From positions 1-7,991 of the IMG/VR virus record IMGVR_UViG_2695420739_000008: a stretch of DNA of 7,991 nt; one strand, written 5' to 3'. The translations under genes were made by a program, and so were the position numbers. How positions within the stretch are numbered: the first letter of the stretch is position 1; each line of letters starts with the position of its first letter. The notes under the pieces were generated by a model that saw only the letters and a program-made list of their open reading frames with translations, had not been told where the DNA came from and did not search any database. Source of the stretch: a virus (taxonomy: Duplodnaviria; Heunggongvirae; Uroviricota; Caudoviricetes). Positions 1 through 7,991 of the stretch are shown piece by piece.

Positions 1-15
1 TAAGTGAATAAAAGT

Positions 16-58
16 AAAAACCCCGTTTGTTGGCACCAAGCGGGGTTTTGTGTTTCTG
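16..58 (+). terminator. Putative rho-independent terminator (tR'-like position upstream of the lysis-type genes)
   Basis: Seen in sequence: stem CCCCG (21-25) / CGGGG (41-45), extendable by the A-run 16-20 against the T-run 46-49, followed by TTTTGTGTTTCTG. The loop is long (15 nt), so this is not a textbook terminator. Confidence 0.4.
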
Positions 59-82
59 ACCTTGAGTAAGGCAAGGGAGAAC

Positions 83-265
83 ATGGCGAAGTATAAACGA
101 ATTCTGTTGAGGTTGACCATGAAAAACGGCCTTGAACTGAAAGCGCCTGTAACTGATGACATCAGCAGAGCACTGGCTTTTGCCATTAAGTGGGTGGCGG
201 TCGGTGTTGCTGTGTCCCCGATGCTGTATGGGCTGGCAAAACTGGTCATTGCGTTGAAATCGTGA
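83..265 (+). CDS. Hypothetical small protein (60 aa) with a basic N-terminus and a C-terminal hydrophobic segment
   Basis: ATG at 83 preceded by AAGGGAGA (short spacer); the tool ORF 50..265 is the same frame from an upstream GTG. The product [11 protein letters not shown]...[29 protein letters not shown] has one long hydrophobic stretch. It sits where a holin would be, but I do not recognise it as lambda S or S21. Confidence 0.45.
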
Positions 266-279
266 AGGGAGGATTAAGC

Positions 280-411
280 ATGTCAGACAAACTCATAACG
301 CTGGCGAAGATCCTCTGTGTAATTGTCGGCATTTCATTTTCACTAATGCTGGTTGCTCTTTTTCTTTCCATGGCCTGGATGATGTTGTCTTCGTCGGGGT
401 TGCTGGGGTGA
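280..411 (+). CDS. Hypothetical single-pass membrane peptide (43 aa)
   Basis: Strong SD AAGGGAGGA (266-274) 5 nt before ATG 280. Product [43 protein letters not shown] has a charged N-terminus and a roughly 26-residue hydrophobic core. Its stop TGA (409-411) overlaps an in-frame GTG (408) of the downstream Rz frame (GTGA). It occupies the endolysin position but is not an endolysin. Confidence 0.5.
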
Positions 412-422
412 ACATAAACCGA

Positions 423-881
423 ATGCTTTCCGCGTTTATCGTTATTCTGCTGGTGGCCTGTGGTGCGCTGTGGATGGCAACAGACCATTACCGTGATAAC
501 GCGATTACCTACAAAGCGCAGCGCGATAACAAAGCCAGTGAACTGAAGCTGGCGAACGCAACCATTACTGATATGCAGGTGCGCCAGCGCGATGTTGCTG
601 CGCTCGATGCAAAATACTCGAGGGAATTAGCCGATGCGAGAGCTGAAAATGAAACTCTTCGCGCTGACGTTGCCGCTGGTCGTAAGCGCCTGCGGATCAA
701 CGCCACCTGTCCAGGCTCCGTGCGTGAAGCCCCCACCACCTCCGGCGTGGATAATGCAACCGGCCCCCGACTGGCAGACACCGCTGAACGGGATTATTTC
801 ACCCTCAGAGAGCGGCTGATGACGATGCACAAGCAACTGGAAGGGGCACAGGAATATATCCGTACTCAGTGCCTGAAATAA
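423..881 (+). CDS. Rz: Rz-type i-spanin (inner-membrane spanin subunit), copy A
   Basis: Translation ...[44 protein letters not shown]...[37 protein letters not shown] closely matches lambda Rz as I recall it: N-terminal TM segment, coiled-coil region, conserved C-terminal Cys. The start may instead be the GTG at 408. Confidence 0.9.
634..819 (+). CDS. Rz1: Rz1-type o-spanin lipoprotein embedded in the +1 frame of Rz, copy A
   Basis: Embedded out-of-frame ORF with signal peptide and lipobox (LVVSAC), proline-rich mature part [30 protein letters not shown], nearly identical to lambda Rz1 as recalled. Confidence 0.85.
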
Positions 882-889
882 GTTTTGTT

Positions 890-1080
890 GATGCGCCGTA
901 TCGTCGCTGTATTCCCTCATTAACAGAGACCGCAGCCCGACAGGGAGACTCCTCTGCGCGAGTGTGCGGGGATAATCAAAAACGATACACACCGGGGTTT
1001 ACCGTGTTAACGGAGCGCGGCGTTGTCCCCTCATAGTCGCCTGTCCGGTGCGATGGTGGAAGAAGCCGGATGTTTATCAC
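890..1080. repeat. Conserved noncoding block downstream of the spanin genes, copy A (paralog of 7061-7250)
   Basis: About 80% identical to 7061-7250 by eye, with small indels (for example CGGGG-TTT versus CGGGTTTTT). No ORF is conserved between the two copies, so it is probably non-coding. Confidence 0.6.
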
Positions 1081-1231
1081 TATTAATTGATGACACAGAA
1101 ATGGATTCATTGAATTTCAGCACGTTTTTGTATTCGTGTTATTGAACATCTGTTTATTTTACTTTTAACATATTGATAATAAAAAGAGCTGTAAATCTTT
1201 AGATGAGTCGATTTTGTCCGGGGAAGTTCAA

Positions 1232-1372
1232 ATGGATTTTATGCTGACGGTTTCTGGTGTGGTTATCCTGTCCATTGCTTATATTGCAGATAAATATGGC
1301 TGCCATTTGTTATCACGTATTGGCGCTTATTGTTCGTTGATGCTGATTTTCTCGTCGCTTTTTTTTGAGTAA
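1232..1372 (+). CDS. Possible small hydrophobic peptide (46 aa); may be non-coding
   Basis: ATG 1232 preceded by GGGGAAG; product MDFMLTVSGVVILSIAYIADKYGCHLLSRIGAYCSLMLIFSSLFFE. Lies in an AT-rich block with promoter-like TTGAAC and TG-A-TAAT elements upstream (1142-1182). It is below the ORF-track length cut-off and there is no homology evidence. Confidence 0.25.
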   Translation: MDFMLTVSGVVILSIAYIADKYGCHLLSRIGAYCSLMLIFSSLFFE

Positions 1373-1504
1373 GTTATATTAATTATAACAAATAATTTTC
1401 TGTGTTATTTTTTCAGGCTATCCCGTCAGAGGGGAAGCCTGTACTGCCGGGGAGCGAATGGAAAACTGATGTGTCCGGTAACTGCGTGTTCTGTGAACAC
1501 CATG

Positions 1505-1690
1505 TTACTTAATTATGTAATTCATACCCGAATTCTCTGTTGACAGCCTTCTTCTGCAGGCTTCAATAACCCACGCTGAAAAGTTTCCTGAACCTTTCAG
1601 ATCAAGAGCGATGTTAATTTGTTCAATCATCTGGTTTGGAAATCGGATGTTGCGGGTTGTTGTTCTGCGGGTTCTGTTCTTTGATGACAT
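1505..1690 (-). CDS. Small Arc/MetJ-like ribbon-helix-helix DNA-binding protein (61 aa), putative
   Basis: Minus-strand ORF with SD GGGGA 6 nt before the ATG. Product MSSKNRTRRTTTRNIRFPNQMIEQINIALDLKGSGNFSAWVIEACRRRL... has a basic N-terminal tail, a beta-strand-like NIRFP, and two helices, which resembles the Arc motif (FNLRWP...) as I recall it. This is the only gene in the window on the opposite strand. Confidence 0.45.
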   Translation of the reverse strand: MSSKNRTRRTTTRNIRFPNQMIEQINIALDLKGSGNFSAWVIEACRRRLSTENSGMNYIIK

Positions 1691-1752
1691 AATGTTTCCC
1701 CATATTCAGTGTTGCTGATTTGTATTATCTGAAGTTGCTTTTACGTTAATTT

Positions 1753-1783
1753 GACGCAGATCAATTAATACGATACCTGCGTC
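1753..1783. promoter_or_regulatory. Inverted repeat GACGCAG-N17-CTGCGTC upstream of the minus-strand RHH gene (candidate operator)
   Basis: Perfect 7-bp inverted repeat (1753-1759 and 1777-1783) with an AT-rich spacer containing ATTAAT, 60-95 nt upstream of the RHH start codon on the minus strand. Confidence 0.3.
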
Positions 1784-1866
1784 ATAATTGATTATTTCTC
1801 GTGGTTTGATGGCGTACACACATGTTGTGATAAACCTTATATAGATGATAATCATTATCATTTCGT

Positions 1867-2291
1867 GGGTCCTTTCCGGCGATCCGACCGGTTACGGGGC
1901 GGCGACCTCGCGGGTTTTCGCTATTTATGAAAATTTTCCGGGAACCATGTCCGGTTTCTCTTCAAGTTAACTATATGAAAAATATAAAAACAGGTCTTCT
2001 GTGAACCGGACATGCACAAAAAATAGACATGTAAGCCGGACATGACCGGTTTTGTTGTGATTGTGAGGTGAGAGTTTTTGCGAGGTGAGGAGTGGCTACG
2101 CAGACTGAAGTTGCCAGGCATTTAAGTCTGACCGATCGCCAGCTTCGCAGATTGCAGAAATTGCCGGGTGCCCCGATATCAAATAAGCGAGGGCAACTGG
2201 ATCTGGATGCCTGGCGCGATTTTTACATATCGTATCTGAGGAGAAGTAAAAACGATGTGCCTGATGGCGATAGCGAAGACGACTATGAGGA
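1867..2291 (+). repeat. 425-bp direct repeat, copy A (cos site plus 5' 200 nt of the terminase small-subunit gene)
   Basis: Matches 7329-7753 at a constant offset of 5,462 bp with 5 mismatches (1881, 1889, 2016, 2025, 2035) by direct reading. Sequences diverge immediately outside both boundaries. Confidence 0.9.
1875..2053 (+). other. Lambda-type cos site, copy A: cosQ, cosN (1897-1908) and cosB with R3 (1946-1956, inverted), AT-rich IHF-like I1, R2 (2004-2014), R1 (2034-2044)
   Basis: GTTACG|GGGCGGCGACCT|CGCGGGTTTTCGCTATTTATGAAAATTTTCCGG matches the joined right and left ends of lambda DNA as I recall them. Three copies of a CCGGACATG-type element, one inverted, flank an A/T-rich segment, as in lambda cosB. 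Confidence 0.8.
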
Positions 2292-2352
2292 ACGCATGGC
2301 GCGGCCTTTTTTTTATGACCTGCCACTGGCAGATGGTCATCCTGTGATTTGA
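2092..2352 (+). CDS. Truncated terminase small subunit (Nu1-like residues 1-67, the winged-HTH DNA-binding region) fused to a 19-aa unrelated tail; possibly a gene remnant
   Basis: GTG start with SD GAGGTGAGGAG. The first 67 codons are identical to the gene at 7554. After position 2291 the sequence diverges and the frame ends after RMARPFFYDLPLADGHPVI. Confidence 0.65.
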   Translation: MATQTEVARHLSLTDRQLRRLQKLPGAPISNKRGQLDLDAWRDFYISYLRRSKNDVPDGDSEDDYEERMARPFFYDLPLADGHPVI

Positions 2353-2400
2353 TTCCGGTTCCGGCTTTTTAACTCTGTTCCTGTACACGGGAGAAATTCG

Positions 2401-4338
2401 ATGTCGATTAAACATTATGATGTTGTCAGGGCGGCGTCGCCGTCAGATCTTGCGGAAAAGCTGACACACAAACTGAAAGAGGGCTGGCAGCCGTTTGGTA
2501 GTCCTGTGGCCATAACCCCTTATACCCTGATGCAGGCGATTGCCGCGGAGGGGGATGTGACCACGCCAGTGGTTGTGCCCGGCACGGGGGATGGTGGCTA
2601 TCCGGGAGTGGTCACCACGGAGCCAGATTATTACTACGTTATTCCACTGGCCGGGCAGTCGAACGGCATGGCTTACGGTGAGGGGCTTCCTCTGCCGCAG
2701 ACATATGACCGTCCTGACCCGCGTATAAAGCAACTGGCTCGTCGCAGCACAGTGACGCCGGATGGCGCTCCCTGTAAATATAACGACATTATTCCGGCAG
2801 ACCACTGTCTGCATGATGTACAGGACATGAGCCGTCTTAACCATCCGAAAGCTGACCTGTCGAAAGGTCAGTACGGAACCGTGGGGCAGGGGCTGCATAT
2901 TGCCAAAAAGCTGCTGCCGTTTATACCGGCGAATGCGGGTATTCTTCTGGTTCCGTGCTGCCGTGGTGGTTCAGCTTTCACCACCGGGGCAGATGGAACA
3001 TACAGTGACGTGACCGGTGCCTCAGAGAGTTCTACCCGCTGGGGTGTGGGCAGGCCGCTGTATAAGGATCTCATCGGTCGTACAAAAGCCGCGCTGGCAA
3101 AGAACCCGAAAAATGTGCTGCTTGCCGTGGTGTGGATGCAGGGGGAATTTGACTTTGACGGAACGCCAGCAAATCACACAGCCCGTTTTACAGAAGTAGT
3201 GGAACAATATCGTACGGACCTTGCAGATATGGTGGGACAGTGCGCTGGTGGTTCTGCTGACGGTGTTCCCTGGATATGTGGAGACACAACTTATTTCTGG
3301 AAGCAGAAGAGCGAATCCACTTACCAGACGGTGTACGGCAGTTACAAAAACAAAACGGAAAAGAATATTCACTTTGTGCCGTTCATGACCGATGAGAACG
3401 GAGCAAATGTCCCGACGAACAAACCGGAAGAAGACCCGGATATTCCGGCATCAGGATATTACGGTGCGGCCTCCCGGACGTCGGCAAACTGGACGTCAGC
3501 AGACCGTGCGAGCCATTTCAGCTCATGGGCACGCAGGGGGATTATTTCTGACCGTCTTGCCTCAGCGATTCTTCTCCATGCAGGACGGACGGCTGAACTG
3601 GTGGGTGGGGAACAGGTTGTGATGCCGCCGGATGAGAAGCCGTCACCGGACACACCATCAACACCGTCAACGGACGGGAAATCAGTGACAACGCTGCTTT
3701 ATTACCGTGCAACAGAGTCAGGTGGTTTACTGAATCCGCAGGGATGGGGAGCTGAAGGAGGGCGTGCATTGGTAGTTGATGATGCAGGTGCTGCAGGAGG
3801 TAAGGCGCTGAGGTGGACCAAACAGACAGGAAGTTCCTCGTGGTTTATGCAGCATGATGTCGGTAATGGCGCAGACCTGCTGGAGAAGGGCGGGCTTATC
3901 AGTTGTCGTTTTAAAGTTGATGGCACACTGACAGCTAATCAGTACGCACTGGCGCTGTACTGGCCGGTTTCTTCACTGCCTCAGGGCGTCACACTGGAAG
4001 GTAATGCCGGTCATAACCTGCTGGCGTCGTTTTACGTACAGAGCGATGCCACAGACCTTAATGTGATGTACCACAAGGGAAATGCTGGTCAGAACACGAA
4101 GCTGGGGTCATTCGGCGCATTTGATAACGAATGGCATACGCTGGGCTTCCGTTTTGCCGGTAACAACAGTATTGAGGTGACGCCGGTCATTGATGGTAAG
4201 GACGGGACGCCGTTCATGCTGTCACAGTCACCGGTCGGCACGTTTACGGCAGACAAATTGCGCGTGACCGATATCACTAGCGGTGCGACATATCCGGTGC
4301 TGATTGAAAGTATAACAGTGGAAGTGAATAACCCGTAA
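2401..4338 (+). CDS. nanS-p: Prophage-encoded sialate O-acetylesterase of the NanS-p type (645 aa): N-terminal DUF1737-like region, SGNH/SASA esterase domain, C-terminal carbohydrate-binding-like region
   Basis: SD GGGAGA 6 nt upstream of the ATG. N-terminus MSIKHYDVVRAASPSDLAEKL...GWQPFGSP and the GQSN motif (Ser87, nt 2659-2661) are typical of SGNH-type sialate O-acetylesterases. The 645-aa size and the position immediately upstream of the S-R-Rz lysis genes match the nanS-p genes of EHEC Stx prophages as I recall them. Confidence 0.85.
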   Translation: MSIKHYDVVRAASPSDLAEKLTHKLKEGWQPFGSPVAITPYTLMQAIAAEGDVTTPVVVPGTGDGGYPGVVTTEPDYYYVIPLAGQSNGMAYGEGLPLPQTYDRPDPRIKQLARRSTVTPDGAPCKYNDIIPADHCLHDVQDMSRLNHPKADLSKGQYGTVGQGLHIAKKLLPFIPANAGILLVPCCRGGSAFTTGADGTYSDVTGASESSTRWGVGRPLYKDLIGRTKAALAKNPKNVLLAVVWMQGEFDFDGTPANHTARFTEVVEQYRTDLADMVGQCAGGSADGVPWICGDTTYFWKQKSESTYQTVYGSYKNKTEKNIHFVPFMTDENGANVPTNKPEEDPDIPASGYYGAASRTSANWTSADRASHFSSWARRGIISDRLASAILLHAGRTAELVGGEQVVMPPDEKPSPDTPSTPSTDGKSVTTLLYYRATESGGLLNPQGWGAEGGRALVVDDAGAAGGKALRWTKQTGSSSWFMQHDVGNGADLLEKGGLISCRFKVDGTLTANQYALALYWPVSSLPQGVTLEGNAGHNLLASFYVQSDATDLNVMYHKGNAGQNTKLGSFGAFDNEWHTLGFRFAGNNSIEVTPVIDGKDGTPFMLSQSPVGTFTADKLRVTDITSGATYPVLIESITVEVNNP

Positions 4339-4485
4339 GCAGGAAAAAAAGGCCGCCGGGGCAGGGAAAACAAGGAGCCAGAACCGGCGGCAAATGTCGT
4401 TATATCCAAAGCAAAACATGCAGGACACTTTTTTAACCAACAGGTATTAACGATGTCAACACCATATCAATAACCGGGAGGGATA

Positions 4486-4668
4486 ATGAGATTTGTACAG
4501 CTTATTTTATTGTATTTCTGCACGGTGGTGTGCACGTTATATCTGGTAAGTGGCGGGTATAAGGTTATCCGGAACTATATACGCAAAAAGATTGATGCCG
4601 CGGCGGCGGAAAAAATCAGCGCCAGCCAGTCAGCCGGAACAAAACCCGAAGAGCCTCTCATTTCGTAG
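4486..4668 (+). CDS. Hypothetical small membrane protein (60 aa)
   Basis: SD GGGAGGG 4 nt before ATG 4486. N-terminal hydrophobic segment LILLYFCTVVCTLYLV followed by a basic, hydrophilic tail. Confidence 0.5.
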   Translation: MRFVQLILLYFCTVVCTLYLVSGGYKVIRNYIRKKIDAAAAEKISASQSAGTKPEEPLIS

Positions 4669-4705
4669 CAACTTTCTTAACAACACCTTTCAACGAGAAA
4701 ATCCT

Positions 4706-4975
4706 ATGTCAGAAATAAAATCTCTGGTCACTGCTGAAGCAGTGAAGGACGTCCTGCGCTCTGAAGAAGTCAGAAGCGCACTGAAACAGCAACTCCGCCA
4801 GAATCTTGAGGCGCGTCTTGATGCTGAAGTGGATGCCATTCTGGATGAGCTGCTGGGGGGACCGGCTGCTCCTGAGCCTGAAGACGGCGCGGGTGACAGT
4901 GCTGTTTCAGATGGCGTTGTGTCTCAGCCTGACGGTAGCAGTGAGCCTCAGCCTGGCGGCGAAATGATGATGTAA
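4706..4975 (+). CDS. Hypothetical acidic protein (89 aa)
   Basis: ATG 4706 (MSEIKSLVTAEAVKDVL...) with a weak SD. Helical, charged N-terminal half and an acidic Pro/Gly/Ser-rich C-terminus. The tool ORF 4550..4975 is the same frame with an N-terminal extension that overlaps the preceding ORF. Confidence 0.5.
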   Translation: MSEIKSLVTAEAVKDVLRSEEVRSALKQQLRQNLEARLDAEVDAILDELLGGPAAPEPEDGAGDSAVSDGVVSQPDGSSEPQPGGEMMM

Positions 4976-5050
4976 CCATACGCAGGGGCTGTCGGTGTGA
5001 GCTGATGCCCCTCCTGTTGTTGTGAGCTTCCGGATTGCGGGAGACGGGGT

Positions 5051-5266
5051 ATGTACCAGATGGAAAAAATAACAACGGGTGTGTCATACACCACGTCAGC
5101 GGTGGGGACGGGATACTGGCTACTGCAGTTGCTGGACAAAGTCTCCCCATCCCAGTGGGTGGCAATAGGCGTATTGGGTAGCCTGGTGTTTGGCTTGCTG
5201 ACGTATCTGACAAACCTTTATTTCAAGATTAAAGAAGATAAGCGTAAGGCTGCGAGAGGTGAATAA
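5051..5266 (+). CDS. S: Class II holin (pinholin) of the phage 21 S family, with dual-start motif Met1/Met4
   Basis: 71-aa product [71 protein letters not shown] closely matches S21 as recalled: two TMDs and a basic C-terminus. Its stop overlaps the endolysin start. Confidence 0.9.
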
Positions 5267-5763
5267 TGTCGCCATCATTACGCAAGGCTGTTGCTGCTGC
5301 TATTGGTGGTGGGGCTGTTGCCATAGCGTCTGTGCTCATCACTGGTCCGAGTGGTGACGATGGCCTGGAAGGTGTCAGCTACATACCATACGAAGATATC
5401 GTTGGCGTATGGACTGTATGTCACGGACACACCGGAAAAGACATCATTCCCGGTAAAACGTATACCGAAGCAGAATGCAAAGCCCTCCTGAATAAAGACC
5501 TTGCCATGGTCGCCAGACAAATTAACCCGTACATCAAAGTCGATATACCGGAAACAACGCGCGGCGCTCTTTACTCGTTCGTTTACAACGTGGGCGCTGG
5601 TAATTTCAGAACATCGACGCTTCTTCGCAAAATAAACCAGGGTGATATCAAAGGCGCATGTGACCAGCTACGTCGCTGGACATACGCTGGCGGTAAGCAA
5701 TGGAAAGGGCTGATGACCCGTCGTGATATTGAGCGTGAAGTCTGTTTGTGGGGGCAGCAATGA
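5266..5763 (+). CDS. R: SAR endolysin (phage 21 R-type lysozyme with N-terminal signal-anchor-release domain)
   Basis: N-terminal Gly/Ala-rich weakly hydrophobic segment [19 protein letters not shown]4-lysozyme-like catalytic residues at E35, D44 and T50 ([17 protein letters not shown]). Overall match to R21 as recalled. ATGA overlap with the downstream Rz. Confidence 0.92.
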
Positions 5764-6227
5764 GCAGGGTAACCGCGATTATCTCCGCTCTGGTTATTTG
5801 CATCATCGTCTGCCTGTCATGGGCTGTTAATCATTACCGTGATAACGCCATCGCCTACAAAGAGCAGCGCGACAAAAACGCCAGAGAGCTGAAGCAGGCG
5901 ACCGCCACCATTACTGACATGCAGAAGCGCCAGCGTGCTGCTGATGCACTCGATGCTAAATACACGAAGGAGTTAGCCAATGCGAAAGCTGAAAATGATG
6001 CTCTTCGGCGTAAGCTTGATAATGGTGGTCGGGTGCTCGTCAAAGGAAAATGCTCTGTGCCATCCTCAGCCGAAACCTCCAGCGCCTCCGGCATGGGCAA
6101 TGATGCCACCGTCGAACTCTCTTCAGTTGCTGGACGAAACGTTCTCGGTATCCGGGACGGAATTATCCGTGACCAAACAGCACTGAGAACGCTTCAGGAG
6201 TACATCAGGACGCAATGCCTGAAATAA
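5760..6227 (+). CDS. Rz: Rz-type i-spanin, copy B
   Basis: [45 protein letters not shown]...[12 protein letters not shown]: the N-terminus is nearly identical to lambda Rz as recalled, with the conserved C-terminal Cys. The tool ORF from 5748 is a GTG extension. Confidence 0.9.
5980..6186 (+). CDS. Rz1: Rz1-type o-spanin lipoprotein embedded in the +1 frame of Rz, copy B
   Basis: [21 protein letters not shown]...[14 protein letters not shown]: signal peptide, lipobox (VVGC), proline-rich mature region. Same frame relationship to Rz as in copy A. Confidence 0.85.
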
Positions 6228-6259
6228 TTTTTTTGCAAATCACAAAGTCAATTTAATGA

Positions 6260-6282
6260 GCCTCGCGATGCGGGGCTTTTTT
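6260..6282 (+). terminator. Putative rho-independent terminator downstream of Rz/Rz1 copy B
   Basis: Stem GCCTCGC (6260-6266) / GCGGGGC (6270-6276), 7 bp with one G-U pair and a 3-nt loop, followed by TTTTTT (6277-6282). Confidence 0.5.
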
Positions 6283-6425
6283 ATGTCCGCAGTAAACGCG
6301 CATCTCACGCGCATATTAACGAGAGCCTTTCAGTAAGCGAGCCTGAGAAATGCCGTTATAGGTGGCGACCTCTCTCGGGCGGCTTTTCTGTGAGACAGGC
6401 TCACTTTCTAAAAGGTAAAGACGCT

Positions 6426-6950
6426 ATGAATAATCATTCAGTTATTCCAGCCTTCGACTTCCGAGAAATGGTGCAAGCCAAAAACGGAGAGGTCGTTACC
6501 ACATCCAGAAAAATTGCCAAGTACTTCGGCAAGCGACACGGTGATGTTCTCAGGAAAATCGAGCAGGTTAAGGTTGATTGCTCGCGTGAGTTTAGCCAAC
6601 GCAATTTTGCGTCGGCTGATTATATCGATGAGCAGGGCAAGGTTCGCCCGATGTACAGCCTGACGAAAGATGGCTGGATCATGGTTGTGATGGGGTTCAC
6701 CGGGAAAGCTGCTGCGGCAATCAAGGAGAGCTATATCGCAGCATTCAACTGGATGGCAGAGCAACTGAGCCGCCGCATGGCAATTGGCGAAGAAATGCAG
6801 CACCGCTACGCCATCAAAGAAACACGCTCAAAGCTGAAAGGTACGATCGGCAGTCGGTTAATGAACGAACGGAAGAGAGAGAAGCGTGTCCTGGCTGTCG
6901 AGCATGAATACATTTTGCAGGTGACACAGCCTGAACTGCTGATTAATTGA
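6426..6950 (+). CDS. rha: Rha-family phage regulatory protein (antirepressor-like N-terminal domain)
   Basis: N-terminal region ...FDFREMVQAKNGEVVTTSRKIAKYFGKRHGDVLRKIEQ...MYSLTKDGWIMVVMGFTGKAAAAIKESYIAAFNWM matches the Rha/pRha domain pattern as recalled. Start ATG 6426 has a weak SD; an upstream GTG at 6390 is possible. Confidence 0.75.
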   Translation: MNNHSVIPAFDFREMVQAKNGEVVTTSRKIAKYFGKRHGDVLRKIEQVKVDCSREFSQRNFASADYIDEQGKVRPMYSLTKDGWIMVVMGFTGKAAAAIKESYIAAFNWMAEQLSRRMAIGEEMQHRYAIKETRSKLKGTIGSRLMNERKREKRVLAVEHEYILQVTQPELLIN

Positions 6951-7060
6951 AGATGTCATTACAAAGCCTATCTACGGGTGGGCTTGATAATGGCTTATAC
7001 CCTGCACGGGATAACTTAACTGATATCCCTTTTAACGGATAAAGGTATTCAGGCCTGACA

Positions 7061-7250
7061 CATCATGCGCTGTATCGTCGCCGTATTCCCGCATTAACCA
7101 TGACCGTAGCCCGACGGGGAACTCCTCTGCGCGAGTGTGCGGGAATAATCAAAAACGATGCACACCGGGTTTTTACCGCGCTAATGATTCGCGGGTTTGT
7201 CCCTCATGCTCGCCAGTCTTGTGCGAGGGTGGAAGAAACAGGGCATGTAT
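7061..7250. repeat. Conserved noncoding block downstream of the lysis/Rha genes, copy B (paralog of 890-1080)
   Basis: About 80% identical to 890-1080 with indels. The ORFs the tool places here (7100..7432, 7197..7466) are not conserved in copy A. Confidence 0.6.
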
Positions 7251-7328
7251 TCAGGAGCGTGCGACCGTGGTCGCACGACGCTGGTCTGTCAGACATTGAA
7301 TTCATTGCGAATAAACCAGAACGCTTGC

Positions 7329-7753
7329 GGGTCCTTTCCGGCAATCCGACAGGTTACGGGGCGGCGACCTCGCGGGTTTTCGCTATTTATGAAAATTTTC
7401 CGGGAACCATGTCCGGTTTCTCTTCAAGTTAACTATATGAAAAATATAAAAACAGGTCTTCTGTGAACCGGACATGCGCAAAAAATGGACATGTAAACCG
7501 GACATGACCGGTTTTGTTGTGATTGTGAGGTGAGAGTTTTTGCGAGGTGAGGAGTGGCTACGCAGACTGAAGTTGCCAGGCATTTAAGTCTGACCGATCG
7601 CCAGCTTCGCAGATTGCAGAAATTGCCGGGTGCCCCGATATCAAATAAGCGAGGGCAACTGGATCTGGATGCCTGGCGCGATTTTTACATATCGTATCTG
7701 AGGAGAAGTAAAAACGATGTGCCTGATGGCGATAGCGAAGACGACTATGAGGA
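7329..7753 (+). repeat. 425-bp direct repeat, copy B (cos site plus 5' 200 nt of the terminase small-subunit gene)
   Basis: See copy A (1867-2291). Confidence 0.9.
7337..7515 (+). other. Lambda-type cos site, copy B: cosQ, cosN (7359-7370), cosB R3 (7408-7418), I1, R2 (7466-7476), R1 (7496-7506)
   Basis: Same elements as copy A. Differences from copy A are confined to two positions in the cosQ-proximal region and three in the R2-R1 segment. Confidence 0.8.
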
Positions 7754-7991
7754 GAAATTGCTTATTGCCAGATGGGAACTGACAGCAGAACAGGCTGTTA
7801 CACAGCAGCTAAAAAATGAGGTGTCAAAAGGAAAACTGATTGACACCGGATTCTGTATTTTTGCCCTCAGTAAGCTGGCAATGGCGTTATCCAGTACGCT
7901 TGATTCCATCCCTTTATCCATGCAGCGACAGTTTCCTGATTTAACACCGCGCCATCTTGACCATCTGAAAACCCTTATTGCGAAGGGGGCA
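7554..7991 (+). CDS. Terminase small subunit (Nu1-like), 3' end outside the window
   Basis: GTG start with SD GAGGTGAGGAG. N-terminal HTH-like region; C-terminal part ...IDTGFCIFALSKLAMALSSTLDSIPLSMQRQFPDLTPRHLDHLK resembles lambda gpNu1 (...ETAFCTFVLSRIAGEIASILDGLPLSVQRRFPELENRHVDFLK) as recalled. The ORF is still open at the window end. Confidence 0.85.
   Translation, partial: MATQTEVARHLSLTDRQLRRLQKLPGAPISNKRGQLDLDAWRDFYISYLRRSKNDVPDGDSEDDYEEKLLIARWELTAEQAVTQQLKNEVSKGKLIDTGFCIFALSKLAMALSSTLDSIPLSMQRQFPDLTPRHLDHLKTLIAKGA

Follow-up and report, generated by a model that had tools for sequence, protein, structure and literature searches.

The 7,991 nucleotides of tailed-phage DNA analysed here (IMG/VR record IMGVR_UViG_2695420739_000008, called the window throughout) open on genes associated with host lysis. 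At positions 16-881 of the plus strand lie, in this order, a hairpin, two small open reading frames (ORF1 and ORF2) and the overlapping spanin genes Rz and Rz1.

Spanins and two small membrane-protein genes

The product of Rz (408-881, plus strand) has the build of an i-spanin, with an N-terminal transmembrane segment within residues 1-28 followed by a periplasmic coiled-coil domain (Pfam Phage_lysis, PF03245, 6e-50 over residues 31-155), and it also matches phrog_13 (2.7e-75). Embedded in this gene in the +1 frame is Rz1 (634-819, plus strand), a lipoprotein with the lipobox VSAC and a match to PF06085 (1.8e-21), as expected of an o-spanin. Domain matches and lipobox thus confirm the spanin pair named in an earlier note on this DNA. 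Rz can be started at GTG 408 or at ATG 423, the latter being the choice of PGAP, and the usual ATG of related Rz alleles aligns with an ATA at 414-416 here.

ORF1 (83-265, plus strand) is found both as an ORF call and as a PGAP CDS; it encodes 60 aa and is preceded by the Shine-Dalgarno (SD) sequence AAGGGAG at 73-79. The protein is cationic with a net charge of +7 (10 K/R against 3 D/E) and has a C-terminal hydrophobic segment which ends four residues before the end of the chain. Its AF2 model consists of helices at residues 2-14 and 24-59 (pLDDT 76), of which the C-terminal one is hydrophobic, and a BFVD fold search with this model gave no match. ORF1 matches PHROG 1115, 4493 and 3246 (best 2.6e-42), all of them function-unknown families, and its pN/pS is 0.28 in frame versus 0.54 and 2.3 out of frame. 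Neither ORF1 nor ORF2 has a family match in Pfam, NCBIfam or PADLOC, a DUF3930 match at E = 0.02-0.08 being below threshold, and a HMMER profile of ORF1 run against 1.84 billion representatives retrieved 22 matches, all of them short relatives within the ORF1 family. A 27-aa frame of locus L121 (“ORF2alt”) was considered as a third family but rejected, being either a remnant or a paralogue of the C-terminal part of ORF1.

ORF2 (280-411, plus strand) encodes a single-pass protein of 43 aa. It has a strong SD (GGGAGG, 267-272) 7 nt before its ATG. Its residues 11-29 form a single stretch of strong hydrophobicity (Kyte-Doolittle 2.89), and both small reading frames are as the earlier note described them. 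The charge bias suggests an N-in/C-out topology. ORF2 matches PHROG 4906, again a function-unknown family, and its pN/pS is 0.34 in frame (pS 0.37) and above 0.5 out of frame, with 0.40 for Rz. The residues K4, V16, G17, S19 and F20 are invariant in the alignment. Full-length copies occur in 276 phage records, chiefly of Stx-converting phages, and most of the records listed carry no annotation for the gene. A descent of ORF2 from a duplicated N-terminal transmembrane segment of Rz was rejected, as the protein similarity is weak and inconsistent (p ~0.006-0.02, uncorrected) and there is no similarity at the DNA level.

Judged by this conservation, both ORF1 and ORF2 are genuine and conserved, each coding for a very small membrane protein. 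They are not the frame remnants of a deleted S/R that the earlier note had considered, because purifying selection, the PHROG families, the prevalence in E. coli and the junction of ORF2 with the spanin gene all speak against it.

The hairpin and the two probable starts of ORF1

The 5' boundary of the ORF1 module is a hairpin at 17-49, for which no strand is assigned. It has 13 pairs, a folding energy of -18.9 kcal/mol (z = -3.1) and a T-run on its 3' side, and both the fold and a terminator scan support the terminator-like character ascribed to it earlier. An A-tract before and a T-tract after the GC-rich hairpin make it bidirectional in form. A homologous hairpin stands 5' of the ORF1-family start in all 12 of 12 diverse loci, at a distance of 30-45 nt (about 70 nt in the Salmonella locus L272); across these loci the base of the stem is kept, with a few compensatory changes, and the upper stems vary. 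Relatives of ORF1 carry the hairpin in every context examined. They follow SAR lysozymes in L265, L267 and L272, a GH108 endolysin in L155 and an M15 endolysin in L255, and in L262, L263, L258 and L275 they are found among baseplate and tail genes or after tail fibres, in positions such as between baseplate V and W or between the major tail protein and its chaperone.

Between the hairpin and ORF1, a fold of positions 1-90 predicts a small plus-strand stem at 60-76 in which CCTTG (60-64) pairs with CAAGG (72-76), overlapping part of the ORF1 SD. The same stem, with differing loops, is present in L155, L265 and L272, and this modelled structure may have a regulatory role. A probable second start lies within the gene: the short form of ORF1 (119-265, plus strand; 48 aa from Met13, MKNGLE...) is preceded by the SD GAGG at 109-112, which is created by a rare AGG codon. 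The internal ATG has GAGG or GGAGG 5-7 nt upstream in 10 of 10 diverse members of the family, and for nine of these the chance of such an SD under synonymous recoding is 0.013-0.02. In the N-terminal extension of the long form, the Ile and Leu codons vary synonymously. The conserved internal SD suggests that the start at 119 may be used.

Place of the insertion in the lysis cassette

The spanin pair had been described earlier as lacking a recognisable holin or endolysin, and this is true of positions 16-881 only. In the 99.8% identical genome NZ_CP148579.1, the matching region directly follows a holin of class II (S21), an ORF of 185 aa and a lysozyme, whose stop lies 75 nt before window position 1. 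A holin and a lysozyme precede ORF1 in L001 and PhiR5_2 (PV340546). The same gene order is present in ~150 IMG/VR loci, and every related locus that reaches far enough has the holin-endolysin pair. The distance from the lysozyme stop to the ORF1 ATG is 155-156 nt in 148 loci and 185 nt in 2, counted over the 150 fetched loci in which both lysozyme and ORF1 were found complete. By the same comparison, the spanins have their holin and endolysin partners in the relatives.

On the evidence of gene order in these relatives, positions 16-881 belong to a normal late lysis cassette of the lambdoid (phage-21) type, of which they form the distal part. It runs from an S21-type holin through an optional 185-aa ORF and the SAR lysozyme R to the hairpin, followed by ORF1, ORF2 and Rz/Rz1, and the relatives indicate that the window's own holin and endolysin almost certainly lie just beyond the window edge. 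Their apparent absence is a window-edge artefact, because both are directly upstream in related loci. By the same gene order, ORF1 and ORF2 have been inserted after R and before Rz, which means that they are not in the S and R positions assigned to them earlier. The canonical pair upstream in relatives also rules out a degraded cassette; it is the very finding that the earlier note had named as contradicting its reading, and the search for S and R upstream that it proposed, run on relatives, has produced it. What persists of that reading is a possible small-protein module coupled to the spanins, as an accessory and not as a substitute for S and R.

The families and order of the genes S, R, Rz and Rz1 are shared by phage 21, DLP12 and lambda with the relatives and the window. 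In lambda, DLP12 and Qin, R adjoins or overlaps Rz directly, whereas here the two are separated by a 480-bp insertion made up of the hairpin and the two small membrane-protein genes. The direct arrangement is also seen in a second cassette of the window (5051-6227, plus strand), which is complete, canonical and without ORF1 or ORF2; it consists of an S21 holin (5051-5266), an R21-type lysozyme (5266-5763) and Rz (5760-6227), which R overlaps, with Rz1 at 5980-6186, all on the plus strand. As many phages have the same S21/R21/Rz genes with neither ORF1 nor ORF2, the two are dispensable. Other cargo is found at these sites too, with the 185-aa ORF in the S-R gap and genes such as Ant/Rha in the R-Rz gap, and the lysis region is highly mosaic among the relatives. 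A caution on reading the upstream holin and lysozyme from relatives is that the window itself has an unusual junction at 2291/2292 that is shared by no complete E. coli genome, and the whole window has no collinear match among these genomes.

The Stx-phage region of the 933W/Min27 type (S, R, ant, Rz, bor) likewise has an insertion between R and Rz, in which the cargo is an antirepressor gene where the window has the hairpin and ORF1. Immediately 5' of Rz in this region is an ORF2 homologue of 65-80% identity, usually without annotation, so ORF2 adjoins Rz even when the antirepressor gene takes the place of ORF1. ORF2 always adjoins an envelope gene, which is either Rz or, in a second type of cassette that lies beyond the window, a small lipoprotein. 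In this second type, ORF1 and ORF2 are tightly coupled to a following 60-aa lipoprotein, the same one that Kongari et al. (2018, PMC6139136) list for phiP27 as its putative o-spanin. ORF2 was considered as its i-spanin partner and rejected on geometry, because with ~15 aa its periplasmic tail could not reach across the periplasm.

Likeness to known systems and possible roles

No study of ORF1 or ORF2 was found in the literature searched by accession, PHROG id, topic and peptide strings. Holins form lethal membrane holes by which the endolysin is released or activated, and some holin genes encode an antiholin from a second start, as in lambda S107/S105 and S21 71/68, where the starts are 2-3 codons apart. 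ORF1 would resemble such genes as a small, probably late-expressed membrane protein with two candidate starts in frame, predicted RNA structure over the first of them and extra positive charge on the longer form. It is unlike them in that its starts are 12 codons apart, its single hydrophobic segment is C-terminal, it has no charged C-terminal tail and no homology exists. The conserved internal SD and ATG, which predict a dual start in ORF1, have no counterpart in ORF2. Neither protein falls into a holin family in Pfam, NCBIfam or PHROG, and neither shows the transmembrane segment with a charged, hydrophilic C-terminal domain that is typical of holins, as the C-terminal flank of ORF2 is uncharged and ORF1 ends four residues past its segment. 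The earlier statement that they do not resemble lambda S, S21 or a lysozyme is upheld, since they match no holin or lysozyme family.

The disruptin gp28 of phage phiKT is described as a protein of less than 80 aa with a net charge of at least +4 that is predicted to be helical and encoded in the lysis cassette near the spanin position (10.1101/515445). ORF1 agrees with it in size, charge, predicted helicity and association with lysis genes close to the spanins, a likeness by description and not by sequence comparison. A disruptin takes the place of spanins and complements amber mutants of lambda Rz/Rz1, and the phage of gp28 is spanin-less, whereas ORF1 coexists with Rz/Rz1 and has a long hydrophobic C-terminal helix. 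The releasin gp25 of Mu, whose gene accompanies that of a SAR endolysin, is described as a small cytoplasmic protein tethered to the membrane (PMC9239132). Mu gp25 has an N-terminal transmembrane segment and belongs to DUF2730, while ORF1 has a C-terminal segment and no DUF2730 match. Nor is ORF1 tied to SAR endolysins, since its relatives also follow GH108 and M15 endolysins, which are not of the SAR T4-lysozyme type; the GH108 enzyme of L155 visibly lacks a hydrophobic segment at its N-terminus, and Pinto et al. call the M15 type a canonical endolysin.

With moderate confidence, ORF1 and ORF2 are taken to be accessory to a normal S21-type cassette and to modulate membrane steps of lysis. Both would be transcribed only by the Q-antiterminated late RNA polymerase, along with the lysis genes, and would be silent in the lysogen. 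Such late-only expression is probable because the promoter scan detects no plus-strand sigma-70 promoter-like site anywhere from the holin to Rz, and because ORF1 is immediately preceded by a strong terminator. ORF1 would yield two protein forms, one of 60 aa and one of 48 aa, through its two start codons, the first of which would be partly masked by RNA structure. Translation of ORF2 would be tightly coupled to that of Rz, and ORF2 would insert beside Rz in the inner membrane. Together they may modulate the timing of lysis, or spanin or envelope disruption, rather than replace holin or endolysin. Pfam, NCBIfam and PADLOC give no homology of either protein to holin, antiholin, releasin or defence families, and a role as late-expressed accessory membrane proteins that modulate lysis is our best guess. 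The cassette is ordinary, and its accessory genes are a modestly interesting lead. The spanin-coupled ORF2 is a cheap and testable one, because Shiga toxin release depends on phage lysis, and the ORF1 unit, in which a terminator hairpin is always followed by a masked first start and then a conserved second one, is a compact system in which to study how toxic late genes are gated.

It is rather unlikely that ORF1, and perhaps ORF2, are instead morons, that is, non-lysis membrane proteins serving superinfection exclusion, a block of DNA entry or host fitness, which were placed in a site tolerant of insertions. The location of some ORF1 relatives with baseplate and tail genes or behind tail-fibre genes is typical of non-lysis morons, and the cargo of the R-Rz and S-R gaps (Ant/Rha and the 185-aa ORF) in a highly mosaic region fits as well. 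A moron has been defined as an extra gene between late genes with its own promoter 5' and a terminator 3' (Juhala et al. 2000, as quoted in PMC4104026). ORF1 and ORF2 do lie between late genes in several contexts, but the terminator is directly upstream and no promoter was found, the reverse of the classical layout, which also argues against expression in the lysogen. PADLOC has no match, and ORF2 is never found apart from a gene in the spanin position.

A broader claim, that the hairpin-ORF1 unit and ORF2 form a previously unrecognised class of lysis-cassette accessory genes, is unlikely. Under it, ORF1 could be a membrane-active protein with two starts, gated by the terminator and perhaps under the control of an antisense RNA, and ORF2 a spanin-coupled regulator conserved across Shiga-toxin phages, while ORF1, ORF2 and the 60-aa lipoprotein could disrupt the outer membrane in L155-type cassettes, which are without Rz/Rz1.

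Such an antisense RNA would have its candidate promoter on the minus strand at 90-119, inside codons 3-13 of ORF1, with a -35 of TGGTCA, an 18-nt spacer and a -10 of TATACT. From here, ORF1 could be a membrane toxin of type I curbed by a cis-antisense RNA of ~70 nt, with an architecture like that of symE/SymR, a reading which we regard as improbable. The predicted RNA would cover the SD and AUG of ORF1 and end at the hairpin, which is always close 5' of the gene and whose plus-strand A-tract would be the U-tract of a minus-strand transcript. Of 12 diverse loci, 11 have the promoter-like site in one and the same register. Tyr is encoded by TAT throughout, and in L267 the first T of the -10 is kept by the use of AGA, a rare codon; ORF1 is also small (60 or 48 aa), hydrophobic and cationic, in keeping with such toxins, which have about 60 aa or less. 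However, when this peptide is recoded synonymously, a promoter-like site arises in 15-40% of cases, and the loci are related to each other, so the enrichment is weak, and the site is a weak lead for the predicted RNA. The promoter scan gave no plus-strand promoter of the toxin's own, no Rfam family matches (the Rfam scan of the window yielded nothing meaningful), and there is no sequence relationship to AsxR and AgvB, the anti-sRNAs known from prophages.

We give equally little credence to ORF2 as a mere translational-coupling leader that brings ribosomes to a weak Rz start, after an insertion had parted Rz from R, and whose peptide would itself be without function. An overlap of Rz with the stop of R is the normal arrangement, and ORF2 never ends more than about 12 nt from the start codon that follows. 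In the window its stop TGA (409-411) overlaps GTG 408 of the Rz frame; the GTGA overlap reported earlier therefore exists, while the Rz start at this position is uncertain, and coupling of ORF2 to Rz is plausible and not certain because PGAP starts Rz at ATG 423. In 123 loci the ORF2 stop and the Rz GTG share nucleotides, in 18 loci the two are 1 nt apart, and in Min27 and Stx1_14040 the distance is 7 nt. In Min27 the ORF2 start overlaps the ant stop, which makes a chain of coupled genes. Against a leader without function stands the in-frame pN/pS of ORF2, low despite high synonymous divergence, together with its own strong SD in the window and the retention of length, transmembrane character and several residues across alleles of 65-100% identity. 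The association of ORF2 with Rz could also be plain genetic linkage, and a comparison of the type of Rz N-terminus with the presence of ORF2 gave counts that are small and confounded by such linkage.

Last and hardly credible is an orphaned spanin pair in a degraded cassette, or ORF1 and ORF2 in the place of holin and endolysin, a reading suggested by the lack of both within 16-881 and countered by the S21 holin and SAR lysozyme immediately 5' in every related locus with enough flank, as well as by the lack of any holin or lysozyme family match of ORF1 and ORF2. It would have meant spanin action without peptidoglycan degradation, or a new lysis route, and this is not the case. The remaining result is that of two conserved small membrane-protein genes in the lysis cassette of very common E. 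coli prophages. No copy was found in the species-level genome contigs scanned, and the ORF1/ORF2 module is present in ~19-32% of complete E. coli genomes.

The small ORFs lie between lysozyme and spanin genes

The elements which the earlier note had listed at 16-881 were all recovered. A GC-rich hairpin at 17-49 (13 pairs followed by a T-run; -18.9 kcal/mol, z = -3.1 against shuffles) scores as terminator-like and precedes two small plus-strand frames, ORF1 (83-265, 60 aa, with AAGGGAG at 73-79) and ORF2 (280-411, 43 aa, with GGGAGG 7 nt 5' of the ATG). These are followed on the same strand by Rz (PF03245, 6e-50), in which Rz1 is embedded (634-819; PF06085, 1.8e-21; lipobox VSAC). The TGA of ORF2 overlaps GTG 408 of the Rz frame. 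As PGAP calls the Rz start at ATG 423, with GTG 408 as an alternative candidate, and ATA 414-416 aligns with the usual Rz ATG of related alleles, both 408 and 423 are possible starts.

The small ORFs had been placed in the S and R positions of a cassette without a recognisable holin or endolysin, a reading that stems from the position of the window edge. Inspection of the upstream DNA was made in relatives. Positions 1-1000 are 99.8% identical to E. coli NZ_CP148579.1, where the genes immediately 5' encode a class II holin (PF04971, 9e-33), a 185-aa ORF and a lysozyme; the N-terminal segment of this lysozyme is rich in Gly and Ala, as in the SAR type, and the lysozyme stop is 75 nt 5' of window position 1. 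The viable phage PhiR5_2 has the same order of holin S, lysozyme R, two small ORFs and Rz. Searches with ORF1 or ORF2 gave 150 retrieved IMG/VR loci. A lysozyme is present in each one whose upstream flank is long enough, and a holin where the flank permits; lysozyme stop and ORF1 ATG are 155-156 nt apart in 148 of them and 185 nt apart in two. The missing genes are thus a window-edge effect, with an S21-type holin and a lysozyme just upstream in relatives. Since the R gene of lambda, DLP12 and Qin ends next to Rz or overlaps it, ORF1 and ORF2 are, on this comparison, an insertion between R and Rz and not occupants of the S and R positions.

The cassette belongs to the phage-21/lambda S-R-Rz-Rz1 kind, and in Stx phages ant occupies the same insertion site. 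A control is found within the window itself: the second complete cassette (5051-6227; S21 holin, R21-type lysozyme, Rz and Rz1) is without the small ORFs, and its R and Rz overlap by ATGA. Its late region also holds a NanS-p-type SASA esterase (2401-4338) in the upstream part, DUF1378 (4486-4668), DUF826 (4703-4975) and a Rha-family gene (6426-6950) 3' of Rz/Rz1. The 185-aa ORF (7799-8356 in L001, the near-identical upstream comparator; phrog_1085, no Pfam match) occurs between holin and lysozyme in about one third of related loci, the position of ydfR in the K-12 Qin prophage.

Conservation and features of ORF1 and ORF2

Whether the pair is conserved upstream of Rz had been left to be checked, and the DNA of the module proves to be widespread: out of 5426 complete E. 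coli genomes, 1739 carry it, 1036 of them with at least 80% coverage. Within the reading frames there is purifying selection: pN/pS is 0.28 for ORF1 (38 alleles; 0.54 and 2.3 in the other frames) and 0.34 for ORF2 (26 alleles; 0.86 and 1.8), compared with 0.40 for Rz, 0.46 for Rz1, 0.11 for lysozyme and 0.18 for holin. ORF1 matches phrog_1115 (2.6e-42), 4493 and 3246, and ORF2 matches phrog_4906 (2.1e-23), four families that all lack a function annotation. By these sequence measures both are real, conserved genes. E. coli, E. marmotae and Salmonella all have relatives of ORF1; the family is narrow, since a profile run against 1.84 billion representatives gave only 22 matches.

ORF1 is basic (10 K/R against 3 D/E), and its AF2 model (pLDDT 76) has an N-terminal helix at 2-14 and a long C-terminal helix at 24-59. 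Hydrophobicity over 19 residues peaks at 38-56 (Kyte-Doolittle 1.88), and the N-flank of this stretch has a net charge of +5, which suggests an N-in, tail-anchored topology. Distant relatives share the core MKNGLExDAPVTxEI followed by a hydrophobic helix, and many end in RWW. The hairpin, with an A-tract on one side and a T-tract on the other, is kept in 12 of 12 diverse loci irrespective of neighbour genes, mostly 30-45 nt 5' of the start (about 70 nt in the Salmonella locus L272); the stem base is conserved and shows a few compensatory changes, and the upper stems diverge. The first SD lies inside a small predicted stem (60-64 paired with 72-76). A second, GAGG or GGAGG, stands 5-7 nt 5' of Met13 in 10 of 10 diverse members; it is made by a rare AGG codon (GAG-G in L275) and has a chance of 0.013-0.02 under synonymous recoding in nine of the ten. 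Synonymous variation at Ile and Leu codons implies that the 12-residue N-terminal extension is translated as well, and a 60-aa and a 48-aa isoform are therefore likely.

A single segment of ORF2, residues 11-29, is strongly hydrophobic (Kyte-Doolittle 2.89), with K4 and K10 on its N side and an uncharged 14-residue tail on its C side; K4, V16, G17, S19 and F20 are invariant in the sampled alleles. The next envelope gene always follows ORF2 directly. In 123 loci the ORF2 stop and the Rz GTG overlap, in 18 they are 1 nt apart, in Min27 and Stx1_14040 ORF2 ends 7 nt 5' of the Rz ATG, and 4 nt separate it from a lipoprotein ATG in a second cassette type. In Min27 (L277 2586-2733) ant, an antirepressor gene, replaces ORF1, and its stop overlaps the ORF2-homologue ATG (TGATG).

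Relatives of ORF1 lie between SAR lysozyme and Rz as in the window (the Salmonella case without ORF2), 3' of a SAR lysozyme where they overlap a different i-spanin type (L265) or where a methyltransferase precedes Rz (L267), 3' of another endolysin where they overlap small lipoproteins (L259, L260), and 3' of the M15 endolysin of phiSTEC1575-Stx2k. The second cassette type runs Phage_holin_8, Phage_holin_3_7, GH108, two unassigned ORFs, hairpin, ORF1, ORF2 and a 60-aa lipoprotein. By its distribution, ORF1 is a mobile late-operon unit which is not bound to one holin or endolysin type, and lysis cassettes are the commonest, not the sole, site of the family. The region is highly mosaic (for instance L121 2934-3030, L045 2432-2645 and L255 3897-4070). 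A 27-aa ORF (MSAEFIRAMAFSIRIVAIAVLVWAIRWW), a paralogue of the ORF1 C-terminus, takes ORF2's place at some loci, while others have ORF1, ORF2, a partial ORF1 and this 27-aa ORF in series; gene callers give fused or frameshifted products over such junctions (e.g. P0213, P0218).

The 60-aa lipoprotein (phrog_7528, lipobox LVGC; L155 3352-3534, phiP27 (L254) 3495-3683, L255 4072-4254) lies 3' of ORF2 or an ORF1 variant in GH108 or M15-endolysin cassettes without Rz/Rz1. Kongari et al. 2018 (PMC6139136) list it as the phiP27 o-spanin, with a combined periplasmic length shorter than any other that they surveyed, and it is the sole credible lipoprotein of the lysis region in GH108 loci of the L155 type. 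Their 64-aa i-spanin candidate has no counterpart in L155-type loci and lies antisense to a 90-aa ORF whose sequence is more protein-like. ORF2 has the right position for an i-spanin there, but its tail is too short.

Expression and putative role

A simple scan from holin to Rz found no sigma-70-like promoter on the plus strand, and found terminators 5' of the holin and 5' of ORF1. In lambdoid phages, Q-modified polymerase passes through such terminators. Together these points lead us to infer that ORF1 and ORF2 are late genes, silent in lysogens. PR' control is described in PMC7547250.

None of the analyses run assigned a function, and a literature search found no study of either ORF. The best-supported reading is a predicted accessory role, in which both ORFs would encode late membrane proteins that take part in the membrane steps of lysis. 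With its two putative starts, which differ in charge, and a predicted mask over the first, ORF1 resembles holin/antiholin genes, and it fits loose disruptin criteria (<80 aa, at least +4); as a holin or releasin it failed sequence and architecture tests. The constant coupling of ORF2 to the gene in spanin position suggests a spanin-linked role or translational coupling alone.

A rival reading as a moron with a role outside lysis draws on ORF1 homologues in the tail region, found between baseplate V and W, between major tail protein and chaperone, and after tail fibres. ORF1 could also be a type-I-toxin-like unit under antisense control. A minus-strand promoter-like site at 119-90 (TGGTCA and TATACT with an 18-nt spacer), whose register is shared by 11 of 12 loci, would give an antisense RNA of about 70 nt that covers the ORF1 SD and AUG and stops at the hairpin; it is no more than a lead, and 15-40% of synonymous recodings also yield such a site. 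That ORF2 is purely a coupling leader is opposed by purifying selection on its peptide.

The putative dual start and the hairpin of ORF1 are concrete leads open to test, as is ORF2 itself, which is full-length in 276 phage records (tblastn), mostly Stx1- and Stx2-converting phages, and is without annotation in most of the matches listed, RefSeq Min27 included. ORF1 is found in only 14 phage records.

Other parts of the window

Collinearity with the closest genome stops at 2291/2292, inside the terminase small-subunit gene, of which a truncated 86-aa ORF (2092-2352) remains; past this point the sequence switches to the region 5' of nanS-p. None of the complete E. coli genomes contains this junction, and 7329-7991 repeats 1867-2530 at 98% (1867-2166 and 7329-7628 included). 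The choice is between a rare recombinant or tandem prophage remnant and a chimera assembled across prophage repeats.

A 58-nt repeat without a match in Rfam (GGGAGACTCCTCTGCGCGAGTGTGCGGGGATAATCAAAAACGATACACACCGGGGTTT) lies 3' of each lysis cassette (943-1000 and 7116-7173, 91% identical). The 46-aa hydrophobic ORF at 1232-1372 (MDFMLTVSGVVILSIAYIADKYG...), a RefSeq hypothetical protein without a family in Pfam, PHROGs, NCBIfam or PADLOC, follows Rz in some of the related loci. The lysis region and the terminase fragment have a YlcI/YnfO-family gene between them (1505-1690, minus strand; DUF3950, 8.8e-19), an arrangement shared with DLP12 and Qin.

Follow-up and report, generated by a model that had tools for sequence, protein, structure and literature searches.

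Small accessory genes in the Rz-cos interval of lambda, namely, bor and its neighbors, are morons that are read opposite to late transcription, have an atypical base composition, and are present or absent between related phages. The closest described relatives of the gene reported here are ylcI of DLP12 (b4589), ynfO of Qin (b4533), and an ORF of lambda (complement 48109-48303). All three belong to the DUF3950/NF041551 family and are located immediately upstream of the small-terminase gene on the opposite strand. The lambda reference record leaves this ylcI homolog unannotated, and we found no functional study of ylcI, ynfO, or DUF3950 in the literature. Arc and Mnt of P22 are ribbon-helix-helix (RHH) proteins that are also encoded in the accessory region of a lambdoid phage, and each has a ~50-aa core with an N-terminal basic arm and two helices after a strand. 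The half-sites of the Arc operator are spaced ~11 bp apart. Other RHH proteins, such as VapB, TacA/DUF1778, and CopG-like proteins, are antitoxins with a toxin gene downstream in the same operon, and type I toxins such as Hok, Ldr, and TisB are small hydrophobic peptides with one transmembrane helix.

The window analyzed in this work is a stretch of 7,991 nucleotides (positions 1 to 7,991 of the IMG/VR virus record IMGVR_UViG_2695420739_000008, Caudoviricetes). Alignment to the lambda right end, in which lambda 48502 falls at window position 1896, locates on the plus strand (1867-1908) the segments GGGTCCT (1867-1873) and GGGCGGCGACCT (1897-1908), which in lambda are cosQ and the cohesive-end sequence, respectively. 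Between the conserved post-Rz spacer and cosQ, we found an AT-rich cassette with no assigned strand (1065-1866). In 200-nt windows, GC content is 0.33-0.40 across 1001-1900, compared with 0.52-0.60 at 401-1100 and 0.50-0.62 from 2001 onward; the initial annotation had described the same compositional difference but placed the edges at 1081 and 1860, whereas our comparison places them at 1065 and 1866. In a self-BLAST of the window, 891-1064 matches 7065-7237 at 84% and 1867-2291 matches 7329-7753 at 98.8%, and this second cos copy has 91 unrelated nt in place of the 802-nt block. The second copy is thus entirely without the block, and the segment behaves as the optional accessory insert between the spanin genes and cosQ that it was suspected to be. 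The presence/absence at the same site in related genomes and the base composition unlike that of the flanks are moron characteristics, and the block is ordinary for the Rz-cos accessory slot of lambdoid prophages. It shares with bor and its neighbors the genome slot, the strand opposite to late transcription, the atypical composition, and the variable presence between related phages. Unlike bor-type morons, which encode an envelope protein, the block probably encodes a regulator, and no clear promoter/terminator pair was found: we identified no canonical terminator for the block, and promoter-like hexamers (8/12 matches) precede the 46-aa ORF described below but not ylcI.

Homology breakpoints among 80 viral loci fall at ~1070 and at 1536/1548/1556. 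In window-type and O157-type prophages, homology spans 891-1699. The block had been treated as a single unit; by these alignments it is a mosaic of two parts, neither of which is assigned a strand. The conserved lambda-type module (1548-1866) contains the 5' three-quarters of ylcI and the upstream region to cosQ, with 1556-1860 being 87.5% identical to lambda 48169-48466. The variable cargo (1065-1547) contains a unit with the 46-aa ORF and the 3' tail of ylcI. The cargo is the rarer part: 1081-1500 is present in 734 of 5426 E. coli genomes, compared with 4174 of the 5426 for DNA matching the ylcI region, most of which have the 1548-1866 module. The neighboring cargo also differs in the named relatives, in which ybcW/ybcV/bor, ydfO/gnsB, or lambdap79 are found rather than the 46-aa ORF.

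The 61-aa ORF on the minus strand (1505-1690) has its ATG at 1690-1688 and GGGGA (1701-1697) 6 nt upstream of the start, in agreement with the good Shine-Dalgarno sequence noted before. Profile matches assign it to the YlcI/YnfO (DUF3950) family: it scores 67.5 bits against Pfam DUF3950 (PF13132; cutoff 25, E 9.1e-19) and 35.2 bits against NCBIfam NF041551 (YlcI_YnfO_N; cutoff 30), and it matches phrog_949 (E 9.6e-32). The product of the identical locus in RefSeq is annotated by PGAP as WP_032163299.1. The gene is not new: its family is already annotated in Pfam, NCBIfam, and PGAP, and it is a catalogued YlcI/YnfO member. The product contains the family motif I-R-F ... N-F-S-A-W-V-x-x-A-C and an RHH-like core at residues ~12-50, and R16, F17, I25, N36-V41, A44, and C45 are invariant in an alignment of 20 sequences spanning Enterobacterales. 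Compared with YlcI, YnfO, and the lambda ORF, the identity is ~79% overall and ~90% or more over residues 1-52. Like these genes, the window gene is the last before cos and the small terminase gene and is oriented opposite to the late operon, and its upstream sequence is the same as that of lambda-type copies; in O157, a ylcI-family gene adjoins an HNH-type module. The C-terminal tail, which is encoded by the cargo from about codon 45-52 and reads STENSGMNYIIK in the window, differs from those of the three relatives. Such tails vary because the mosaic joint falls inside ylcI (codons 45-52).

For codons 1-45 of ylcI, comparison between the window and lambda yielded a pS of 0.40 and a pN of 0.028 (dN/dS 0.05), and dN/dS is 0.09-0.22 in other pairs. 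These values indicate a real gene under strong purifying selection. Transcription of ylcI in K-12 is indicated by RNA-seq, in which ybcW and ylcI are listed as convergent transcripts that overlap in ≥50% of the samples (PMC12288877). The promoter scan found no sigma-70-like promoter on the ylcI strand in the window or in K-12.

In an AlphaFold monomer of the 61-aa product (pLDDT 74), residues 13-18 are extended and two helices follow, at 19-32 and 37-55. The model assigns no strand, as would be expected for a monomer because the RHH sheet forms only in the dimer. All six Foldseek matches of this model in PDB are RHH proteins (CdbA, Arc, and NikR), all with weak scores. In hhalign, the IRFP-helix segment is in register with Arc (E 0.003, probability 10%), and alignments were also obtained with the whole N-terminal domain of NikR (E 0.023) and with Mnt (E 0.08), while CopG (E 0.23) and MetJ (E 0.91) do not align; the probabilities for RHH proteins are all ≤10%. 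Every PDB match from two independent methods is an RHH protein with a score below significance. None of 20 YlcI-family members matched a Pfam RHH family even at E ≤10, a profile search of PDB sequences gave only one irrelevant match (E 2.4), and a viral structure library gave no informative match. The model and the fold matches suggest that YlcI probably adopts the RHH fold, although every score is weak. The likeness to Arc/Mnt/CopG noted in the initial annotation is in line with the predicted strand-helix-helix shape and with the weak match to Arc; CopG does not align. YlcI resembles Arc and Mnt in its ~50-aa core, N-terminal basic arm, predicted strand followed by two helices, and location in an accessory region, and the strand-to-helix junction N-[IL]-R-[FWM]-P-x-[EQ] aligns in register. 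It differs from them in having no significant sequence or profile match and no antirepressor gene under its control, and the half-sites of its candidate operator are separated by ~25 bp, compared with ~11 bp for Arc.

Upstream of ylcI, the initial annotation had reported a perfect inverted repeat with 7-nt arms. We found the same repeat with 8-nt arms, TGACGCAG (1752-1759) and CTGCGTCA (1777-1784), which are separated by 17 nt and located 62-94 nt upstream of the ylcI ATG. A second 8-nt repeat, ATCAATTA (1760-1767) and TAATTGAT (1785-1792), is interleaved with the first, and together these form an imperfect palindrome (~1745-1792, no strand) with arms at -101 to -86 and -76 to -61 from the ATG and GTCAA at -65. 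Dinucleotide shuffling of the block produced a perfect 8-nt inverted repeat with a loop of ≤40 nt in 39% of cases and at least two such repeats in 15%, and 34% of shuffled versions of 1065-1547 contain a complete ATG ORF of 46 aa or longer; since both arise so often, neither the repeat nor the 46-aa ORF is significant alone, and their weight comes from comparison with other loci. The 41 nt spanning the palindrome are identical between the window and lambda. Among 86 close loci, 23 have the perfect repeat and 44 a version with one mismatch, whereas the 19 in which ylcI is next to an HNH gene have no such repeat. In 44 of the 67 lambda-type loci, one arm reads CTGCATCA, and the left arm is perfect in the window but has one mismatch in the ylcI/ynfO/lambda copies. 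The repeat is not a constant partner of ylcI, being perfect in a minority of copies and missing where the gene abuts an HNH/terminase module. Its description as a palindromic operator candidate gains from homologs in other mobile elements, which have operator-like boxes at the same positions. Upstream of 16 such homologs, GTG-N6-CAC boxes occur at 2.1 per 140 nt, compared with a background of 0.09, and at fixed positions (-100, -76, and -30) with GTCAA at -62 to -67; the repeat arms and the GTCAA in the window occupy the same positions. The boxes are repeated, palindromic, and located at divergent promoters, and their sequences differ between loci. A P4-type integrase is found downstream in four of the loci with boxes. 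Upstream divergence is 0.098, compared with a synonymous divergence of 0.40 in ylcI. However, this test is not decisive because the sample is essentially two haplotypes and recombinants and the low diversity extends into the ylcI coding sequence for its first 55 nt, such that recombination, rather than selection on an operator, could explain the upstream conservation.

Several other candidates in this upstream region were examined and rejected. The TTGACG at 1751-1756, considered as a plus-strand -35 element by analogy with island-type loci, has no acceptable -10 at 16-18 nt. A plus-strand promoter-like site at 1825-1852 (TTGTGA-16-GATAAT) is not conserved, with a 7-nt spacer deletion in lambda. 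A 51-aa minus-strand ORF (1706-1861; phrog_9395) has a dN/dS of 0.71 and a frame that is broken in lambda by a 7-nt indel. For an H-type RNA pseudoknot formed by the two interleaved repeats, both crossing loops would be 0 nt.

In the cargo, the convergent 46-aa hydrophobic ORF on the plus strand (1232-1372) was found as described in the initial annotation. It is nested in a 52-aa TTG ORF starting at 1214, is preceded by GGGGAAG (1220-1226) 5 nt before the ATG, and is annotated by PGAP as a hypothetical protein (WP_000347009.1). The product has a GRAVY of 1.22 and two hydrophobic segments flanking a polar loop, and its AlphaFold model (pLDDT 72) has two helices (2-22 and 24-44). The peptide is presumably translated and located in the membrane, and the ORF is listed here as a candidate small membrane protein. 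Promoter-like elements had been reported upstream, and we found hexamers with 8/12 matches each at 1142-1180 (TTGAAC-18-TAACAT and TTTATT-16-GATAAT, plus strand), but these are weak and below the scan threshold, and the promoter scan reported none upstream of the ORF on the plus strand. Positions 1153-1185 (33 nt) are unchanged in the SHP24 copy, with which overall identity is only 81%. Hydrophobic ORFs tend to arise in T-rich DNA.

The explanation that we favor, with somewhat more confidence than doubt, is a two-part moron-type cassette at the right end of a lambda-like prophage, in which a ylcI RHH regulator module is joined to exchangeable cargo with an independent 46-aa peptide. YlcI, with a ~50-aa core composed of a basic N-terminal tail, a short strand (RNIRF), helix A, and helix B, would most likely be an RHH dimer, a predicted DNA binder, and a small transcription regulator. 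As ylcI is read opposite to the late operon, it is probably expressed from the resident prophage rather than in lytic growth, as is accepted for bor. The most likely target would be the conserved imperfect palindrome that precedes the ylcI start codon by 62-102 nt, where binding could lead to autoregulation, control of transcription across the ylcI-cos interval, or both. The exchangeable cargo would supply the variable C-terminal tail of YlcI and bring an independent unit encoding the 46-aa two-helix hydrophobic peptide. If YlcI is a DNA-binding regulator, lambda and most lambdoid E. coli prophages carry an unstudied regulator beside the packaging site; with matching DNA in roughly three of every four complete E. 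coli genomes searched, this would represent a modest gap in our knowledge of a very well-studied phage. The mosaic joint inside ylcI explains the many C-terminal variants, and the suspected toxin/antitoxin pairing can be set aside. In its strongest form, namely, that YlcI is a working RHH repressor of lambda and most lambdoid prophages that is expressed in the lysogen and binds the palindrome next to cosQ, the proposal is doubtful. If it is true, phage YlcI could gate transcription across cos or cross-talk with resident islands carrying a P4-type integrase. YlcI relatives in such islands are in the position of a regulator, where a divergent promoter has three operator-like boxes.

Other roles for YlcI and the palindrome have to be weighed against this explanation. 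YlcI may be a small helical protein without DNA-binding activity, such as a protein-binding adaptor, with only an incidental likeness to RHH proteins. The subsignificant fold and profile scores, the monomer model without a strand, and the persistence of ylcI with an unrelated upstream region in HNH-type phages are consistent with this possibility. Nevertheless, we consider it improbable, given that the PDB matches from two independent methods are all RHH proteins, that YlcI is in register with Arc and Mnt at its basic N-terminal tail and its N-I-R-F-P-x-[QE] junction, and that the island-type homologs lie at divergent promoters with repeated, locus-specific palindromic boxes. Alternatively, the palindrome and the surrounding 170 nt may be a cis element of the phage, either a DNA site assisting cos or a hairpin in the late plus-strand transcript. 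The palindrome is located ~75-120 nt upstream of cosQ in a region where conservation is at the nucleotide level (the 51-aa frame at 1706-1861 having the high dN/dS given above), and the hairpin at 1745-1792 is stronger in plus-strand RNA (-15.8 kcal/mol, z -4.6) than on the minus strand (z -3.2). Moreover, a common C-to-T polymorphism in the left arm retains a G-U pair on the plus-strand RNA and produces a C-A mismatch on the minus. However, only one variable position informs the strand, and a C to T in ATCAATTA favors the opposite strand. The second cos copy, 98.8% identical from cosQ onward, and the HNH-type phages are without the palindrome, and there is no Rfam family match. Lambda cos function has been mapped to cosQ-cosN-cosB, which also counts against a cis element, and we regard this alternative as unlikely, if a little less so than a YlcI that does not bind DNA.

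A more serious challenge concerns the cargo, as the 46-aa ORF may be a chance frame in a T-rich spacer that was picked up by annotation pipelines and is not a gene. This reading has a considerable, though lesser, chance of being correct. Consistent with it are the frequency of such ORFs in shuffles, the absence of a Pfam, NCBIfam, PHROG, or PADLOC family for the product, relatives found in E. coli only, several of which in the databases are frame-shifted, the lack of a promoter above the scan threshold, and a dN/dS of 0.88 against the closest variant, a value that derives from eight changes. Against it, the frame and the length are constant over three lineages with up to 19% nucleotide divergence and indels in the flanks, and comparison with the 81%-identical SHP24 copy yielded a dN/dS of 0.27-0.31 in frame versus 0.55-1.7 in other frames. 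Furthermore, the three copies compared all retain GGGGAA before the start, and there is conservation of the polar loop ADKYG..LLSRIGAY. From these patterns, the ORF is probably coding. Whether it forms one functional module with ylcI, either as the toxin of an antitoxin/toxin pair or as a superinfection-exclusion peptide under repressor control, is a separate question raised by the initial annotation. The two ORFs lie next to each other and are inherited together in window-type and O157-type prophages (homology 891-1699), and the peptide is small and hydrophobic, resembling Hok, Ldr, and TisB in size, in hydrophobicity, and in its location in prophage accessory DNA. Yet it has two hydrophobic helices of ~16-20 residues rather than one transmembrane helix, and no antisense RNA family match or homology to a named family was found; an Rfam scan covering the entire window (E ≤1) gave only two chance-level matches, with no toxin or antisense family, and PADLOC matched neither ORF. 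Unlike RHH antitoxin genes, ylcI is monocistronic, with a recombination joint as its 3' end and no same-strand ORF downstream, and the neighboring 46-aa ORF is convergent and not co-transcribed with it. The inverted repeat and the peptide ORF are on opposite sides of ylcI. No 46-aa ORF accompanies ylcI in lambda, DLP12, Qin, and most E. coli genomes, the neighbors of ylcI being wholly different in the three named elements and the genome count for the ylcI region (4174) far exceeding that for the peptide cassette (734). Conversely, two loci (L167 and L168) have the peptide cassette directly adjoining another terminase module without ylcI. By distribution, the two ORFs are independent of each other, and because each occurs without the other, a toxin/antitoxin or other functional pair is not supported; we consider such a module very improbable.

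Between the two convergent ORFs, the intergenic region (1373-1504, no strand) has no canonical intrinsic terminator, and the sole terminator-like match is weak (1486-1500, plus strand). RNA folding indicates that this region is structured on both strands, with z scores of -2.6 for the plus strand and -2.9 for the minus strand.

The window covers the right end of a lambda-like E. coli prophage. Rz1 (634-819) is nested within Rz (408-881; Pfam Phage_lysis, E 6e-50), and the lambda cos region aligns with the window from 1867 onward, with lambda 48502 corresponding to 1896; the cohesive-end sequence GGGCGGCGACCT occupies 1897-1908. Both ORFs proposed in the initial annotation for the interval between Rz and cos are present, namely, a 61-aa ORF on the minus strand (1505-1690) and a 46-aa ORF on the plus strand (1232-1372); a purine-rich ribosome-binding motif precedes each ATG by 5-6 nt. 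Based on sequence matches to Pfam DUF3950 (67.5 bits; cutoff 25), NCBIfam NF041551 (35.2 bits; cutoff 30), and phrog_949, the 61-aa product is clearly assigned to the YlcI/YnfO family. PGAP names the product "YlcI/YnfO family protein" (WP_032163299.1) at a locus of 100% identity in a complete E. coli genome, where the gene is flanked by those for the spanin and the small terminase subunit; the 46-aa ORF of that locus is listed as a hypothetical protein. In K-12, ylcI (DLP12) and ynfO (Qin) have the same position and orientation, beside nohD and nohA. Lambda has a 64-aa homologue (complement 48109-48303), which is unannotated in NC_001416 and annotated in other lambda-like records. The gene is thus a member of an already annotated, named family and a typical occupant of the accessory slot between Rz and cos in lambdoid prophages. 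This family is narrow: a set of 1.8 billion proteins contains 105 cluster representatives, virtually all of which come from mobile elements of Enterobacterales. Our literature search found no functional study of ylcI, ynfO, or DUF3950, and what remains of interest is the presence in lambda itself of an unstudied, conserved small gene beside cos.

Between the window and lambda, codons 1-45 of ylcI have a pS of 0.40 and a pN of 0.028 (dN/dS 0.05), and dN/dS in other pairs is 0.09-0.22. A survey of K-12 RNA-seq data includes ybcW and ylcI among convergent overlapping transcript pairs, seen in at least half of the samples (PMC12288877); this sole, indirect line of evidence on expression implies that ylcI is transcribed in a cryptic prophage. 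Lambda-type copies hardly vary at the nucleotide level over the first 55 nt of ylcI. Two direct-repeat copies of TGCGGGTT lie on the plus strand at 1650-1673, within the codons for the basic YlcI N-terminal tail (RTRRTTTR), and were flagged as terminator-like on that strand by our scan in the window and K-12 alike. Near-identical copies of the lambda right end were also found in short contigs (often ~3.5 kb) labelled Streptomyces, Cohnella, Pseudomonas, Flavobacterium, and other unrelated taxa (loci L007-L033, L036-L039, L041, L043, L062, and L066); these are almost certainly lambda control DNA contamination, not real occurrences.

The block that contains both ORFs is AT-rich as initially observed, with a GC content of 0.33-0.40 over 1001-1900 compared with 0.52-0.60 on its left and 0.50-0.62 on its right. 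A second cos copy in the window lacks it: the spacers at 891-1064 and 7065-7237 are 84% identical, and between the spacer and cos matches this copy has 91 unrelated nt in place of the 802-nt block. This comparison places the block at 1065-1866, with its right edge at the first base of cosQ. The initial view of a moron-like insert is therefore upheld, but not that of one functional unit, since the block is mosaic and its ORFs are separable. Homology breakpoints recur at ~1070, 1536/1548/1556, 1691/1699, and ~1942 among 80 viral-contig loci and other genomes. The segment 1556-1860 is 87.5% identical to lambda 48169-48466, and the right-part DNA is matched in 4174 of 5426 complete E. coli genomes; the left part (1081-1500) is present in 734 of them. 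The internal joint lies within ylcI at codons 45-52, directly after the invariant NFSAWVIEAC, and for this reason the family has a constant core of ~50 aa followed by at least five unrelated C-terminal tails.

The suggestion that the 61-aa product is an Arc-like ribbon-helix-helix protein is probably right. In an AlphaFold model from a 24-sequence alignment (pLDDT 74), residues 13-18 (RNIRFP) are extended and followed by helices 19-32 and 37-55, and all six Foldseek matches of this model in PDB are ribbon-helix-helix proteins (CdbA, Arc, and NikR). By hhalign, Arc aligns in register at the IRFP-helix junction (E 0.003, probability 10%) and NikR does so over the whole domain (E 0.023); alignments to Mnt, CopG, and MetJ were worse or absent. 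No Pfam ribbon-helix-helix model matched YlcI, and we regard the predicted fold as probable rather than established.

The inverted repeat upstream of ylcI, a candidate operator, is perfect as first described, with arms one base longer (TGACGCAG, 1752-1759; CTGCGTCA, 1777-1784). Interleaved with these arms is a second 8-nt repeat (ATCAATTA/TAATTGAT), and the two repeats combined form an imperfect palindrome at 1745-1792. Such an 8-nt inverted repeat occurs in 39% of dinucleotide shuffles, so it is not significant by itself. Across the palindrome, 41 nt are identical between the window and lambda, whereas ylcI synonymous sites differ at 40%; read as protein, the interval is without coding constraint (dN/dS 0.71), and lambda has a frame-breaking indel. 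Of 86 close loci, 23 have a perfect repeat, 44 have a copy with a single mismatch (CTGCATCA), and 19 HNH-type loci lack it. Recombination near cos could also yield this conservation, because the low diversity extends into the first 55 nt of the ylcI coding sequence and the sample consists of essentially two haplotypes plus recombinants. Alternatively, the palindrome may act as a plus-strand RNA hairpin instead of an operator, given a free energy of -15.8 kcal/mol (z -4.6). No sigma-70-like promoter for ylcI was found in the window or K-12.

The best comparative evidence for an operator role comes from the upstream sequences of 16 distant YlcI homologues in other mobile elements. In these, GTG-N6-CAC boxes lie near -100, -76, and -30 relative to the start codon (2.1 per 140 nt vs. 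a background of 0.09) and GTCAA lies at -62 to -67; the arms in the window lie at -101 to -86 and -76 to -61, with GTCAA at -65. Box centres vary among the distant loci, and a P4-type integrase lies downstream in four of those tested. This layout matches the expectation for a small repressor that acts at a divergent promoter. The YlcI family may comprise repressors of integrative islands or phage satellites. Homologues from Pectobacterium, Serratia, Xenorhabdus, Klebsiella, Enterobacter, and Brenneria (L046, L049, L052, L056, L064, L068, L070, L077, L080, L082, L083, and others; ~140 nt upstream of position 2501) lie at a divergent promoter with three 12-bp GTG-N6-CAC boxes, whose centres appear to track the strand residues TKG, YKG, and KKH/KKK. 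A YlcI-family ORF was also found at ~2495-2670 in L044 and L045 (Salmonella enterica subsp. diarizonae and arizonae) between genes for an IpgD/SopB-type effector and Peptidase_C69, which is the SPI-5 sopB-pipD interval.

For the 46-aa ORF, an ATG ORF of at least this length arises in 34% of shuffles of 1065-1547, so its presence is not significant by itself, and T-rich DNA is biased toward hydrophobic ORFs. The promoter-like elements initially placed before it were not recovered, as a promoter scan found none above threshold on the relevant strands. No family match was found in Pfam, NCBIfam, PADLOC, or PHROG, and its relatives are from E. coli only. Three lineages share its frame and length at nucleotide divergence of up to 19%, with indels in the flanks. 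The dN/dS is 0.27-0.31 in frame vs. 0.55-1.7 in other frames, on small counts (24 substitutions in the main comparison), and 0.88 on 8 substitutions in the closest pair. Conservation among the copies extends to the GGGGAA preceding the start codon and to a polar loop in the centre of the peptide. The product has a GRAVY of 1.22 and two hydrophobic segments, modelled as two helices (pLDDT 72; AlphaFold, shallow alignment). On balance, these comparisons lean modestly toward a real gene.

The toxin/antitoxin arrangement proposed for the two ORFs is wrong. The cargo beside ylcI is lambdap79, lambdap78, and bor in lambda; ybcW, ybcV, and borD in DLP12; and ydfO, gnsB, and others in Qin. In two loci (L167 and L168), the 46-aa ORF and its upstream region directly adjoin a different terminase module without ylcI. 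O157:H7 has both ORFs, and its ylcI abuts an HNH endonuclease gene, with start codons just 41 nt apart. Because the ORFs are convergent and each is found without the other, neither a toxin/antitoxin nor a repressor-target module is supported.

The two cos regions are direct repeats (1867-2291 and 7329-7753; 98.8% identical, 5462 bp apart), each containing cosQ, cosN, cosB, and the 5' end of the small terminase gene. The arrangement of the window as a whole was not found in any complete E. coli genome of the collection (best coverage 66%). At 1845-1861, 5 nt before cosQ, lies a perfect palindrome, ATGATAAT-N1-ATTATCAT, which is also kept in lambda with a different outer base pair; we know of no role for it. 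The truncated small terminase subunit (phrog_57) is an 86-aa ORF at 2092-2352; the match to the full-length gene of locus L001 ends at 2291, and 2388-2559 matches L001 just upstream of its SASA esterase gene. These matches suggest a remnant of one prophage joined to the late region of another. The 645-aa protein at 2401-4338 combines DUF1737, SASA (sialate O-acetylesterase-type), and DUF6645 domains and is the NanS-p-like esterase common in Stx-type prophages. The GC-rich spacer of ~175 nt after Rz (891-1064 and 7065-7237) is present in many viral loci and carries no annotated gene. Genomes matching 6390-6950 have a "phage antirepressor N-terminal domain-containing protein" annotated somewhere under the match. 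A 186-aa ORF in this interval replaces the ylcI block in the Rz-cos slot of the second lysis-cos copy, which illustrates cargo exchange at this slot.

Follow-up and report, generated by a model that had tools for sequence, protein, structure and literature searches.

A lambda-like Escherichia coli prophage with two cos sites, probably formed by entry of a deleted 5.5-kb piece of a second phage at cos

The window, by which we mean the whole 7,991-nucleotide stretch of DNA analysed here, is best explained as an E. coli lambda-like prophage that probably carries, exactly at cos, an internally deleted 5.5-kb piece of a second lambda-like phage. It is composed of two ordinary phage late regions with one blunt joint at 2292/2293, and we regard the two-cos prophage as an unusual, isolated product of ordinary recombination and not as a novel type of system. 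We treat as established how the locus is built, which parent each segment came from, where the junction lies and within which intervals the exchanges took place. The two cos sites are as follows.

1867–2049, plus strand: cos1, with cosQ at 1867–1873, cohesive end at 1897–1908, R3 at 1946–1954 (minus strand), R2 at 2006–2014 and R1 at 2036–2044
7329–7511, plus strand: cos2, with cosQ at 7329–7335, cohesive end at 7359–7370, R3 at 7408–7416 (minus strand), R2 at 7468–7476 and R1 at 7498–7506

Self-comparison of the window confirmed that both sites lie on a near-identical 425-bp direct repeat, as claimed in a preliminary description of this DNA, with copies at 1867–2291 and 7329–7753 that are offset by 5,462 bp and differ at exactly 5 positions (1881, 1889, 2016, 2025 and 2035). 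Each copy contains cosQ, the cohesive end, three R-like elements and nu1 codons 1–67, and the repeat includes exact stretches of 126–256 bp. Leftwards, identity between the copies drops away at 1866, and rightwards at 2292; the right boundary falls at nu1 codon 67, as had been proposed, the last common base (2291) being the second base of that codon, whereas the left boundary, previously placed just upstream of cosQ, instead coincides with cosQ base 1 (GGGTCCT).

Each copy holds a complete lambda-type cos in the same orientation, with cosQ, cosN and a cosB comprising R3, R2 and R1, in agreement with the preliminary description. The 55-nt cosQ-cosN pattern occurs exactly twice in the window, against 0 occurrences expected from shuffles, and in both copies cosN consists of the 12-nt lambda cohesive end GGGCGGCGACCT (1897–1908 and 7359–7370) together with the conserved I2 segment. 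When aligned with NC_001416, its ends joined, both copies are identical to lambda from GGGTCCT to about lambda bp 50, beyond which cosB diverges; cosQ lies 30–24 nt from the right chromosome end, in sequence and position as in lambda and in the curated annotation of phage 434. Every cosB contains three exact CCGGACATG elements, at 1946–1954 (minus strand), 2006–2014 and 2036–2044 (both plus strand) and again at +5462, and this motif, allowing at most 1 mismatch, was matched 11 times where 1.95 were expected. R3 is found at bp 50–58 on the opposite strand and R1 belongs to a near-palindrome, so that both copies show the organisation of a complex cosB, which has three TerS-binding R elements, R3 near bp 48–59 and one element inverted (subsite requirements from PMC4669245). 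The R-element sequence is unlike that of the lambda R sites, suggesting a different packaging specificity. Between R3 and R2, where the preliminary description placed I1, no IHF consensus WATCAANNNNTTR was detected at up to 1 mismatch in 1955–2005 or 7417–7467; this AT-rich segment gives a loose alignment to the lambda I1 region.

The sequences on either side of the joint match separate ordinary prophages, both of them single-cos, supporting the earlier suggestion of a chimeric junction between two lambdoid late regions. Positions 1–2291 form one continuous 99.7% match to NZ_CP148374, stopping at 2291, and derive from an 'Rz-YlcI-cos-nu1' prophage (A-type, the recipient), whose late region runs lysozyme, two small ORFs, Rz/Rz1, YlcI, cos, nu1 and A. 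Positions 2293–7991 form one continuous 99.86–100% match to five comparison loci (L004, L005, L009, L011 and L012) of the 'NanS-p-holin-lysozyme-Rz-Rha-cos-nu1' type (B-type, the donor), in which the order is Q, TfpB, DUF3927, NanS-p, DUF1378, DUF826, holin, lysozyme, Rz/Rz1, Rha, cos and nu1. The following features carry these assignments.

408–881, plus strand: Rz i-spanin of the recipient (A-type; Pfam Phage_lysis 6e-50; 'lysis protein' in NZ_CP148374)
634–819, plus strand: Rz1 o-spanin of the recipient, embedded in Rz (Pfam Rz1 1.8e-21)
891–1069, no strand: conserved non-coding block, A copy, with its paralogue at 7065–7242
1505–1690, minus strand: YlcI/YnfO (DUF3950), A-type left-flank marker (Pfam DUF3950 9e-19)
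2401–4338, plus strand: nanS-p-type SASA carbohydrate esterase of 645 aa (Pfam DUF1737, SASA, DUF6645)
4486–4668, plus strand: DUF1378 small gene (Pfam), also in L004
4706–4975, plus strand: DUF826 small gene (Pfam), also in L004
5051–6227, plus strand: donor lysis cassette, comprising class II holin 5051–5266, lysozyme 5266–5763, Rz 5748–6227 and Rz1 5980–6186 (Pfam)
6426–6950, plus strand: Rha-family regulator, B-type marker left of cos (Pfam Phage_pRha 4e-28)

The YlcI/YnfO gene also adjoins cos in L013 and L019–L028, and the exact Rha protein does so in L016–L018, while the exact 645-aa esterase occurs in many E. coli prophages.

The joint itself truncates one of the two terminase small-subunit genes and defines the inserted DNA.

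2292–2293, no strand: novel junction, the only one in the window, blunt and without microhomology
2092–2352, plus strand: nu1', a terminase small-subunit gene of which 67 codons remain, extended by 19 foreign codons to 86 aa (ORF list)
7554–7991, plus strand: intact nu1, first 146 codons, running off the window (Pfam Phage_Nu1 9e-18)
1897–7358, plus strand: Unit U, the 5,462-bp cosN-to-cosN interval, all donor (B-type) sequence

To the left of the junction lies donor-allele nu1 codon 67, with A at 2292, and to the right the sequence resumes 5 nt into the left arm of a donor hairpin 108 bp upstream of nanS-p; the phage 434 record annotates this hairpin as a terminator, and in the window it can no longer be detected. 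Both nu1 copies start with GTG (2092 and 7554), and only copy 2 corresponds to a full-length Nu1, its Phage_Nu1 match covering residues 49–144 and its 169-aa homologues being followed by gpA in L004 and L013. The nu1' allele is identical to that of donor L004; its 86-aa product gave no Pfam match and has no full-length homologue in protein databases, from which the junction fusion ORFs, nu1' included, are absent. Residues 1–50 of this product were modelled by AF2 with pLDDT 80–86, and Foldseek returned only weak MerR-like wHTH matches (E ~1). The junction was not found in 5,426 complete E. coli genomes or in phage, plasmid, GTDB, IMG/VR and JGI collections.

Unit U is identical to L004 (GCA_030510125.1, JAUKWW010000007.1) at 5,462 of 5,462 positions (396/396 plus 5066/5066). 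It corresponds to the leftmost 396 bp of the donor chromosome, with cosN, cosB and nu1 codons 1–67, joined to its rightmost 5,066 bp, which extend from within the terminator to cosN, and it lacks the donor DNA from nu1 codon 67 to the terminator 108 bp upstream of nanS-p. In the comparison with related prophages proposed in the preliminary description, the window minus the unit gave a single-piece 99.8% match to NZ_CP148374. The earlier description of a module inserted into nu1 lacks precision: only one junction is novel, and the polymorphisms assign the cosB-nu1' stub and the module from NanS-p to Rha to the same donor, so that the insertion runs from cosN to cosN.

This assignment draws on seven sites (1881 and 1889 to the left of cosN; 2016, 2025, 2035, 2181 and 2292 to its right) in 10 distinct comparison loci. 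Haplotypes in A context were GC/GGAGG (5 loci) and GC/AGAGG (1 locus), and those in B context AA/AAGAA (2 loci) and AA/AAAGA (2 loci), with base 2292 being A in B-context and G in A-context nu1 loci. Copy 1 of the window reads GC/AAGAA and copy 2 AA/GGAAG; hence cos1 is A-type (G, C) left of cosN and donor B-type (A, A, G) to the right, and cos2 is B-type (A, A) left of cosN and A/L001-type (G, G, A) to the right, where short-read mis-phasing of sites 2016–2035 is possible across the 126-bp identical stretch. Both exchange points lie inside that stretch, which contains cosN. In unlinked A and B phages there is no homology left of cosQ, and rightwards the two are 97.1% identical over at least 3,010 bp, so that the exchange falls within a long homology at its very end next to cos. 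The outer flanks are closest to A-context loci (0/496 mismatches in the left flank, 4/633 in the right, versus 7–8 for B loci), and the four differences from the best A-type genomes on the right indicate that the recipient is itself mosaic. Neither of the reciprocal combinations of haplotype and flank is present in the 5,426 complete E. coli genomes, which match the copy-1 context at 99.2% at best and lack the B-left context.

Two events, in no fixed order, would be enough to build such a locus. One would be an illegitimate, non-homologous deletion that left a donor without its morphogenesis, integration and early genes; the other would be a single exchange between donor and recipient within the 126-bp stretch that includes cosN, either by a homologous crossover of the circular donor or mini-donor with the recipient cos region, or by joining at terminase-cut cohesive ends.

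Among other explanations, an assembly or chimeric-read artefact, in which two separate single-cos prophages (one possibly with a real duplication) were mis-joined through the cos-nu1 repeat, is unlikely; in its favour, the exact stretches of 126–256 bp exceed what short reads can bridge, and the arrangement is unique across all collections searched. However, the junction lies outside the repeat and its two sides share no k-mer or microhomology, so mis-traversal of an assembly graph cannot make it; nor would a random chimera link two points of one phage in the orientation and order that give a colinear deletion derivative with cos at both ends. The A at 2292, adjacent to the junction, is the donor allele and is not open to mis-phasing.

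Slightly less probable still is a single unequal illegitimate crossover, or equivalent deletion, between co-resident or tandem lambdoid prophages, from nu1 codon 67 of a left parent to the region upstream of nanS-p in a right parent, the parents already having shuffled cos/nu1 alleles. This would account for the single novel junction by one event, and lambdoid prophages are highly mosaic, with cos-nu1 alleles varying within a context (L026 and L005 depart from their groups). It requires, however, parents with exactly reciprocal alleles, none of which occurred in the 10 sampled loci or the 5,426 complete genomes, as well as the coincidence that the nu1' stub should match, at 396/396, the very phage that gives the adjacent module at 5066/5066.

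More speculatively, and in our view quite improbably, the locus might exemplify a natural 'cos cassette' route, in which terminase cutting and cohesive-end ligation splice cos-bounded fragments into the cos of another phage and so move lysis and nanS-p modules, with the 86-aa Nu1' acting as a DNA-binding stub on R sites that biases cos use or damps packaging. Even less credit is due to the idea that two cos sites were selected for, as in a satellite-like or cassette element hitch-hiking by its own cos, although the unit's limits fall exactly at cos sites and a PICI with two lambda-like cosQ-cosN sites, EcCICFT073, is known as a natural E. coli mobile element (PMC6739421). That element has no phage cosB and relies on Rpp for redirecting TerS (PMC6739421), whereas both cos sites of the window include a complete phage-type cosB, and PICI genes are absent. 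Between the cos sites we found only esterase, lysis genes and Rha, with no integrase, regulatory or replication module, Rpp or other satellite genes, and we rejected identity as a PICI or cos-type satellite; in addition, the unit is a singleton and its 5.5 kb is far under the capacity of a lambda-type head.

The weakest explanation is a within-prophage duplication whose cos-nu1 region was homogenised by gene conversion, which the preliminary description had named as a source of the similarity gradient; a 425-bp near-identity with weaker similarity upstream would fit it, but the halves occur separately, each contiguous at 99.7–100% in unrelated genomes and with the same mutual similarity profile, and the repeat stops on the right at the junction and not at the end of a conversion tract. 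The diverged upstream paralogues themselves were confirmed: Rz and Rz1 share 45% and 46% protein identity, and the non-coding blocks at 891–1069 and 7065–7242 are 81–91% identical (89% by MAFFT), the former without a match in an Rfam search. As judged from the sequence comparisons, their apparent gradient reflects mosaic conservation already present between the phages. Since the unlinked A and B phages show the same similarity pattern, the repeat begins on the left at a mosaic boundary that already stood at cosQ, and its right edge is solely the product of the novel junction.

If the prophage arose by the entry of a deleted donor at cos, as we favour, its main predicted effects concern packaging. 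Both cos sites are probably competent, and after induction terminase could initiate at either. Packaging from cos2 to the next cos1 would yield a normal single-cos phage and lose the unit, whereas packaging from cos1 would mostly pass cos2, because the head would be only about 11% full there, and would retain the unit only if the total length fitted the head; the length of the chromosome influences cos cleavage in lambda (Feiss & Siegele 1979, as cited in PMC4669245). Thus, of the two initiation sites and premature termination site proposed earlier, the choice of initiation site is upheld as a prediction, but terminase would mostly run past a cos met after 5.5 kb. Being lost or length-limited on packaging, the arrangement would persist stably only in the prophage state, consistent with its singleton status. 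Loss of the terminator may also allow late transcription to run from nu1' into nanS-p.

Laboratory derivatives of lambda described by Emmons in 1974 reportedly carried two copies of cos from tandem duplications spanning it. They resemble the window in having two complete direct cos sites a few kb apart in one phage genome, and in the predicted behaviour that either cos initiates and cos-to-cos packaging drops the segment between. In the window, by contrast, the repeat is limited to 425 bp, nu1 is truncated in one copy, and the inter-cos segment is the deletion derivative of a different phage; we rejected a tandem cos duplication of this type, as the unit matches that other phage at 100% and its lysis genes are only 45% identical to the recipient's at the protein level. 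In cosmid-phage cointegrates, small circular cos DNA enters a phage cos by a single crossover to give cos-insert-cos with hybrid cos sites, which match the reciprocal polymorphism pattern seen here, although the small DNA in the window consists of natural phage sequence without a plasmid replicon. The tandem dilysogens and helper-packaging work of the Feiss laboratory showed that initiation needs cosN and cosB and that termination needs cosQ, cosN and I2, independently of cosB specificity (PMC4669245). These constructs likewise pair same-orientation cos sites from different lambda-like phages on one chromosome, with about one genome length between them (PMC4669245), as opposed to 5.46 kb in the window, where the inner phage is mostly deleted.

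Deletions with a left end in nu1 recur among other E. coli prophages. Three of these, the defective lambdoid prophages L020, P0001 and P0002, have, like the window, an illegitimate deletion beginning inside nu1, within its first 24–74 codons, and have lost morphogenesis genes; their deletions stop in their own head or tail genes and leave one cos, whereas that in the window spans the whole inner phage to the nanS-p terminator, with a second cos downstream.

To describe the repeat that carries the two cos sites of the window, we aligned its copies with each other and with lambda. As the preliminary description had stated, the repeat is near-identical and its two cos sites share one orientation: 1867–2291 corresponds to 7329–7753 at an offset of 5,462 bp with exactly 5 mismatches (1881, 1889, 2016, 2025 and 2035), and identity drops to background at 1866 on the left and 2292 on the right. 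In alignment, the sequence from GGGTCCT through the cohesive-end sequence GGGCGGCGACCT (1897–1908 and 7359–7370) to about lambda bp 50 is identical to the joined lambda ends, with divergence beyond. Since cosQ (GGGTCCT) is placed 30–24 nt from the right chromosome end in a curated phage 434 record, the repeat starts at the first base of cosQ (1867 and 7329) and not, as earlier proposed, just upstream of it; its right edge was correctly placed, falling in codon 67 of the terminase small-subunit gene nu1, which starts with GTG at 2092 and 7554. Each copy contains three exact CCGGACATG elements in the order R3 (bp 50–58, opposite strand), R2 and R1, matching the 'complex cosB' layout of lambda-like phages (PMC4669245). 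No IHF consensus was found at ≤1 mismatch in the AT-rich spacer between R3 and R2 (1955–2005 and 7417–7467). The R sequence differs from the lambda R sites, and this cosB element suggests a distinct packaging specificity group, common to many E. coli prophages. The gene content, from Pfam searches, and the cos sites are as follows:

A-type side: Rz/Rz1 and YlcI (DUF3950)
1867–2049, same orientation as cos2: cos1
2092–2352: nu1', the first, truncated nu1 copy (86 aa)
Between the cos sites: a 645-aa SASA esterase of the NanS-p type, DUF1378, DUF826, class II holin, lysozyme, Rz/Rz1 and Rha
7329–7511, same orientation as cos1: cos2
After cos2: Nu1 (intact copy, from 7554)

Searches of complete E. 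coli genomes, phage records and plasmids gave no match to the window as a whole. Positions 1–2291 form a single unbroken 99.7% match to E. coli Z1323HEC0108 (NZ_CP148374), whose late region reads lysozyme, two small ORFs, Rz, a small ORF, YlcI, cos, nu1 (169 aa), A, W, portal and onward. Positions 2293–7991 form a single unbroken 99.86–100% match to draft E. coli contigs (L004, which is JAUKWW010000007.1 of GCA_030510125.1, L005, L009, L011 and L012), with the order Q, TfpB, DUF3927, NanS-p, DUF1378, DUF826, holin, lysozyme, Rz, Rha, cos, nu1, A, W, portal. At the sequence level, both halves are ordinary standard late regions and the junction at 2292/2293 is the sole novel feature, in keeping with the earlier suggestion that two cos sites flank a chimeric prophage junction; the halves match different prophages. 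Homology between A-type phages (YlcI context, recipient) and B-type phages (Rha context, donor) opens exactly at cosQ and extends to the right over 3 kb or more with 97% identity, so the left edge of the repeat is a standing mosaic boundary. With the right edge attributable to the junction only, gene conversion is neither needed nor evidenced. It had been invoked for a similarity gradient upstream of each copy, the components of which were borne out (Rz 45% and Rz1 46% identical at the protein level; 81–91% identity in a non-coding block put earlier at about 80%), but the same similarity profile already exists between unlinked phages.

We then compared seven polymorphic sites, two left of cosN (1881, 1889) and five to its right (2016, 2025, 2035, 2181, 2292), over 10 distinct comparison loci. 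With a slash separating the two groups, haplotypes in YlcI context were GC/GGAGG (5 loci) and GC/AGAGG (1 locus), and those in Rha context AA/AAGAA and AA/AAAGA (2 loci each); the window carries GC/AAGAA in copy 1 and AA/GGAAG in copy 2. Left of cosN, each copy agrees with its own flank, while to the right copy 1 is the exact donor allele up to the junction, base 2292 included, and copy 2 is a recipient-type allele. Neither hybrid haplotype-flank combination occurs among 5,426 complete genomes. The cosN-to-cosN unit (1897–7358) is identical to L004 at 5,462/5,462 positions, in two colinear blocks of 396 and 5,066 bp, and the outer flanks are nearest to YlcI-context phages (0/496 and 4/633 mismatches, versus 7–8 for Rha-context phages). 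Without the unit, the window is a single-piece 99.8% match to NZ_CP148374. A module insertion into nu1, as previously considered, does not describe this structure, because donor sequence runs from cosN to cosN, the nu1' stub included, with a single novel junction. A single unequal crossover between two parents that had already been shuffled is possible. It requires that two haplotype-flank combinations exist that were not observed, and that the 396/396 match arose by coincidence.

The junction, which joins nu1 codon 67 to the donor region upstream of nanS-p, is blunt and without microhomology. On the donor side, the breakpoint cuts 5 nt into the left arm of an intrinsic-terminator hairpin (GGCTGCGC-ATG-GCGCGGCC plus T8; 5888–5914 in L004), 108 bp upstream of nanS-p, and the same hairpin is annotated as a terminator in the phage 434 record (OL657226 43343–43371). 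An assembly artefact is possible but unlikely: the junction is not within the repeat and has no k-mer common to its two sides, it connects two sites of a single phage that share strand and colinear order, and the base adjacent to it carries the donor allele. We also considered a natural mosaic boundary as the cause of the donor breakpoint, as identity between L001-type and L004-type phages falls, a few bp from it, from about 99% to roughly 65%; because the breakpoint sits inside the terminator stem, we regard this as a positional coincidence and not a mechanism. In the window (2293–2314) the hairpin is lost, its left stem arm now being nu1 sequence; transcription would therefore be expected to continue from nu1' into nanS-p. 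The nu1' product comprises 67 N-terminal residues and 19 foreign ones, and a winged-helix DNA-binding fold is only weakly indicated: comparison of the Nu1 N-terminus with solved structures returned nothing by sequence and only weak MerR-like wHTH matches by fold. The intrinsic terminator that the junction disrupts is conserved among lambdoid and Stx phages, where it separates the DUF3927-type gene from nanS-p.

The junction was absent by megablast (2150–2450) from 5,426 complete E. coli genomes, 50,697 phage records and 72,556 plasmids, and exact 22–29-nt junction patterns were absent from GTDB representative genomes, IMG/VR and JGI metagenomes. Three ORFs that span the junction had no exact match, and the 86-aa fusion protein, used as a query in a homology search, retrieved no homologous fusion, the nearest proteins being other nu1 truncations.

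The simplest history for a recipient prophage carrying a donor unit comprises two events, possible in either order. One would be an illegitimate deletion in the donor phage from nu1 codon 67 to the nanS-p terminator, leaving, on the circular map, a 5,462-bp remnant with cos; the other would be a single donor-recipient exchange inside the 126-bp identical stretch 1890–2015, containing cosN, through one homologous crossover or joining at terminase-cut cohesive ends. The cos site is a focus of recombination in lambda, which fits an exchange at the cos-proximal edge of a multi-kb homology. Either a mini-circle integrated, or the whole donor integrated at the recipient cos as a nested dilysogen and decayed afterwards, the latter order being supported by the recurrence of nu1-internal rightward deletions in defective E. 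coli prophages. Such independent deletions occur at L020 (GCA_001277415.1), the P0001 loci (L031/L032) and the P0002 locus (L033), joining codon 24 to the gpC protease and codons 71–72 to the lom/tail-fibre and gpJ regions, and nu1 is truncated at codon 74 in the protein matches P0017 and P0018. Prophages thus appear to decay repeatedly through nu1-proximal deletion. A hot spot at codon 67 itself was not supported, as other truncations fall at codons 24, 71, 72, 74 and about 79, joined to head/tail genes. In a further A-type prophage (L027, GCA_048120925.1), gpW and portal follow nu1 among the called genes, which include no terminase large subunit, and its packaging module may also be rearranged or decayed.

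Both cos sites should be functional, since each has cosQ, cosN and the three R elements of cosB, and all alleles occur in intact phages. Chromosome length reportedly governs cos cleavage, as described by Feiss and Siegele in 1979. Under lambda rules, initiation uses cosN and cosB, and termination uses cosQ, cosN and I2 (PMC4669245). Packaging from cos2 to the next cos1 would then yield a normal phage without the unit, and packaging begun at cos1 should mostly continue past cos2, with the unit retained only when the head can accommodate the total length. By these rules the arrangement should be lost in lytic growth, in agreement with its absence from every collection searched, and we predict that induction would release virions with cos2-to-cos1 DNA, the 5.5-kb unit missing. 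A selected, satellite-like two-cos element is unlikely, as the unit, unlike the known two-cos PICI EcCICFT073 (PMC6739421), has no satellite genes, carries a phage-type cosB and is a singleton.

If physically real, the window is a natural analogue of classical laboratory cos duplications and cosmid cointegrates, and would represent a lambdoid prophage just after gaining a decayed second phage at cos, with both exchange points beside cosN; a literature search for natural cos duplications found nothing directly relevant. It is a rare structural variant accounted for by known processes, revealing no new mechanism. It illustrates cos as a standing mosaic joint between lysis and morphogenesis modules, and shows how nested or tandem lysogeny with subsequent deletion can duplicate cargo genes (nanS-p, lysis cassettes). 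For annotation, two cos sites with a truncated terminase gene need not signify two prophages.

Among the non-coding stretches, a conserved block of about 180 bp (891–1069 and 7065–7242, 89% identical) occupies the lysis cassette-to-cos gap of both phage types and also lies downstream of Rz in many Stx phages. It contains no convincing ORF, and a search for structured RNA in the window, this block included, gave no Rfam match at E≤0.1. Two small ORFs predicted to encode membrane proteins (50–265, 71 aa; 280–411, 43 aa) lie in the lysozyme-to-Rz gap, as in A-type and H1-type prophages; they match no Pfam family, and RefSeq labels them hypothetical. The AT-rich stretch 1070–1500, which separates the conserved block from ylcI, holds a hypothetical ORF of 46–52 aa (1214/1232–1372) and is shared with the best-matching A-type phages (NZ_CP148374); H1-type prophages (L001) have a PerC-family gene in its place.

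Follow-up and report, generated by a model that had tools for sequence, protein, structure and literature searches.

The window, that is, the whole stretch of 7,991 nt analysed here, consists of two lambda-like late-region ends arranged in tandem (Table 1). The left module comprises two small membrane ORFs, Rz/Rz1, a minus-strand YlcI/DUF3950 gene, one cos site and the 5' end of a small terminase gene (terS), and the right module is made up of a SASA/NanS-p-type esterase, small ORFs, holin, endolysin, Rz/Rz1, a Rha-family gene, a second cos and terS. The two Rz genes share 84% identity over just 176 nt, so the two lysis modules derive from different phages. A plain tandem duplication of a single phage's esterase-to-terS segment was rejected because the lysis and cos-proximal segments differ, both in their Rz genes and in the presence of ylcI in one copy and rha in the other. 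A 58-nt non-coding segment 3' of each Rz gene (943-1000 and 7116-7173) is 91% conserved between the otherwise different modules; it had no match in Rfam, nor did a search of the whole window return one. The right-hand module (2293-7991) is itself mosaic, as any complete E. coli genome covers at most 71% of it in one place, and its closest large block is found in O55:H7 strains (98.8%).

Table 1 Features of the window, with positions counted from its first nucleotide
Feature	Position	Strand	Remarks
Left Rz/Rz1	408-881 (Rz), 634-819 (Rz1)		Rz1-like lipoprotein ORF embedded in the +1 frame
YlcI/YnfO (DUF3950) gene	1505..1690	-	Customary left neighbour of cos in this prophage type
Upstream cos copy	1867..2091	+	cosN and cosB-like R repeats
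terS' codons 1-67	2092..2292	+	GTG start, predicted wHTH (helices 4-10, 15-22, 38-54), acidic linker, first turns of the following helix
Tail, 19 codons and TGA	2293..2352	+	Reads the 3' end of a small ORF (CPT_434_70 in phage 434) out of frame; predicted disordered
Intrinsic terminator remnant	2293..2314	+	3 nt of the left arm, loop, right arm GCGCGGCC, T8
SASA-family carbohydrate esterase, 645 aa	2401..4338	+	DUF1737 + SASA + DUF6645, NanS-p type; first gene of the right-hand late region
Holin	5051-5266		Right module
Endolysin	5266-5763		Right module
Right Rz/Rz1	5748-6227 (Rz), 5980-6186 (Rz1)		Rz1-like lipoprotein ORF embedded in the +1 frame
Rha-family gene	6390-6950		Right module
Downstream cos copy	7329..7553	+	
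Full-length terS copy	7554..7991	+	146 of 169 codons, the rest cut off by the window end; Pfam Phage_Nu1 at residues 49-144

The repeat finder and pairwise alignment both identified a direct repeat (1867-2291 and 7329-7753) that contains the cos site and codons 1-67 of a small terminase gene of the lambda type (terS/nu1). Phages PhiR12_1-5 carry this TerS type and share its cosB; the cosB of lambda is different. The two copies differ at five positions, all of them 5' of the start codon (1881, 1889, 2016, 2025, and 2035), and at position 2292, so that the 201 coding bases (2092-2292 vs. 7554-7754) are identical with the exception of the last one. Both cos copies are complete: the cosN at 1897-1941 is identical over 45 nt to lambda cosN (lambda bp 1-45, left end), and each copy has three exact CCGGACATG repeats, one of which is inverted and the third of which lies within a palindrome. 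In the upstream cos these R repeats are located at 1946-1954 (minus strand), 2006-2014 (plus strand) and 2036-2044 (plus strand, part of the palindrome CCGGACATGACCGG), and when one mismatch was permitted the motif was matched 11 times in the window against 1.95 expected. The window thus holds two complete cos sites in the same orientation, each with a lambda-identical cosN, at a distance of 5,462 bp; if the element were inducible, the terminase would meet two initiation/termination sites spaced far below a head-full.

The ORF under study (2092-2352) begins with a GTG preceded by a GAGG 5 nt upstream, and the same GTG is annotated by RefSeq as the start of the full-length, 169-aa terS in strain Z1323HEC0108 (a 99.7%-identical genome). 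Its codons 1-67 are those of the downstream copy, after which 19 new codons (RMARPFFYDLPLADGHPVI) and a TGA follow. The initial annotation had described this structure (Shine-Dalgarno sequence, GTG, 67 terS codons, 19 unrelated codons and a stop) and its position next to its own cosB from the letters alone, and both descriptions proved correct, the former through the repeat finder, the alignment and the RefSeq start, the latter through the complete cos with its three exact repeats. The open frame of the tail is uninformative, no more than chance would give, since a fusion always continues as far as the next stop codon and random entry points in the window have a median read-through of 19 codons, which equals the tail length; the alternative frames at the junction would yield 17 and 7 codons. 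The frame of the tail also differs from that of the small ORF in phage 434. The gene that follows 3' of the ORF is the SASA esterase and not terL, hence the terS stump does not lie between cos and terL.

With regard to the domain content of the stump, the search against Pfam returned no match for the 86-aa ORF. As Phage_Nu1 (PF07471) covers even the full copy only from residue 49 onwards, homology of the N-terminal part to the gpNu1 DNA-binding domain (DBD) needed a separate test. A profile built from 18 relatives and searched against PDB matched the N-terminal structure of lambda TerS (6hn7_B, E = 3.7e-9) and the gpNu1 DBD (1j9i, E = 1.4e-3), while phrog_57 ('terminase small subunit') was matched in PHROGs with E = 8e-11. 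In the AlphaFold (AF2) model of the 86-aa product, residues 1-54 form a helix, a turn, a second helix, a wing and a long helix (pLDDT 81-87), and residues 55-86 are disordered, with no helices. The initial annotation had proposed a structure prediction as a check for a complete winged helix-turn-helix (wHTH), and the model agrees with the profile on this point. Foldseek searches of the same model against PDB returned only wHTH matches, none of them significant (best E = 0.47); as the disordered third depresses Foldseek scores, the sequence-profile result was used for the homology of the wHTH instead. Profile and model together support the view that the stump product would carry a complete Nu1-type wHTH homologous to the DBD of lambda gpNu1.

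In the AlphaFold model of full-length TerS, the wHTH ends at residue 55 and is followed by a low-confidence acidic linker (56-61) and three long helices (62-94, 98-126, and 132-168). The central self-assembly helices (62-94 and 98-126) are missing from the stump apart from 6 residues, and so is the C-terminal segment that binds the large subunit, as the ORF stops at residue 86 in unrelated sequence and the full-length protein has 169 aa (P0039). Pfam, alignment and full-length model therefore agree with the initial annotation that the parts for assembly and large-subunit binding are absent. Its placement of the break at the domain boundary holds only roughly: the wHTH is whole, but the break lies about 12 residues past the boundary and about 6 residues into the helix at 62-94. 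Likewise, the domain that ends near residue 68 in lambda is retained, but residue n of this stretch aligns with lambda residue n+13, which places E67 near lambda G80 and not at lambda E68. In fold class the stump resembles the N-terminal DBD constructs of lambda gpNu1/TerS (PDB 1J9I, residues 1-68; 6HN7, TerS N-ter 1-98), with which it is homologous in sequence; the order of helix-turn-helix, wing and third helix is predicted in it with pLDDT above 80, and it is encoded just 3' of a cos with a lambda-identical cosN and three R-type repeats. It differs from the lambda DBD in its shorter wing and inserted acidic linker, and from the lambda fragments, which are laboratory constructs, in being natural, in ending at about lambda residue 80 and in its 19-residue nonsense tail.

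The junction was mapped to 2292|2293, where megablast splits the query. At this point the parents have at most 1 nt in common, so the join is illegitimate and not a product of homologous recombination. In 92 complete E. coli genomes the left part (1-2291) runs on into an intact terS and terL. To the right of the junction, identity is 97-98% with phages 434 and 2B8 and with E. coli O55:H7 CB9615, and in relatives the right part is normally preceded by Q, membrane protein and DUF3927 genes. In phage 434 the breakpoint falls inside an annotated intrinsic terminator, within a small ORF, and this terminator upstream of the esterase gene is conserved in phage 434, phage 2B8 and CB9615. The phage 434 hairpin (GGCUGCGC-AUU-GCGCAGCC-U8) has a folding energy of -23.3 kcal/mol (z = -4.4), compared with -9.4 kcal/mol (z = +0.32) in the window, where the U8 is kept, the left arm is lost save for 3 nt, and the hairpin is not predicted. 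In CB9615 (NC_013941.1), relatives of the left and right halves are located in two prophages (2462211-2464941 and 1987668-1994457), 468 kb apart and in the same orientation. Judging by this layout, a join of the kind seen here would be a deletion between co-resident prophages or the outcome of their recombination upon induction.

The junction was found in none of the 5,426 complete E. coli genomes searched with megablast; exact and degenerate junction patterns had no match in GTDB representatives (one genome per species), metagenome contigs or viral contigs, and no record of the exact 86-aa protein was present in the gene-position index. As junction and protein are absent from all collections searched, there is no conservation that would support selection, and the event appears, from these sequence searches, to be private to its source. 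The same terS is truncated elsewhere, as seen in the protein database, at about residues 25, 31, 33, 40, 48, 53, 70, 71, 73, 79, and 100, by fusions, in-frame deletions or frameshifts. The tails are all different, and these truncations are of independent origin; the three contexts examined were defective prophages with deletions from terS into gpJ or gpE. The truncations appear to be concentrated at codon 48 and across codons 67-79, their fusion partners being gpJ, gpE and gpM-like (P0001, P0002, P0017, P0018, P0019, P0003, and P0025-P0028), a pattern that may be due to a deletion hot spot, to selection, or to ascertainment by clustering or search. An exhaustive HMMER search with residues 1-67 recovered 44 relatives among 1.84 billion representatives, of which the distant ones were full-length (150-192 aa) and the short ones were heterogeneous fragments, and no stand-alone family of the TerS N-terminal domain was found among them. 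One 2,465-aa representative (P0101) was discarded as a spurious match to a translated tandem repeat.

The ORF is most probably a gene stump that arose when the late regions of two lambda-like prophages were joined non-homologously, and a plain recombination scar is the most likely explanation when set against a purpose-built packaging decoy. The initial annotation had named such an in-frame scar as the simpler alternative, and it is favoured here by the breakpoint in the terminator hairpin, the chance length of the tail and the lack of conservation. Read directly from the sequence and its comparisons, the left parent (lysis genes, ylcI, cos, terS) ends at terS codon 67, and the right parent begins 108 nt 5' of the esterase gene, inside the stem of the intrinsic terminator. 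The reading frame from the unaltered terS start then enters out-of-frame sequence and halts after 19 codons. No promoter-like site above chance was found 5' of the ORF, so the stump would be transcribed only by late-operon read-through, sharing a transcript with the intact terS that lies 5.5 kb further downstream. Its translation, if any, would probably yield a DNA-binding domain with a disordered tail, unable to join the oligomerisation helices or to bind the large subunit; competition for R sites or pairing with full-length TerS in mixed dimers, should either occur, would be incidental and not a function under selection. Three points speak against a scar: the start, the Shine-Dalgarno sequence and the complete wHTH are kept with zero substitutions, so nothing would hinder expression; Rpp, a mimic of exactly this TerS domain, is a proven packaging-interference factor (PMC6739421); and the breakpoints in the databases cluster somewhat at codons 48 and 67-79, although ascertainment is possible.

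An assembly or read chimera, in which terS codon 67 and the pre-esterase sequence are not connected in the cell, is unlikely. The junction was indeed found in no other sequence searched, and the region is rich in near-identical prophage repeats (up to 15 matching places per genome) that are notoriously difficult to assemble. However, repeat-driven misassemblies switch within shared sequence, and the absence of any shared sequence between the parents at the switch makes an artefact less likely. Moreover, the upstream cos copy carries 5 SNPs of its own, and its 99.7% match to a natural genome extends to the base that immediately precedes the junction.

A selected decoy or dominant-negative, whose DBD-only product would occupy the cosB R sites or pair with TerS and thereby block packaging of the resident phage or of a superinfecting phage with the same cosB, is very unlikely. 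A complete wHTH homologous to the gpNu1 DBD, a start and Shine-Dalgarno sequence identical to those of the working terS gene, and the existence of several further N-terminal stumps of the same gene would all suit such a role, but the junction is unique and unconserved in the collections searched, the other stumps carry unrelated tails and stem from ordinary structural-gene deletions, a stand-alone family is absent, and PADLOC returned no defence-system match for the ORF. The isolated lambda DBD is reported (Yang et al. 1999, de Beer et al. 2002) to bind cos DNA weakly, which was counted against a decoy. Lambda TerS dimerises via its DBD and the Rpp of PICIs interferes by mimicking this domain (PMC6739421, PMC9026076), so that a dominant-negative effect of the stump is mechanistically conceivable by analogy; on the other hand, with no promoter of its own the stump would be made only alongside its target TerS and at about the same level, while Rpp has been argued to require molar excess (PMC9026076). 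The interference function suggested by the initial annotation is thus left unsupported, with no conservation, stand-alone family or defence match, a disordered tail and a breakpoint in a terminator hairpin. Our literature searches on prophage small terminase subunits in truncated or dominant-negative form, and on gpNu1 K100 constructs, returned nothing relevant.

The mechanism imagined for the stump is that of the Rpp (redirecting phage packaging) proteins of E. coli PICIs, small TerS-like wHTH proteins that pair with the TerS DBD and block phage packaging (PMC6739421), in the context of a cos lacking phage-type R repeats (PMC9026076). These proteins have 139-154 aa, a C-terminal three-helix dimerisation/coiled-coil module (alpha4-alpha6, residues ~65-139), another DNA specificity and a PICI context, none of which is found in the stump: its residues 55-86 are predicted to form no helices, which leaves it without a dimerisation module, and it sits in a lambdoid prophage late region with three R-type repeats and not in a PICI. 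RppC was not among the PDB matches of the stump-family profile at E ≤ 1. More generally, we see only a very small chance that N-terminal TerS stumps kept next to cos in defective or rearranged lambdoid prophages, among them the present one, are expressed and, as Rpp-like dominant-negatives, exclude or dampen the packaging of phages of like cosB/TerS specificity. If they did act in this way, the recurrence of breakpoints just past the DNA-binding domain would be explained, and if the decoy reading were true, the decay products of prophages would be a cheap source of packaging-interference proteins and a natural parallel to the Rpp of PICIs.

Further close counterparts of the stump are the truncated terS/nohA-type remnants of defective lambdoid E. 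coli prophages (P0001, P0002, P0017, and others), in which N-terminal codons of the same gene have likewise been fused to unrelated sequence by deletion. The remnants examined stem from deletions that end, on the right, within head or tail genes of their own prophage. In the stump, by contrast, the right-hand end is located 5' of an esterase gene that belongs to a second late region, and as a consequence two cos sites and two lysis modules were left in tandem. Truncated terS remnants at junctions of prophage rearrangements are common, and the stump is an as yet unrecorded instance; the join also identifies the prophage as a hybrid that has two cos sites and two lysis modules. Should the stump be a scar, its significance is limited to annotation, as stumps of this sort are labelled 'hypothetical protein' and may be taken for novel small genes. 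PHROGs divides the TerS of this lineage into phrog_7289 ('unknown function', N-terminal 91 positions) and phrog_1790 (C-terminal part), and this split, together with the failure of Pfam Phage_Nu1 to cover the wHTH, accounts for the labelling of N-terminal stumps as hypothetical proteins.

Follow-up and report, generated by a model that had tools for sequence, protein, structure and literature searches.

The NanS-p proteins of lambdoid prophages are esterases that deacetylate mucin sialic acids as well as Neu5,9Ac2 by stripping off O-acetyl groups, and the activity, which gives lysogens growth on Neu5,9Ac2, is known for alleles other than the one considered here; indeed, lysogens devoid of chromosomal nanS grow on this substrate via nanS-p alleles (PMC8065619, a review). 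Across 59 Stx2a phages the genes keep the order Q, stx2a, nanS-p, S, and upon induction with mitomycin C nanS-p mRNA rises together with stx2a, from which the authors concerned infer control by Q (PMC10462455). A late-operon scheme for nanS-p is also given in PMC12078605. The phi24B homologue, gp84, has been reported as a capsid-decorating protein, the DUF1737 domain of which binds capsid hexons (2026 preprint, bioRxiv 10.64898/2026.04.10.717836), and the 'moron' label applied to nanS-p in the initial annotation of the present locus is questionable, and no longer safe, for that reason. Chromosomal NanS (YjhS; PDB 3pt5) resembles NanS-p in its catalytic domain, but is without the DUF1737 and lectin-like domains and belongs to the nan regulon as opposed to a prophage late region (PMC8065619).

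The locus described here resembles two kinds of known system. In lambdoid prophages with and without stx, the NanS-p proteins, including 933W z1466/NanS-p1 and phi24B vb_24B_21/gp84, have the same combination of DUF1737, SASA and lectin-like C-terminus, and their genes likewise lie directly 5' of DUF1378, DUF826 and a holin and lysis cassette. Hybrid or defective lambdoid prophages in EHEC, in turn, display comparable mosaic late-region joins between co-resident prophages. Most documented exchanges in hybrid lambdoid prophages use homology between shared modules. Unlike in those prophages, the breakpoint described below is without homology, and the lysis-cos segment has been duplicated rather than swapped.

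The window, i.e. the whole stretch of viral DNA that was analysed (IMGVR_UViG_2695420739_000008, 7991 nucleotides), contains an intact nanS-p open reading frame encoding 645 amino acids, with a Shine-Dalgarno-like GGGAGA at 2389-2394 ahead of its start (Table 1). The initial annotation had assigned the product to the NanS-p-type esterases by virtue of a DUF1737-like N-terminus and a GQSN esterase motif containing Ser87. Both features were recovered, the motif at residues 85-88, and a Pfam profile search matched DUF1737 (PF08410) to residues 4-50 (nt 2410-2550; E = 3.3e-15; 56 bits vs a cut-off of 24), SASA (PF03629) to residues 83-275 (E = 5e-11) and DUF6645 (PF20350) to residues 494-611 (E = 7e-71), with all three matches exceeding the curated cut-offs. 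Comparison with known structures supports the same assignment, since NanS/YjhS (3pt5) matches residues 73-391 (E = 2.5e-119); in the alignment the serine block AGQSN (with Ser87) and the histidine of SHFSS (His372) coincide with the same NanS residues and are conserved. These NanS residues, Ser19 and His301, reportedly have a catalytic role. The C-terminal domain deposited as 'NanS-p' under PDB 6yp6 matches residues 429-644 (E = 3e-96). At the nucleotide level, the NanS-like SASA esterase part spans 2617-3573 and the lectin-like, jelly-roll C-terminal domain 3685-4332. An identical 645-aa protein is recorded in 184 blocks of a public protein collection, and when compared along its full length with the NanS-p proteins of Stx phages it is for the most part 72-76% identical, the value being 68% with a 933W record and 56-59% with some others. 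Judged by these matches, the open reading frame encodes a standard prophage NanS-p sialate O-acetylesterase, representing a known allele of a known family.

Table 1. Features of the 7991-nt window, with the basis of each assignment.
Feature	Position	Strand	Basis
Rz spanin of left (A-type) lysis cassette; embedded Rz1 ORF at 634-819	408-881	+	Pfam Phage_lysis, E 6e-50
YlcI/YnfO (DUF3950) gene, A-type	1505-1690	-	Pfam DUF3950, E 9e-19; L012 annotation
Direct-repeat copy 1: cos region and first 201 nt of nu1	1867-2292	+	Comparison with 7329-7754; lambda cos alignment
cosN 12-mer number 1, GGGCGGCGACCT	1897-1908	+	Exact match to lambda left cohesive end
Truncated nu1 (terminase small subunit)	2092-2352	+	Translation compared with 169-aa Nu1 of L001
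Recombination junction 2292/2293	2291-2293	.	Homology endpoints, no microhomology
Terminator remnant: 3' arm and T8	2293-2314	+	First 5 nt of 5' arm lost
nanS-p	2401-4338	+	Pfam; PDB 3pt5 and 6yp6 matches; identical protein in 184 blocks
DUF1378 small gene (PF07125)	4486-4668	+	= L003 12086-12268
DUF826 gene	4706-4975	+	Pfam DUF826, E 4.5e-34; = L003 12306-12575
P21-type holin S of right (B-type) lysis cassette	5051-5266	+	Pfam Phage_holin_2_1, E 1e-32
Endolysin (phage lysozyme)	5266-5763	+	Pfam Phage_lysozyme, E 4e-45
Rz spanin; embedded Rz1 ORF at 5980-6186	5760-6227	+	Pfam Phage_lysis, E 4e-29; L003 13360-13827
Rha-family regulator	6426-6950	+	Pfam Phage_pRha, E 4e-28; L003 14026-14550
Direct-repeat copy 2: second cos (cosN 7359-7370) and nu1 start	7329-7754	+	Repeat and lambda comparison
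Second nu1, uninterrupted to window end	7554-7991	+	L003 15154 onward (169-aa Phage_Nu1), 5 mismatches/438 nt

Downstream of nanS-p, the genes from DUF1378 through the P21-type holin and lysozyme to Rz/Rz1 constitute a lambdoid lysis side. Upstream, the window differs from its lambdoid-prophage relatives in that nanS-p is preceded by cos and a truncated nu1 instead of by Q, stx or tRNA genes or by Q, TfpB and DUF3927, and in that the terminator normally found there is cut. The window contains two lysis cassettes and two cos sites, the latter 5462 bp apart, with GGGCGGCGACCT present at each; from cosN as far as +45, neither site differs from lambda (hence over the 33 nt that follow the first cosN), and to the left both are nearly identical to it. 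Each cos belongs to a copy of a 426-nt direct repeat, the copies differing by 6 mismatches (98.6% identity) and flanking a 5036-bp block that comprises nanS-p, DUF1378, DUF826, S, R, Rz/Rz1 and rha. The second cos/nu1 copy, from 7329 onward, had been overlooked in the initial annotation. The counterpart of the A-type Rz spanin in NZ_CP148374.1 is annotated as a lysis protein. An Rfam scan of the whole window gave no match at E ≤ 0.1.

The first nu1 copy begins with GTG at 2092 and retains 67 of 169 native codons, ending ...DSEDDYEE, after which 19 unrelated codons lead to a stop at 2350-2352. It has no Pfam match at E ≤ 0.01 and is not a full-length nu1, and an exact look-up of the resultant 86-aa fusion product in the protein collection returned no record. 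Searching the full 169-aa Nu1 against PDB with phmmer gave chance-level matches only (E > 0.7), and correspondence with the DNA-binding domain of lambda gpNu1 was not found. In practical annotation terms, a pseudogene fragment underlies the 86-aa 'terminase small subunit', and no prophage end is marked by the first cos.

Homology with E. coli nu1 stops at 2291, except that the L003-type allele, with its A at 2292, matches up to and including that base, whereas homology with the region 5' of nanS-p starts at 2293, i.e. 108 nt before the gene. These endpoints agree with the junction at 2292 proposed in the initial annotation, as does the nature of the flank described there, namely a cos site and a terminase gene cut short. 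The sequences of the parents at the breakpoint (...GAGGAA/AAATTG vs ...GGCTG/CGCATGG) share no base, and the event was therefore non-homologous. The cos, truncated nu1 and junction features are not due to chance.

The two sides of the junction have separate counterparts among E. coli prophages. Window positions 1-2291 are 99.7% identical to a prophage in NZ_CP148374.1, which represents the left, or A-type, parent and has the order Q, tRNA-Ile/Arg/Arg, a 617-aa SASA esterase (nanS-p), holin, lysozyme, Rz, ylcI, cos, nu1, A and head genes. The YlcI protein is found in identical form in 136 blocks, and what comes after it is invariably either a decayed head region or nu1 at full length; among the ten places listed, full-length nu1 follows in nine, L021 having lost nu1 by deletion, and a 616-617-aa NanS-p lies upstream in nine. 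Several of these places have deletions in downstream head or tail genes. Window positions 2293-7991 are 99.86-100% identical to L003, L004, L008, L009 and L011, which represent the right, or B-type, parent. In these lambda-like prophages the genes run N, cI, cII, O, P, nin genes, Q (207 aa), TfpB, DUF3927 and nanS-p, followed by DUF1378, DUF826, S, R, Rz, rha, cos, nu1, A, W, portal, protease, gpD-like and gpE-like genes. The prophage to which the allele in the window belongs is lambda-like, its terminase being Nu1/A and its head genes gpE/gpD, as seen in L003; it is not a phi24B-type podovirus, the kind in which DUF1737 was shown to bind the capsid. Since the nu1 alleles of the A- and B-type parents are so similar (0-5 differences), either could have supplied the region right of the second cos. 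Among the relatives examined, deletions and IS insertions in the same regions are common, as in L018, L019, L021, L023 and L005.

The proposal that the usual upstream context of nanS-p has been replaced, with a nanS-p-lysis-rha module joined to the late-region end of another phage, is upheld by these comparisons. Indeed, in all ten places listed for the identical NanS-p, the gene is preceded by Q, then TfpB or TerB, then DUF3927, with an IS between in one of them. In L012, Q lies about 8.5 kb before the position equivalent to window base 1, and by analogy with the relatives a Q gene is expected further upstream, outside the window, probably together with the late promoter and a second nanS-p.

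The frequency of the join was examined in 5426 complete E. coli genomes by megablast and blastn. The join was spanned by none of 19,923 places matching window positions 1500-2900 and by none of 6631 matching 2240-2440, and in none of the latter did sequence upstream of nanS-p extend into nu1. It was also absent from 50,697 phage records in a BLAST search of the junction region. Exact searches with a junction 24-mer found no copy in IMG/VR viral contigs or JGI metagenomes, and the 24-mer and a 36-mer were both absent from GTDB representative genomes. The O121 WL1277 locus (H4), which has two 'terminase small subunit' features, was considered as a second case and rejected, these being due to an IS3 insertion in the downstream nu1. 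On the sequences searched, the arrangement of cos and truncated nu1 before nanS-p is not the standard upstream context and looks like a private structural variant, and the join, being seen nowhere else, could be either very recent or artefactual.

The junction also bears on a regulatory element, the truncation of which was overlooked in the initial annotation. At standard loci a strong intrinsic terminator, GGCTGCGC-ATG-GCGCGGCC-T8, is located 108 nt before the nanS-p start; the stem in relatives comprises 8 bp, including 7 GC pairs, and was detected in L003, and the full hairpin folds at -17 kcal/mol. All of the 12 standard loci examined keep the terminator whole, and it is truncated in the window alone, where a terminator scan listed none at the remnant before nanS-p and folding revealed no terminator hairpin adjoining the U8 tract. 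Two different upstream contexts among the standard loci converge at the first base of the terminator, which is, for that reason, a natural mosaic boundary. To go by the sequence, loss of the terminator may raise basal read-through into nanS-p.

We consider it probable, at roughly 0.7, that the arrangement stems from one illegitimate recombination or deletion event between two co-resident lambdoid E. coli prophages, with nanS-p itself being a standard esterase gene. In this event the A-type parent would have been broken after nu1 codon 67 and the B-type parent 108 nt ahead of nanS-p, at a point 5 nt into the terminator hairpin. Most simply, two prophages of like orientation, such as a tandem pair, would have undergone a deletion that took out the structural genes of the A-type and the early region of the B-type and left a hybrid prophage with two lysis cassettes, two cos sites and probably two nanS-p genes. 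Simple tandem duplication within one phage was considered and rejected, given that the regions left of the two cos sites differ (ylcI vs rha); the Rz genes there share only a 176-nt stretch of 84% identity. An origin as a packaged recombinant phage was similarly rejected, since A-type-specific sequence persists left of the first cos.

It is conceivable that the join instead reflects an assembly error or chimeric read, in which two late regions have been misjoined and nanS-p truly follows Q, DUF3927 and the terminator. The join is unique across all collections searched, and its flanks are multi-copy prophage sequence, with a median of 2-4 places in each E. coli genome and a maximum of 26, of a kind known to be hard to assemble. 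However, misjoins by assemblers arise where sequence is shared, and not one base is shared at 2292/2293; the cos/nu1 repeat, which is shared, stops exactly at the join without spanning it, and both sides are co-oriented, giving a late region that is coherent. An artefact, such as a chimeric long read or a ligation product, is conceivable but judged unlikely, while retaining more weight than the other alternatives. A mobile cassette, consisting of nanS-p, lysis genes, rha, cos and truncated nu1, that inserts into cos/nu1 via the 426-bp repeats and so spreads nanS-p, would feasibly yield a unique block between near-identical direct repeats, as found here, and the 5' region of cos/nu1 is nearly identical across unrelated prophage types. 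Yet a moving cassette should repeat the same join, whereas the left boundary at 2292/2293 is non-homologous and unique, and the block is without a recombinase, inverted repeats or target duplication, making mobility of this kind highly improbable.

With regard to expression, the illegitimate join between two prophages is predicted to preserve the late timing of nanS-p. In lambda, the Q-modified late transcript from pR' crosses the lysis genes and cos into nu1. By the same route, Q-modified RNA polymerase from the A-type late promoter pR' would read the A-type lysis genes, cos and truncated nu1 and continue into nanS-p, which would remain late and induction-dependent, merely further from pR'. 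Late read-through into nanS-p from the promoter of the upstream module, as anticipated in the initial annotation, is plausible on these grounds. Additionally, terminator loss could let Q-independent transcription across cos and truncated nu1 reach nanS-p. The changed upstream context would be without effect on expression if nanS-p had its own promoter in the 108-nt leader. The leader is kept intact in the window, and the growth of nanS-less lysogens on Neu5,9Ac2 (PMC8065619) requires some expression without deliberate induction, but spontaneous induction in a subpopulation would account for such basal activity. Moreover, a consensus scan, which gave one sigma-70-like site left of the first cos (below chance expectation), found none in 2293-2400, the joint rise of nanS-p and stx2a on induction points to Q (PMC10462455), and the terminator directly upstream in the standard context fits a gene that is fed by antiterminated transcription. 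A promoter of this type is considered improbable.

The hybrid prophage that would result from the proposed deletion is predicted to be unstable. According to lambda packaging rules, packaging from the second cos to the first would omit the block from virions, and a RecA-mediated exchange between the two 426-bp repeats would excise the block and make nu1 whole again. Because the block would be lost by either process, the join would persist only as a vertically inherited prophage scar, and this predicted instability fits the rarity of the join.

Earlier work already documents NanS-p, its domains, where it lies in the late region and the fact that it is induced with stx, and this exact allele is common. 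Its context represents no new type of system, being a one-off rearrangement of the kind expected in decaying, recombining E. coli prophages. There is a slight chance that the join is real and of consequence, providing an esterase gene that is chromosome-locked, partly derepressed and dropped from virions packaged from the second cos to the first; if true, it would offer a snapshot of a phage late gene being captured for host use. It is less likely still that the 86-aa N-terminal fragment of Nu1 binds cos and disturbs the packaging of co-resident lambdoid phages. Beyond the source strain, for which the join could act as a marker, the significance is small, being one further case of illegitimate recombination reshuffling lambdoid prophages. 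Nevertheless, the join amounts to a small natural experiment on the role of the terminator before nanS-p, and on how terminase handles two cos sites 5.5 kb apart.

The terminator hairpin that precedes nanS-p is, by the locus comparison, a natural mosaic boundary, since its first base is exactly where two different standard upstream contexts of this gene, represented by the E. coli prophage loci L001 and L003, come together. The convergence point lies 5 nt away from the join, private to the window, at which the truncated nu1 gene meets the nanS-p segment. The gene follows TerB/DUF3927 in the L001-type context and TfpB/DUF3927 in the L003-type context.

Features of the window discussed in this section
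Feature	Position	Details
Rz1-like ORF embedded in left Rz	634-819	+1 frame; lipoprotein-type signal end LVVSAC
Direct repeat, copy 1	943-1000	58 nt, 91% identical; downstream of left lysis cassette
Sigma-70-like site	1825-1852	TTGTGA, 16-nt spacer, GATAAT; directed at cos 1 and truncated nu1
Convergence of contexts	2288-2293	matches L001 about 5996, L003 about 9888
DUF1737 domain	2401-2550	context taken from L003
Rz1-like ORF embedded in right Rz	5980-6186	+1 frame; lipoprotein-type signal end MVVGC
Direct repeat, copy 2	7116-7173	downstream of right lysis cassette

The sigma-70-like site owes its spacer length to a 7-nt insertion not present in lambda. It is the sole candidate from which Q-independent transcription could enter nanS-p, now lacking its terminator, albeit one not above chance, with 1 such site found by the promoter scan against 3.5 expected. 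According to a 2026 preprint (bioRxiv 10.64898/2026.04.10.717836), phi24B gp84 uses its DUF1737 domain to bind the hexons of a podovirus capsid with T=9 geometry. The window's copy of this domain belongs, as judged from the L003 context, to a lambda-like prophage whose head genes are of the gpE/gpD type.

Each Rz gene contains an embedded Rz1-like ORF, and the window therefore carries two complete spanin pairs; Rz1 (PF06085) is annotated at the corresponding position in relatives. The direct repeat that follows both lysis cassettes had no match in an Rfam scan of the whole window. Finally, the prophage family of the left-hand module is commonly in a decayed state. Among the close relatives of this module, the A-type loci L018, L019 and L021 together with locus L023, it is frequent for genes of the head or tail to carry deletions, or for IS3 to have inserted into Q, nu1 and A.
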